From a virus (lineage: Duplodnaviria > Caudoviricetes): a stretch of 64,000 nucleotides of DNA. Where the stretch lies: the IMG/VR virus record IMGVR_UViG_3300028833_000053, one strand, 5' to 3'. Position 1 is the stretch's first letter, and every line of letters begins with the position of its first letter. A model generated the notes under the pieces. The model saw only the letters and a program-made list of their open reading frames with translations. It ran no database searches and was not told the DNA's origin. The position numbers and the translations under genes were made by a program. Shown in pieces: positions 1 to 64,000 of the stretch.

Positions 1-11
1 TTTACCGTTCC

Positions 12-524
12 TTGCCAACCTACAACGTGCAGCTTGAAGACCTTGATGGGCGGGAGCCAACGCATTCACAGGGGAATGGGGAACACAAGGACACCAACCG
101 CTGCTATGGGAAGATAAACAGGAAGTTCCGCCATCCCGAAGAGGGGGCAACGGAAGTGAACCGCTGCTATGGGACAGTAAAGAGGTTTACAACCTATGGC
201 GTGGAGGGCAAGAAATACCCAGGTTCCATATTGAAGTTCCAACGTCCTCATTGTTCCGGCAACCACCCAACCGAGAAGTCCGTTGACCTTTGCCGCTGGC
301 TTGTGAGAACATACACCAATCCGGGAGAGACCGTGCTTGACGCGACAATGGGCTCCGGTACAACCATAGTAGCCGCAGCCTTGGAAGGACGCAACGCCAT
401 TGGAATTGAACTTGAGCCTAAATACTACAATGTTGCGGTTCAAAGGACTTCCGGCTTTACAAATTCATTCATAGAACCTATAATTAAACAGGAAGAACAG
501 GAGACCCAAGATGACAGTAAATGA
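12..524 (+). CDS. Site-specific DNA methyltransferase (N4C/N6A family), C-terminal part; 5' end probably outside the window
   Basis: HPTEKSVDLCRWLVRTYTNPGETVLDATMGSGTT...GIELEPKYY matches the typical beta-class N4/N6 MTase C-terminus. Confidence 0.85.
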   Translation: MPTYNVQLEDLDGREPTHSQGNGEHKDTNRCYGKINRKFRHPEEGATEVNRCYGTVKRFTTYGVEGKKYPGSILKFQRPHCSGNHPTEKSVDLCRWLVRTYTNPGETVLDATMGSGTTIVAAALEGRNAIGIELEPKYYNVAVQRTSGFTNSFIEPIIKQEEQETQDDSK

Positions 525-855
525 ACTCATTGAGAAACTGAAGGAATACGGTGACGAAAAGACCCGTGACCTGGCAACTGTGAGGATTCTCAACCGCGAT
601 GGTGGGGTAATCGACGATCACATTGACGCATTTGACGTGAAGTTTGGAATCAAGAGCGTTGACATTCCCCTTGACGTGTAGACCTACACGCCGGCGGAAG
701 TGGATTGTGGCGATGACTGGTCCGCATGGGACGAGGATTATGACGGGTATTATGACGAGGACTGGGAAGAGTATGACGATGAAGAGGAAGAGGAAGCGGG
801 CGAAGATGAAGAGGACTATGGCTGGGGCGACGATGAAGAATCATGGAAACCATAA
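511..855 (+). CDS. Hypothetical protein (114 aa) with a highly acidic tail; one in-frame TAG at 679-681
   Basis: ATG at 511 overlaps the MTase end. MTVNELIEKLKEY...PLDV(TAG)TYTPAEVDCGDDWSAWDEDYDGYYDEDWEEYDDEEEEE... ends at TAA 855. Confidence 0.7.
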
Positions 856-884
856 TTGAATTTCTTTCATGTGTTGACGCAACA

Positions 885-914
885 AATGCCACCTTTCAAC
901 GGGTGGCTTTTTCT
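885..914 (+). terminator. Intrinsic terminator
   Basis: GCCACC-tttcaac-GGGTGGC hairpin followed by a T-run. Confidence 0.65.
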
Positions 915-926
915 TTGCAAGGGGTA

Positions 927-955
927 TTGACTTTACACGTCCAATATGATATACT
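927..955 (+). promoter_or_regulatory. Sigma70-like promoter
   Basis: TTGACT-N17-TATACT with TG extended -10, upstream of the sigma factor gene. Confidence 0.75.
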
Positions 956-982
956 GACAGTGAACAAAGGAGAACTGTTTCT

Positions 983-1747
983 ATGAAAAGCGTTATCGAG
1001 GTGTATTCTGACATAGCCGCCGCCAATCCCCCGTGGACTGACGCGGAGGAGAAGGCTTTTATCCAAAGTTGTCTTACGCGCACTGGCAAGTGGAAGCGCA
1101 AGGAACATTTTGTGACCGAAGCCATGAAGCACAATCTTGGACTTGTGTTCAAGTACGTGAACAAGTTGTCGTTCAAGAAGGACGAGGACGTTGTTCAACG
1201 CGCAGTCATTGCAATGGTTGAGGCGTTGCGCAAGTTCGACCCGTCCAAGGGTCACAAAATCTCAACGTGGATAACCAATCCAATCCGCTGGTCAATTTTC
1301 CATTCGCAACATGCCTATTCCAAGGAAGGGGACATTGCCGACGAAATTTCCGCGCTCAACCACAAGTATGGCTTGAAGATGAGCATCGTTTCCATTGACG
1401 CGGAGCTGGGAACAAACTCCGACGAGGACTCCGAGACTTTGGGCAATATCATTTCAACTGGAAACGTCAATCCCGACTATGTTCTTGCCCGTGGCATCAA
1501 GACCATTGAAGAGGAAAAGCAGGAGGCCGACTTGAAGAATGGCGTTGAGAACATGCTTGCCCAGCTTCCGAAGTATCTCAACAAGAAGGAAATGGTTGTG
1601 ATACGCGGACTTCTTGGGGGAAACACCATGACCGAGATTTCTGTGAAGATGAAGCTGAGCCGTATGCGCATCTCGCAAATCTCCGCGAACGCCTTTGAGA
1701 AGATTCGCCGTTCGCCAATGGCACGTCAACTCAGGAAACTCATCTGA
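983..1747 (+). CDS. Phage-encoded sigma70-family RNA polymerase sigma factor
   Basis: Region 2 NLGLVFKYVNKL...ALRKFDPSKGHKISTWITNPIRWSI; region 4 HTH TMTEISVKMKLSRMRISQISANAFEKIR. Confidence 0.85.
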   Translation: MKSVIEVYSDIAAANPPWTDAEEKAFIQSCLTRTGKWKRKEHFVTEAMKHNLGLVFKYVNKLSFKKDEDVVQRAVIAMVEALRKFDPSKGHKISTWITNPIRWSIFHSQHAYSKEGDIADEISALNHKYGLKMSIVSIDAELGTNSDEDSETLGNIISTGNVNPDYVLARGIKTIEEEKQEADLKNGVENMLAQLPKYLNKKEMVVIRGLLGGNTMTEISVKMKLSRMRISQISANAFEKIRRSPMARQLRKLI

Positions 1748-2625
1748 TGAGCAAGAACAAATTTGACCTCAAGTATCTTGGCAAACTCCGAAACCGGGTT
1801 CCTTTCCGTCCCGAAGAGGGCGAGGATGGAATTGGTGGCATCCCCATTGACTGGTATGAATTCAATTTGCTTTACCACAGCAGGCGGCCGGTCATTGTGG
1901 AATGTCCCTATTACTGCTGGGGTTTGGGCGACAATCTCATGTCCCTCTATGGGGCGTTGAGGATGTCCCTTGAATGGAGGACGTTGGGTGTTTTCGCCGC
2001 TTCCGCGGACGCCTATGGCTTGCTTTCCGACAAACTGTACAACTTCCTTGTTGCGAAATCCAAGTGGCGTCCGAAGGGCAAGCGAATGGCGTTGGTGAGG
2101 AAGCGCGAGGAATTCAACGTTGCCATGGCCGATGATTGGGTTTTCTACGTCAACTTCTCCGACACGTTCAACTATCCCGGACTTGAGGACTTGCCATCCT
2201 CGACCCTTGCCACTCTGACCTTGATGAACGAGACGAATGGCTTCAAGGACTGGCAAGGCGCGATTGCAAGGGAAATGCGGTGGTATGGAGACACCGTTCC
2301 AAACATGCACAAGATTGTGGTTCTTTGGGATAACAAGTATCCCGAGAAGTTGAATGAAATCAAGCAGAGGTATGGAAAGCAGTTCGTGTTCATAGAGTAT
2401 GGCAAGGAAAAGGCTTTCGTCAATGATTGGTTCAAGGAGAACGATACCATGCTTGACCCGTTGTTCGACATCCGCTTGATGGAGCCTGGAATGGATATGA
2501 GGAAAGTCCTGCTTTACGCAGCCACCAACTACCTCTACAAGTTCCGCGAGTGGGCAAGAATCAATCCCGAACTTCTTGAAAAGTCTTTCAGAAAAGACGA
2601 GATAAAGGACTTGATGGGAAAGTGA
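1747..2625 (+). CDS. Hypothetical protein
   Basis: 292-aa ORF coupled to the sigma gene (TGATG). Confidence 0.7.
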   Translation: MSKNKFDLKYLGKLRNRVPFRPEEGEDGIGGIPIDWYEFNLLYHSRRPVIVECPYYCWGLGDNLMSLYGALRMSLEWRTLGVFAASADAYGLLSDKLYNFLVAKSKWRPKGKRMALVRKREEFNVAMADDWVFYVNFSDTFNYPGLEDLPSSTLATLTLMNETNGFKDWQGAIAREMRWYGDTVPNMHKIVVLWDNKYPEKLNEIKQRYGKQFVFIEYGKEKAFVNDWFKENDTMLDPLFDIRLMEPGMDMRKVLLYAATNYLYKFREWARINPELLEKSFRKDEIKDLMGK

Positions 2626-2996
2626 GAATACCAGTTCCAAAGTACCTCTACCATAGGACTTCCAACGAGGCTTATGGTTTGATATTGCGCGATGGCAGGA
2701 TAAAGTCAACCGGAACGCCGGCGTCTTGCACCAGATACCAGGAATGGAAGTTTGACAAGAAGGGAAACGACAAGTGGCATTGCGTTTTCCTTGGCGATTC
2801 CGTGGACTTCACAACGGGAATGACGTGGGGTGGGGATGTTGTGTTGAAGATTCGCACAAAGAACTTGAAGGGGAAGAAGTTGGACATGGATCACAACGTC
2901 AGCAAGTGGGACTATGGGCGCAGTTTCAGCTACTATGGCGACATCCCGATTTCCGAAATCGTTGAAACCATCATTGACAAATGGCATTACTTGTGA
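2622..2996 (+). CDS. Small ADP-ribosyltransferase-fold-like protein
   Basis: LYHRT...ILRDGRI...VFL...VVLKI...YYGDIP pattern; similar to 25664-25978. Confidence 0.45.
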   Translation: MRIPVPKYLYHRTSNEAYGLILRDGRIKSTGTPASCTRYQEWKFDKKGNDKWHCVFLGDSVDFTTGMTWGGDVVLKIRTKNLKGKKLDMDHNVSKWDYGRSFSYYGDIPISEIVETIIDKWHYL

Positions 2997-3010
2997 TATA
3001 CTGGTAAATA
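2974..3010 (+). promoter_or_regulatory. Sigma70-like promoter directly followed by the GTAAATA motif
   Basis: TTGACA(2974)-N17-TATACT(2997); GTAAATA at 3004-3010. Confidence 0.65.
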
Positions 3011-3015
3011 GAGTT

Positions 3016-3543
3016 ATGAAAATTGAAGTGTACAGCTTGAACAAGATTCTCAAGGTCGCGGACCGTGAGAAGGGGTGCAACATTCTCTCAATCAGAGATC
3101 CCTATGCAGGGGACGATGGCACGACGGACGCGAAACATGCGTGTCTTGACAGGAGAATCGCAAGGAATGGAATCAACGCCAAGATTGTCTATTTCGACGA
3201 CATAGACCCGTACCGTTTCTATCATGACATGGAGCATCCTTTCATCAAGGCGAAGTTCGTGGATGGAACGCATCAGCCCACGTTTTTCAACGCGCAGATT
3301 GCCGGCGAGATAATGCACTGGGTGATGGACTTGTGGAAGAAAGACCACAACTGCACCATCAAGATTCATTGTTGGGCGGGCCGTTCTCGGTCGCAGGCCG
3401 TTGGCTATTGGCTGAACATGTACTTTAACCTCATGTTGGAGCGCAACATTGAGGACTACATGGCGAACAACGCCGTCAACGTGACGGAGAAGATTCACTT
3501 CAATTGCGAGGTGCTGCGCGTGTTCACGTCAACTTTTGGATGA
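3016..3543 (+). CDS. Protein tyrosine/dual-specificity phosphatase-like protein
   Basis: CX5R loop IHCWAGRSRS; upstream FDD motif. Confidence 0.75.
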   Translation: MKIEVYSLNKILKVADREKGCNILSIRDPYAGDDGTTDAKHACLDRRIARNGINAKIVYFDDIDPYRFYHDMEHPFIKAKFVDGTHQPTFFNAQIAGEIMHWVMDLWKKDHNCTIKIHCWAGRSRSQAVGYWLNMYFNLMLERNIEDYMANNAVNVTEKIHFNCEVLRVFTSTFG

Positions 3544-6225
3544 CGAGCCGCTTGAGCTGGAGGACGATGAGGAACTTCCCCCGCCACCTTCCTGCCCTCC
3601 CGTTCCAAATTTCATCATGCTCTCGAAGTTTGCAAGGGACTTAACCAACTTGTCAAACTTGTTGCAGGCGCACTTCACCGGTATGCACTTCGGCTCAACG
3701 TGGTTCTCGGAAAGGGACAGGTGATTCCAAGGCTTGAGTTCCGTTATGTCAATGCCGCCTTGGCAAAGTTCAGCGGCAAGGCAAGTTTCATTTGCTTCCG
3801 ACTGTACGCTTGAACCCATGTTCATTTGGTCTTCGTTGGAATACTTGTTTGGTTGAAGTTCGTGCAAGGCAATCTCCTCATCGTACTCCTTCTTGTTCTT
3901 CATGTTGTTCACGTCGGAATAGATGCCATACGCCTCTTCAACCTTCTTGAGCAGTTTGTGGTTCTTCTCGCGCAGTTCGTTTATCTCGCATAGTTGGGCA
4001 TCGTTACAGCAGTTTCCATTCAACGATGGGTCTGCCATGACCGCTGAAATGGCAGCTTGCTTTATTCCAATTGCTTCAACCGCCGCGCACATCCACTGGC
4101 AAAGTTCCTTCACGAAAGGTCTGTAGTTCTCCGAGAGGAACGCTATGTTCTCCACCTTGTAGCACACGCAAATGGGCTTTAGCAGGTCGCAAAGGTGTCC
4201 GGGGCAGGTGAAGTGACCTATCAAGTCGCATGTGTCGAAGTTGTACGAGTCATAGCCGGTGCTTGCTGCCGTTTCACTGATAAGGGTTTGGTCAACAACA
4301 ACTGGACTCCAAGGCGAACAAGAACTCATTACAATAGCACCCATTGGGATTTGGTGGGTGTGGTCGTGTTCCGTTGTCACCGGAACTTCCTGCAAACGCC
4401 ACCAGTTGTCCGGGCAACTTATGATCCCATCCGTTCCACCGCCATGGTGTTCAACCTCTATTCTCCACAGTCTTGTCAAGAACTCCCTTTCCCAACAGTC
4501 ATACACTTCCGTCCATGCGTCCAACATGGAATCCTCAAATGCGTTTATGCTGTCAATTGCCATTTGACACCAAGTTGGAAGTTCTATTGTCGGGCCTTTT
4601 TCTCCGTACTCCCAAAGTTGGTTGAACATAGAGTCAAGAATGTTCTTTCCTTTCTTCGGCAACAGAGCCTGGTTCACCATTACGTCCATCACGCCCTGTT
4701 GGATTACGCACTTGAAGGCCGTTATGTGCTTCTTGAGTTTCTTCGGGCACATTCTTGTGTGGGTGATGGAACAGTGCCACCCTGGGTTCTCGTGGTCGCC
4801 TTTCTAGTCCTCTATGAGTTCGTTCATTATGTCCAACGCGCCATAGACCGGATTGGCAAGAGTGTCTATGTTGCACCATATCAAGGGGAACGGTCCAGGC
4901 CCGGAAGGGCATACGCATCTGCATTGCTTCATCGTGTCAAGGGACTTTTCCCTCAATTCTTGGAACAGCTTTTTCACGCAACTCAACTTGTTCGTAAGGG
5001 TGAATTTCTCAACGGCATCCTCCTTTGGCGCAATATACGTTGTACCTTCCTTCTTGTGGTTTTCCACACCCGTGTCGGTTACGCCAAGTTTCTTTCCCAT
5101 TTGGGAGTCTATTATCTTGGAAGTGAAAATCTTTTCCTTGTCTTGAGCCGCGTCTTGCTCTATCGTTTCCTTCACGTTGAGGAACTTTGAGATTGTCTGT
5201 GACACCGCGTCCTTGTTCATCAACCTGTCAATCACGCCCTCCAGCAAATCCACTTTGCGAATCATCGTCTCGATTGCGATTGGCTGCATGGGGAATTCGC
5301 AATAGGTTCCGAGTTTCATCATTTCAACCATTTCGCCCGTGAGACCGGGAACCCAATAGTCCTTGCAGTAGCGTTTGGTGCAAGAGTCCGGTCCGCGCTT
5401 GATGAACCAGTTGTTCGCCCAATCCTTCAATGCACGTCCAGTCCAAAACACGTTTGTTTGGAACGTCTCTTTGCAATCTTGGTTGGGGATGGAAAGAAGT
5501 TTGTCGTAGGAGTTGTTGTCAACCACAGTGTAGAGGTGTTCCATTCGCAGGATGTTTGCCTTGTACTGGTCAAGCGCCGCAAGCACCACGTTCTTGTCCT
5601 TTTCGTAGTGTTGCACCCAGCCTTCCGGGGCGAAGAACCTTGGATTGGTTGTTTCGGGATCGTAGATCTTCCCTTCAAGTTTTAGGAAGTCACGGCACGT
5701 CTTCTCCATCGTGATGAGATCGTCCTGTGGGGTGAACTGATCTGCAACGTTGTCGCGTTGCGTGATGGGGCAAGAGCTCTGTTTTGGAATGGCACGATAC
5801 ACGGTGAATATCTTTTTGCACATGGAGTTGACGGAATCATCAACGTCCTGCATTCCAACTTCACCAAGATCGGTGTCGGGATTTGTTCCACCCGGATATT
5901 CAGCTGCACTGTCCCCATTGGCAGAGCCGCCGCCGCAACTGCCGCCTTTTTTCTTTTGTTGTTCCTCTTCTTTGTCCTTGCCGTCTTCACCACTGCTTTC
6001 AGTCATTTGGGACAACTGGTCGAGTATGGCATCCTCTGCCTTGTCCCCTGCCCAAGAACCTACTTTTTCCCCGATATATCCTCCAACCATGCTTCCTATC
6101 GGACCGCCATATGCCGCACCAATGGATTCACCTGCCGCTTTTCCAGCTTTACCCCCTATTTGTGAACCCATCTGCCCTCTTTCAACTGGCGTGTTTTCAA
6201 TGAGATTTTCTTTCAATTCTTCCAT
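3529..6225 (-). CDS. Large Cys-rich hypothetical protein (898 aa) with an N-terminal glycine zipper; one in-frame TAG at 4804-4806
   Basis: ORFs 4804-6225 and 3529-4752 share a frame and are separated only by TAG plus 17 open codons; GTAAATA on the minus strand at 6250-6256. Confidence 0.75.
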
Positions 6226-6291
6226 CGTTAAACGTTCCTTCCATTGTGGTATTTACCATTTATCCCAAATATGGTATACTGTATATGAGCC

Positions 6292-7413
6292 ATGAAAAGC
6301 GAACGATACGGCATAGAGCATAGATACATAGATTCAATTCAATGTCCGGTGGACTTGGATGCCCTCGTAATGTCGAAGGACTGCACGCCGAAGTTCATTG
6401 AGGAGAACTTGAACATAGGCGACGACATAATGTGGGATGCCATTCGCCTTTCAACATGCAACTATTGGCTTTTGAAGTTGGACGTGTTGAAGGAGTTTTC
6501 GCCAAGGTTCCGGAAGCGCATATACAAGTCGTTGCCGGCGTTCAGTCGGATGATTCGCGTGTACTTCTATATCCAGGCTATGACGAGCAACGAAAAGGAG
6601 TTGAAGGACGAGCTGCTGGATTGGGAGAACGAACATGGCATCACCGATTCCAACTTGAACCTGTACAACCCCTTGAACAACTTGAGCAACAACTTGAAGG
6701 TGTGGGACTTGAAGGTGTTGGCCGGGCAGTTGACCTTGCGCAAGTACCTTCTTGACCGCATAAAGGCGTTTCTTGACAAGAACGACAAGTCTCAGGTTGA
6801 TTTCAGCAGTTCGCTGTATTTGACCGAGTTGTTGAATCCAAAGTTCTTCAGCCAGTTGTCGGAGGCAGAGCACATAGTCCTTCTTGGCAACCTTGAAAAC
6901 TACTTCACCGTTGTTGAGAAGTTCGCAAAGAAGGGCTTGACTTTGCGTACAACCTACAGTCCGCATCATGAGTTCAATCCACCGCAGCATTTGTTGAAGC
7001 ACGTTCTATCTGGGGAGTTCCCCTACACCAACCGCGTGAAGATGATTGCTTGGAGGCAGTTGTGCAAGGAAGTTGACAGGCAGATGAACGCCTTTACAAC
7101 GTCCTCTGGTGTGTTCAAGATATTCAACGGCGACAAGATGGAGAAGCAGTTTGAGCCGATGTTGAAGCGGTTGAACGATGCCGGCTACAGTTATGTCAAT
7201 CTGGCGGAGTGGCTGGACAACGCCGAGGGGGTGTTTGAGTCATTTGAACTTGACTGCACTTTGCACAACCTTTCGGCGACCGACTACATTCTTCCGATAT
7301 TGTCAAAAAAGGACTACTACAAGATGGCGGATGGTTTGGTGAATTTTCAGGATGATGAAACAAGGAATATGCTGTTCAAGGAAGTCTCCGAAAGTATGGA
7401 ATCTTTCCGATGA
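6292..7413 (+). CDS. Hypothetical protein
   Basis: 373-aa ORF preceded by a TGGTATACT -10 element. Confidence 0.7.
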   Translation: MKSERYGIEHRYIDSIQCPVDLDALVMSKDCTPKFIEENLNIGDDIMWDAIRLSTCNYWLLKLDVLKEFSPRFRKRIYKSLPAFSRMIRVYFYIQAMTSNEKELKDELLDWENEHGITDSNLNLYNPLNNLSNNLKVWDLKVLAGQLTLRKYLLDRIKAFLDKNDKSQVDFSSSLYLTELLNPKFFSQLSEAEHIVLLGNLENYFTVVEKFAKKGLTLRTTYSPHHEFNPPQHLLKHVLSGEFPYTNRVKMIAWRQLCKEVDRQMNAFTTSSGVFKIFNGDKMEKQFEPMLKRLNDAGYSYVNLAEWLDNAEGVFESFELDCTLHNLSATDYILPILSKKDYYKMADGLVNFQDDETRNMLFKEVSESMESFR

Positions 7414-7451
7414 TGGTAAATAGAGAATGACAATTGAAGGTGAGTAAAAAC

Positions 7452-8042
7452 ATGAGCAAGTATTTTGACAAACTGTTGAAGATGAACGAGAGCCTTGACA
7501 AGGAACTCAAGAACAAGGGATTGGTAAAGGAAGGAGATGATGATGCCCAGGTTCCAGTTCCTGCAGATTCATTGACGGATGACCAAAAGAAGGGCATTTT
7601 GTCCGACACGTTGAAGGACGCGGGCTTGGAAGTTGACCAGAAGGTTGTGGATGAGTTGGTCAAGAACCCAGAGGAAATGGCTGGCGTTCAGAAGATTTTG
7701 GGGGATGAGCAGAAGAACGAAAGTGCCGAAGAGTTGGGGGATATTTCCGAGGAAGTTGTGATTCGCATGGATGACGATGACCTTGACATGCACGGCTATG
7801 TTTCCACTAGGGGTGGAAAGGAACTTGTACTTACGGACAACATGGAAGAGGCGCAGAAGTTTCAACATGAAGAACTTGGTCAAAACCGGATTGAAGCCAT
7901 CTGCAACAAGTTCCATTACGATCCAAGCACGTTCAAGACGGTATCGGTTGATCCAAGGGCGGATGAGCCTTATGAAGACGACGAATCCGAGCAATGGATA
8001 AGTCTGAATCCCCTTGACCCTACTGCCACCACCATTGGATAA
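7452..8042 (+). CDS. Acidic hypothetical protein, possibly virion-associated
   Basis: Preceded by GTAAATA (7416); followed by a hairpin terminator near 8068-8094. Confidence 0.6.
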   Translation: MSKYFDKLLKMNESLDKELKNKGLVKEGDDDAQVPVPADSLTDDQKKGILSDTLKDAGLEVDQKVVDELVKNPEEMAGVQKILGDEQKNESAEELGDISEEVVIRMDDDDLDMHGYVSTRGGKELVLTDNMEEAQKFQHEELGQNRIEAICNKFHYDPSTFKTVSVDPRADEPYEDDESEQWISLNPLDPTATTIG

Positions 8043-8154
8043 ACCGTTGAGATAACAATGCAAAATTGCGGCATCCGTGAGGGTGCCGTTTTTGCTATAT
8101 ATGGAACTGTCCTCAAAAAATGGTAAATAGCAGCATAACTGAAAATGTGACATA

Positions 8155-11100
8155 ATGGCTCAACCAAGGACACAAGATAACCAAAAGGTATTTCAATCGG
8201 CGACATAGAACTTCAAGTCCTTTGTCGGTGCGGTTGACAATGTGTCGTCGTCAAAGAACATCAGTGAAATCTACGACAACATGACAAAGTTGTTTGACGT
8301 TTTCACCCAAGGTGCTTTGACGGGTCAGGGCGCAAACTCCGAGATTTTGCTGCGAACTGTCTACCGTTCCTTGTCGGATGACTTCCTGAAGATAATCCAG
8401 GACACGGACGCCGTTGAAAAGATAGTGGAACTCATAAAGAGCAAGCAGGAAAGCATAGACCCTGAGCAGGTTGACCAGGCTATGGTTTCCGAGACCACGA
8501 AGAAGGTTGTCACGAAGACGCTTGACCCATACGAGTGCGATCCAATGTCCGTGGTGTTGGATTTCGTTGACGAGCTTCAAACGGCAATTCTTCAAGTCAA
8601 GCTCAACCTCTCGCGTGAATACGAGAGGAAGAAGCTGGCTTATGCGAAATCCTATGAGGGACAACAGGAAGATCTTGACCGCCTCAATCAGGAATACACC
8701 GAGCAGGACGAGGCTATGGTGGAAGTCCTTGAACAGATGTCCGAGGACGAGGAGACTTGGAAAGAGGATTCGCTTGAGAAGTTGGAGAAGTTGCTTGAGA
8801 CGTTCAATGAGATTGGCAAGGGCAAGGATTCCAACTATGAGTTGTTGCAGGGTGTTGACAAAACCCTGTCCACCGACAAGCAGATTCAGCAATTCTTGAA
8901 GGAGAAGCCACCGAAGTTCTCTCCGAAGAAAACGCTTGATGCCATAAAGGGTGTTGGGCAGTTGAAGAGCAAGCCGGACGTCACAACCGTTGAGAGCAAG
9001 ACCCAAACCAAGACCGTTGTGAAGTCCACGCAAACGGAAATCAAGAACACGGTTGTGGTGAAGGAAAAGGCGAAGAAAGACGGAAAGAAAGTTCCATAGC
9101 CGAAGGTTCCTGAAAAACCAGTTGCGAAGGACGAGAAGAAAAAGGAAACGCCTGTAAAGGAAAAGACACCCGAAACGCCGACTCCGGTGAAGAAGGATGA
9201 GGCAAAGACGCAGACCCCACAGGTTCCGGAGAAAACTCCAGAACCCATTGGCAAGAAGGGTCCGCCACCAATCCAGCAGGAAAAGATAAAGGTTGCTCCG
9301 CCTCCACCATTGCCGGTAGTTCCACCTCAAATCGAGAAAGAAGAAAAGCCGAACGAGGATGAAAAGGCTAAAAAGCCCATTATGGAAAAACCCATAATGG
9401 AGAAGCCCATTATTCAAAAGCCGGTAATGGGAAAGCCGATAATAGAAAAGGCGGTTGACGAAAAACCCAAGGTTGAGAAACCAACTCTGGAAAAGGCAAC
9501 GAAGGAAAAGCCGACAATTGAGAAACCAAAGGTTGAACCAGTATAGGTATAGAAGCCAACCTTGGAGAAGCCAATGGTCGAGAAGCCGACGGTTGAAAAG
9601 CCCGTCGAGCAAAAGCCAATTGTTGAAAAGCCTGTAGTTGAAAAACCCAAAGAGGGAAAGACCACGGTTGAGAAGCCCAAGGTTGAAAAACCTAAAGTTG
9701 AGAAGCCAATTACAGAAAAACCCGTTGTTGCCAAGCCAATTGTTGAAAAGCCAAAGGTTGAGAAGCCGACATTTGAGAAGCCAAAGGACGAGAAGCCTGT
9801 AGTTGAGAAGCCCGTTCAACAAAAGCCGAAAGTCGAGAAGCCTCTTGTTGCGAAGCCGGTGGAGAAGAAGCCTTTGATAGGCAAGCCGTTGGTGAAGAAG
9901 CCCATTTTGGAAAAGCCGACGGAAGGGAAGCCCATTGTCCAAAAGCCATTGGTCAGGAAGCCTCTCATACAAAAGCCTGTTCTGTCAAAACCAGTTCTTG
10001 GAAAGCCGACAATGGGGAAGCCCATTTTCCAGAAGCCAATCACGCAAAAGCCCCTTCTTCAGAAGCCAATAGTTGAGAAGCCCATAAAGAAGAAGCCGTT
10101 GTTGGAAAAGCCGAAGGTTGAAAAGGCGAAGGTGGCGAAGCCGAAAATTGAAAAGGTCAAGTCAAAGGCCGCAAAAAAGGCTCCTGCCAAAATAGTCAAA
10201 AAGGCTGCAAATGCCGTTCCAAAGTCCCCAATGGGGAAAAAGACGCCCGACCCGAAATTGGCGCAAAAGAACTTTGCAAAGGAGTTGGACAAGACCTTGA
10301 ACGCCGGAAAAGTTCAAGAGCAGAAGTACACCAAGCAGTTGGATGTAATAGAGAAGTTTTTGGCAAAGGACGAGAAAGACGATAAGCAAAAGCACGCCGA
10401 GGATGCAAAGCAGCACAAAGAAGATGACATCATCTTCAAGAAGATGCAGGAGAAGGAAAAGAAGGTAAATGCTGCGAAGGACAAGGCCGAAAAAGAAAAG
10501 CGGGACGAGGAGAGGAAAAAGCAAGCCGCAAAGAAGAAGGAGGCGCCGAAGGCCGTCAAGGCGCAACCCAAACCCGCGTCGGCTCTTGGAAAGAAACCCG
10601 CTCCAGAGAAGCCAAAGGACACCAAGCTCAAGGTGAAGCCCAATGCGGGAATGTGTACGTGCCCGATATGCGGTTCGCAACACCTTCCTGGAATGCACTC
10701 ACATGGCGGGAAGAAAAAGGGTGCAATGCCAATGCCGATTCCCGTTCCAATGGGGAAGGGAAAGCAGGGCAAGTTGGCGCAACCCGCAATTCCATTGAAT
10801 CCACTTGGAGGTGACTAGTCCGAGGGTGGAATTCCACAGGACAAGATTGTGTCCACCCTTGGCACAATCCACGACAACTTGGGCAAGACGATGAACAACA
10901 AGAAGTTCAAGAACTCCTTCATGCTCAACTACAAGCCGATTCAAAAGGGCGTGAAGAAGCAACTTGACAAGGTTGGTTCGGACGAGAAAACCATCAGCCA
11001 GGACTTGGCGGAAACAGAGAAGGGCATCAAGAAGTTGAAGAACAAGAAGAAGGGCAGCTTCCTTTCGAGGTTGATGAACGGCGGCATAACCGGACTCATA

Positions 11101-14100
11101 TTCAAGGTCATAGGTGGATTGATTCTCATTGCCCTTGCAAGAATCGCGTTGAAGAAGTGGAAGGAGGCGTATATGCCTCCGACCGACGGCTCCACGATGA
11201 CCATATTCGGATTCCAGATTCCCGGATGGGACACCATAAAGGCAATTGGAATAGGCATATACAATTTCGTCACCGTGGGATTGATGAACCACTATGACAG
11301 ACTCAAGTTGTTCTTTGGAAACCTTCACAACCAACTTTTCGGCAAGAAGGGGGCAATACGAAGCATGGCGCAGGTTCGCCACATATTGCGCAGAATAGTT
11401 TGGGCGTGGATTATCGGACAGACGAAGAAGGCCGCGCGCGGCCTTTGCGACTGGCTGCTTGACATCTTGGCAGTCCCCTTGAACGCCTTGGCTCCTGGCG
11501 CGGGGCTTGTGTTGAAGTTCCTCATCAAGCTCCTCCCGGAAATATACTCGTTCATCACCACCCAGATAATGCTCTTGTGGAGCAAGAACAAGCGCGATGC
11601 GGAAGAGGCCGAAACCGCGGAAGCCGAAAGCATTGGAATGGCCGTCAATTCGGGAACAACCACGGCGATGAGCATGATAAGTTCCCAGCTCAAGGGTTTG
11701 TCCTCTGGGGTGAAGCCATTCAAGAACCAGGCGGCGAACCTACCCGGTCTTGAAACTCAAAAGGGTCCGAAAGGAAGGGGCCCGAAGAAGATGGCCATAA
11801 TGCGCCGCTTCCCAATCAAGTATTACAAGTCCTTTGACAAGGCGAAGAAGATGCAGAACAAGAAGTTTGAGTCTGACATGGAGGAGAACAAGCAGAAGGA
11901 CGAGAAGCGCATAAACGGCGGGGACGTTCTCATCAGCCAGATCGTCGAGGACACGTCAAAGATAAACCAGGCGGTTGACGAATTTACTGGAAGTATTGGA
12001 ACGTGGATCCATAGTTGGGACAATGAGAAAGTTGCGAAAATAAGGAAGTATGCCCCGAAAGAATATGAAGATGCAGACAATCGGGTGTTGGCAGATAAGT
12101 GGAAATGGGATAAAGAATTCAAATAGAAGGTAATTCATAATTACACGTCGTCGATTAGTCAGGAGATATACAAGAGAACCATAGTGGTGGAGCTGAACAA
12201 GGTTTCCGCGTACATGAACGCGCTTGGAAAGTCCTAGAGATTCAAGAACGTGAAAGGTCCGCTGTATGATCCAGTCAAAGGGTGGAATCCTGGATACAGG
12301 GTGTATGCCTCCGATTTGAAGACGGCGATTCCATTCAATCCGCTTGAAAAGATACACAGCAAGGCCGACATTCCAATTGGCGAGCCTGCGAAGGCCGAAG
12401 CCGATTCAATTGGTTGGATGCCCTTCAAGTGGATTTCCAATGGAGTTCCCGTGAACGTGCATCCTATAAACTGGGAATTGGCTAGGGCGAACGCCATATG
12501 GAACTTGTATAACTGGTTGATGAAGAACCGTTTTCAGAACAATTTGAACAATTGGAACACAACCAACATTGAAGATTTCAAGAAAGCCATTCTTCCAGAC
12601 GTGTTTGCCGACTGGAGAAGCTGGAACCAGCCTGTTGGTGATCACAGAAGCGAAGCCACATGGGGCAAGGCATATCCGCCAGAGACATATCAATATGGCG
12701 ATCAATTCGTACGGTTCATAAATGCTTTCCGCGCTGGCAAGATAGATCATGGGAACAACAATCTTGACACCGCGATGAAATTGAGAGACCCGACGTATCT
12801 TGAAAAAATGTTCGACAAGATGCACAAGAAGTTGGGCGACTATGGCACTGCGGCGGTTTCCGGCGCTGCCATAGGTGGTGCTGTCGGTGGTGCGGTTGGA
12901 GCCGTTGCTGGTGCGGCAATAGGTACCGCAGCGGTTGGTGTGTACAAGGGCGCAAAGTGGGTTGGACAGAAGATGGACGACTTGCAACGCGCTTTGTCCT
13001 ACGACCAAGATCCAGACGGAGAGGAGGAAGAATAGACGGAAGAAGTGGAGGAAGAGCAAAGCAGCGTTCCTCTCATAGGTTGGTTGATAAACGGCGTCAA
13101 GAAAGTTGTCAAGGTCATCAAGAAAATCGTCAAGAAGGTGAGCCGCAAGGTCGCAGCCCTCAACCGAATCAAGGAATGGCGCGGCAAGACCTATTTTGGG
13201 GTTAACTATGGTGACATCCGCGATTTCATGATTGACACTGGCGTTTTGCAGTTGTTCAGTCAGGGATAGATCATCAAGCCAGTCCAAAAGACGATTCCTC
13301 TTCTGGACAAGCTCATTGACATGAAGGTGATAGGGAAGGGGTCAAGCGTGGAGGATGGCAACTCGATGCATTCTCTCATGGAGGCTTTCTTCGCATACAA
13401 CCGCATTGAGGGATATGACTGGAAGAAAATGCAAAATGACGAGAGGGCGCAGGCTGCTTTCGCCCAGTCCCTTTTGGAATATCTCGCCTTGAAGGTCATT
13501 CCTCAGTGGAACATAGTTGAAAAGCTCCTTTCAAACGACGTTACGAAGAAAACCGACGAAACCAAAAAGGCGATGGATGAAGGTGTGCAGGTTCTTGCAA
13601 ACTTGCTTTCATTCAAGGGCATAATGGAACACCTTTCAAAGCATCTCCGATTCCCCAACATGAAGGTCAAGGTCATAGACTTCTCCAATGCAAGGGACGA
13701 TCACGACAGGGAGTTGCTTGAACAGTTCAGAAAAGACCAGGGAATTCCCAACAGCGATGAAAAGAACCAAATACTTGCACAGTGGCAAGGCGTTTGGTCG
13801 AAGATTCCAAGCATGAACGATGAGGAGCTTCAAGGCAGCTTGGATAACTTGAAGAAACTCATTGGGGTTGCGGCATTTGAAGCGAAGTACACCGGAGAGT
13901 TCACTTACGAGAAGCAGTTGCGCAAGTTCTACACCGCCATGATAAAGGAGAAGGACGAGCGTTTGAAAGCACAGGCCGCAGGTGACAAGATTGTTCAGAA
14001 GCCGGGTGGGATAGAGCGCGTCATGGAAGGTCCGCCGCCGAAGACCATGTTGGAAATGGAGGAAGAACGCAAGGCAAAGGAAGCCGAGGAAGCAAGAAAA

Positions 14101-14598
14101 GCGGCGGAAGAAGAAGAGAAGCGCAAAGCCGAAGAGGAAAAGAGGCTGCAAGAGGAGGCGAAACGCCAAGAGGAATTGAAAATTGCCCAGGCGAAGATTG
14201 CCGCCATGGAAGCCATCAAGAAGCAGGAGCAGAACTACGAGAACATCTTGGAGAAGATGGTGCAAGACCCATCAACGGTGACTGATGAGGAATTGAAGTC
14301 ACTTGGTGAAGACGTGAAGAACTTGAAGCAGGAAGCAGAAAACAGGATTGCACAACTGCCAAGAGAGGAAAGGGAAATGAAGCTGGCGTTGATTCGCGGC
14401 GACAAGCTTTCTGAAAAGACCTTCGCCGAGTTGAAGGAAACCGCAGTGGGGTTGAGTGGAAGTCTACAAGCCTACATCTAGGAAGTGAACCAAATTCCAG
14501 TTGGCTCTATAATGGCAATATAGGAAACGCCAGGAACGCCAACAGAAAGCAAGATATAGTTGCAAGACTCCGACAATGTGGATATGGGCGACGAATAA
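8155..14598 (+). CDS. Giant 2147-aa protein with KPxxE pentapeptide repeats, hydrophobic segments and coiled coils; 12 in-frame TAGs; possible tape-measure or ejection-type virion protein
   Basis: Seven listed ORFs (8242, 9187, 9562, 10849, 12250, 13045, 13321) lie in one frame. The only breaks are TAG at 8206, 9097, 9544, 9550, 10816, 12124, 12235, 13033, 13267, 14479, 14521 and 14557. ATG at 8155, TAA at 14596. Confidence 0.85.
9370..10160 (+). repeat. Degenerate 15-nt (5-aa) tandem repeat encoding KP-x-x-(E/Q/G/K)
   Basis: KPIME KPIME KPIIQ KPVMG KPIIE ... KPKVE KPTFE ... KPLIQ KPVLS, roughly 50 units. Confidence 0.9.
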
Positions 14599-14629
14599 AA
14601 AGACTTGGTTGGATAAGCCAAGTCTTTTT
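14598..14629 (+). terminator. Intrinsic terminator next to a TATAAT element upstream of the tRNA
   Basis: AAAAGACTTGG-loop-CCAAGTCTTTTT; TATAAT at 14632. Confidence 0.75.
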
Positions 14630-14654
14630 AGTATAATTGAATGTGACGATTTAA

Positions 14655-14685
14655 TGCCCTATAGTGTAACAGCAGCACAGGGCAA
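14655..14685 (+). pseudogene. tRNA remnant (acceptor stem plus D-arm only), tRNA-Gln-like
   Basis: TGCCCT-ATA-GTGT-AACAGCA-GCAC-AGGGCA-A; its D-stem GTGT/GCAC is identical to that of the adjacent tRNA. Confidence 0.45.
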
Positions 14686-14691
14686 ATTGAA

Positions 14692-14781
14692 TGAGCAGTG
14701 GTGTACGGCTTGCACAGACGGTCTCTAAAACCGTGGCTTCTGAAGCGAACGGACTGGGTTCGACTCCCAGCTGCTCAACCA
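14692..14781 (+). tRNA. Amber suppressor tRNA, anticodon CUA, probably Gln-accepting, with a long variable arm
   Basis: Acceptor TGAGCAG/CTGCTCA plus A-CCA; D-stem GTGT/GCAC; anticodon arm ACGGT-CTCTAAA-ACCGT (CTA at 14725-14727); T-arm CTGGG-TTCGACT-CCCAG. Confidence 0.9.
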
Positions 14782-14795
14782 ATTTGGAGACTGAC

Positions 14796-15083
14796 ATGGA
14801 AAAGAAAATTGACTTTGAGTTATTGACTGTAATTGACGAATCCATTGGTGATTCGGCAAGTTATGTTGATGCACTGGACAAGGTTATCAAGTGGGAGAAG
14901 GAGAATCGTGGATTGAAGGGATTCCATGTTTCCGCGCCTCTTGACGTGATGTGCGGAACAAGGAAAGTGGAAGACCCCGAAAAGGAAGCCGAGGAAATGG
15001 CGAGGGGTGTTCTGTTGATGCATCGCGCAGGGGCGTTGGGGAAATGGAAGGAAATCTCAGGTGACGAATTGGAGAGGATGTAA
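14796..15083 (+). CDS. Hypothetical protein
   Basis: GGAG RBS then ATG (MEKKIDF...) just after the tRNA. Confidence 0.6.
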   Translation: MEKKIDFELLTVIDESIGDSASYVDALDKVIKWEKENRGLKGFHVSAPLDVMCGTRKVEDPEKEAEEMARGVLLMHRAGALGKWKEISGDELERM

Positions 15084-15337
15084 AAATGTTTAATTTGTTC
15101 TATTGGGGTTTGTTTGGAAGTCATTTGGAAGAGGAATGGGAGCGCGAACATCCTGAGGAATCCGCGGAGCAGAAATACATTGAACAGCGTTGGGAACTTC
15201 AGGCGCAGTTGAGGAAATACCCAAATGCCAGAACCACAATCCGGATGCTTGACAAAGAGAACTACCGCACGTATGTTAGGCGAATGCTGGAGATTGGCGG
15301 TTCAAGGTCGATAAAGCAGTTTGAGGATATTTGAGAT

Positions 15338-15406
15338 ATGAGACGTGTGTTTGTAATAAGAAAGGATTTGCATCTGAAGCCCGGCAAGATGGGCGCGATG
15401 GATTGA
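15338..15406 (+). pseudogene. Truncated original 5' end of the peptidyl-tRNA hydrolase gene
   Basis: MRRVFVIRKDLHLKPGKMGAMD* versus MRRVIIIRKDLHLKAGKLAAM at 16665. Confidence 0.8.
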
Positions 15407-15554
15407 TTTTGTAGTAAAAACTACACAGGACAGATTGACTCTAATCAATTTTGGCTAGGTTTGCATAACGCCTAGCCATTACTGTTTTAGACTAAAATGG
15501 TAAATACTTATAAACTTGTTAGAGCAAGGTTATAAAAATAAAGGTAATTAAGTT

Positions 15555-16655
15555 ATGCATCGTTATACTCAAGAAGAATTATAGTCTATATTTTAGGACT
15601 AGAAATTGGGTGAGGAAATAATTCCTCATATTAAAAACAATAAGATAGATATTGTTTTGTGGAATCAACGATATAAGCAACAATGGAAATAGATTTAGAG
15701 ACAGATGAAGAAGGGTTTATTGTGTCCGGTTTGTGGCACAATACTATTTAAGTTTTATGAGAAACATTTAGCACAGCATAATCTTACTGTAAAATAGTTA
15801 TATGATTAGGTATATGGTATAACTGAATCACCCAAATGCCCTGTGTGTGGAGAAGCAACAGAGTTTGTTAAGAACAAATGGTTTTATCGTAAATTTTGTT
15901 GTAATGCTCATTAGTGCAGAATTATAAATGAGACTGACGGATTGAGGAACGGATGGACTATTGAAGATATTAGAAATCATAATTCCATGATAATAGAACG
16001 TGGAAGAAAAGTATGCGATATAGTCAATAAAAAATATGGAAGTCAGTTTTCAATAAAATTAACTGATGAATAGCGTCTTAATAGAGGGTTAATAAATGAT
16101 GATGACTATTAGGAGTGGCAGACATAGTAGAAGTTAAAAAAATCAGAAGCCGGAAAACTTGGAGGGAAAAAATATTCTTCGTTATATGGATATAAATTAT
16201 TGAAGACATGGGGTTACAAAACGAAAATATTTTTGACTGAAAATAAATGGTTCATGCTTGAATCTTAGTAGGAATTGTTTCATTTATTGAAACGTGTATT
16301 TATCGACGGAGATAAGATTGAAACTATGAGTAATGCAATATTTTTAGAGAATACGACTAATTTATTTTCTGGAACAAGTGCTTTTACGGATTTGGTTATA
16401 GATAATAATGGAATAAAAACAAATTATGAAGTTCATTGTATAGATGATGAAGACACTATAAAAAGAAAACGATATTGTTCTGAATTAAATGGATATGAAT
16501 TTGTATTGGAAGATATTACTTTATACACATATCCGAATGGAAAATACATTGACCAATTAAGATAGTTTATAAATGTAGATGAAATTTATGAAAAGTTGAA
16601 ATATGAAAATAAATGTGGTAATGTATTTGTATTGAACTTATATGATTATGTATAA
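15555..16655 (+). CDS. Putative free-standing homing endonuclease (zinc fingers plus PD-(D/E)xK-like C-terminus), 366 aa, 15 in-frame TAGs
   Basis: Read codon by codon, with no TAA/TGA from ATG 15555 to TAA 16653. CPVCG twice, YRKFCC, ES(Q)(Q)E...FTDLVI...YEVH. AT-rich; GTAAATA at 15500. Confidence 0.7.
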
Positions 16656-16664
16656 TTATTCAAT

Positions 16665-17243
16665 ATGAGAAGGGTTATCATAATACGTAAAGATTTACAC
16701 CTCAAAGCTGGTAAATTAGCTGCTATGTGTATGCACTGTGCAGAGGCATATTGGACTAACTTGATGAAGTCATCCGTTGTCATTGACAACGAGTTCATGA
16801 CTTTGCCCGCATGGGAGAACTATGGAAATGGAAAAGTGGGACCGGCCCTCTACAAGCACCCAGGACTTTACAAGTTGTCTGAAGAGGCTTACAACCGTGG
16901 GGAGAAGTCCTTCACCACAACGAGGGAAAACGCCCGTAAGTCCGTGACGGTCACGATGGAGATTCCAAAGGACATTTGGGAAGGGTATGTAAACGACATC
17001 TTCACAAAGACAATTTGCGAAGCACGCAACTTGAACAACTTGAAAACGAAGATTGAGCCGGTTGTGCAGGAACTTGGATTGGTTGAGGGGATTGATTGGG
17101 GCTACATCAACGATTGCTGCAAGACGGACTTGACGCCCGAGAACGAGGATGGCACTTGCACGATTGGTGCGTGGTTCAAGCCATTGCCTGACGAAGACGC
17201 ATTCAAGATTAGCAAGAAGTTCAAGCTTTACAGGGATGATTGA
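16665..17243 (+). CDS. pth2: Peptidyl-tRNA hydrolase, PTH2 family
   Basis: VIIIRKDL-LKAGKLAAMCMH N-terminal motif; FTKTIC; I-D...TDL...GTCTIGAWFKP; C-terminal KFKLY. Confidence 0.8.
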   Translation: MRRVIIIRKDLHLKAGKLAAMCMHCAEAYWTNLMKSSVVIDNEFMTLPAWENYGNGKVGPALYKHPGLYKLSEEAYNRGEKSFTTTRENARKSVTVTMEIPKDIWEGYVNDIFTKTICEARNLNNLKTKIEPVVQELGLVEGIDWGYINDCCKTDLTPENEDGTCTIGAWFKPLPDEDAFKISKKFKLYRDD

Positions 17244-17264
17244 TTCCTGTATAATTGGACTATT

Positions 17265-17585
17265 ATGAAAAATATTCTTTTAGTTGCCGCCATTATGTTT
17301 CTTGGAATGGTCAAGGCGGAGACCAACATAAAGCCATCGGACACCAATGACCTTCATGTTATCATGGTGTCGAAATCCCAGTGGACAGACATCAAGAACA
17401 ACGTTGACACGAATGGGTTCTGCAGAATTCCAGACCAACATGCGGCCATCGTGATTACAAATGGTCTGCCTGATGTTGAACTGGTTGTGCCGATGCTGCG
17501 TCCAATTGGAAGGGGAGCGGATAGAAATCCCTACTACAACTATCGGAAACAGGAACCACTTCCATATGTGGGTCAATTATATTGA
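17265..17585 (+). CDS. Secreted hypothetical protein
   Basis: Signal peptide MKNILLVAAIMFLGMVKA. Confidence 0.6.
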   Translation: MKNILLVAAIMFLGMVKAETNIKPSDTNDLHVIMVSKSQWTDIKNNVDTNGFCRIPDQHAAIVITNGLPDVELVVPMLRPIGRGADRNPYYNYRKQEPLPYVGQLY

Positions 17586-17602
17586 TGTAATGGAGAGAAT
17601 AA

Positions 17603-18244
17603 ATGAAAAAATTGGTATACATTGTTTTTGCATTCTTTGCGCTGGTATTTGATGCAAATGCCATCAGTTTGAACTGTATGAAAATGCGTAGTATAAATTC
17701 TGGCGGTAGCTCTAATCAGAAGGGAATTTTCAAGGATTGTTTTTCAAGGCACTTTTACGAAATCAAAATTTCCAATGTCTCCCCAGAGGAATCTCAAAAA
17801 ACATATTCGTTGCGTGTTCTTCCATTCCTTAAGGTGTGTAAAGGTGGTTTTGCATTTCCATATTTTCCTGGGATAGTTGAATACACAGATATAAAATTTG
17901 ATTCAAAGAAAAGTTTTACGTGTGTTTATTATTCGCCTTTGACTAAATGGACAAAGGATACTTGGCCCGGAGTTTCTGGGGACTGGTCTAAAGGTCTTGT
18001 CAACTACACAATTGCAGTGGAACTCATTGAATCTGACAAAGACACTCCAGTTAGGTTTTGGACAAATAGTGGAATGTCGTTTATTAGAGGGGCGAAGTCC
18101 TTTGAAGATGGCAAGTCCAAATTAAAGAGAAAATACATTGAGTGGCTTGAAAATGAAATTGATTCAAAAGTCAAGGAGTCTTCATATTGGGATGAGGATG
18201 CCAGAATAGAAGCGGGTGATTGGAAGTCCAAGAATGCAGAATAA
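17603..18244 (+). CDS. Secreted hypothetical protein
   Basis: Signal peptide MKKLVYIVFAFFALVFDANA. Confidence 0.65.
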   Translation: MKKLVYIVFAFFALVFDANAISLNCMKMRSINSGGSSNQKGIFKDCFSRHFYEIKISNVSPEESQKTYSLRVLPFLKVCKGGFAFPYFPGIVEYTDIKFDSKKSFTCVYYSPLTKWTKDTWPGVSGDWSKGLVNYTIAVELIESDKDTPVRFWTNSGMSFIRGAKSFEDGKSKLKRKYIEWLENEIDSKVKESSYWDEDARIEAGDWKSKNAE

Positions 18245-18363
18245 ACTACATTCAGATTCCGAAAATGAATCACCGTGATTGGTTGAAGTGGGGATTGGGG
18301 CTGAAGAAATTGTAAATATTTTTTCAGTTGCTTGGAGGATATTGTGAAATGCGCATTGGAATC

Positions 18364-18987
18364 ATGAAGAAAATAGTTACGGCTCTGCTATGCTTCGCTT
18401 TCCTCAGTGGAAGCGGGGATGTATTATTGTGGACAGTCGATGGAGATGCAACAGTTGATGGGGGGGGGGAATCATCTGTATATGCCCTTTTGTCGCCTGT
18501 ACCTGACGATGATTTGCATAATCCAGCAGCAAGGGTAAAGATAAGCGGTGGCGGTTTATCTTCTCCGATATATCTTGACAACTATTCTTTTCCAGATGAA
18601 GATGCAGATACAATGGAATTGGATGTTGGTGGTGGAGAATTTGGTGTTTGGGTAGGAGACATAGGTGGCTATTATGGTGTAAAGCTTCAACAATCTCATG
18701 TTCCAACTGAACTTGCGATGGAAGTATTATATTCAATTGAACTTGGTAGAATGGATTGGGATGACGATACATATATGTCTGGGGCGTTTCAAGTTTTGGC
18801 TGAATCTGACAAATATACATATGAACAAGTTAGGCAGCATATGTATCCAACGTTTGATTTGTATCCACCAGTTACTGACTGGAAGCCAATGAGGTATTAT
18901 ACTACGCCAGAACCTTCATCCGCCCTTCTTTGTATAATTGGTTTTGGAATGTTAATGCTTAAAAGGAAATCACATGAAGCCCGATGA
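18364..18987 (+). CDS. PEP-CTERM sorting-domain protein
   Basis: N-terminal signal peptide; C-terminus TPEPSSALLCIIGFGMLMLKRK (PEP, TM helix, basic tail). Confidence 0.85.
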   Translation: MKKIVTALLCFAFLSGSGDVLLWTVDGDATVDGGGESSVYALLSPVPDDDLHNPAARVKISGGGLSSPIYLDNYSFPDEDADTMELDVGGGEFGVWVGDIGGYYGVKLQQSHVPTELAMEVLYSIELGRMDWDDDTYMSGAFQVLAESDKYTYEQVRQHMYPTFDLYPPVTDWKPMRYYTTPEPSSALLCIIGFGMLMLKRKSHEAR

Positions 18988-19319
18988 CAAGTTGAATTGG
19001 AAGCCGATTGACAACGGCAAGACGGAAGAGCCCGTGAATGAGAAATATGAAGAAGAGGATGACGAGTTCATTCCCTCCACGAACAAACGTGATTGGGTTG
19101 CCGTGGACAATATTTGAGGGAGATTTCCATGGGCAGAATAAAGTTCAGGTACAATGACGAGAACAAGATGGAACAGGTCATCGAGTACAACACCAACAGC
19201 GTGATGGATGCGTTGAAGAAGTTTGAGAATGACTTTTACGAGGACAAGGCATATCCGCCAAACTCCGACTCTCCAATGATAACGCACATGGACGTGCTTG
19301 ACAAGAACTGCAAGATTTC

Positions 19320-19718
19320 ATGAAACTGTACACGTCATATTTCGCAAAGGTAAAGCCCTTGCAAGAAGCGGGACACAACAACTTGGTTTGCGTTGCAGGA
19401 TATGCCCCAAAGTTCTTCTATGACACGCCACACGCCAAGTTTTATCCCGACCTTGCCCCCAAAAGGTGCTGGTGGAGAGTATGGCACGACAAGTTCAAGG
19501 ACAACCCAAGTTCCCCGGAGTCTATTGAGTGGTACACGAAAATGTACGTCGAGACCGTGCTTTCCAAATTGAATCCAACAAACGTGGTTGGGGAATTGGG
19601 TGATGGCGCAGTCATGCTTTGCTACGAGAAACCTGGTGATTTTTGCCACCGCCACATCATAGCGAGGTGGCTATCCCAAAACCTTGGCATATCTGTTGAA
19701 GAAGTCAATTTCAGTTGA
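19320..19718 (+). CDS. DUF488-like protein
   Basis: LYTSYF...LAP...MLCYEKPGDFCHRHIIARWL. Confidence 0.7.
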   Translation: MKLYTSYFAKVKPLQEAGHNNLVCVAGYAPKFFYDTPHAKFYPDLAPKRCWWRVWHDKFKDNPSSPESIEWYTKMYVETVLSKLNPTNVVGELGDGAVMLCYEKPGDFCHRHIIARWLSQNLGISVEEVNFS

Positions 19719-19760
19719 TTTTTCTTTAATTATAAACTTCTGTAATTTCATCAAACCCCA

Positions 19761-19790
19761 TTGACATACGATGGGGGTTTGTGCTATACT
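19761..19790 (+). promoter_or_regulatory. Sigma70-like promoter inside an inverted repeat
   Basis: TTGACA-N18-TATACT; AAACCCCAT...ATGGGGGTTT flanks the -35. Confidence 0.65.
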
Positions 19791-20205
19791 GTATGCGTGA
19801 TGAAGAAAAAGGCTTTTACAAATCCGAGGGGCATACCCTACTCCAACGATGTTGCTTGCAACCCAGCTCTGTTACATTGGCACAAGAGCGGCTACAAGAA
19901 CATCTATTCGGTGCATATCAAGTACCGCATCCCAAGAACGGACGTTGATGGCATAACGACATTCAAGGACAAGGTTTTCAAGCTGGACTATGGGAAGCAT
20001 CATCTTGCCATGCTCCGCTACAACATAGAGTCAAGCACTTCCACAACTCCGCAGAAGTGGTTGCTTGACGAGATTCAGATTTTGGTGCAGACCTACCACA
20101 ACACCAAGATGGTGCATGAGGAATCCCTTTGCCGTAGGGGCTTTGGAACTCAGGCAAGGTGGGAGGGAAAGTATCCGAGGAACCGAGTGGCGGAGGAACT
20201 GGACG

Positions 20206-21147
20206 ATGAGTAAGAAGAGCAAGAAGCGCAATGGCGAGAAGTACATCAAGTGCGTCGAGACCATACCCCCGGAGGAATATGAGAAGATTCCCATTTTCCA
20301 GAGCATCATGCAGCTCTACCATGAATACAAGCCCCAACATTGCAAGGGCGATGACTTGAACTTCGTGTTCCAATTTGGCAATGACGTGAAGGAGCATGAG
20401 TTCCGCGAGATTTGCTGCAGTCCAAATGTTTTCAAGGACAGTTGGAGTTATGCCACCGTCTTGATGGGGGTGAAGTTGATTTACTCCGATGGGACGTGGG
20501 AGTATGGCTTCAAGTATTGGAAAGAGAGGGGCATTGTCCAACGCAAGAATTCCGTCCTTCGTTCCCTGTACACCCTCTCAGGTGTCATAAACGAGGAAAG
20601 AAAGGTCTTGGAGGACTGCATGGGATATGACGGCGACACCAGGATTCCTGCGTGGATTCAAGCCATGATTCCCATGTACAACGAGCGCATACGCGATGGT
20701 GTGCAGAACAAGGACAAGTCCATTGAGACGGATGACTACACCCTTTCAGATTTCGCCAAACTGTGCGACACAATTGATTCAAGTTTCGTCACCGAGAACG
20801 CGAAGTACCAGGAAGTTGAGTTGAAAACGGGCAATGTGAAGATGCCCATTGGTCTGTCCTTCAACAAGCAGGACTGGTGGGTTCCGCTCACAACAACTTG
20901 GAAGGACAAGATTTGCATCAACGAATGGGGGGAGGCTTCCACTATGATTGACCATACGCAGGTTATGGTGAACGCCTACCGCTACCTTAAGTCAATTTAC
21001 GTTGACCGCGAGACGCATCGGCGAGTCTATAGCGTGTTTCCCCTGTCGGACCTTTTTTCCATCAGGAAGCGCATTTGGGGAGAAAAGGGGCGCGAGTTTG
21101 AGGAAGTTTGGAACAACCTTGACCAGGCCGTAGCGGGGAATCTGTGA
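20206..21147 (+). CDS. Hypothetical protein, paralog of the next gene
   Basis: Shares YxDGTxEY, RYLKS and EVWNxLD with 21144-22028. Confidence 0.7.
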   Translation: MSKKSKKRNGEKYIKCVETIPPEEYEKIPIFQSIMQLYHEYKPQHCKGDDLNFVFQFGNDVKEHEFREICCSPNVFKDSWSYATVLMGVKLIYSDGTWEYGFKYWKERGIVQRKNSVLRSLYTLSGVINEERKVLEDCMGYDGDTRIPAWIQAMIPMYNERIRDGVQNKDKSIETDDYTLSDFAKLCDTIDSSFVTENAKYQEVELKTGNVKMPIGLSFNKQDWWVPLTTTWKDKICINEWGEASTMIDHTQVMVNAYRYLKSIYVDRETHRRVYSVFPLSDLFSIRKRIWGEKGREFEEVWNNLDQAVAGNL

Positions 21148-22028
21148 TGGCGAAGTTCAAATCCATAGCGCATATCAAGGACATAGACCTTGGGCATGAG
21201 TTCAAGTCGCCCTTGATGAACAGCATCGTCGAGAAGGTTGGCTGCCGGGACAATGCAACTCAATTCACTTTCCGTTTCATGGAGGATGGAGAGTTCGTGG
21301 AGCGGGTGGTACGCAGTTTCCACACCTATCCTCAGTATCTCCCATGGGCTACCAGACGTTTTGGAACTTGCGATATGATGTCTCCCGTCATAATCCAATA
21401 CAAGGATGGCACCGAGGAATACGCCTTGAAGGAAACCTACAAGCGGAAAATCTACAAAAAGCCCAAGTTGGTGTCTGCATACATACACGATGGTCTGTGG
21501 AACGGCATGATGAATAAGTGGGTGAATCCACAGTCTGTTTATTGCGACTCATATCCTGTTCCAGAGGTTATGGAGAAAATGTCGCGTTGGAATGAGAGGG
21601 TTGAACGTGCCATGGTAAGTGGGGATGACCCAGCCATAGAGGGACGTACTGGCTGCTCTTATGAATTGCTCAAAACCATGAGCTGGTGGATGCTGGCGGA
21701 TTCCCGTGGCAGGGGAACGGGATGCATTGAGTATGACACGAAGAACCCCGATCCATTTTGTAAAGTACGGGTTGAAAGGCGCAGATACCTCGGCGCTCCG
21801 AAGGAAAACCACCTTTGGGACGGTTACCCTCCCGTGTTCACGACGATGATACGGAGACGTTATTTGAAGTCATTTTACAGGGAGGTTGTGGAGGAGAAGC
21901 AGGCTATTAGGCTTCACCACATAGACGATCTTCTGAACGTGGAGATTGGTGGACGCTATCAGGAGGAGGAACCGCTGGAGGTCTGGAATTCCCTTGATGC
22001 CACCATACACGAGGGTGTTTACGAATGA
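21144..22028 (+). CDS. Hypothetical protein, paralog of the previous gene
   Basis: YKDGTEEY, RYLKSFY, EVWNSLD. Confidence 0.7.
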   Translation: MMAKFKSIAHIKDIDLGHEFKSPLMNSIVEKVGCRDNATQFTFRFMEDGEFVERVVRSFHTYPQYLPWATRRFGTCDMMSPVIIQYKDGTEEYALKETYKRKIYKKPKLVSAYIHDGLWNGMMNKWVNPQSVYCDSYPVPEVMEKMSRWNERVERAMVSGDDPAIEGRTGCSYELLKTMSWWMLADSRGRGTGCIEYDTKNPDPFCKVRVERRRYLGAPKENHLWDGYPPVFTTMIRRRYLKSFYREVVEEKQAIRLHHIDDLLNVEIGGRYQEEEPLEVWNSLDATIHEGVYE

Positions 22029-22769
22029 GCCAAAAACTGGTATACTGTATTGGATAAACCATCAAGGAGAAAGAAAAGGCATGAAATTGTTTGACGAGTT
22101 CAAGGTTCAGAAGCCGGAAAGCCAATCCGAACACTACGAACTGTACGTGGAGGGTGATTGGAACGATGCCGACTACGTGAACAGGAAGGAGAGAATCGAG
22201 AAGGATGTCCTTGAGAACGATGACTACCTTCTCTACTTCATTTCCTACATTTCCACATGGAGTGGGTGCAGGTGGGGCGCAGAGGACAAGAGGTTCAACG
22301 AGACGGATGACTGGAAGAAGTTCTTCGAGGATTCCGACATCGGATGGGATTACCTGCCAAGCGGATATGATTGCTCCATCCACACGGTGACCAAGGTGAA
22401 ACTTGAATTCGTCTCCGGAACAACCCGCTACCCGGTCAGCGTCCCAAGTTGGGGTTGTTTGTTCAAGGGCAAGGACGACAAGGAAAAGAAAGTGCTTGAA
22501 GCGAAAGAGAAGGACGAAAATGGAGAATACTGAAATGGAAGACGAGAAGATAACTTCTCCCATCAAGGCTATACGAGCCAAGTGTCTGGATTGTTGCTGC
22601 GACCAGCGCGATGAGGTGAAACTTTGCCCCGCAACAACGTGTCCCCTGTGGCCGTTCCGAATGGGCAAGAACCCCAACCGTTCGCGCAACATGACGGACG
22701 AGCAGCGTCAGGCCGCCAAGGAGCGTCTGGCAAAGGCAAGGGCCGCCAAGAAAAATTCTTGATACCCTC

Positions 22770-22798
22770 TTGACATCCGAACCAAGGTTTGATATACT
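22770..22798 (+). promoter_or_regulatory. Sigma70-like promoter
   Basis: TTGACA-N17-TATACT, TG extended. Confidence 0.75.
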
Positions 22799-22829
22799 GA
22801 TTGCGTTTTGAAAAACAACCAATAGGAGA

Positions 22830-23582
22830 ATGAAACCAATGGACGAAATCTGGAAATCCGCACCAGTCCTGTGCGAGTTGAAGCGGAGTTCAACTCCGCG
22901 AATCAGCAAAGTGCCGTGCGACAAGGCAACAGCTCTTGTTGAGAAGTGCTTTGACTACAAGTTCACCGGCGAGTCAAAGGTGTTTCCCTTTGAGGTTCCG
23001 AAGGAGTTGCTTGACCTGGATGTGAACATCATCCAAATCTACGGTCCCTCCGGCGCTGGCAAGTCCACTTTCCTCACTGCCTTCCAGAAGGCCGGCTGGC
23101 ATTTCCCCAAGAGGGAGTATGACAATTCCAAGTCAATCATTTCCAACTTCATTGAGAATCCCAAGGCCGGGTCGAGGGCGTTCAACGCAGTTGGTCTGCG
23201 TTCCAAGCCGCTTTGGTGCAAGCCGCGCAACGTCTTGTCCACCGGCGAGGGCTTCCGCGCCGACATGGCGTTGAACCTTGAATCAAACGTCATGATTGAC
23301 GAGTACACCTCCGTTATCAACCGCGAGGTTGCCAAGTCCGCTTCCTTCAGCATTGGGAAGCACGTCCGCAAGATGGGGTACAAGAACGTCATCCTTTGTG
23401 GTTGCCACAAGGACATTGTGGAGTACCTGAAGCCCGACATCCTTGTTGACCTTGAGACCGAGAAAGTCTATGACTTGCGAGGGTTCAGCCTGGGAAAAAC
23501 ATCGACCTCTCCTTCGAGCAAATTGAGGGCGCGGAGCGGAAGCGAGAGGTCTGGAAAATTTTTGCTCCGCATCACTATTTGA
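22830..23582 (+). CDS. ABC-type P-loop ATPase (0-frame part of a predicted ATPase-GNAT fusion)
   Basis: Walker A GPSGAGKST, signature LSTGE, Walker B VMIDEYTS, CH switch. Confidence 0.85.
   Translation: MKPMDEIWKSAPVLCELKRSSTPRISKVPCDKATALVEKCFDYKFTGESKVFPFEVPKELLDLDVNIIQIYGPSGAGKSTFLTAFQKAGWHFPKREYDNSKSIISNFIENPKAGSRAFNAVGLRSKPLWCKPRNVLSTGEGFRADMALNLESNVMIDEYTSVINREVAKSASFSIGKHVRKMGYKNVILCGCHKDIVEYLKPDILVDLETEKVYDLRGFSLGKTSTSPSSKLRARSGSERSGKFLLRITI
23492..23551 (+). promoter_or_regulatory. Predicted -1 programmed ribosomal frameshift site
   Basis: In-frame slippery heptamer G_GGA_AAA (23492-23498), 5-nt spacer, then stem GACCTCTC(23504)/GAGAGGTC(23544). Confidence 0.7.
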
Positions 23583-24265
23583 GCCACGGAATCAACCTTG
23601 GCGCGGATTGCTGGGTGTTGAAATGGGGTGATGCCCTTGTTGGGTTCTGTGCGGTCCGCGTCCACCCTTCGGGAACCATGAACTTCGCACGTTCCATCCA
23701 CAGGCTTGTCATTCTCCCCGACTTCCAGGGGCTGGGCGTTGGAACCCGTTTCCTTGAGGAGATTTGCAAGATCTACGTCAACCGTGGAATCAAGGTGCAT
23801 ATCCGCACGGCGCACGAAAGCCTGGGCATCCACATGGGACACACTCCCACATGGAGGGCAACGGGCAGGAATGGAAAGCAGGGCGCGATTTCCAATGGCA
23901 AGATCAACGGCAAGAACCAGAACATGTACATCGTGAACTCCACAAGGTATTCATACGAGTACATGGGCGAGGATTGGGCGTTGCCCCACAAGGAAATTGT
24001 TGTGGATTCGCTTTCCAACATCGACATCAACGAGATGCGCAAGATGCTTGTGGAGTTGAAGAAGCACAACTACGTCACGGTGGTGCATAGCCGTGTGCGT
24101 GAAACCACAGCGTTGAACAAGCTGTGTTGCGAACTTGGAATCCGCACCGAGCTGCTTTACCTCAACAACCACGAGAAATCCGTGTTGAATGGAAAGCACC
24201 GTGGGAAGATGAAGCTTGTTTCGCTGAAGCCTGGGCATAAGCCCGTCTACAGGAAGGTGGCGTGA
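23498..24265 (+). CDS. GNAT-family acetyltransferase (-1 frame), probably fused to the upstream ATPase
   Basis: Frame is open from 23474 with no ATG before WKIFAPHHYLSH; acetyl-CoA motif RLVILPDFQGLGVG. Confidence 0.8.
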   Translation, partial: NIDLSFEQIEGAERKREVWKIFAPHHYLSHGINLGADCWVLKWGDALVGFCAVRVHPSGTMNFARSIHRLVILPDFQGLGVGTRFLEEICKIYVNRGIKVHIRTAHESLGIHMGHTPTWRATGRNGKQGAISNGKINGKNQNMYIVNSTRYSYEYMGEDWALPHKEIVVDSLSNIDINEMRKMLVELKKHNYVTVVHSRVRETTALNKLCCELGIRTELLYLNNHEKSVLNGKHRGKMKLVSLKPGHKPVYRKVA

Positions 24266-24887
24266 TGCCATGCAGGTGTGGGAATTAACTGCCGACCTTA
24301 CACATCATCCATTGACTGAACCAGGAAAGAACTTCAGTGGGAAAACCGAGGTGAAAGTCGTTGTTGGGGAAAATGACTTGCCGATTGTCGAGTCAAAGTA
24401 TTCTCCCGAAAATGACACGTTGTATTTGATAGCAAAGGTGGTGTAAAAGATGATGACCATAAAAGACGCAAAGAAAATTCTTGACGAGTTCGACGACAAC
24501 TACAACATGCCCGTACTGGGCAGGTTGTTTGAGGACTACAACCCCTATCTTGTGTCGGACGATTTCTACCTCTTCATGCGGGACATGAACTCCAAGGACT
24601 TAACCCTTGCGGAAATTTATGGTCATCTTGCCAACCTTGGTGACACGCAGGACGATCTTGGTCCGCATTTCATCCACAACCTTTGGGTGTTGATTGAGGC
24701 TCTGCAGAAACTTGATGAGAGGAAAGGAGACAGCAAATGACATTGGCCGCAGTTATCGTTTGGACAATTGGCGATATACTCGCTTTGGGCATTCTTGCCG
24801 TAATTGCGTTGCTCCTGGTTTGCTGCCTTGTCAAGGAACTTGCTTGCAGTGCGTGGAACAAGATAAAGGGAATGTTTGGGAGGGACA

Positions 24888-25376
24888 ATGAAAGTTCTGT
24901 TTCTTGACATAGACGGGGTTCTCAATTGCATGTGTCCTGCGCCTTTGCAGGACAACAACGATTGGATTGACCTTGACGAGTGGCGTTACGGGTTCAATCC
25001 AGATCTTGTGGCGAGGCTCCGCTATGTCATTGCGAACACGGACTGCAAGATTGTCATATCCTCATCGTGGAGACACCACGTCAACTATGCCCCATACCGG
25101 CCCGACATGAACTGGCGTGACGTGTTGGCTGAAAAGTTGAGGCGCACAAGGGATGAAATCATCGTCGGCGAGACCCCATCCGATCCAAAGGGTCAGAGGG
25201 GAAGGGAAATAGCGGAGTGGCTCAAGACGCATGAGGTTGAAACGTTTTGCGTTGTTGACGATGAAGTGGTTGACATTCTTCCATACATTGAAAATGCCAA
25301 TGTTGTCAAGACGGACATGACAATCGGCTTGACAATTGAGGATGCAAGGCGTATAATAAATGTGTTGAACAGATAA
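24888..25376 (+). CDS. HAD-superfamily protein (RNA-repair 'Swiss Army Knife' type)
   Basis: VLFLDIDGVLN, IVISSSWR, RGREIAEWL, VVDDE. Confidence 0.8.
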   Translation: MKVLFLDIDGVLNCMCPAPLQDNNDWIDLDEWRYGFNPDLVARLRYVIANTDCKIVISSSWRHHVNYAPYRPDMNWRDVLAEKLRRTRDEIIVGETPSDPKGQRGREIAEWLKTHEVETFCVVDDEVVDILPYIENANVVKTDMTIGLTIEDARRIINVLNR

Positions 25377-25663
25377 GAAAGACAAAGGAGACACAGAATG
25401 AAAACTGAATTGCCGAAGGTTGAGAGAATGACAGACCGCGAGAAGAAGGTGGTTGAATGGGCGTTCAACTTCGCACATTCCATTGTGGCGGGCGACTTCG
25501 GTCTGCCCAGTCCCATGTGCTATACCATGAACAACCTACAGGACGCCGTACATGCCTTGGCGGACGAACGTGGAATGACTGTTGAAGATGGATGCTCCAC
25601 GGACTACCTTGCGTTCAACCGAGGGTATTGGGATGGTGTTGAGGAAAGGTTGAGGGGAAAGAA

Positions 25664-25978
25664 ATGAAACTCTATCACGTCACCAATCCAGAGAACGTAG
25701 ATTCCATTTTGAAGAATGGTTTGTTGCGTTGCCATGGGGATCATAAATCCTCTTTCATCTGCTTGTCGGAAGATCCAGACAGTTGGATTCACGAAGGGCT
25801 TGTCTTACTGGAGGTTGACGTTGATGGGTTGAAATGCAGAATGACAACTTGGAAGTATGATCAAGAGTACCCGATTGACGAGGTTTGTGTTTGGGGTGAC
25901 ATTCTCCCGGAGAGAATAAAGGCAGTGAATTTGGAGAACAAAAATGACAAGACAGGAAGCGAACAGGCAGATAGTTGA
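25664..25978 (+). CDS. Small ART-fold-like protein
   Basis: LYHVT...SILKNGL...ICLS...LLEVD...GDILPERI. Confidence 0.5.
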   Translation: MKLYHVTNPENVDSILKNGLLRCHGDHKSSFICLSEDPDSWIHEGLVLLEVDVDGLKCRMTTWKYDQEYPIDEVCVWGDILPERIKAVNLENKNDKTGSEQADS

Positions 25979-26783
25979 GGCTATCAAGGACATGGTTGAA
26001 CTTTATCCCGACATGAGGTTTCACCAACTTCTTCAGAACATGGGGGTTGAGCAACCTGTGATTGACCAGTGGTACGAGGAATCGGATGAGACTTTGTGCA
26101 ACATGAAGAAAGGGATGAAGCTATGAGCGAGAAAATTGAACTGGAAAAGACGATAGTGAGAATGGGTGCGTCCCCGTGTTTTGGCATCATCCACTATAAC
26201 GAGGACAATGACACCAATGAATACTTCGCGGGGTTTTTCAATGAAGTGGAGTGCATTGGGACGGAGGAAGAGTGCCAGTGCTGGGAAATGGAGGAATGGG
26301 TGGACAACCAGGACGTCGCCCTTTTCTTCTCCACGCCAGACGAGGCAAAGGCATGGCTTGCGAACATTGATGAGGAAAAGCAGCCCAACTGCAAAATCAT
26401 GTTGTATGGGTATTGCGAAAAGCCAGGATTTGACGGTTGCCACTATTTTCCGTTGAAGGAGTTCAAGGTATGACGAATTTTCAGCCATTCAAGGACAAGA
26501 TTTGGGAGACCGCCCGTGATGGGGACAAGTCCGAGTTTGACCGTGCCTGCGAAGACCTAATGAAGAAGGCCGTTGAAGATTTATTCAGAGTTGGGTGGAA
26601 CATCTATCCCCAGAAGATTGAGGATGTCTATGAACTTCTGGACAACGTGGCCGAGTGGTCTCACGAAAGGTGGAAAGAAGCCATGGAGTGCGGTGACGCT
26701 CCCTATGAGGACGTTTCACCCGGTGAGGGGTTTCTGCTAGTCAAGAAGGTGATTCAGGAAGCCATCGGTGGCAAGAAAGAGGA

Positions 26784-27425
26784 ATGAGCAGGTTTTGGGT
26801 ATATTTCAAGCGGATATTCAACATCCAGATTCAGGAGAACCAGGGCTTTCTCCTGTTTTCTTCTGCAATTTCCGGTTTGATATACACCTATTCCAATCCA
26901 CCCATAGTCAAGGAAATCATATCCAAGCTGCCGGCCCAGTACATTTCGTTTGAGGGTGCGTGGTTCTGCATGTCCGCTCTCGTCATTGGCGCGATATGGA
27001 AGAACAAGACAAGGGAATTCGCCATGAAGTTCTTTACATGGCTTGCATTGACGGAATCCCTTGGAAGTTTTCTTCTTTCAATCTACCTTGTGTTCGTCAG
27101 CTACAACGTGTGGGTGTTTGCAATTTTGACTTTGCTTTACGCCAGCATTGTCACCACGTTCATCGGCAAGTGCATAATGATGTTCCAGTCAAAGTTGTGG
27201 AACGGCAAGGAGAGGGAAATGTACGACAACACCGCGTCCATATTCAGAAACGGTGTTGCGATGGTTGGATTTGCCCTTGCCATAATAGCCATGCCATCCT
27301 TGAACAATGCGATTCTGCTATGGGGAATTGGATGCGTGTTCGACGACATCGGGTGGATAATAGTGTATAATAGAACTAGGGAGAGATTGATTGAACTGGG
27401 AGTGAATGAAGATGAGTCAGCTTAA
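26784..27425 (+). CDS. Multi-pass membrane protein
   Basis: About 6 hydrophobic segments. Confidence 0.65.
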   Translation: MSRFWVYFKRIFNIQIQENQGFLLFSSAISGLIYTYSNPPIVKEIISKLPAQYISFEGAWFCMSALVIGAIWKNKTREFAMKFFTWLALTESLGSFLLSIYLVFVSYNVWVFAILTLLYASIVTTFIGKCIMMFQSKLWNGKEREMYDNTASIFRNGVAMVGFALAIIAMPSLNNAILLWGIGCVFDDIGWIIVYNRTRERLIELGVNEDESA

Positions 27426-28389
27426 GATTAAAGACGGGATTTTGTGCGTCAAGGATTTCAACAAGACCAACAAGAAAATGGAAACGGGTGACGATGGAAT
27501 AGTCTACTGCAACTACATTCCAATGACGCTTTCGGAAGAGGAATGGAAGAAGCGAGAGAGGGAGTTCCGAGCCAACAAGACCTATGCGAAGGTTTCCTTG
27601 CAGCACCCAAATCCCAGATACCGTGGGAAGCGCGGAATCATCTGGGAGACATACTTTCTCAATGGGAACGAGCAGTGTCTGCTTGAAATCGAGACGGTGA
27701 ACACAGTTAGCGAAGATGGATTTTCCACCTTGGTTGGTGTAGTGTATCCAAATGGCTACAACAAGATTTGGTTCCCGAAAGCCATACTGGAGAATTTCGA
27801 GAAGTACGATGAAAATGGAGACTTGGTGAAATGAACGTAGGTGAATTGAAAGAGGCGTTGAAGGTCGCGCCCGACGATATGCTTGTCAAGGTGTGCGTGA
27901 ACACTCCAGCGGGCTGGATTTGTCCAGATGGGTGCGCGATTGGCGTAAAGGCCGTCCATCATGGAATTGACTGGCATACGCACGAAATTTTGATTGTACC
28001 TGAATTCATGCTGGACATCCACGATGTTGAGGCTTGGGGAAAACCCGTGAAGGAGGAAGGTTGAACATGGAAACGGACTATGCGTACTACCAGGTCATGC
28101 GAAGCAGGAACAACGGTGACTTTTGGTCTAACTTGACTTCCGGGCAGGAATTGGATTGGGATGCGGCCAATTACTTTATGGACAAGGAACGGGAGAAGCA
28201 TCCATCCGACTGGTTGAGGTTGGTGAAGGTTCAAGCGACAACCATCAGGGACTACACGGGCAACGAGAAGAAGAAAAAGGACGTGTTCATGAATGGCATG
28301 ACCGCAGAGGAATACATCCGGAAAATCGAGGAAGCCCACGAAATCTCAAAGGGAAGCCAGTTGCGCTTTAAGTAAGAAAGGAAACTGAA

Positions 28390-28710
28390 ATGAATATTGA
28401 ATGGAAAGACGTTAAGGGAATCGTGTACGATCAGATGATTGAGTACATGAAGATGTTTTTGTATGAACAGAATTGCCCTGAGACTTGGAACCAGATAAGC
28501 GCGGGCTTGCATTGCATTGTTGCGACCTACAAGAAGAATGGAATCATTGCCGACTATATCGTGAAGTGCGATGACACGATTAACACCAATGAGGTGATTG
28601 ACAACAACGAGTTCCATTGCGTTTTGGGGTGGAAGGTCAATGCCACCGACGAGTTCACTCTTGTGAATTTTGTACTTTCCCCTGGTGGAATTTACGTAAA
28701 CGTCATTTGA
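28390..28710 (+). CDS. Stand-alone protein resembling the tail sheath C-terminal domain
   Basis: FLYEQNCPETWNQI...GIIADYIVKCDDTINTNEVIDNNEF. Confidence 0.55.
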   Translation: MNIEWKDVKGIVYDQMIEYMKMFLYEQNCPETWNQISAGLHCIVATYKKNGIIADYIVKCDDTINTNEVIDNNEFHCVLGWKVNATDEFTLVNFVLSPGGIYVNVI

Positions 28711-29000
28711 GGTTCAGAACATGACAATGTGTCTTTGGGCATTGGGGTCCGTTCTATACGTTGCTGTCGCAGTGATGTGCTTCAGGTTCTTGCGTAAGAC
28801 GAAGCAGCACATTTCGGAGAGCAAGCATTATCGCCGTCATCCCGAACAAATGGAGGAATTTGGTGGAACAATCACCGACGTGGTTGTTTCCGCCCTCTGG
28901 CCGCTTCAGGTAATCGGCTTTTTGTTCTATGGAATGAAGGGGTGAACCCTGTACAAATTTGGGCGAAACTGGTATAATATGGGTGGAGAACATTTAAGAC

Positions 29001-30125
29001 ATGACTATTATCAGCAAGTACATTGACCCAGGGACAAAGAACCTTGCGATTGGCGAGGAAGATTGGACGGCGCTGAACGCGCAGTACGACAAGGATTTCA
29101 TAAAGGCTCAGATGATTGAGGAAATCCTTGGTGGCAACGTCAGGTTTCCCCACAACGACATAACCATTGAGGACGCCGCTGATGCGTTCCGCAAGTTGAT
29201 TGACTACAAGTGCCGGGATTTCCAAATCGGTCAGGTTATGACAAGGTACGAGTACCGCTATCCAATCGGCGACAAGTTCCTTGTTGACAGCACGGTTGGA
29301 AACGATGCCTCAAACTTCTTCCAGCAGGAGGCGCGTTCTTGGGCAAGTGGCCACGGAGACCCTTGTCCTCAGGACGTGTGGAAAAGCGAGAGGTACTTGA
29401 ACTCCGCCTTGAAGCCATTGTGGACGTTGAAGATGAAGAAGATAAACATGCACTCGTTCCATTCGGCGATTGCATTGAGAAGGTATTGGGCATCCCAGTT
29501 CCGTCCCGCTATGGCGAAGTCAATCTACGAGAAGTTCAACGCGGTTGACGTGCTTGACTTCAGCAGCGGTTGGGGTGACAGGCTTTGTGGATTTTACTCT
29601 TGCCAGAACACGCGCTCCTACATTGGCATCGACCCAAACAAGGCGGTCTATGACCAGTACTTCAAGCAGGTTGACTTGTACAAGACCATAATGCCCAACA
29701 AGACAACGACTTTCTACAATGCGCCCGCCGAGGAAGTCATACTTGAACCCGAAATCGTGGACACAGTTTTCACCTCACCGCCGTATTTCTGCGCCGAGAC
29801 CTATACTCAGGACGACACTCAGTCTTGGGTGAGATACAAGGAGCGCAACGATTGGCTCAAGGGCTTCATGTTCCCTACGTTGAACAACGTGTGGCGGGCG
29901 TTGAAGCCGGGTGGACATCTCATAGTGAACATTTCGGACGTCCACCGCAAGGGCAAGGTTCAACAGATTTGCGACCCGATGAACGAATACATCCGCGTCA
30001 TTCTCCACGGAACTCTGGTGGATTCGTTTGGGATGAAACTTGGTCAACGTCCGGCGTCTGGCGCGTACAAGGGAAAGACCGGCACTTGCGTGGAGCCGAT
30101 TTGGGCGTGGAGGAAAGAGGCTTGA
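29001..30125 (+). CDS. SAM-dependent DNA methyltransferase (amino-MTase type)
   Basis: VLDFSSGWGDRL, YIGIDPN, FTSPPYF, LKPGG. Confidence 0.85.
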   Translation: MTIISKYIDPGTKNLAIGEEDWTALNAQYDKDFIKAQMIEEILGGNVRFPHNDITIEDAADAFRKLIDYKCRDFQIGQVMTRYEYRYPIGDKFLVDSTVGNDASNFFQQEARSWASGHGDPCPQDVWKSERYLNSALKPLWTLKMKKINMHSFHSAIALRRYWASQFRPAMAKSIYEKFNAVDVLDFSSGWGDRLCGFYSCQNTRSYIGIDPNKAVYDQYFKQVDLYKTIMPNKTTTFYNAPAEEVILEPEIVDTVFTSPPYFCAETYTQDDTQSWVRYKERNDWLKGFMFPTLNNVWRALKPGGHLIVNISDVHRKGKVQQICDPMNEYIRVILHGTLVDSFGMKLGQRPASGAYKGKTGTCVEPIWAWRKEA

Positions 30126-30126
30126 T

Positions 30127-31554
30127 ATGACATATTTGGAACAACACAGAGACGAGATATTCAAGAAGTACGACAAGGAAACCTTGCTACGGGACGTTTG
30201 GAACTACAAGAACGGCAAGGGAAGGTTGACGAAGTTCATCAACCAGTTCTTTGAGGAGTGCATATTCAACTGCAAGGACAACCGATGCAAGTTGACGCCG
30301 ATGGAGGCTTTGCAGAACGATGAGGTGATGGCGAAAATCATTGGCGCGTTTGCGAAGAACCCAAAGCTCTACTATGGGACGGAAGTTGCGAACGTGAAGA
30401 AGTCGTTGTCTGTTTCAGGAATCGGTGCAAGGAAAGTTGCGAACTTCTGCCCAAGGAACGCAAGGACAATCTACAATAAATACTTTGACGATATACGTGG
30501 ATTGAACATCCTTGACACTTCAAGCGGCTTTGGAAGCAGAATGCTCGCCGCCACGTTGAATGGCGCAAACTACTTTGGATTCGATCCCAATCCCGAACTT
30601 CACGAAAAGTTGAAGGAGTGTTACAGCTTCTTGGTGGAGAACAAGGAAGTGCCAGAGGGTCAGGTGTGCAAGTTGTATTGCAAGGGAAGCGAGGAACATG
30701 TTCCCGAACTTGACGGCAAGATGGACTTGTCCTTCACCAGCCCCCCGTATTTCAACCATGAGACCTATGCTTCTGATTCCGGAACTTCCACAACCAACTA
30801 CAACAACTATGATGGTTGGCTGTATGAATTCGTTGTTCCAACATTGTTGAACACCTACAAGTACCTCAAGATTGGGGGACTTGCGATGATCAACATCAAG
30901 AACATGGTGTCAAGGGGAAAGAAGCCGCTTTACGATGACTTCATGCGCGTGTTCCAGATGATAGAGGGATTCGAGTACGTTGAAACCTTCACGATGGAAC
31001 ATCAGCACAAGAGGACGCTCAAAGAGGGCATGAACTACGTTGGATTCCAGGAACCAGTGATGGTTTACAAGAAGGTTGCTGAGTGCGAGAACGATCCCAA
31101 CAAGATTGTGGAAATGTTGAAGTCTGGCATACAAGGCGTTGTGCGAATGAAGAAAGAGGATACGCCAAAGGAGCTTCACGTTGTCTCAGTTTGGCGGGAG
31201 GATGCAACCCCAGCGCCCCAGCCAAAGGTTGAAGTTGTGGAAACACCCGTAGAAGTGAAGGAAAATGAGCCACCCAAGCCAAAATATGAAATTATCGTGG
31301 ATTCCCTTGACAACATAGACCCAAGGGCGTTTGCGAAGTTGATGCTTGAATTGAAGGACAAGGTGGATTTGTCAATAGTTCATGGGGACAATTCCACGGA
31401 TGACGTTGTGGTGAAGCTGTGCAATGGACTTGGATTCAAGTTGAAGGAGCTTTACAATTCCGACGAAAAACTCTATACTGAATATGTAGGAAAGAAGAAA
31501 CTGGTGAGTTGCCAAGCTGGGCAGAAGCCGGTGTTTGAAGTCATAGAGGTATAA
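30127..31554 (+). CDS. Second SAM-dependent DNA methyltransferase with an extra C-terminal domain
   Basis: ILDTSSGFGSRM, YFGFDPN, FTSPPYF; C-terminal ~90 aa similar to the GNAT C-terminus. Confidence 0.85.
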   Translation: MTYLEQHRDEIFKKYDKETLLRDVWNYKNGKGRLTKFINQFFEECIFNCKDNRCKLTPMEALQNDEVMAKIIGAFAKNPKLYYGTEVANVKKSLSVSGIGARKVANFCPRNARTIYNKYFDDIRGLNILDTSSGFGSRMLAATLNGANYFGFDPNPELHEKLKECYSFLVENKEVPEGQVCKLYCKGSEEHVPELDGKMDLSFTSPPYFNHETYASDSGTSTTNYNNYDGWLYEFVVPTLLNTYKYLKIGGLAMINIKNMVSRGKKPLYDDFMRVFQMIEGFEYVETFTMEHQHKRTLKEGMNYVGFQEPVMVYKKVAECENDPNKIVEMLKSGIQGVVRMKKEDTPKELHVVSVWREDATPAPQPKVEVVETPVEVKENEPPKPKYEIIVDSLDNIDPRAFAKLMLELKDKVDLSIVHGDNSTDDVVVKLCNGLGFKLKELYNSDEKLYTEYVGKKKLVSCQAGQKPVFEVIEV

Positions 31555-31555
31555 G

Positions 31556-32194
31556 ATGGAGTCTAACGTAGAAGGTAGCAACTTTGGTGAGAAGTCAACG
31601 TTTGTGGACTTGCCCGAGAACGACATTGGAAGTTCCGATCAGTTCATTGGAAACTTCCTTGCCGAGCCCGGTGATTTGTCCAACATCGTCAAGAGCAAGA
31701 TTTGGGTGACGTCCGACACCCATTTCCACCACAGGAACATTCTCATCTACGAGGCCGCTTCCCGTCCTTGGTCGGACCGTGACCAAATGGACAGAGCCAT
31801 GATTCAGCGTTGGAACGAGAGGGTTGGACCGAATGACGTTGTTTTCCATCTTGGGGACTTTTCGTTCGGGTCAAAGGGACGTGTGCGTGACATCGTGTCG
31901 AAATTGAAAGGAAAGATTTTCCTTCTTCTTGGAAACCATGACAGGGAGCAATGGGATTGGAATTGGCTTGACCTTGGCTTTGACCGTGTGTTCAAGCATC
32001 CTTTCCTCATGGATGGCAAGTTCATCTTCTCACATGAGCCTTTGGGTGAGATTCCAGAGGGCAAGGTGAACATCTACGGCCACGTCCATGGAAGCAAGTA
32101 TTACAACACGAAGGACGACAACAGGCTTTGCGCTTGCGTGGAGCGTTGGGATTGCGCTCCAATTGAGTATGAACACATCAAGAGCTTGTTCTGA
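31556..32194 (+). CDS. Calcineurin-like metallophosphoesterase
   Basis: SDTHF, HLGDF, LGNHD, SHEP, GHVH. Confidence 0.9.
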   Translation: MESNVEGSNFGEKSTFVDLPENDIGSSDQFIGNFLAEPGDLSNIVKSKIWVTSDTHFHHRNILIYEAASRPWSDRDQMDRAMIQRWNERVGPNDVVFHLGDFSFGSKGRVRDIVSKLKGKIFLLLGNHDREQWDWNWLDLGFDRVFKHPFLMDGKFIFSHEPLGEIPEGKVNIYGHVHGSKYYNTKDDNRLCACVERWDCAPIEYEHIKSLF

Positions 32195-32212
32195 AGTCGT
32201 ATAATTGACTGT

Positions 32213-32611
32213 ATGACATTGGAAGAACTTGACGCAGCACTTGAAAAGACTGGACTTGACTTGACCAATCCACCCGACATGGAAGCCAGGAACCAAGTTC
32301 TTGCCTTGCATGGGCAGAGCATATTGAAATCAAAATAGGTTCGTTGCGAGAGGTGTTGGTATAGGGAAAATGGGAGATGTTTCCCCGGGTGCAGGTATTA
32401 TGACTTGCCATCAGATCCTGTGGAAGTCAGCAAGCAATACTTGGCATCCCCAAATGACATAAGTGTATTCTCCTTCTTGTGTCAGTTCATGATTCCTGTG
32501 TATGAACAGGTGACTGGAAACAAGGGTACAATGAAGGAAATAACGAAGCATTTTATGAAGATGTGGAAGAAGAAGAAGAAGAAAAAGAATAGTGTGGGTA
32601 AAGGGTTATAA
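32213..32611 (+). CDS. Hypothetical Cys-containing protein with a poly-Lys tail; one in-frame TAG
   Basis: ATG 32213 is in frame with ORF 32405, with a single TAG at 32336 between them. Confidence 0.65.
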
Positions 32612-32773
32612 AATAAATTCAGTTTAGCTTTGATTTTTACATTTTTTGGCGTAAATATTATCTATAACTGAACGGACTTTACACATACGACCAAAAAGTT
32701 GTATAATACAGGATATGTTCAAGGCGATGGGGAGTTCCCATCAACTAAACAAACAAAGAAGAGGAAAAAGAAA

Positions 32774-33487
32774 ATGAAGAAACTAATGACATTGGCATGT
32801 TGCGCAATGCTTGCACTGGCCGGTTTTGCCGGAGGTGCGTCCGCTACGCCATGCTGCGGATTCACTGGCGAGTCTTCTTGCCAGATTTGGTTCAAGGGTT
32901 CCGCAAACGGTAAGATCTCAACTGGCGTTGCCAATCAGTCCTACAAGACTGTCAAGGCACTTCAGGTCAAGAGCGTTCAGCTTGTGATTGCCGACGATGG
33001 TTCTAACGTCGTGGCTCAGGTTGTTCTCTCTGGCAAGAAGAAGGGAGTTGAGAACTTCACGAAGACTCTGGATTGCACCGAGTTGAAGTGGAACGTGTTC
33101 GGAAAGAACATCAACAGCACGAAGAAGGAAGTTTCCCTTGAGAGCGAGATTTTCTTCCAGGCTGAGGATGATTATGGAACGACCCAGGTGAGTGGCGTTC
33201 TGTTCGGCACGGTAAAGGCGAAGAAGACTGGCTCTGGTTGCAGCCCATGTGGTGAGACAATCACGGCCAAGTACACGCCTGGAACGTTCAAGGGCAAGTA
33301 TGTTGGTTTTGCACCAGCTACTGGTTGCGCTTGCGCCGCTGAAGGTACCGCCGCCCTTGGCGAGGGTACTTGCTCCGACACGAGCTGCTTGACCTTTGTT
33401 GAGCAGACCGACGACAAGCAGGAGTATTTCTGCGGAGACGTGACGCTCAAGTTCGACTCCAAGAACTCCGGCTACAAGGCCCGCTAA
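32774..33487 (+). CDS. Secreted Cys-rich protein
   Basis: Signal peptide MKKLMTLACCAMLALAGFA; followed by a terminator at 33521-33553. Confidence 0.75.
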   Translation: MKKLMTLACCAMLALAGFAGGASATPCCGFTGESSCQIWFKGSANGKISTGVANQSYKTVKALQVKSVQLVIADDGSNVVAQVVLSGKKKGVENFTKTLDCTELKWNVFGKNINSTKKEVSLESEIFFQAEDDYGTTQVSGVLFGTVKAKKTGSGCSPCGETITAKYTPGTFKGKYVGFAPATGCACAAEGTAALGEGTCSDTSCLTFVEQTDDKQEYFCGDVTLKFDSKNSGYKAR

Positions 33488-33972
33488 ACGAAACACACGT
33501 TTAGTTTCTTGAACATATGAAGGTGAGGTGAAGAACCTCACCTTTACTTTTTTTGTTGGATGAGGTATAATATACAGAGAAAGGTTTATTGATATGACAC
33601 AAATGTTTTTAGCATTGCTTGACCATCCTTGGATATTCGCGTTCTTGGTTCTTTGCGTCTTGGCGTTCATCCGAATGACATACGATTTCATTCTTCGTCT
33701 GTTTGGGAAGAAGGGGTTTGAGAACAAGACTGATGAACATTGGGTGGGAACAATTAACGATGCTCCACCTCCGCCCCCGGAGCCTGCAAAGGTGCCGAAT
33801 CCCCCAACGCCACCGGATGACGTGTTGGAGGCGGAAGAGGATTTGCCTTGCAAGGACTTTAAGGACGAAGATGATTATGTTTATCGGGACGGCAATCTTG
33901 GCATCTCGTCATGGACTACGGACTTCAAGCCCGTAGAGGAAGTAAAGAAAGAAAAAGAAGGAGTGCATTGAA

Positions 33973-34509
33973 ATGGGATATGACGTTTCAGCATACGTTG
34001 AGAAGAAGAACAAGGAAACCGGAAAGTGGGATCTTGTAACTCCCCAGGCCGTGTCGGCAAGGTTGAAGTACATTTTTGACGACTACAACAAGTTTCCCCA
34101 GGTGAAGTGGGACGATCTTTCCGATGGAATGAAGGGAATGTACAAGCAGGAGAAGGACGACACCACTGGCGAGGCGCGTTGCTACACCAACTTCTATGTC
34201 ACCACCCTTCAGGAACTTGAGGACAAGACTTCTGACAAGATCAACGATTGCTTCACAAGGTTGAACATGGTGGTAAAGGCTTTGGGTTGCGAACGTGTGT
34301 TTTCGGACGAGGGTGATGAGCTTGAGCCTTGGGGGGATGATGAGAAGAAGGACAAGCTGACATTTCCCATCAACAAGCAGCTTATTGAGGACTTGCAGTA
34401 TGGGTATGAGAACATGCGCCAAATCGGCCAAAGGGAGGCGTTTGATCTATTCATCAGCGAGTATATCCACTATGACGGCGAATATCGCATAATCTTTACG
34501 GTTTCGTGA
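33973..34509 (+). CDS. Hypothetical phage protein
   Basis: RBS plus 178-aa ORF (MGYDVSAYVEKK...W). Confidence 0.6.
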   Translation: MGYDVSAYVEKKNKETGKWDLVTPQAVSARLKYIFDDYNKFPQVKWDDLSDGMKGMYKQEKDDTTGEARCYTNFYVTTLQELEDKTSDKINDCFTRLNMVVKALGCERVFSDEGDELEPWGDDEKKDKLTFPINKQLIEDLQYGYENMRQIGQREAFDLFISEYIHYDGEYRIIFTVS

Positions 34510-36338
34510 GTTATGGTTGGTAAAATGAATTGAAAATAATGTCCCAGGGGTCATTGACTTCAGGGACGTTTTTTGATATACTGTTGGTGTTGAAGGAAAC
34601 AAGGAGTTAATGATGAAAAACCCTGAATACAAGCCCAATTGCGAAAAGGCAATCTTGACAGTCAACTACCCTCTGGGGTTGACCCGTACGTATTCTCATT
34701 ATGCTTGGAACCGTTTGACCGCGGCTCTTTGGGCTATGTACAAGTCAATGTCAATTCTTCTTCGTTTTCCTCTGCGCAAGACCCATTGGGTCCGCACGGG
34801 ACTTGAAATCCGTCCTTGCAACGCAATTTATCTGTAAAGGAGAACCATCATGATCAAGTTCATCCTTACCGCTGAGAAGGAAGACGATCTCATCAACCTT
34901 TTGGTCAACACGGCGTCTGTTGATGTTCAGCGCGTGAAGTGGAACGTCAACAGCATTACGCGCTCCGACGAGGACGCCCACTGCGAATCCGACTGGGATC
35001 TGCACGATCTTGTGAAAGCTGGAAAGTTCCATGAGGTTGACAACGCCATTATGAGCGGAGACGTACCAGTTGGCGGCCTTGTTGTGGTGTGCGATGTTGA
35101 CACCAACCCCATCTGGGGATACGTTTGCGGCAATGGCAACTCTTGGTACAAGGTGTATCTCTGCCCTGAAATCGTCAAGGCGATACTGCACATAGTCCAT
35201 CCCACCGCCCGCTATTTCGTGATTGGAACTCACACGGCACATGCGTTCAACACCAAGACCGACGTTGGCATGTGGCTTGAGGAGGGATTCAACGCCTGCG
35301 AGGGTTCTGAGCAGCGCCGCTACGCCTCCATGATGAACCAACTTGACTCTGGCAAGATGTTCCTTGACTACGATGCCTAATTGGAAAGGAGAAGATGAAA
35401 ATGAAGACGAAAACCTATAATGTCTATGCCGACCCAAGCCATGCGTGGGTGAAGGTGAAGATTGCCGAATTGGACAAGTTGGGCATTTCAAGGTACATTT
35501 CTGAGTTTTCCTATGCGCGTGGGAACTATGCCTATCTGGAGGAAGACCAGGACGCAAGCACCCTCATTGATGAACTTGAGAGACGAGGAATTGAGCCAAA
35601 GTTCAAGTTCCACCACACGGACAAGCAGTCCAAGATTCGCAACTACATGAGTTTCACAAGAAGGTGAGTCTAAATGAAAAACCTGGTGAAGTGGTTCAAA
35701 GGTCTGTTTTCTCGGAAGTGCGTTTCGCATGAACATGACACGCGCAAGATGAACAAGTATCTGGTATTATGGCGGACGAAAGACACCGGTTACTATGCAA
35801 ACGAGTCCCGTGTATGGGCGGCTTGCGAAGAGGACATTCCCGATATTTTGCGGAAGTTCTTCAAGCTGAAGAAGAACGAAAAATTCACAGAGTTTCGGGT
35901 TCTTAAGAAAATTCGTCCACTTTGATTGGGAAAGGAACAACAGAAAATGAAAACTTGTTCTTGGGGGCATCCCGCCCTTACCGAGAAGCAGGTGATTGCG
36001 ATTGCAGAGAACATGATTCCGGTGAAGCTGCGCCCATACTATGTAGGGATTGACGCAATGCGCCAGACATTGGATGAACCTTGGACGGAGTGGAACACAG
36101 ACATCATCCTCTACTTCAAGTACCCTGTTGCTGGGGGTCTGTCTGACGAACGTTACGCCCATTCAGACCTATACAACCTCAAGGAGGATTTGGATTCGCT
36201 TTACATTGACGAGGATTCCAGTGACGAACTGCTTGAGGAATATGACGAAGAGCATGACGGCATGCCCGTCAAGGAAATCAAGCCATTGCGAAAGTCCGTC
36301 AAGTGGCACAAGCCCGGATATGAGGGAGAAAATTGCTG

Positions 36339-37307
36339 ATGGGATGTACAGTTCCAAAACCACCAAAGTTCAAATCCATTTACGTTCCGGAAACCAATTT
36401 TCCAGTGACGCCGAGACTACCCCATGACATAGCCTTGCCTACGTGGGTTGAGGTTCCAGAAAACTACTATGTTGCGTCATGCAGAATGCAAACTTACAGG
36501 AACAGCTATGCCGTGGTTGTGGTGTTTTGGGGAAAGCCAAACAGCTTAAAAGAATGGGATCGTGGCTATGCGAAGGTGTATGTTTACGATGACGATAAAA
36601 TGCGACCATTTCCCCAAATGAAGGGGATTATACAGGAGATACGCAAGCGCAAGTTGAACTACTCAAGTAAAAGCTTTTATGAGATTTCCGAAGATGGTGA
36701 AATACGCGAGAGCATAACAAAGGACATCCCATCCAACGATACCTTGCGCGAAGTGGCCGTTCTTATGATGGAATTGCATGAACGTTGGCGCGACTATCCC
36801 AACATTGACAATTTTGACATGGTTGAGAAGTTGGAGAAGGCCAAGGACTCCATACGCCGGATGAACGATGAGGAGACATACGGCTATACGAAAAACCGAA
36901 TAGAGAAAATCAGAGCGTCAATCAAGGAAGAACAGGAGCAAATTTCCCAAATTGAACGCGGCTTGAATTCAATGTACGAAGAGGCAGCAGATGCCATGAA
37001 CCTTCTTGAGGAAAATGGCATTGACCCAAACCACTTTGACGATAAGCCGGAAGAGGAAGTGAAGCCAACAGTTGAGCAGCTTCAGCACATGGTTGACTGC
37101 CTTAACAACAGGCTTGGGGGAATGCCTGGAGATTCCATCAGGTACATTGGAATTGCGGACATCAAGAAGTTGGGAAATGGCAGCACCATTGTCCAACCAA
37201 TGAACATAACCGCCAACCCAGAAGCTGGAGACATAGTGCTTGACCCCAAAACTGGACATACCGCCATGCTTGACAGTTATGGCAATTGGCAAGTTGTTTC
37301 CTCTTGA
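36339..37307 (+). CDS. Coiled-coil hypothetical protein, paralog 1
   Basis: Shares YEEAADAMNLLEExG with the next gene. Confidence 0.7.
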   Translation: MGCTVPKPPKFKSIYVPETNFPVTPRLPHDIALPTWVEVPENYYVASCRMQTYRNSYAVVVVFWGKPNSLKEWDRGYAKVYVYDDDKMRPFPQMKGIIQEIRKRKLNYSSKSFYEISEDGEIRESITKDIPSNDTLREVAVLMMELHERWRDYPNIDNFDMVEKLEKAKDSIRRMNDEETYGYTKNRIEKIRASIKEEQEQISQIERGLNSMYEEAADAMNLLEENGIDPNHFDDKPEEEVKPTVEQLQHMVDCLNNRLGGMPGDSIRYIGIADIKKLGNGSTIVQPMNITANPEAGDIVLDPKTGHTAMLDSYGNWQVVSS

Positions 37308-37337
37308 CAAAAAAGTGGATTTGACGTATAATGTAGT

Positions 37338-38333
37338 ATGAGCATAAGAAAACCATCACACACAACCTATCATCTGCCGAGGGAGTGGACTGCCTCGGTT
37401 CCAACCGGTTGGAGCAATGCCTCAAACTGGGCAACACGGGCGTGGGCTTCCGCGGACGCCGACTATGACTGCACCGGAAGCCGTTTTAGTGTGACAAAGC
37501 AATTTTCTGTTCCCCTTCCAGATTGGACGAAGAAGTACGAGGGGTTCAAGGAATCTGCGTTCAGCTTTGGAGGCAATCCAAAACTCGTTGTCATCCAGTA
37601 TGATCCCACAACTACGTTGGGTGTTGGGTTTGCCGTCCTTCATCTTGTTGATCCAAGCACCGATGAGCGGCTTCCCATGATGGATTCAATCTACAAAGTG
37701 GTTTCGGAGACATACAAGGGAAGTGGGCGAAAGGAATACAGTCTGTCCGAGGACGGCATTGTGCGTGGTCCGTTTGGAATTCCTGACATTTCCGCAATCA
37801 CTGCCATTATGGAGGATATGACGTCCGTGTACTATGAGTGGAAGGATTTTCCCAACGAGACTGAATATTCTGTGGTTAGGCAGTTGAACGAAGCCAAGAA
37901 GAAGATAAAGAAGATGCAGTCCGAGGTTGGACTCAAGACCATAGAGACCAGGATTTCGGACAGACGCAACATGATTCAAGAGGCTCAGAACGAAATAGCC
38001 GAGCTTGAAAAGAAGTTGAACACAATCTACGAAGAGGCAGCGGACGCCATGAACCTTCTTGAGGAACATGGCGTGAAGGTTGACGATCCCGAGAAATGGG
38101 AAGATAACAATAAGTTTCCTGACTGTGAAGTAACAATCCCGTATGACCCATCTGCCCTTATAACTCTCAATACACCAGGTGATCAGCATATCTACAAGTT
38201 GTGTGATGAGGATATAAACGCAGCTGGGCGCACTTGGAGCAAGGAAGAAATACAGGATATTATAAACGAGTCTCTGGCAAGCTGCGCATATAATTCAATT
38301 GGGACAAGTTCAAGTTCGTCCAGTGGGAGTTAA
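37338..38333 (+). CDS. Coiled-coil hypothetical protein, paralog 2
   Basis: Own promoter TTGACA(37304)-N17-TATAAT; YEEAADAMNLLEEHG. Confidence 0.7.
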   Translation: MSIRKPSHTTYHLPREWTASVPTGWSNASNWATRAWASADADYDCTGSRFSVTKQFSVPLPDWTKKYEGFKESAFSFGGNPKLVVIQYDPTTTLGVGFAVLHLVDPSTDERLPMMDSIYKVVSETYKGSGRKEYSLSEDGIVRGPFGIPDISAITAIMEDMTSVYYEWKDFPNETEYSVVRQLNEAKKKIKKMQSEVGLKTIETRISDRRNMIQEAQNEIAELEKKLNTIYEEAADAMNLLEEHGVKVDDPEKWEDNNKFPDCEVTIPYDPSALITLNTPGDQHIYKLCDEDINAAGRTWSKEEIQDIINESLASCAYNSIGTSSSSSSGS

Positions 38334-38560
38334 TGTGAAAAAGACATTGAAGAAGTTATTGAAGACCGAGTGGGATTTCATGCTTTCAACGGGACCGTTG
38401 AAGGTCATGTCCGCGTATTTCGACGCTGTTGCGATAAATGGCCGACAGGTTGGAAGCAAGGCAAATTCTTATGTGGATTTCCTTGAGAACATGTGGTATG
38501 AGGAATACGCATGGGTTGAAGTGAAAAGAACGATTTATGTATGATAAAGAGGTATAAAAT

Positions 38561-39604
38561 ATGGAAGTTATAACTGGAAAATTGTGGTTTGAACCATGTT
38601 GTCCTAAATGTGGAAAGACAATTGATATTGAACGAGGAGAAAGCGGACTTTACGCCAGGTGCGGGAAATGCAACAACGAATGGTCTGCATCTTCATTTGG
38701 AGACTTACTTGACGAGCAGAAATGGCTTGAACAGTTCAACCCCGAAAAAACCGAACAAGAATAGACAGAAGAGCCTGAAGAGGGACACGAAGGTAAAAAG
38801 GTTATGGGTACGGTTACAATTCAGAATCACACTACGTTGAATCCAATCACGCTGATAGGCGAGGAGGCCGGCATTTGCTGGGGAGCAGATACAACAGACG
38901 AGGCGAAGAACTACAAGCGGGGAGTGGATTGCATCAAGTCGGACCATGGACGCGCAATGGAGTTTCCCCAGATTTACCTTGTCCTTGAAGGTTGGTCTGC
39001 GAAGGTCATCCGAGAGTTCTACACGCACATTGGCGGCGCCCCGACAAGACTTCAGGCAAGCACAAGGTACATTGACTACTCAAACGGATTCTATTCCGTC
39101 ACGCCACCTTCGGTTGAGAACAACCCGGATGCACTGGCGGCGTGGAACGAGTTCATGCAGACTGTCGCGCCGAAGATTGAGCAGTTGAAGAAACTGGGAA
39201 TCCCGAACGAGGATGCAACCAACGTCCTTCCACTTTCCTACATGACGAAGGTTGTTGTGCGCACGAATCTCCGCAATCTCATCGACATGTGCCACCAGCG
39301 TCTTTGCACAAGGGCGTATTGGGAATTCAGGCAGTTGATGAAGGAGATTCTTTGGCAGTTGGAGAACTATTCCGACGAATGGGAGGACTTGGTTCACGAC
39401 CTCAAGGTGTTCAAGCCCAAGTGCGAGTTGCTTGGCTACTGCCCCGAGAAAAGGGGTTGTGGGAAGAAGGGTAAACGTACCGAAGAGGGTAAATGTACAG
39501 ACGAGGTACAAAAGCCATTGGATTTCATTTGGAATGGAGAAACGCAAACAAAGGTAGTGTCAAGGGATGAACGCTACGATTAGAAGAAAGTGGACAAGGC
39601 GTGA
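38561..39604 (+). CDS. thyX: Flavin-dependent thymidylate synthase (core 38804-39583), with an in-frame upstream zinc ribbon joined via TAG and a short TAG read-through tail
   Basis: DHGRAMEF, REFYTH...RLQASTRYID, VLPL, TNLRNL, RLCTRAYWEFR; TAG at 38762 and 39581; TGA at 39602. Confidence 0.85.
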
Positions 39605-39799
39605 TGATGGATTGGAACGTTAAATGGGCGATGGATTCCGAAAAGGGGCAGTTGTCTGGTGAGGAAATTGTCTCCGGTGTAAAGGTTGTTGACGCAATCA
39701 ACGCCTTTCTCCGCAACAGGGAAAACAGATCCAAGAGAATCATCGGCATAAACGCAATCCAGGAAAAACCAATCAGAAAGAGAAGGAGAATCAGGGACT

Positions 39800-40280
39800 A
39801 TGAAAGCAACTATTGATGGCATAACATATGAGGGAACAGAAGAGGAAATCCGCCGTATTGTGGAGAATCCGCCGCACAGACCTCCAGTGCAAATCAATTA
39901 TTGGGACGAGTGGGGAAGGAACATTCCGAGACCGCCAATATATTCCCCAACCGAAGATCCATACAGAGGGGGATATCCGATTGTGATGTGTTCAATCATG
40001 TAATGGGAGAAAGAAAGAAATGAGAGTTACTATTGACGGCATAACATATGAGGGTACGCCCTCTGAGATTAGGAACATTGTGGAGAATCCACCCAAGGTG
40101 AATGACCAACACATTGACTGCCCCGACAACGACAATTGGAACTATCCACACCACAGTCCCAACCTCCCGGGTTTTGGTTCTGGACTGACGTGGTGGGACT
40201 CTCCTGGAATTCAGAGGAACTGGGACGGTTCTCCGAAGGTGACTTGCTGTGCAGCTCTGCCCTCCAACATGTTGTACTGA
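39800..40280 (+). repeat. Two tandem paralogous small genes (39800-40003, 40020-40280)
   Basis: TIDGITYEGTxxEIRxIVENPP in both, with near-identical DNA. Confidence 0.8.
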
Positions 40281-40293
40281 CAAGGGGGTGGTT

Positions 40294-40662
40294 ATGACTT
40301 GGCAGGTTATACTGGTATTGATGCTATTGGGACATCTTGTTGCGGACTACACGTTGCAAGGTTGGTTGGCAGATGGCAAGCAGAAGAAGTGGTGGCAAAA
40401 TTGCTTCAAGGGAATTGTACCGGAAAAATACAAGAGGGATTATTGGGCCGCGCTTTATTGTCACGCCCTCTATTGGAGCATTTTCATATGCGCACCGTTC
40501 TACGCATCACCATATTTCATTGTGGCAATCGCTGTCAACACACTGGCACACGCCATCATAGACAACGAAAAGGCCAATGTGATGAGCATAAATCTGATTC
40601 AAGACCAGTTGCTTCATCTTGTGCAGATACTCTTGACCTTTGGAATAATGATGGTACTTTAA
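40294..40662 (+). CDS. DUF3307-like membrane protein
   Basis: GHLVADYTLQ...HAIID...QDQLLH. Confidence 0.7.
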   Translation: MTWQVILVLMLLGHLVADYTLQGWLADGKQKKWWQNCFKGIVPEKYKRDYWAALYCHALYWSIFICAPFYASPYFIVAIAVNTLAHAIIDNEKANVMSINLIQDQLLHLVQILLTFGIMMVL

Positions 40663-40674
40663 GGAGAAAACGCA

Positions 40675-40968
40675 ATGGCAGATGACAATGAGAAACCCGG
40701 ATTGCCGGACTACAACTTTGAAGCGCAGAAGCTGGTTGTGGACTATGTGAAGGAGCATCTTGACAAGTCCGATCCATACGTGCAGTTTGACGTGTATGTT
40801 GTGTGGCAGTGCTGCATACTTGGAAACCGGAAGTGGTTGATTTCAACTTCGCTTCCAGATGGTATGTACTATGAAGTGACATACGATTTCAACAAAGGCT
40901 GCTACTACTTGGACGCATACAAGAAGTTTGAGAACCGCTGCATCTGGTGCAGTGAAATACGTAAATGA
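40675..40968 (+). CDS. Conserved phage protein (DUF6275-like)
   Basis: VYVVW...LISTSLPDGMYYEVTY...YLDAYKKFEN. Confidence 0.65.
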   Translation: MADDNEKPGLPDYNFEAQKLVVDYVKEHLDKSDPYVQFDVYVVWQCCILGNRKWLISTSLPDGMYYEVTYDFNKGCYYLDAYKKFENRCIWCSEIRK

Positions 40969-41165
40969 AGAGCAAGGGAATAGCCATATTTCTTGCCCTC
41001 ATTTTTGGGGGTTTGGGCTTTCACAAGTTCTATCTTGGGAGGCCGTTCCAGGGGTTGTTGTATTTCTTCTTTGCAGAGACTGGCATACCTTCCATAATAG
41101 GGTTGTTTGAGGGAATACGATATTGCTTTATGACCGACAATGAATTCTACTGCGAATATGGCTGA
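40965..41165 (+). CDS. TM2-domain protein
   Basis: KSKGIAIFLALIFGGLGFHKFYLG. Confidence 0.85.
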   Translation: MKSKGIAIFLALIFGGLGFHKFYLGRPFQGLLYFFFAETGIPSIIGLFEGIRYCFMTDNEFYCEYG

Positions 41166-41429
41166 GTTACTGAAGGGTACTTGACATCGGGTACCTTTTT
41201 GTGGTATACTGTATGCGTATGGAGAAAAAAGCAGATACAAGTCTTGATGTTTTTGACGTGGTGGGCATTGTGCTTGTCACCCTCAAGATAATTGGCGTTG
41301 AGCCTGTGGTCGGTTGGTCATGGTGGCTTGTTCTTGCGCCGTGGTGGATTTACATTGGTGCGCTTGCCGTCATGGCGTTGCTTGCGTCATGTGTGAAGTC
41401 CGACAACAAAGAAAAGGAAGAAAACTGAA

Positions 41430-42194
41430 ATGAACCTTGGAATACCAGATTGTTGCCCCGTGTGTGGGGGAAAGCTTGAAGTCCTTGAAAGCAAGGATGG
41501 AATCAAGAACCTCTTTTGCGTGAACGAGAAATGCCCTTCACGGTTCAACGAGCAGGTCTCCGCGTTCTGCGAAAGGCTTGGCATCATGGGCGTGTCAAAC
41601 ACAACCCTTGAGAATTGGGGCATCAAGACCATACAGGACATTGTTGGATTTACCCCAAATCCGGCATACAAGTCCGAGGTGAAGTTCTCGGAGGAACTTG
41701 ACAAGAAGATGTGGACTGCAAGCAAGGAGAGCATTTTCGTTGCATTGTCTGCGCTTGTCTATGGCGTTGGACGCAGAGAAATGAAGAAGTTCTGGGACAA
41801 CTACGCCCCAACTTGTCTGCATGGCAACATTTCAATTTCCGACCCATCTGTGAAGGAGCAGGCAATCCTTGACAACCTCGATGTTGTTGGAGAGGCGTTT
41901 GATTCCATCGTGCAGAATTCCAAGTACAAGGAACCGGTTGTGGTTGAGACATCCAAGGTTGAATCCACGAAGGGAAGCATCTGCTTCACAGGCAAGTTGG
42001 AGACAATGACCCGTTCCGTTGCACAGGAAAAGGCGAGGAATCTGGGCTATGAGATTGCAGAGTCCGTGGCGAAGGGTCTGGGAACTTTGGTTGTTGCTGA
42101 CGCCGGGTTGAAGGGAGAGCCATCGTCAAAGTTGAAGAAGGCTCAGAAACTCGGAATCAGGATAATGAGTGAGTCAGAGTTCAACGCCCTGTAA
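41430..42194 (+). CDS. ligA: NAD-dependent DNA ligase, C-terminal half (zinc finger, HhH, BRCT)
   Basis: CPVCG...FCVNEKCP; ICFTGKLETMTRS...SSKLKKAQKLGIRIMSESEF. Confidence 0.85.
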   Translation: MNLGIPDCCPVCGGKLEVLESKDGIKNLFCVNEKCPSRFNEQVSAFCERLGIMGVSNTTLENWGIKTIQDIVGFTPNPAYKSEVKFSEELDKKMWTASKESIFVALSALVYGVGRREMKKFWDNYAPTCLHGNISISDPSVKEQAILDNLDVVGEAFDSIVQNSKYKEPVVVETSKVESTKGSICFTGKLETMTRSVAQEKARNLGYEIAESVAKGLGTLVVADAGLKGEPSSKLKKAQKLGIRIMSESEFNAL

Positions 42195-43568
42195 AGGAGA
42201 GCAAGACATGTACGGAGACAGGAACACAATCAAGGACAAGTTGCCGAGCTGGTGGAGATATGGCGACCCGCTCTACTACTGCGAAGAGGACGACACCCTT
42301 TGGACTTCCCAGGCCGAAGTGTCGATCCATTGGCATGACATCCGCATCAAGAACGTCGTGAATCTTCTCTACAAGGCGCGGAACGAGGCTGCCGAACATC
42401 TGGCCGGAATGAACAGATGCAAGAGCATGTATCCAGTATACCAGAAGGAGATTGACAGAGCCAACGAACGTCTCAAGGTGCTTATGGCTTCAAGGGATTG
42501 GCGCGAGACGAACGCTTCACATGCCGAAAAGAGGCGCGAGGTGGTGACTCTTCAGTACAAAAGGTACGAGTGGCTTGACAAGCTCCACAATGAGCAGAAG
42601 GTGTTTGCTCAGCTGAAGGTGGCGTACAAGATGGCGAAGGAGGCTGTTGCTGACTTTGAGAAGATGCTCAAGGATTATCAGACCAAAAGGGATGCCGCAA
42701 GGGAACGCTGCAAGGCGCAGGAAGCCGAGAAGAACAAGGAGAAGTAAGAAATGAAAACATTTATGGTATTCATTGGAATAGTTGCGGTGTTCATCGCAAT
42801 CCTTGTTGTCAGTCTGAACGTTGAGAAGCGCAACGCCATACGGGACTACAATGGTGGATTCCACAGAGAGTGCGGAGGAAAGTGGGATTTGTATTCTGCC
42901 GCTCATGTGTGGAATTCTGGAACGGTCTACTACTACAAGTGCTTGAAGTGCGGTGAGAAGTTCTCCACACGATTCGCAGACTTAAAGGATGGGAAGAAGT
43001 GAAATGCACACATACATGAAGAAGAGCCCGGTCTACTACGCCGTTTCCATTCAGGGATTCCATAACAAGTTTGGCTGGTATCTTTGTAATGAAACGGAAG
43101 TCGAGTTGGTGGAGTTTGCAAAGATGGTCAATGCTTCCTGGGCTTGGAACATGAAAACGGGGGTTCTTTCATTCAAGGACAAGTCGGAGGGGGTAAAGCT
43201 CAACAGACCCGAACATGTCAAGATTGGGGATGTTGTTGTTGCCTATAACGATTGGGAGAAATGGCGCGTTGATGTTTGGACTTCCGAGGATTTTGAGAAG
43301 AAGTTTATCAAGCTTGAACGAATGGGAAACTGACAATGGCTACGAAGAAAACTCAGACGATAACCGAGGTCAAGGACTTCAATGGAACACCCGTCCATGT
43401 TGGGGACTTGGTTGTGTATATCGCAAAGACCTATTGCACGGCCAACCTTGCATTTGGAAAAGTGTCTGCCCTTTCAAGGGTCTTTGGTCAGGATTGCGTG
43501 GTCATCAAGCGCGATGGCTGCGATTGGGTAGAGGCAAAGCCAACGTCCAGAAGCATATACAAGGTGGG

Positions 43569-43597
43569 TTGACAAACAGAAAGAATTATGATATACT
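43569..43597 (+). promoter_or_regulatory. Sigma70-like promoter
   Basis: TTGACA-N17-TATACT. Confidence 0.75.
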
Positions 43598-43618
43598 ATA
43601 GGTGAAAGGACACAATTT

Positions 43619-44716
43619 ATGGATTCAATGTTGAAAGCGAGAATTGCATCTGCGAACTCCGCGTATAGGCGCGGCGAACCTGTCATGTCAGACCAGGAGT
43701 ATGACGACCTTCTTGATGATTTCAGGAAAACCGTCACTCCAGAGCAGTATGAGGATTTCATTTCCGGGTTGAACGAAGGTGTCGTTGAACTGGATGATGG
43801 CAAGGTCAAGCATCCCTACATTATGGGGTCGTTGGAGAAGCTGAAGTACGAGGAGCCCGAAACCGTCAAGAAGTGGATTAAGGAGAATATCGTTGGGAAA
43901 ATGTCAGTGTCCGCGAAGGTTGATGGCATTTCCTCACGCGCCGAATATCGCAACGGCAAGCTCGTCTCCCTCACCACGCGAGGTGACGGCTACATGGGAA
44001 TGGATATCACCTCCAAGGCGAAATACGTCAAGGGGCTTCCATCTGAGATTCCCTATGGCGTGTGGGACAATTTCACGGGTTCCATCCGCGGCGAGCTTGT
44101 CATCATGCGCGAGGACTTCGAGAGCATCAAGGACAAGTACGCCAATCCACGCAACGCTTGCGCCGGCATCATGAACCGCAAGGACGGCGACAGGAAGTTC
44201 AACGAGTCAGAGGCAAGGCTTGTGTCCTTTGTCCCCTACACCGTTCTTGGGAACCAGTATGCCAAGGAAGAGCAGTTTGGTTTCCTTGAGGATGTTGGAT
44301 TCAACGTGGCATGGAACGTTCTCATTGACAAGAGCGGCATTGACGACACCATCGTTGATTGGCTTTTCAAGACGGCCCAGGACGAGCTTCCCTATGAAAC
44401 TGATGGACTTGTGATTTGCGATTCCGAATGGAGGAACGAGGACAAGTACCGTCCCGATGGATGCAAGGCGTTCAAGATCAATCAGAGCGCGGGCATCACG
44501 AAAATCATCGGCTTTGACTGGGGTACGCCCAGTGCGAATGGCAAGTTCACGCCAGTTGCCCTTCTTGAGCCAATTCAGCTCGCCGGTACGACAGTGAAGC
44601 GCGTGACCTGCAACAACATCACATGGATTGAGAAGATGGGCATTGAGATTGGCAAGACCGTCAAGGTTTGCAAGCGAGGAGAAATCATACCTGCTATTGA
44701 AGAAGTGTTGGATTAA
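43619..44716 (+). CDS. ligA: NAD-dependent DNA ligase, N-terminal half (adenylation plus OB domains)
   Basis: MSDQEYD, MGSLEK, KVDG, TRGDG, RGE, NPRNACAG, DGLV, AFK, TPVALLEPI, RGEIIP. Confidence 0.9.
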   Translation: MDSMLKARIASANSAYRRGEPVMSDQEYDDLLDDFRKTVTPEQYEDFISGLNEGVVELDDGKVKHPYIMGSLEKLKYEEPETVKKWIKENIVGKMSVSAKVDGISSRAEYRNGKLVSLTTRGDGYMGMDITSKAKYVKGLPSEIPYGVWDNFTGSIRGELVIMREDFESIKDKYANPRNACAGIMNRKDGDRKFNESEARLVSFVPYTVLGNQYAKEEQFGFLEDVGFNVAWNVLIDKSGIDDTIVDWLFKTAQDELPYETDGLVICDSEWRNEDKYRPDGCKAFKINQSAGITKIIGFDWGTPSANGKFTPVALLEPIQLAGTTVKRVTCNNITWIEKMGIEIGKTVKVCKRGEIIPAIEEVLD

Positions 44717-44738
44717 AAACAAATAATATGGTATTTGA

Positions 44739-44769
44739 TAAAACCGAGTGAATATTCACTCGGTTTTAT
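44739..44769. terminator. Palindromic terminator-like hairpin
   Basis: TAAAACCGAGTGAAT/ATTCACTCGGTTTTA perfect inverted repeat. Confidence 0.7.
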
Positions 44770-44861
44770 TTTGTATAATTGTAAATAGTAAAGAACGAGG
44801 TTGGATGAAACTCGGAATCTCAACCAACCTCTAACCACAAACAATAATCGAGGTATTGAAT

Positions 44862-45998
44862 ATGGCTAATAAAAATTATACTCATTTCACAGGATAGGAA
44901 TTACTGGATGCGGTAGACTGCATATTTGCAAACACAAATAGAAGACTTCCAGCTACAATAAAGAAATACAATCCTGACTTGCTTTTAGAAATTGAACGCA
45001 GAACACAGTTTCTTAATGCGTTCTATGAGCAACGAAAAAGCAATGTTCCAATTGGTGCAAGACTATTTTGCATTGAACACAATTTGAATTCACAACCAAT
45101 ATGTCAAAACCAAAATTGTCCAAATCATAGTCCAGTTGAATGGAGACATGCAACACAATCGTTTGCTCCACATTGTTCTTGCAGTTGCGCTCAATCAGAC
45201 CCACAAGTTAAAAATCAAATAGAAAAAACCAATGTAGCAAAATATGGCAGTAAAAATGTATTTCAATCTGAAGTGATAAAGAATCGGATACTGAATACTA
45301 TGCGAAACAAATATAATGTGGATAATCCTTCTCAATCTTCAGAAATACAAAAGAAGAAAATTGAAACCTTTATCAAACATTACAACACAACACATCCATT
45401 AAAATGTAAATCAATAAAAGATAAGGTACGAGCAACAAACGAGGAACGTTATGGTGGTCCGGCTCCCATGTGTGATAAAAGTGTTCAGAGAAAAATGGAG
45501 AAAACATGTGAATTTCGCTATGGTGGTATAGGATTTGCATCAGAAGAATTGGCGAAAAAGTCTATTGAGACAACAGTAAAGATATATGGTAAAACACCAA
45601 TTGAATTGGGGCATGAAGCGGCGAAAATAATATCTAAGTCGAAATCCGAAATTGAACTTGACAACTATGTATCTACTATTTGCAATTGTGAAATTGAATT
45701 TAATTGTCGCACAATACTTAAGAATGACCGAGAACTTGACATCTACATTCCATCAAAGAATCTGGCTATTGAATTCAATGGCGACTATTGGCATATGAAT
45801 CCACGATTATATGACGAGAGTTATTACAATTCACAGTCTCAATGTACGGCAAAGGAGAAGTGGGAATATGATAAACTGAAACAGGAAGAATGCCAATCTC
45901 TCGGAATCAAGTTGATTGTTGTATGGGAATATGACTGGATTCATTCTCGAACTGATGTTGAAAACATGCTGCGTACTGAATTTACAAAATCCAGATAA
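44862..45998 (+). CDS. Putative homing endonuclease (Vsr/DUF559-like PD-(D/E)xK C-terminus, KYG repeats); TAG at codon 12
   Basis: ATG 44862 after GAGG RBS, TAG 44895; ELDIYIPSKNLAIEFNGDYWH...GIKLIVVWEYDW; AT-rich; GTAAATA at 44781. Confidence 0.8.
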
Positions 45999-46357
45999 TG
46001 TGGTATAATATGACAAAGGAGAATTTGAACAGATGAGCAAGCCAACAAAGACACAGATTCATTTGACATTGGAAGCCAAGCAGGTAGTCAATCTTGCCGT
46101 TGGACATTCAGATGTTCACGATGTCGTATGGGTGAGGAATTACAAGAAGGGTAGAAACCCAATGCAATTTCCCAAGTTCGGACAATGGAAGACCTTTGAC
46201 GAAATAAAAAAGTCTCTGAAGCAGGAGATTGAGAAGAGGTTTCCGAAGGACGCATTTCCCTTCAAGCAGCCAGAAGGCAAAATCACATTGTATCGCCGAA
46301 ACGAGGAGGACAAGGAATATCTCTGGGACATGGGAGACTTTGACGTGGAGTGAAATT

Positions 46358-47003
46358 ATGGCCGAGAAGAGAAAGAAGCACAAGAAGGTGAAGGTCTACG
46401 AGTGCAAGCACTTCAAGTCAGACTCTGACGATTTCAGCAGGTGGATTCATTGCAGGAACCGCGACCTCCCCTGGAATCAGTGCATTTGCGAAAACGTCTA
46501 CGCCAGAAAACTTTGCCCTTGCTTCAAACGCGGTGCTCTTCTTGGCGAGTTCGACAGACTTCCTGAAATCAACACTGATGAGTGGAAGGAGAAATTTGCC
46601 AATGAGTTCAAGTCCGTGATAAAGGAACTTGAATGGGAAATTGAGGACAAGCAGGAAACTCTGGATATCTTGAAGAAAAGGATGGAGAAGTATGGCTGAC
46701 CTGGGAAACAAGGTTGACATTTACGAATGCGCCCATTTCGAGTACGAGTACGATGACTTTGGAAAGTATTGCTGGTGTCATTGCCCCGAAAGCGGACATA
46801 GGGAATGCCCCAGTGAGAAAATCTACGCAATGCAGTTCTGCCCCTGCTTCAAGAAGGGTGAACGCAGGGGCGCATGGGAACCTGACCCCTATGAACTGGA
46901 ATACGCGGAGAGGTTCAAGAAGAGGATGAACAGAGAATCCATTGAAAGGGAAATGAAGGAACGTGCCATGTTGCACTATCTGAAGGAGAAATACGAGCCA
47001 TGA
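46358..47003 (+). repeat. Two tandem paralogous Cys-rich genes (46358-46699, 46692-47003)
   Basis: VxxYECxHF...WxHC...YAxxxCPCFKxG in both. Confidence 0.7.
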
Positions 47004-48022
47004 GCAAATTGAAGTACAGAGACATGAGGACAAAGTGCGAATTATTCTACCTGGACAACCCCGAATTCGCGGAAGAGCCGTGGAAGCATCCCGACCCTTC
47101 CATTCATGTTGTCGAGGTGTTCAAGGTTCATTCGTTCAACGAGGCAATTGAGTACACGAAGAACTACAATCTTCAGCACTCCGACCACAGGTATTTCTGG
47201 AGACACAAGCATGAAAAGGGCGACTATGGCTTGTGGCACGAGGATGGCGTTTGCAGTTGGGGATTGTCCGACGTTGACAACTACTTCGTTGACAAGATAG
47301 CGAAGGAACGCATCAAGCTGCGGGAATTGGATAGCAGCAAGATGTTGTATGAAGATGAATACAACGCGAAGAAGGATGCCATTCTTGAAAGGGTTGGACG
47401 TATCCGCAGAAGGTCAAGGAACAAAGTCATACGTTTCTTCGTGAAGTCCGGCATGGCGATTTCCGACTGGTGCGGATGGTATTTGAAGGACAAGTGGATT
47501 GAGAAGCACAAGGACCGCAAGTGGAAGCGCGAACGTCTGGCGTATTGGAAGAAGAACAAGCATGACATCCAGGAGAGCTGGAATCTTGAACTGCATCTTC
47601 TTGGGGACTTGAAGTGGAACTTGAAGCGTCTGAATGAAGAGGGCTACGGCATAAACTCCGAGTTCATTCGGGACATCGTTATGGAAGACCACAAGGACGA
47701 ACCTGATTTTGACTACACCAAGTTCATGGAGAAGTTCTGGATGGGTGGTTCCGTTGGTGACGTTGAGGACCGTGCGATTCAACGTCAGAAAGAAACTTAC
47801 GAGCGCATTTGCCATTTGGTTGACCTCTACACTTTCTACTACAACTCCGAGGTTGATGGCGAGGAAGTGAACGAAAAGACACGCACCGATGATATGAGGG
47901 AAATCTACATCCCCGAGACCTATGACATGATTGACTACATGGCTATGTCCGAAAAGGGCAAGGAAGCCTGGAACGAGATTTGGGACTTGGTGAAGAGGTA
48001 CGGACAGCAGATGAACGATTAA
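47000..48022 (+). CDS. Hypothetical protein
   Basis: 340-aa coupled ORF. Confidence 0.7.
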   Translation: MSKLKYRDMRTKCELFYLDNPEFAEEPWKHPDPSIHVVEVFKVHSFNEAIEYTKNYNLQHSDHRYFWRHKHEKGDYGLWHEDGVCSWGLSDVDNYFVDKIAKERIKLRELDSSKMLYEDEYNAKKDAILERVGRIRRRSRNKVIRFFVKSGMAISDWCGWYLKDKWIEKHKDRKWKRERLAYWKKNKHDIQESWNLELHLLGDLKWNLKRLNEEGYGINSEFIRDIVMEDHKDEPDFDYTKFMEKFWMGGSVGDVEDRAIQRQKETYERICHLVDLYTFYYNSEVDGEEVNEKTRTDDMREIYIPETYDMIDYMAMSEKGKEAWNEIWDLVKRYGQQMND

Positions 48023-48036
48023 TGGTAAATATCCGT

Positions 48037-48324
48037 ATGATTTCATACGAATATGTACCGCACAACATCTGCACCCAACTCATAAAGCTGGTGATAGACG
48101 ATTCCAACGACACCGTGAATTCAATTTACATTCTTGGTGGTTGTCATGGTAATTTGACCGCGATAATGAGGATGATGAAGGGAAAGTCCGTACAGGAGTG
48201 CATAAATTGCTTTCAGGGAATAATCTGTGGCCGCAGGGGAACTTCTTGTCCAGACCAGATAGCAAAGGCTTTGGAACTGTATGTGAAAGGACAATGCGAA
48301 AATGGAAAAAGATATGAAGGATAA
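48037..48324 (+). CDS. TSCPD-domain protein (TIGR03905-like, ribonucleotide reductase-associated)
   Basis: GGCHGNL...GIICGRRGTSCPDQIAKAL. Confidence 0.85.
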   Translation: MISYEYVPHNICTQLIKLVIDDSNDTVNSIYILGGCHGNLTAIMRMMKGKSVQECINCFQGIICGRRGTSCPDQIAKALELYVKGQCENGKRYEG

Positions 48325-48694
48325 CAAGGACATTCGGAAAGACGCGGAAAAACTTTCTAAACTCATAGGTTTGACTGTTGTTTCCAAGGAAGAGTGCTGG
48401 GACGAGACGCGCAAGATGTTTCGTAAGTTCTATTCTATCAAGGGGATTTCGTGCGTGGAACTTGAAATAGAGCCAAGGCCGCACATATATCTGAAGTTCA
48501 CGGATGGAACTGGACGTATCATATGCTCATTGGGGGAGTTTGAGAAATACACCGCGAAAATAGACGAATACGGTTCCATTCTTGAATACCTTACATGTGT
48601 GGGCTTTTCCACGCTTGACCTTTGATTTCTTCCCTTAAATTGTAAATATTACCAATGAAAGAACACATCCAGATTTTTCAGGGGTAATATCGCA

Positions 48695-49663
48695 ATGGAA
48701 GAAGATTTGACATCAAAGACAATTGGCTATGTGGTTCCGCCTTACGTGCAACCACCTCCACCGCCACCTCCTCCACTACCGCCGCTACCACCTCCGCCAC
48801 CACCGGCTTTCGTATAGGGGTGGATAACGTACATCAACTCGTACATGGACATACGTCTGAAGCAGATGTATGACAAAATAGCGCGTGGTTATTTCATAAT
48901 CGACGAGGCGAGCTTTGACCAGATGAGGGTCAATGACATCATTCTTGGCGGCAAGAGCCTGCGGGCAATAATACAGAAGTTGCTTGGTATGCAGCCGTTG
49001 CCACCACCTCCGGCACCTCCGCCACCTGCCCCAATACCTGTTCCTGTGCCACCTCCACCAGTTCCGGTGCCATATCTTCCAATTGCACCGGTGCCGCCAC
49101 CTCCATATGCTGCATATCCTTATGCACCACCTCCGGGGATGGATATTGATGGCTTGATTGCGTATTTCAACCAGTACGTTCAGGACGTTGGAAAGAAAAT
49201 TTACGAAAAGCTGAAGAGCTACGAAAAGACCCCACATACGCATATCTGGTTGAAGGACAGGTCAACGGCGCACATCCACGAGCTTATTGTTGAGAATGGC
49301 GTTATCAAGACCAATGACCTTGGTGAGATTAATTGCGATGATGATTGCACTTGCACTGATTGCGATTGCTCTTGCAGGCACAAGGAGCGTGACGACGTTG
49401 CGTTCAACCGTCTCTTGATGACCGACAGGTTGACAAAGAACGTATACGAGATATTCGTGGACAACGGTGTTCTTATGACAAACTTGTTCAGGGGAGATTA
49501 GGAAGATTCTTCTGGAAGTGGATTGATTGATTCTACGGATGGAAACATAATAGATTCAATTGACGATCAACAGCCTTGCTCGCATCGTCCTCATCCACCA
49601 CCGTATCCTCCTTTCCCTCCGCCTCCTCCACCGCACCCACATCATCACCATCATAAACAGTGA
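48695..49663 (+). CDS. Polyproline-rich protein (322 aa), two in-frame TAGs
   Basis: ATG 48695; TAG at 48815 and 49499; TGA at 49661; three poly-Pro tracts and a His-rich end. Confidence 0.75.
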
Positions 49664-49674
49664 GGTGAAACACA

Positions 49675-51114
49675 ATGGAAGGATATACTGACACAAGGGT
49701 ATTCGGCTATTATGGACAGCCTTATGCGTACATTCCCGTACCGTAGCCACCGGTGCCACCACCTGTGGCTCCGCCTCCCCCTCCTCCCCCGCCGCCGCCA
49801 CCGCCTCCATACATATATCCATATGCGCCGCCGCCCGAGGTGAAGCAGCACGAAGAACCAGATCCACCAATAGGAAGTGTGCCTTTGTTTTCGTTCTCCG
49901 TCATTTCGGATGTGCATTTGAACGATGAGACGGATGAATCGGGTTGCGATGACTTGAAGCATTTGTTCTACTTGCTTGGGCAAAGGAATTATCTTGACGA
50001 TTTCAACCTCAAGTACATTTGCTGTTGCGGTGACATTGGAAACAACGAAGACCACGAGTTTCCAACGTTTCAACGCATTGTGAAAAAACACTGCCCGATA
50101 GAGTCCGACAAGGTGTTTTCTTGTGCAGGCAATTACGATTAGGAATTGACCGCGGCACAATGGAAAGAGCAAATGTACGATGCAAGTTTGCATGAGAAAG
50201 TCACGTCCGACAAGAACTTCTCGTTTACGGAAGACAATTTCGTGTTCGCGTTCATGTCTTTGGCTACGCAAGAGGACACTTTGTCCGACGTTCCTGAAAG
50301 GAAATGCTATTTGGATGACGTGAACACGCATACAAGGGAATGGTTGACGGAAGTTGTTGAAAGCGCAAAGGGCAAGACCTTGTTTCTGTTCATGCACTAT
50401 CCTCTTGTCAACCGTCAGTGTGCGGACACCACCCAAGTTGATGTTCCCGTGTATGATTGGACAAGTGGAAGGTTTGACAGCCAAAGAATGAACGTTGCTT
50501 CAACTGCGGTTCCCTATGCGGGTTCCTTGGATCGTTGGTCTCTCCAAGAAGTGCCATTGCATTTTGGCTATGGCTTCCACACGCCTGTTGGAATTCAAGA
50601 CTACAGCATAAAGTCTGAATCAGAGTAGATAATTGAAATTTTGGACAGGCACGAAGAAGGAAAGACTTTCGTGTTCAGTGGACATTCTCATCTTGTGTTC
50701 CAAACGGAAAAGTACGATTACTTCAGTGCAACGGGGTATCCAAACTTCAACGTTGCTGCAATACCCGACACCAACATCGTTACGATACACGTTCCGGCGT
50801 TGAATCACCCAAGAATGTTGGCTGTAACCGATCCCGGAAACATAGCTGGATGGGATACGGTATCACCAGCTTCCCCCTATCGTCAACCTAGCCAGTCTTG
50901 GATAGTGACGGTATATGATGACAAGCTTGTTTTGAATGGGTTTGAATCCAATCTTAACCACGACAAGAAGTATGGGGATTTGCTGACTGACTACACCTAT
51001 ACCTTGAACTTGAATGATTATGTCACGCGGGATGAATAGCCCGGCGACGATGATGAAGGTGGTCATGGTGGAGATTCAGAAGTTGAACACTGGATTAGGA
51101 CACCCAAGAAGTGA
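49675..51114 (+). CDS. Metallophosphoesterase with an N-terminal polyproline tract (479 aa), four in-frame TAGs
   Basis: Motifs SDVH, CGDI, GNYD, MHYP and SGHSH fall in three standard-code fragments; TAGs at 49744, 50140, 50626 and 51037. Confidence 0.85.
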
Positions 51115-51159
51115 AAATAAAACAACCTTCCCAATCACGGGAAGGTTTGTTCATTTCTG

Positions 51160-51360
51160 TCATTTCAATTTCCAATCATCCCAGATGTAGGTTGAACTGT
51201 CTTGAAACCATTGGACGTTTATATTGATGTTGGTGCTTTGTGAAATCTGAACCACGTTTGTTTTCGTGTGGTTGGGTTCGGGCGTTGGTTCATCAGTTGG
51301 CAAGCAGGAAATCCCGCTAAACATCAAGACAATTGACGTGACAAGTATTTTCCAGTTCAT
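51160..51360 (-). CDS. Small exported, lipoprotein-like protein
   Basis: MNWKILVTSIVLMFSGISC; minus-strand GTAAATA at 51390-51396. Confidence 0.5.
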   Translation of the reverse strand: MNWKILVTSIVLMFSGISCLPTDEPTPEPNHTKTNVVQISQSTNININVQWFQDSSTYIWDDWKLK

Positions 51361-51463
51361 GTTGTGTGTTCCTCGTTGCGTGTGTATGTTATTTACCATT
51401 TGGTTTTTTGTTTGGAACATGGTAAATAATAGCAAATTGGGAATACAATGACGGTGCGAGGAT

Positions 51464-51760
51464 ATGGCAAAGTTCACTAAAAGAGAATCAGAAGAGGAAG
51501 AGGACGAGAAGGCAAAATCCCTTCGTTGCTTTGAGAATCAGCCAAACATCAACATGGTGATTCCCTGGCTTTACGAGATTAGCAAGTCCATGTCAAGTTC
51601 AAGAGACAGTGATGATGATGACGACAAGGCAAAGTCCTTGAAGTGCTTTGAAAACCAACCGAACATCAACATGGTGATTCCGTGGGTGTATCAAATATAC
51701 AAGTCCGTGAAATCTGGTGGTGGCTCAGGTGGAGAGACGATAGAATGGGATGAGGATTAA
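51464..51760 (+). CDS. Small protein made of two ~40-aa internal repeats
   Basis: KAKSL(R/K)CFENQPNINMVIPW(L/V)YxIxKS twice. Confidence 0.75.
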   Translation: MAKFTKRESEEEEDEKAKSLRCFENQPNINMVIPWLYEISKSMSSSRDSDDDDDKAKSLKCFENQPNINMVIPWVYQIYKSVKSGGGSGGETIEWDED

Positions 51761-51764
51761 GAAT

Positions 51765-52154
51765 ATGGGAACAAAAGTCACGTTCAAGATAGTTTCTTCG
51801 GGAAATCCATTTGTTTTTTCTACCAAGAAAAACGATTTGGTTCCTGATTATAAGGATGGTCAGATAATTTTCGTGGAAGATTAGTGCAAGATATACCTTG
51901 ACTTCCACGATGAGCGCAAGTGCTATACCCCAGACGTTCCTGTTTCATCCGGTGGATTGCGTTATCTGGGTATATTTGACGATGGATTTGATCAAGATGA
52001 TGAAACTACATGGAAAATTGGTGGAGACAGTGTTTCACCCAATGAAAATGACATGGCAGTTTATGGCAACAAGGAGTTCATGTACCGCAAGGGCGAGGAT
52101 GGGAAGTTTGGTTGGTTTGAAATCGGTGACGAAGACGCTCCTGTGTGGAATTGA
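51765..52154 (+). CDS. Putative tail-fibre-associated small protein; one in-frame TAG
   Basis: ATG 51765; DGQIIFVED(TAG)CKIYLDF; continues into ORF 51957. Confidence 0.65.
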
Positions 52155-52271
52155 TTGTGGTTTTTGGGGGATTTATTGTAAATATGACACAGGATTGAAT
52201 TTTCCCGTTAGACTGTGTGTCTTATGGGATTTGCAAATCAAATAACACACAAACAAAGAGGTAAAAGAATA

Positions 52272-53534
52272 ATGGCACAACAAATTAAATTCTATGCTAC
52301 AACTTCTGCGTCCTATGATGCTCTTGTGGCTAGTGAATCAGTGAATGGTGCTGGCATATATTTCGTCGAAGGGGGCGAACTCTACAAGGGAACTTCACGT
52401 TTCGGTCTTGGACGAGTTACACTTGCCAGTTCCACCGCGGGGGTTGTAAACCCAGCTCGTGGTGATATTGTTGTCACTGGCTCCGGCGCTGGTTGGGTCT
52501 TTGACGGAACCAATTGGCAGAGCATTGGCGGTGACATTGGCACAATCACAAGTGCTTGGCAGTCTGACATTTCCGCAGCGGTTGAGGCTCTCGTTTCAAC
52601 CTTCACAACCGGTGACGCAGAGGGTCAGGTGAAGCTTGGTGATACCAATGCAACCGTCAATGGATGGTCTGATTTGGTTGGCAGCGTTTCTACAAATGCG
52701 ACAACTATTGCAAGTGTTTCTGAAAGGGTTACAGCCATTGAGAACATCGTGGATGCTTCTACCAACACGGTGACGGCAACTACGGGTTCCTTCTCCAACT
52801 TGAGCGTAGATTCTGCAACGTTCAATGCAACCACGGTTTCCGCTGGAACGCTTACTGTTGGTGGAAGCGACATCAGTGACCTGATTTCCGCTGGTGCAGA
52901 TGCAAGGATTTCTGCTGCCAAGTTGAGTGGTACTATTTCCACTTCTGACGGCGCGGGCCTTGTCAATGAAGGACAGGTTGTGAATTATGTTTCCGCCCAG
53001 CTTCAGAGTTTTGACAACGCGATGCACTTCAAGGGAGCTGGTACGTCCCTTCCTGCAAGCGCGGAGGCAGGTGACGTATATGTATTCACTGCCAACGCAA
53101 CAGACGAGTCTGGCTACAAGGCTGGACAAGAAGTTGTTTACACGGGTTCCGCCTGGGAAGTCATTGGCGACCAGAACACCTATGCAGTCGCGGCAACAGT
53201 TGACGCTTCTTGGTCAACCCTTGGAACTGCTGCGTTTGTAAACACGGCTGACACGGTTACGGCAGATGCCACCACGCTTCCTACATGCAGCGCAGTTGCG
53301 TCTTATGTTTCAAGCGAAATCGCTTCTGCAATCGGAGCCCTCGCAGGTTCTTCAAGTGACTCCGATAAGGGCGTTGCAGTTGAGGTTGTCACAGCCGACG
53401 GTGAGGTTTCTACCGTTGACGTGACGGTAACTCTTGACACCACGCTCAGTGCAAACGATAACAACGCTCCAACCACAAAGGCAGTCTACGATGCCCTTTG
53501 CTGGCTTGACGCTTCTGGTTCTGTCATCAGCTAA
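52272..53534 (+). CDS. Putative fibre or structural protein, Ala/Ser/Thr/Gly-rich
   Basis: GIYFVEGGELYKG; AMHFKG...GDVY...WEVIGD modules typical of phage fibres; GTAAATA at 52178. Confidence 0.6.
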   Translation: MAQQIKFYATTSASYDALVASESVNGAGIYFVEGGELYKGTSRFGLGRVTLASSTAGVVNPARGDIVVTGSGAGWVFDGTNWQSIGGDIGTITSAWQSDISAAVEALVSTFTTGDAEGQVKLGDTNATVNGWSDLVGSVSTNATTIASVSERVTAIENIVDASTNTVTATTGSFSNLSVDSATFNATTVSAGTLTVGGSDISDLISAGADARISAAKLSGTISTSDGAGLVNEGQVVNYVSAQLQSFDNAMHFKGAGTSLPASAEAGDVYVFTANATDESGYKAGQEVVYTGSAWEVIGDQNTYAVAATVDASWSTLGTAAFVNTADTVTADATTLPTCSAVASYVSSEIASAIGALAGSSSDSDKGVAVEVVTADGEVSTVDVTVTLDTTLSANDNNAPTTKAVYDALCWLDASGSVIS

Positions 53535-53648
53535 TGAAACGACAAAGAGATAGCAATATCTCTCTTCACACAATGGTGTTCGGGGATTTCTCCGAACATC
53601 ATTTGTTTTTAGTATAATTGTCATAGTATATAAAGCAAAGGAAAATCC

Positions 53649-54701
53649 ATGGCAACCAAGAAAAAGACTACCGCTACGAAGAAAACCACAACTTCAAGGA
53701 AAAAGAAGTCAACAGCAAAGGCAAAGAAACTCCAAATTCTAGTTCCACAGTACAAGGAAACTGAGGAAGTGTTGAAGTCGCTTCTTGATTCAATCGCGCT
53801 TCAACAGGGCATTGATTTCAAGGACGTGGGCGTTATCATCGTGAATGACGGCTACCCGAAGTCAAAGCTTTCCGACGAATTCATCAAGTCCTATCCTTTC
53901 CAGATTGACTACTATATGGAAGAGCACCGTGGGGTTTCGGGCACTAGAAACTCCTGTCTTGATCACGCCACTGCGGATTATGTCATGTTCTGCGATGCGG
54001 ACGACATGTTCTTTTCCATGGTTGGATTGAACGTGATGATGGTGGAAATGGACAAGGGTTTCAACTCCCTCACCACGAAGTTCTATGAGGAAGTTCTGCG
54101 TGGAGACAAGTTCTGGTTCACGGAGCACAAGCAAGACAGAACGTTCGTCCATGGAAAGTTCCACAAGAGGCAATATCTCATTGACAAGAACATCCGCTTC
54201 AACGATTCCCTTATGGTGCATGAGGATTCCTATTTCAACTACATGGCTACAACCTTGGCAGACGACCCCAATACCATAAAGTATTCCGACGTGCCAATCT
54301 ACCTTTGGAAGTGGCGTGACGAGTCCGTTTGCAGGCATGACCCATTGTACATGCAGAAGACCTACAAGAACTATCTTGATTCTGTCACCGCGCTTGTAGA
54401 GCAATTGATTGTAAGGGGGAAACTGGACAACGCAAAGATTCTCATCTGCACACAGATGTTCGACACCTACTATCTGATGAACACGCCAAGCTGGTTGAAG
54501 CAAGACAACCAAGAATATCGCATTGACACGGAGAGGAGATTCAAGGCGTTTTACGAGAAGTACGCTTGCATATTTGACAACGTGGAGAAACCCTTGAAGA
54601 TGAACATTTCCAATCAGGTCCGAGCCAACAAGATAAAGGCCGGCATGGAACTTGAAAACCAGACGTTTGAGCAATGGATTGACTACATCAAGGGTCTGTA
54701 A
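53649..54701 (+). CDS. Glycosyltransferase family 2
   Basis: ILVPQY, IIVNDG, GVSGTRN, FCDADD, HED. Confidence 0.9.
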   Translation: MATKKKTTATKKTTTSRKKKSTAKAKKLQILVPQYKETEEVLKSLLDSIALQQGIDFKDVGVIIVNDGYPKSKLSDEFIKSYPFQIDYYMEEHRGVSGTRNSCLDHATADYVMFCDADDMFFSMVGLNVMMVEMDKGFNSLTTKFYEEVLRGDKFWFTEHKQDRTFVHGKFHKRQYLIDKNIRFNDSLMVHEDSYFNYMATTLADDPNTIKYSDVPIYLWKWRDESVCRHDPLYMQKTYKNYLDSVTALVEQLIVRGKLDNAKILICTQMFDTYYLMNTPSWLKQDNQEYRIDTERRFKAFYEKYACIFDNVEKPLKMNISNQVRANKIKAGMELENQTFEQWIDYIKGL

Positions 54702-55023
54702 AATACATATCGTAGCGTGGAAAGTGAAGATGGGAATGTGAGTTTCCCATCTTTATTTTTATTTCAATTTGTGGTATAATGTATCTGGACTATATTGAAA
54801 GGACATATGCAATGAGCAATTCGACAAAAGTTTCCGTGGGTGGAACAAGTTTCACGAACCTTCTTTTCCTGGTTTTTCTTGTGTTGAAACTGACGAAGGT
54901 TATTGACTGGAGTTGGTGGTGGGTGACCGCTCCGCTTTGGATTCCATTCAGCCTGATTCTGGTTTTTCTGATTTTGGTTGCTATTGCTTCATCTTCTTCA
55001 GGAAGAAGATGGTAAATACCATC

Positions 55024-55668
55024 ATGGAAATTGTGAAGAAGATAAAGGACAAGTTGTATTAGTTGTGGGCGAAGTTCCTCACGTACTTTGGGAAGATAAA
55101 GATATTGAGCTTCAATTTCTTTCCCGTGCTTGTATATGATCCCGATCCATTTCAGGTTACTGGATATGACATCACCGAGATAATGAAGTTGATAAAGCCG
55201 GGTGACGTTCTCATACGCGGCTACAACAAGTACCTTGACGGGAAGTTCATTCCAGACGAGAGGGGGTATTCACACGCAGGGCTTTACATTGGGGGAAACG
55301 AGGTCATACATTCAGTTGCACCGAAGGTTTGCATTACGCACCTCATAGATTTCTGCGAAGCAGACCGCATAATGGTGTTGCGTCCGATTTGCGGACAAGA
55401 CGAAGCCATAACGATAGCGAAGAGCAAGATTGACGTTCCCTATGACTTTGACTTCAAGTCCGACATAGGGAAGTTGTACTGCTTTGAACTTATAGCCAAT
55501 TGCTATCCACAGGCGAACATACAGACATACACACTGAAGAAACTGTTTGGTATAATTAAGAGAAAGTGCTACATAGCGAAGTCGATATACCTGAATCCGT
55601 ACTTTGACATTGTATTTGAAAGGAACGTCAAGAATGAAACTGGAGCAAGATGTTTGTGGGAAAATTGA
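55024..55668 (+). CDS. Permuted papain-like NlpC/P60 (YiiX/YebB-like) hydrolase; TAG at codon 13
   Basis: KPGDVLI, YSHAGLY, PYDFDF, LYCFELIANCY; ATG 55024, TAG 55060. Confidence 0.8.
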
Positions 55669-57139
55669 GAACGCCCCCACGTTGCTGGAGAAAGTCAAGA
55701 TTTTATTGAACGAAGCTCATATGTCTGACGTGGTATATGAGACAAAGGAAACCGACAGTTCCAAGGTTCAAGACATTGCGTTGATTCAGTGTTTTTACGG
55801 AACCGACATCCGAAGGATAAGGGCAACAACACAGGCAATTGAATTCAACTTGCACATGACAAGCAAACCATCATCTTGGGTTTTCGTTGAATGTCAAACA
55901 AAGAAGTCCGAATGCGCCTTTACTTGGTTGAAGAAGTATGGCATCAAGCATGTGTTTGTTCCAATGAAAGCGAACAGCAAGGGAATCATGCTCAAGAACC
56001 CCTTATGGAACATTGGGGCTATGAATTGCAAGGAGCAGAAGTTGTGTTTCGTTGACAGTGACGTTGTGTTGTGCAACTCCGATTGGGTGGAAAAGACGGC
56101 CCGGGAATTCGAGTCAGGCTATGACGTTCTTTCCTTGGCATCGCATCAATACTACCAATCGGATGATTCTTGCAAGTTGTATGAAACCATTGGGTACAAG
56201 TGGAAGAACAAGTCAACGGTTGAAAACGGACATTGTGGATTCACCCTTGGAATCACGCGAGGTCTTTTTGAGAAGATTGGGAAGTTTGATCCAACGTTGA
56301 TACTTGCGGACATTGACACGTTCCACAAGATAATAGGGGACAAGTATTTCAAGCCTTTCCAGAAATGGTGGTTTCCAACCAATCCCACGTTAGTAAACAG
56401 GGGATTCAACTGTCAATTCGGGTATGTTGACAACATTGCCTGTCATGTTTGGCATGGTGATTGTGAATCAAAGTATGATGACATAACCACGTTGTTGCGA
56501 AAATGTGGCATGAAAGACATCCTTGACTGTCTTGACAATTGCAAATTGCCGACATGGAACATTTCAACGTCAAGAAATATGGCACTAAAAAACGTCATGT
56601 TGCGGTATCAAAAATATATGTCATTGGATGAAGAGACACGAAATGGAAAGTCCTTTGATATGATGGGGGAATACTATTCTGAATTGGAGAACTTATCTGG
56701 AAAAATAGATGATGCTCATCCGTTGATTATATGCACCGTGGTTGAAGATGGATTCAATGTCAAGTTGACGGATTTTCTTGAGTTTAAGCAACATGTGGAA
56801 AAGGAATTTTCCCATTCCAAATTGAAACCCCAGGTTTTGTTCTTTACCGACTGTGATGAATTTGATTTTGCATCTGTTGAAGTGAATATAGTTCCTATAC
56901 AAAGTGGACTCTCAGAAAATGAATACATTGAATTCATAATGGGTAATGCACAGATATATCCAAAAAATGCCATATTGTACTATATTCCATTTGATTTGCA
57001 AAAGTTCAATGTAAAATTGGGGATTCCAAGCCAGAAGATGGAATTTTATGATGGAACTATTCTCATTCCAACATCAACAAATACTTCAATACAAAACAAT
57101 AAGAAATCAAGAAAACTTATGAAGTTGATTTCCAAATAA
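55634..57139 (+). CDS. Glycosyltransferase-like protein (GT-A fold)
   Basis: KNPLWNIG, FVDSDV (DxD), GKFD, HVWHG. Confidence 0.6.
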   Translation: MKLEQDVCGKIENAPTLLEKVKILLNEAHMSDVVYETKETDSSKVQDIALIQCFYGTDIRRIRATTQAIEFNLHMTSKPSSWVFVECQTKKSECAFTWLKKYGIKHVFVPMKANSKGIMLKNPLWNIGAMNCKEQKLCFVDSDVVLCNSDWVEKTAREFESGYDVLSLASHQYYQSDDSCKLYETIGYKWKNKSTVENGHCGFTLGITRGLFEKIGKFDPTLILADIDTFHKIIGDKYFKPFQKWWFPTNPTLVNRGFNCQFGYVDNIACHVWHGDCESKYDDITTLLRKCGMKDILDCLDNCKLPTWNISTSRNMALKNVMLRYQKYMSLDEETRNGKSFDMMGEYYSELENLSGKIDDAHPLIICTVVEDGFNVKLTDFLEFKQHVEKEFSHSKLKPQVLFFTDCDEFDFASVEVNIVPIQSGLSENEYIEFIMGNAQIYPKNAILYYIPFDLQKFNVKLGIPSQKMEFYDGTILIPTSTNTSIQNNKKSRKLMKLISK

Positions 57140-57210
57140 CCCAAATATGCTTGTGCCTTTATTTGTCTTTTTTGGTAAATAATGTATATTAGGCGAATGA
57201 GACACATAGA

Positions 57211-57759
57211 ATGGGCAATTTCTATATAAAAACATTGAATGTAACTGGAAACAGGCTGTTTTCCAATGAGAAAAATCCATTGGACATTCCTCCGTTGCCA
57301 GAGCCAGAGAAGGTTTAGATTCCTGAAGCCAAACCATAGAGGTTGTCTATCGTATGGTGGAGGCATCCAAAGGACGAGCCGAAGGATTGGAAGGAACTGA
57401 AAAGCATTCCACCACCGCCCTGGGCGCCGCCGCCACCACCTCCTCCCATTCCTCCACCTACACCGGCTCCGACTCCTCCGCCAAAACCACCTACACCATA
57501 TAGTCCATATTCCGACCCGGATACGGACAAGCCTGGTGTCATTCCATACATAAGGCCGATCAAGGGTGTTTTGCAGCGTGGCACTATTCATTGTGTTTGG
57601 ATTAAGGGCAAGAAGCCACCACCCCCTCCACCTCCGCCAATTCCACCACCACCATTCCCGGTTCCCCCTCCTCCGCCAGGACAATCCATTCCTTTGGTGA
57701 ATCCAATGCAGCAATGGGGACAATATATGTACTAGGCGTTTCCAAATCAACCACGTTGA
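57211..57759 (+). CDS. Polyproline-rich protein (182 aa), three in-frame TAGs
   Basis: ATG 57211; TAG at 57316, 57337 and 57733; TGA at 57757; GTAAATA at 57175. Confidence 0.7.
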
Positions 57760-57790
57760 TTTGTGTAAATACTTGAAAGGAATCTGAACA

Positions 57791-58438
57791 GTGGTTAACT
57801 ACTTTTACATATCGGACGTACATTTTGGCTATCAGACAGACACAAATCCCATAAGGCGGACGTCCTATCAACTTACTTTCTCGCATTACAAGTTGAACGG
57901 TCCAAAGGACTATGACAACAGATTGACAAACAACTGGAACGCCATAGTGAAACCAACGGACCATGTTTTCATTCTTGGGGACATTTCCTGCTACGACACG
58001 AAAACCACGGTGAACTTGTTGAAGAACTTGAAGGGGCAGAAGCACCTCATATTGGGAAACCACGATTATCAGTTCCTTCACGATAATGACTTCCGCGGCC
58101 AGTTCGTTGAAATCAAGAACTACAAGGAGCAGAACATTGGGGATGGCGTGAGACTTATTCTCACTCATTATCCATTTTATACGTGGAATGGACGTTACAA
58201 AGGCAATCCAATGTTCTACGGTCACGTCCACAATACCTGGGAATATGACTCCTTCAAACAGTGCCAGGAAGCCCTGTACAAGTCATAGAACGAAAACTAT
58301 CCCTTGAACTCCTTGAACGTTGGCAGCATGATGCCTTGGATGAATATGACGCCGAGGAGCTTCCAATTCTGCATGAATGAAATGCAGAAGCAGCAAGACG
58401 AAGAAATTAGGCAGTTTCACATCTAGGGAATGAAATGA
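57791..58438 (+). CDS. Metallophosphoesterase; two in-frame TAGs near the C-terminus
   Basis: SDVHFG, LGD, GNHD, THYP, GHVH; the family-like NVGSMMPWMNMTP segment lies after TAG 58286. Confidence 0.85.
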
Positions 58439-58861
58439 GGTATAATTGTTGTGAAGGAAACTTTGCAACATGACACAAGTACCATATCTTGAGGAAATCA
58501 TATCCTCCGTACCAAACCGAACCTATCGCCGTTTCAGAAAGCCAAAGGATGAAGTAATTTTCGTTGACTTGGACAAGGCAATCGCGGCGCGTCCATACAA
58601 GGGCAACACGGTGTCTTCCGGAAACGATGGACATGAATATGAGAAAACGGAAGAACTCATTGACATATACTATCCAGGTGGGGTTGTCATAACAACACTA
58701 TACACTGGATCGATAAGGGGTTTCTGGTTCACCAACAACAAGTCAATCAGTCTTGACCAATACCACGATGCAACACGCAGCTTGGGCAATAACTACAGGC
58801 AGTTGCCACACAACACCAACGACTCCGACCAAAGCGGTCTCATTTGAAAGGATATACATTT

Positions 58862-59683
58862 ATGGAATTGAACGAGAGAGAGAAGAACATCGTAAACCTC
58901 ATCAACCAATTGTCGGAAGCTGCTTCCGACGAGGCAACTACCCAAGATGCCATTGACAGGATTTTAGGGAACATCAAGCAGGAAACGGCTTCTGACATAA
59001 GGCATCAGATGGAAAACGTTGACAAACTCCCAGAACGTCCGAAGATTCCAATACCGGATGTCGGCCACACAAACGACTTGGCGAACATCATAGCGAACGA
59101 TCAAAAGAGAATGGCAGAGGCTATGGCGCACCAGCATACCCACGCCACGCCAAGGAGTCCGCTTATATTCACGCGCATAAGGGAGGTAAAGGCGCCGGTG
59201 AAAGCGCATCCAACCGACGCGGGAATAGACTTCTTCGTTCCAGATGCAAAGGCTTGGACTGACGAATACAAGTCAATGGTCAGGACATACTCCAAGAACC
59301 CGGACAACCAGGATCTTGTGTTCATAGGCGTGAATGGCGTTGAGGTTGCTCCGGGTGCGCACGTTGCAATTCCATCTGGCATCAAGACAATCATTCCACC
59401 AGGTTTGGCTATGATGATGGTGAACAAGTCTGGGGTTGCTACCAAGATGAAACTTGATCACTCCGCTTGTCTCATTGACTCGGAGTACCGTGATGAACTC
59501 ATTTTCTGCTTCTTCAACAACAATCAGGACAGAGTTTTGATTGAACCTGGAATGAAAATCACCCAGGGGCTTATAGTGCCCGTCATAAATCTTGGAATTC
59601 AGGAAGTTTTGAATCGAGTTTATGAAGATATGGGCAAGCAATCCGACCGGGGTGGCGGTTTTGGCTCATCTGGACAAAAGTAA
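58862..59683 (+). CDS. dut: Trimeric dUTPase with an N-terminal extension
   Basis: DAGIDF, NKSGVA, LIDSEYR, KITQ, RGGGFGSSG. Confidence 0.9.
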   Translation: MELNEREKNIVNLINQLSEAASDEATTQDAIDRILGNIKQETASDIRHQMENVDKLPERPKIPIPDVGHTNDLANIIANDQKRMAEAMAHQHTHATPRSPLIFTRIREVKAPVKAHPTDAGIDFFVPDAKAWTDEYKSMVRTYSKNPDNQDLVFIGVNGVEVAPGAHVAIPSGIKTIIPPGLAMMMVNKSGVATKMKLDHSACLIDSEYRDELIFCFFNNNQDRVLIEPGMKITQGLIVPVINLGIQEVLNRVYEDMGKQSDRGGGFGSSGQK

Positions 59684-61042
59684 ACTTTTAGACAAAAATG
59701 AAATAATTTCTCAAACCCCCTTGCTTTTCTGACGGCAATATGATATACTGTTGGTGTCAAGGGAAAACAAGGAGTAGAGAAAATGACGAGAAAAGAGTTG
59801 GTTGATTTGTTGGTTGCCAACTACGCCGAGGATGACGAGGTGTATGTTCGCTATCTTGACGACCAAGGAGAGTGCGTTGACAAGGTGAAGGGCGTTGATG
59901 ACGTGATCCAGACCTACTGCAACGGACACTATGAGGTTCGTGGCGCGAATGGCGAATGGGAGAAACTGAAGGATGGCGATTCTTTGTGGAATTACACGAC
60001 AGACAACTCCAGATATGTTACTGACCACAAGTATGACAGGACGCGCAAGTGCATTGTGGTTTGATTAAGTCAAGGAGTTGAGTGCAATGGACATCCGCAA
60101 GCATCGTTTCGTACCAAACTTCTCCACCGCAACCCGCGTGATTGTGGACAAGAAGCGCAAGCAGAAGTCCCGCAAGTTTCTGAACAATCCCAAGAACTGG
60201 AGGTGAAGACAATGGATGACAATGACAATGAAATACCAATCCCCCGTACTGTGGGGGAAATGATTGAGTTCCTTCAGAAGTTTCCGAAGGACCGCACACT
60301 TGACATCTACTATGTGGAACACGACGATGGCGGAGATTACGAAACTTCCGCATATTTCATGGAGTTTCAGGAACTCACGGACTATGGTTCGCTTGAACTC
60401 ACCATCAAGTAAAGAAGGAGAAGAGAAAATGAAAACCAATGGATTCATTACCCGCAAGTTTGGCCGTCTGGAGTGCGACCGCAAGATGCTTGAAATGCGT
60501 CTGCGTTGCATTGACGAGACCATCGAGGAACTGCTTAAGGAGGCAATCAGCCTTGCACGTCTCAAGAAGCGTTGCAAGCGCAATCTCACCAAGGTGAACG
60601 AGAACCTGTCCAAGCTGGCTCCGCGCCTCAAATGCGAGGAAGTTGTGGCCGAGAAGGTGCTTTCCCTTCCCGGACTTGAAGTGTCAACCGAAGGACTGGC
60701 AGAGTTGTTTTGAGAAAGGAGATTGAAAAATGCCGATGATAAGTGAAGAGGACAAGATGAAGTTGCTTGAGGAAATCAGCGACATGACCTTTGTTGCGAG
60801 GTGGCTTGACAAGCGCATTGGCATGGAGTGCAACGCCAAGTGCAAGGAACTTCTCAACAAGACCCGTGATTACGTCAAGACCTCCATTGAAGTGCATTGG
60901 GCAGACATAAAGAACTTGACCTGAAAAAATCTGAAATTTTTTCGGAAAAGACTTTACAAGTCCCGTTGTATGACGTATAATAAAGTATGATTTGGAAGAC
61001 CCAATGATGGGGAATCCTATAACAAAGAAAGAAGAAAACAAA

Positions 61043-61303
61043 ATGAAGAAGACCATGAAGAAGTCCACGAAGTCCATCACCGCGCCCAAGGCCGTTCTCG
61101 TGAAGCCGACCGCCTCCTACACGAAGGATGAGGTCCGTTCCATCCTGCAGCTTTCCAAGGGCACCGCCCTCACGCGCCGTCCTGGCATGAATGGCCGTGG
61201 CAAGATTCCTGGCACCGCCGTCATCGCTTACCTTGAGAGCGCGAAGCGCGTCAAGGCTGGCCGCCGTTATGCGTCCGGCACGGTCACGGTTGTTGCCCGC
61301 TAA
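61043..61303 (+). CDS. Small basic protein, possibly DNA-binding
   Basis: Lys/Arg-rich; own promoter TTTACA-N17-TATAAT and downstream hairpins. Confidence 0.55.
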   Translation: MKKTMKKSTKSITAPKAVLVKPTASYTKDEVRSILQLSKGTALTRRPGMNGRGKIPGTAVIAYLESAKRVKAGRRYASGTVTVVAR

Positions 61304-61429
61304 TCTAAAGTTCCCTTGACCTCCATTTATTATTGAGGGAACGAGGTGGCTCCGAGTGGAGTCACCTTTTGTTTTACATATTGCGTACTTTGTTGTATAA
61401 TGTGGTATAACCAGAGGAAACATTTTATC

Positions 61430-62461
61430 ATGGAACAGACAACAAAGAAACGTGGCAAGAAGCCGAACAACGCAAATTCCAGAATGTACGTCAACGTCAA
61501 CCGTCAGAAGAAGGGGTATAAGGACAAGTACAAGGTTGAGACGGACAACGCGCTGCGCAAGTTCAAGGCAGATATGGGAAAGCCGGAAGACTATGAATTG
61601 ACGGAGCAAGAATGGCGCAGGTTCTTCACGACAATTTTGATTCCACTTGACCGCGAACGCGAAGTTAAGATGATTGACATGTTCAGAAGCGACCGCCCCC
61701 AGTTGAACAACCTTCTCATTCTACATAACGCCAAGGCCGGGGAAAACCTTGCCGAAGTCTATTTCAAGAAGTACCTCAAGAACTGCCCTACAAAGTGGTA
61801 TGATCTTGAGGACTTCAAGCAGTTGGCGAACGAGGGACTGGCAATAGCCGCAAAGAAGTTCGACCTTGACTACAAGAACCGCTTTCTGACATATGCAACG
61901 TGGTGGATATTGAACAAGGTGAGAAAGCCATACCAGGACAAGGGCGCAATGCTTACGCATACTTCCCTCTCCGCGCCAGCAGATTCATCGGACGACACCA
62001 ACCAAACAACCGTTGAGGACATTTTGGCACCCGACAAGATTATGCCTGGGTGGGAATCCTCCAGTGATGGGGATGACAACTCAAACCCATTGGACGTTCT
62101 TGAACGCAGGGATTCGGAGGAGAACCACAACCTCTACGCAGCCATAAAGACTTTGAAGCCAAACACATTGGAAACATTGGACAAAAACAAGGCAAGGCAA
62201 ATGATGGACTACCTTGTGTCCATCGTGGAGCAAAACGAAAACTCCTATGACAACAAGCAGATTTTCCTATATCTGTTCAGAAAGATATTCAACAAGTGTT
62301 CCACCATCTTCAAGGACTCCGAACCCCAAAGCAGAATAACGTCCTATGTGTCGGAAGCGGCCAAATCCAAGGCCGAACTGTTGAAGCGGTTGAACATGGA
62401 TGAGAAGCAATATGAGATTGCCTGCCAGAGATTGACAAGGGGTGGCTACAATGGCGTATAA
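61430..62461 (+). CDS. Second sigma-factor-like protein (region 2 recognisable)
   Basis: LILHN...LEDFKQLANEGLAIAAKKFDLDYKNRFLTYATWWI. Confidence 0.75.
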   Translation: MEQTTKKRGKKPNNANSRMYVNVNRQKKGYKDKYKVETDNALRKFKADMGKPEDYELTEQEWRRFFTTILIPLDREREVKMIDMFRSDRPQLNNLLILHNAKAGENLAEVYFKKYLKNCPTKWYDLEDFKQLANEGLAIAAKKFDLDYKNRFLTYATWWILNKVRKPYQDKGAMLTHTSLSAPADSSDDTNQTTVEDILAPDKIMPGWESSSDGDDNSNPLDVLERRDSEENHNLYAAIKTLKPNTLETLDKNKARQMMDYLVSIVEQNENSYDNKQIFLYLFRKIFNKCSTIFKDSEPQSRITSYVSEAAKSKAELLKRLNMDEKQYEIACQRLTRGGYNGV

Positions 62462-62786
62462 GAAAAAGTCTGATGGTTCAACAAAACCCAGTCTTGACCT
62501 CTTCATGATTCTGGGAAACATTCTCGTTGACAAGGACGAGAGGATATATGAAAGCCACGTCCAAAACGAACTGTTCCAGTCCGTGTTCTCAACTTTCATG
62601 GTGGTGCGCTATCTTTCCATGAACTCAAACCCCAATGTACGGAAGATTGCCCTTGACTATCTGCCTATGTTGGAAAAGGTGGCGGACAAGCCAGAAATGG
62701 TGTATAAACTTCTGCTTAAGGTTGTGCCAAAGACCTACAACCGGTTCACGCCATACATTAAGTCCGGATTTCCAAGGGCGAACTAA
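62451..62786 (+). CDS. Possible T4 gp62-like clamp loader small subunit
   Basis: FSTFMVVRYLSM...YKLLLKVVPK...FTPYIK pattern and size. Confidence 0.45.
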   Translation: MAYKKKSDGSTKPSLDLFMILGNILVDKDERIYESHVQNELFQSVFSTFMVVRYLSMNSNPNVRKIALDYLPMLEKVADKPEMVYKLLLKVVPKTYNRFTPYIKSGFPRAN

Positions 62787-62803
62787 TATGTTGTATAATG
62801 TAA

Positions 62804-64000
62804 TTGAACTACGCAACAATTGGAGGTAGTTGCGATTCAGTTTGGTTCTTTATGAACAAACTGCTCTACCCGAAGTTCCTTCGGTGATAAAAATGTCCTT
62901 CAAGTTTTGTGCAGCGTTTTGGTCACGGTTGTGTTCCTTGCCGCACTTTGGACATAGCCATGTTCTATCTGATATAGTCAAGTCCCTATTGACATACCCA
63001 CAAACATTGCATGTCTTTGACGAGGCAAACCACTTGTCCGCCTCCATTACTATCTTCCCATGTTCTTCGGCCTTGGCTTTCAACCGTTGAACAAAGGTGT
63101 ACCAACCCAAGTCATAAACAGACTTGCCATGATTGGATTTATCTGGTGTGTTTTTTCTTTCGATCCATTTCTTGAACTTCGCCATGTCCTTCAATGATAG
63201 AGATTCAACAACTATGACATCATTTCCTTTCACCAATTCAGTTGAGGTTTTTTCTATGAAGTCTTTGCGCTTATTCTTGATATGTTCGTGAATACGAGCA
63301 ATTCTCATTCTGAGTTTTTCTTTCAATGACTTGTTTTTTACCGTAGATATTTTTCTCTAAAGTTCAGAAAGTTTCTTCTCATAGGCTCTATAATTTCTAT
63401 CGTATTGGGGTGAATTTCCTTCGTCATCTACGAAGAAGTTTGTTAAGGACATATCCAGACCCTTGACTTTTAAGTTTGGTTTATTGACATCCTTTTGAGT
63501 TTTAGTTGTAATAGCATCTTCGTACAAGATTGAGACATAATACTTCATAGATGGTGTTCTGGAAAAAGTCATGCTATGTATTTTTATGTTTTTAACAACA
63601 CGATTATCTCTGAAAGTTATCCAACCCAGTTTTGGTGCTTTGACTTTCCTTTTATCAAAATCTATTTTCAAGTTATTGTGGTTGCAAACAGTACGATATG
63701 AATTCTTAGCAAACTTTTTCTTGAATTTTGGAAATCCTTTTTCTGAGATTGGTACTTTGGGGTCTTTACATTTTCTCCAAAAATTTTCATATGCTACTCC
63801 AAGATTCATTCGCGTTTGTTGAAGTGCAACAGAATCCACTTCTTTCAAGAATATGTTTTCTTCCTTTAGTTGTTTTTCAGTTTTGTACTTATATTCGTAA
63901 AGTTCTCTCGGGGTGTTCTTTAGTTTTACATATACATCTTTTCTTTCTGAAAGCATAGTGTTGTATAAAAATCTGCAACATCCGAATGTTTTGTCCAATA
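62804..64000 (-). mobile_element. IS200/IS605-family element, right part; left end outside the window
   Basis: tnpB followed on the minus strand by hairpin CGCAAC...GTTGCG and TAGTTCAA, like an IS605 right end. Confidence 0.7.
62850..63998 (-). CDS. tnpB: TnpB RNA-guided endonuclease, 5' truncated by the window; one in-frame TAG at 63357-63359
   Basis: FGCCRFLYN, GFPKFKK, RuvC GLDM / VVESL / RDQNAA, zinc finger SKTCNVCG...CPKCG; the two ORFs are in one frame. Confidence 0.9.

What the first reader, a model, noticed from the sequence alone, without database searches (positions are those of the whole stretch)
23993..31554. Unrecognised ~90-aa C-terminal domain shared by the GNAT and a DNA methyltransferase 7 kb apart
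Seen: the GNAT tail EIVVDSLSNIDINEMRKMLVELK...VVH...KLCCELGIRTELLY...GKMKLVSLKPGHKPVY (23993-24262) aligns with the MTase tail EIIVDSLDNIDPRAFAKLMLELK...IVH...KLCNGLGFKLKELY...GKKKLVSCQAGQKPVF (31288-31551). In the MTase it follows a Pro/Glu linker. Inference: a common docking or dimerisation module that assembles ATPase-GNAT and the tandem MTases into one DNA-modification complex, possibly making an undescribed base modification.
Basis: partly seen in the sequence, partly recalled or inferred. Interest (0 to 1): 0.75.

Follow-up and report, generated by a model that had tools for sequence, protein, structure and literature searches.

The report
Shared adaptor tail on phage modification enzymes
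A previously undescribed 90-residue domain ends two otherwise unrelated enzymes of a giant sheep-gut phage, and in related phages it always marks one ATPase-acetyltransferase plus one swappable methyl- or sugar-transferase, so it most likely links these enzymes into one nucleic-acid-modifying system.

Summary
The two tails are 41% identical over 90 residues (E 4e-15) at the stated coordinates, and they are the only two copies in the 434-kb phage genome. Pfam, PHROGs, PDB sequences, Foldseek (PDB, BFVD), a full VIA scan (best Z 4.8) and the ESM Atlas all fail to recognise the domain. AlphaFold2 folds it confidently (pLDDT 90.6) as a small alpha/beta domain.

Two profile searches found it on only four enzyme kinds:
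- the ABC-ATPase-GNAT, which is split by a -1 frameshift here and fused in frame in some relatives;
- methyltransferase A;
- methyltransferase B;
- TAGT glycosyltransferases.

Six independent long assemblies each carry exactly one basic "G" tail, on the GNAT, and one neutral or acidic "M" tail. The M tail sits on whichever enzyme lies directly upstream of a metallophosphoesterase gene. M tails do not follow their catalytic heads on a tree (AU p 0.003 and 0.0006). Near-complete phages whose methyltransferase B lacks the tail also lack the ATPase-GNAT.

The best reading is an adaptor that couples a constant ATPase-GNAT to an interchangeable second enzyme. Physical binding is untested, and the substrate (DNA or tRNA) is open. 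The scan had already noted the same stretch and the frameshift in this genome.

The parts
22830..23582 (+). ABC/SMC-type ATPase ORF (250 aa, zero frame) with Walker A GPSGAGKST. It is the N-terminal half of the ATPase-GNAT gene.
   Evidence: phrog_11143 positions 7-191, E 2e-41. Weak AAA_23 and ABC_tran P-loop hits.
23491..23497 (+). Slippery heptamer G_GGA_AAA in the ATPase frame. A -1 shift here joins the ATPase to the GNAT frame, which is open from 23474 without a start codon.
   Evidence: Sequence and frames. Relatives L003 and L004 have A_AAA_AAA at the same joint. In-frame fused relatives of 471-482 aa exist. Contigs of two other runs cross the site without an indel.
23579..23983 (+). 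GNAT acyltransferase domain, listed from the first possible start codon. The real N-terminus lies upstream in the -1 frame.
   Evidence: PF00583 E 1.7e-8, above its cut-off. phrog_11143 positions 226-352, E 4e-21.
23984..24262 (+). G-type tail domain (93 aa), strongly basic (net +9), directly after the GNAT domain.
   Evidence: AlphaFold2 pLDDT 90.6.
29001..30125 (+). Methyltransferase A (374 aa, SPPY motif IV, motif I upstream). It has no tail here, but carries linker plus tail in relatives where it is the only enzyme in the slot.
   Evidence: PF01555 30.4 bits against a cut-off of 26.7. Paralogue of MTase B, 30% identity, E 4e-24. Tailed forms: P0026, P0030, P0133, L010, L008.
30127..31137 (+). 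Methyltransferase B catalytic part (residues 1-337).
   Evidence: PF01555 32.1 bits. AlphaFold2 pLDDT 87.5. Nearest solved folds are TrmN Z 18.1 and Trm11 Z 17.8. Most family members are tail-less proteins of about 324 aa.
31138..31275 (+). Pro/Glu/Lys-rich linker. It holds the short conserved motif ELHVVSVWRED (31171-31203), which recurs ahead of the tail on MTase A, MTase B and TAGT heads.
31276..31551 (+). M-type tail domain (92 aa), net charge -2.
31556..32194 (+). Metallophosphoesterase gene that follows the M-tail enzyme in every locus, whatever the enzyme's catalytic head.
   Evidence: PF00149 E 9e-9. Weak PdeM-like hit. Synteny.
24876..25376 (+). HAD_SAK_2 phosphatase gene, syntenic just downstream of the GNAT-tail gene. 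It is context and may not belong to the system.
   Evidence: PF18143 E 2e-29. Synteny.

Best explanation
The tail is an undescribed, autonomously folding alpha/beta domain of about 90 residues, confined to one clade of roughly 400-kb ruminant-gut phages. It has two subtypes. The basic G type ends the ABC-ATPase-GNAT, a protein made by a -1 frameshift here. The neutral or acidic M type sits behind a flexible linker on whichever modifying enzyme occupies the slot directly upstream of a metallophosphoesterase gene: methyltransferase A, methyltransferase B or a TAGT glycosyltransferase. I read it as an adaptor. It brings the constant ATPase-GNAT and one interchangeable second enzyme to the same place, either by G-M pairing or by docking both on one common partner. 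The two activities then act together on the same nucleic acid, probably phage DNA. Evolution can swap the catalytic head while the adaptor stays. Shown here: the homology, the predicted fold, the restricted set of fusion partners, one G plus one M per genome, the fixed slot, the mismatch between heads and tails on a tree, and the charge dichotomy. Inferred: that the domain mediates protein-protein association, and the substrate.
For: 1) Two profile searches found the tail only on ABC-ATPase-GNAT (split or fused), PF01555-type MTase A, MTase B and PF20691 TAGT. 2) Six independent long assemblies each carry exactly one G tail and one M tail within the sequence examined, 6-8 kb apart: four IMG/VR records scanned whole, G000, G001, G003 and G004, and the 20-kb loci fetched from a 145-kb contig (L010) and a 418-kb contig (L014). 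3) The M-tail enzyme always abuts the metallophosphoesterase gene. The arrangements are MTA - MTB-tail (window), TAGT - MTB-tail (G001), MTA-tail (L010, L008) and TAGT-tail (G003, G004, L011). 4) M tails do not follow their heads. A TAGT tail is 83% identical to an MTA tail, while two MTA tails share only 54%. One-clade trees are rejected for MTB-linked tails (AU p 0.003) and TAGT-linked tails (p 0.0006). 5) G tails have net charge +7 to +12 (22 sequences). M tails have -4 to +2 (15 sequences). 6) MTase B is usually a tail-less protein of about 324 aa. None of 79 tail-less MTase loci in IMG/VR has an ATPase-GNAT within the fetched flanks. Three near-complete phage genomes of about 100 kb with tail-less MTase B have no ATPase-GNAT at all. 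7) Four or five strong canonical PF01555 MTase matches elsewhere in this genome lie outside the only two tail copies, so the tail is not a general DNA-MTase accessory. 8) The domain folds confidently on its own (pLDDT 90.6), and a linker that looks disordered by composition precedes the M type. 9) The ABC-ATPase-GNAT has been predicted to acylate a DNA base (Iyer et al. 2013, as cited in PMC7824862).
Against: No experiment or computation here shows binding. All tail-bearing genomes form one clade, so the co-occurrence of G and M tails may reflect a single ancestral event and not a functional need. In the two tandem arrangements the first enzyme lacks the tail, so tethering is not required for every enzyme of the island. 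The domain keeps a few invariant polar residues (D15, H36, K84-P85), which could mark a ligand site and not an interface. The exhaustive profile scan did not test the tail alone, so partners outside the word-indexed searches may have been missed.
Confidence: 0.5

Rival explanations
1. Each tail independently binds the nucleic-acid substrate (DNA or tRNA) and simply raises the local concentration of its own enzyme. The two enzymes are not linked.
For: All heads are nucleic-acid-modifying enzyme families. G tails are strongly basic, +7 to +12. The best, insignificant fold resemblances include the DNA-binding nuclease-like domains of ERCC1 (Z 4.8) and FAAP24 (Z 4.4 and 4.2).
Against: M tails are neutral to acidic, -4 to +2, and often follow an acidic linker. 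Canonical DNA MTases of the same genome lack the tail. This reading does not explain why there is exactly one G and one M per genome.
Confidence: 0.2
2. The tail is a small ligand-binding or regulatory domain, for example for a nucleotide or a cofactor, that switches both enzymes in response to the same signal.
For: The first half has a Rossmann-like beta-alpha-beta-alpha-beta layout. The residues invariant across both types lie at predicted strand ends: D15, H36, K84-P85. Weak fold hits go to SLOG/YpsA, DUF2493 and universal stress proteins.
Against: All those matches are below Z 5 or have E above 0.01. There is no glycine-rich or phosphate-binding loop. The conserved Cys is Ser in the divergent TAGT tail P0036. 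Ninety residues is small for a nucleotide pocket.
Confidence: 0.12
3. The M tail is a passenger. It is the conserved 3' flank, together with the phosphoesterase gene, at which gene cassettes recombine. Its likeness to the GNAT tail is an old duplication with no present functional link.
For: The slot is fixed and the heads are exchanged. The linker motif ELHVxSVW and the tail travel together.
Against: The tail keeps an open frame and a confident fold across 30-45% identity between types. A variant strain changes the M tail only by substitutions and an in-frame 3-nt insertion. A recombination flank need not be coding, and the G copy sits at a different, stable place.
Confidence: 0.1
4. The similarity is due to chance or to biased composition.
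For: None found.
Against: E 4e-15 pairwise. The two types retrieve each other in database searches. The fold prediction is confident.
Confidence: 0.01

Closest known systems
ABC-ATPase plus GNAT system predicted to acylate a DNA base (Iyer, Zhang, Burroughs & Aravind 2013, as cited in PMC7824862; phrog_11143)
   Same: The window's ATPase and GNAT match phrog_11143 colinearly. They have the Walker A motif and the GNAT core.
   Different: Family members are mostly about 350-400 aa and lack the tail. The 357-position phrog profile ends before the tail. Here a 93-aa tail is added, and the gene is broken by a -1 frameshift site.
TAGT, TET-associated glycosyltransferase (PF20691)
   Same: Relatives carry TAGT heads in front of the same linker and tail (122 bits against a cut-off of 27.5).
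   Different: The window genome has no TAGT. The TAGT-bearing relatives show no ThyA-like hydroxymethylase. The TET search was uninformative. The usual hydroxymethyl-pyrimidine acceptor is therefore not evident.
Exocyclic-amine methyltransferases: PF01555 N6/N4 DNA MTases, and tRNA m2G MTases TrmN/Trm11
   Same: SPPY motif IV. Pfam score above the cut-off. PADLOC type II MTase hits. Class I MTase fold.
   Different: Motif I lies about 70 residues upstream of SPPY, unlike beta-class PF01555 enzymes. The nearest solved folds are tRNA m2G MTases (Z 18.1 and 17.8), and no DNA MTase is among the 50 rows shown. The C-terminal linker and tail are confined to one sub-lineage.
Docking or dimerisation domains that join separate enzymes of one pathway, such as polyketide synthase docking domains or cohesin-dockerin pairs (my own knowledge; an analogy only)
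   Same: A small terminal module behind a flexible linker, in two complementary types, kept while the catalytic units are exchanged.
   Different: No sequence or fold relation was found, and binding is not shown here.
ERCC1 central domain and FAAP24 (nuclease-like fold); SLOG/YpsA/DUF2493
   Same: The best structural resemblances found (Z 4.8, 4.4 and 4.4).
   Different: All are below Z 5 with rmsd 3.3-4.0 A, which is no better than background for a small alpha/beta domain.

Membership tests
Any described protein domain family (Pfam-A, PHROGs, PDB chains), for the tail | Significant profile or fold match | tested here: not met
   Pfam at E<=10 gave only noise, best 0.0024 and below its cut-off. 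PHROGs gave none. The best PDB sequence hit is 0.008 to flavocytochrome b2, with no matched stretch that passes on its own. Foldseek PDB and BFVD gave none at E<=0.001. VIA wide gave none at Z>=5.
ABC-ATPase-GNAT fusion (phrog_11143) | Colinear match of the ATPase and GNAT halves to one profile | tested here: met
   ATPase residues 26-213 match profile positions 7-191 (E 2e-41). GNAT residues 3-132 match positions 226-352 (E 4e-21). The -1 frame supplies the missing stretch.
ABC-ATPase-GNAT fusion (phrog_11143) | Walker A P-loop and GNAT core | tested here: met
   GPSGAGKST is present. PF00583 scores 35.1 bits against a cut-off of 20.7.
ABC-ATPase-GNAT fusion (phrog_11143) | Acylates a DNA base | not testable with these tools
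   This is a published prediction only (PMC7824862).
PF01555 N6/N4 DNA methyltransferase (MTase A and B) | Score above Pfam's gathering cut-off | tested here: met
   30.4 and 32.1 bits against 26.7. Only the region from motif IV onward is matched.
PF01555 N6/N4 DNA methyltransferase (MTase A and B) | (D/N/S)PP(Y/F) motif IV | tested here: met
   TSPPYF is present in both, and is invariant in 30 homologues.
PF01555 N6/N4 DNA methyltransferase (MTase A and B) | Beta-class order, with motif IV ahead of the SAM-binding motif I | tested here: not met
   FSSGWG and TSSGFG lie about 70 residues upstream of SPPY.
PF01555 N6/N4 DNA methyltransferase (MTase A and B) | DNA as substrate | tested here: inconclusive
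   PADLOC type II MTase profiles hit at 1e-8 to 1e-9. The nearest solved folds are tRNA m2G MTases.
TAGT (PF20691), for heads in relatives | Score above the cut-off over the whole profile | tested here: met
   85-127 bits against 27.5, covering profile positions 1-205.
Programmed -1 ribosomal frameshift (dnaX or lambda G-GT type) | X_XXY_YYZ heptamer in the zero frame at the joint | tested here: met
   G_GGA_AAA at 23491-23497.
Programmed -1 ribosomal frameshift (dnaX or lambda G-GT type) | The break is conserved in relatives, and the sequence is confirmed independently | tested here: met
   A_AAA_AAA lies at the same joint in L003 and L004. Contigs of runs X3 and X5 cross the site without an indel.
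Programmed -1 ribosomal frameshift (dnaX or lambda G-GT type) | Stimulatory downstream structure | tested here: inconclusive
   A hairpin of -20.3 kcal/mol starts 6 nt after the site, but its z-score is only -1.3.
SLOG / DUF2493 / YpsA | Fold match over the domain | tested here: inconclusive
   YpsA Z 4.4, rmsd 3.9 A over 83 residues. A DUF2493 protein in BFVD matches at E 0.1.

The most novel reading that the evidence does not exclude
G and M tails form a charge-complementary heterodimer, making a two-step base-hypermodification machine. The ATPase-GNAT installs an acyl or aminoacyl group on a base. The tethered second enzyme then decorates that group, by methylating its amine (SPPY enzymes) or by glycosylating it (TAGT, which has no hydroxymethyl-pyrimidine source in these genomes). 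Swapping the head at one genomic slot changes the final modification, as a way to escape host restriction.
Probability: 0.15. Interest if true: 0.85.

Novelty: new variant of a known kind. Interest (0 to 1): 0.55.

Why it matters
The ABC-ATPase-GNAT is a widespread phage enzyme with no demonstrated activity. The profile scan found 1,364 cluster representatives at E<=0.001, though that profile also contained a TAGT row. Finding the enzyme tied, through a private domain, to methyltransferases and a TAGT glycosyltransferase adds contextual evidence (by association, not proof) that it works on nucleic acid, and it names a concrete partner to test. The fixed slot with exchangeable heads and a constant tail would be a simple way for phages to vary a modification while keeping its delivery. 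The domain is also a new entry for domain databases.

Tried and rejected
1) Complex prediction on G tail plus M tail, each with its own alignment, returned no verdict (score 0.00, controls not run). This is no evidence either way.
2) The single exhaustive profile search went wrong. HMMER treated the short tail rows of A2 as fragments and built a 484-position profile from the two long rows. The top 150 are therefore mostly tail-less ATPase-GNAT proteins, and a tail-only exhaustive scan was not achieved. Only the tail-bearing rows P0036, P0048, P0057, P0069, P0113, P0126, P0133, P0138 and P0158 were usable.
Contigs of the ENA and Logan proteins, such as the TAGT-tail P0314 on a 414-kb contig, could not be read.
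4) The search for related loci with P0033 and P0026 found nothing in IMG/VR. A7 was too diverse to give search patterns.
5) Searches for TET/JBP found nothing, but the control genomes were silent too, so absence is not shown.
6) Iyer et al. 2013 is not held. I cite it only through PMC7824862. COG2401 appears in no held paper.
7) The hairpin after the slip site is not better than shuffles.
8) Two metatranscriptome runs hold the whole stretch at 100% identity. Contigs from an RNA library do not prove transcription.
9) I considered a catalytic Cys-His-Asp reading of the invariant residues and dropped it, because the Cys is Ser in P0036 and lies inside a predicted helix.
10) On the tail tree the starred branches alone do not force more than one origin per head, and monophyly of MTA-linked tails is not rejected (p 0.24). 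The groups were named after the tree was seen.

Full report
**Setting.** The window is the minus strand of 361268-425267 of a 433,895-bp IMG/VR virus record with direct terminal repeats. The stretch recurs in sheep and bovine gut metagenomes. All genes discussed lie on the + strand of the window.

- The GNAT ORF (23579-24265) and the second methyltransferase (30127-31554) share a C-terminal stretch with 37 of 90 residues identical, E 4e-15.
- A profile of the two tails finds just these two places in the whole genome.
- About half of the aligned nucleotides agree, so the two copies are old.
- In the methyltransferase the tail follows a Pro/Glu/Lys-rich stretch (residues about 338-383). In the AlphaFold2 model of residues 1-340 the folded part ends with a helix at 324-333.

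**Is it known?** No library recognises it.
- Sequence libraries gave nothing: Pfam at E<=10, PHROGs, NCBIfam on the whole proteins and PDB sequences.
- The ESM Atlas gave nothing.
- AlphaFold2 folds the GNAT-side tail with mean pLDDT 90.6 as strand-helix-strand-helix followed by a beta meander.
- Foldseek finds nothing at E<=0.001 in the PDB or BFVD.
- An all-against-representatives VIA scan peaks at Z 4.8 for the ERCC1 central domain, and no chain reaches Z 5. Weak rows for YpsA/SLOG, DUF2493 and universal stress proteins are at background level.

**Where else does it occur?** Two profile searches of 5.8 billion proteins found 35 and 55 proteins, all from metagenomes. They fall into four architectures:
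- GNAT plus tail, as a split ORF of about 200-250 aa or as an in-frame ATPase-GNAT-tail of 471-482 aa;
- homologues of the window's first methyltransferase ("A", tail-less here) carrying linker plus tail;
- homologues of the second methyltransferase ("B");
- TAGT glycosyltransferases (PF20691) of two kinds.

The tails form two subtypes that separate with full support on a tree.
- G tails, on the GNAT, have net charge +7 to +12.
- M tails, on all other heads, have net charge -4 to +2.
- Across both types only I14, D15, H36, C49, G72 and K84-P85 are invariant or nearly so. The Cys is Ser in the divergent tail P0036.

**Genome context.** Six independent long assemblies each have exactly one G and one M tail within the sequence examined, 6-8 kb apart in a syntenic block.
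- Four are IMG/VR records scanned whole: G000, G001, G003 and G004.
- Two are 20-kb loci fetched from a 145-kb contig (L010) and a 418-kb contig (L014), so for these the count covers the locus only.

The enzyme with the M tail always lies directly upstream of the metallophosphoesterase gene (window 31556-32194). Four arrangements occur:
- MTase A, then MTase B with tail (this window);
- TAGT, then MTase B with tail (G001);
- MTase A with tail (L010, L008);
- TAGT with tail (G003, G004, L011).

M tails do not track their heads.
- A TAGT tail and an MTase A tail are 83% identical, while two MTase A tails are 54% identical.
- Trees that force MTase-B-linked or TAGT-linked tails into one clade are rejected (AU p 0.003 and 0.0006). 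For MTase A the clade is not rejected (p 0.24).
- Support on individual branches is modest.
- A short motif, ELHVxSVW(R/K)xD, recurs in the linker on all three head kinds.

Heads, or linker-tail units, have therefore been exchanged more than once at one slot.

**Link between the two tail-bearing genes.**
- Methyltransferase B is usually a tail-less protein of about 324 aa. Only its closest sub-lineage has the tail.
- Among 80 IMG/VR loci of this family, only the one from G001 has tails. None of the 79 tail-less loci has an ATPase-GNAT in the fetched flanks.
- Three near-complete phages of about 100 kb with tail-less methyltransferase B have no ATPase-GNAT anywhere.
- The ATPase-GNAT family is large and mostly tail-less.
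- This genome has four or five strong canonical PF01555 methyltransferase matches, all outside the only two tail copies.

The tail is thus not a general accessory of DNA methyltransferases. It marks a pair: the ATPase-GNAT and one further enzyme. The caveat is that all tail-bearing phages form one clade, so this is in effect one evolutionary observation.

**What the heads are.**
- The ATPase and GNAT ORFs are the two halves of phrog_11143. They are joined by a -1 shift at G_GGA_AAA (23491-23497), and the GNAT frame has no start codon upstream.
- Relatives have A_AAA_AAA at the same joint, and others are fused in frame.
- Contigs of two further runs cross the site without an indel.
- The scan had already flagged this frameshift here and in many other phages.
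- Aravind's group predicted this ATPase-GNAT to acylate a DNA base (PMC7824862).
- The two methyltransferases are paralogues (30% identity) with SPPY as motif IV. They pass Pfam's cut-off for PF01555 and hit PADLOC type II methyltransferase profiles.
- Motif I precedes motif IV, however, and the nearest solved folds are tRNA m2G methyltransferases: TrmN at Z 18.1 and Trm11 at Z 17.8. No DNA methyltransferase is among the 50 rows shown. "DNA" methyltransferase is therefore likely but not secure.
- The TAGT-bearing relatives show no thymidylate-synthase-like hydroxymethylase, so the usual TAGT acceptor is not evident.

**Mechanism.** The best-supported reading (0.5) is an adaptor domain that couples the constant ATPase-GNAT with an interchangeable second enzyme. 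The coupling could be heterotypic G-M association, which the opposite charges make plausible, or docking of both on a common partner.

Rivals:
- independent nucleic-acid tethering (0.2), which fits the basic G tail but not the acidic M tail;
- a ligand-sensing domain (0.12);
- a passenger of cassette recombination (0.1).

Binding was not shown. The one complex prediction gave no verdict and is listed only under things tried.

**Limits.**
- The exhaustive representative search ran with an unintended 484-position profile.
- The model coordinates cannot be inspected, so conserved residues could not be mapped on the surface.

**Verdict.** This is a real, undescribed, lineage-restricted domain with an informative distribution. 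It is a new variant of the known theme of modular accessory domains on phage modification enzymes. Interest is moderate.

Noticed in passing
window 23474-23582 (slip site 23491-23497): The ATPase and GNAT are one gene joined by a -1 shift at G_GGA_AAA. Relatives L003 and L004 have A_AAA_AAA at the same joint, and other relatives are fused in frame. Contigs of two other runs confirm the sequence. Earlier scan notes already flagged this.
   Followed up: partly
window 29001-32194; L004:15972-18915; L010:8687-10941; L023:8447-10890; L024:8543-10922: A fixed genomic slot upstream of the metallophosphoesterase gene holds MTase A, MTase B, TAGT or two of them. Only the last enzyme carries linker plus tail.
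   Followed up: yes
window 31171-31203: The short hydrophobic motif ELHVVSVWRED inside the otherwise Pro/Glu-rich linker recurs ahead of the tail on MTase A, MTase B and TAGT heads. It may be a separate docking peptide.
   Followed up: partly
window 24876-25376; L004:12110-13153: A HAD_SAK_2 ('Swiss army knife' RNA-repair) phosphatase gene follows the GNAT-tail gene in all relatives. G001 also has a PP-loop ATPase (tRNA_Me_trans/QueC-like) in the island. These hint at an RNA or tRNA connection.
   Followed up: no
window 30127-31146: The nearest solved folds of MTase B are the tRNA m2G methyltransferases TrmN and Trm11 (Z about 18), not DNA methyltransferases, although Pfam files the protein under PF01555.
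   Followed up: partly
G000:C1:38350-39135, 424828-426429, 301411-302805: The genome carries four or five strong canonical PF01555 DNA methyltransferase matches (93-133 bits) that lie outside the two tail copies.
   Followed up: no
window 24262-24442 and 31307: A variant strain (run X5, 90-99% identical) lacks 181 bp right after the GNAT-tail stop codon. It also has an in-frame TGA insertion inside the M tail. Run X6 shares the 181-bp gap.
   Followed up: no
P0090; P0195: One distant ATPase-GNAT carries a PHD finger after the GNAT domain. One MTase-B relative is a single 661-aa chain with two methyltransferase domains, which mirrors the tandem genes here.
   Followed up: no
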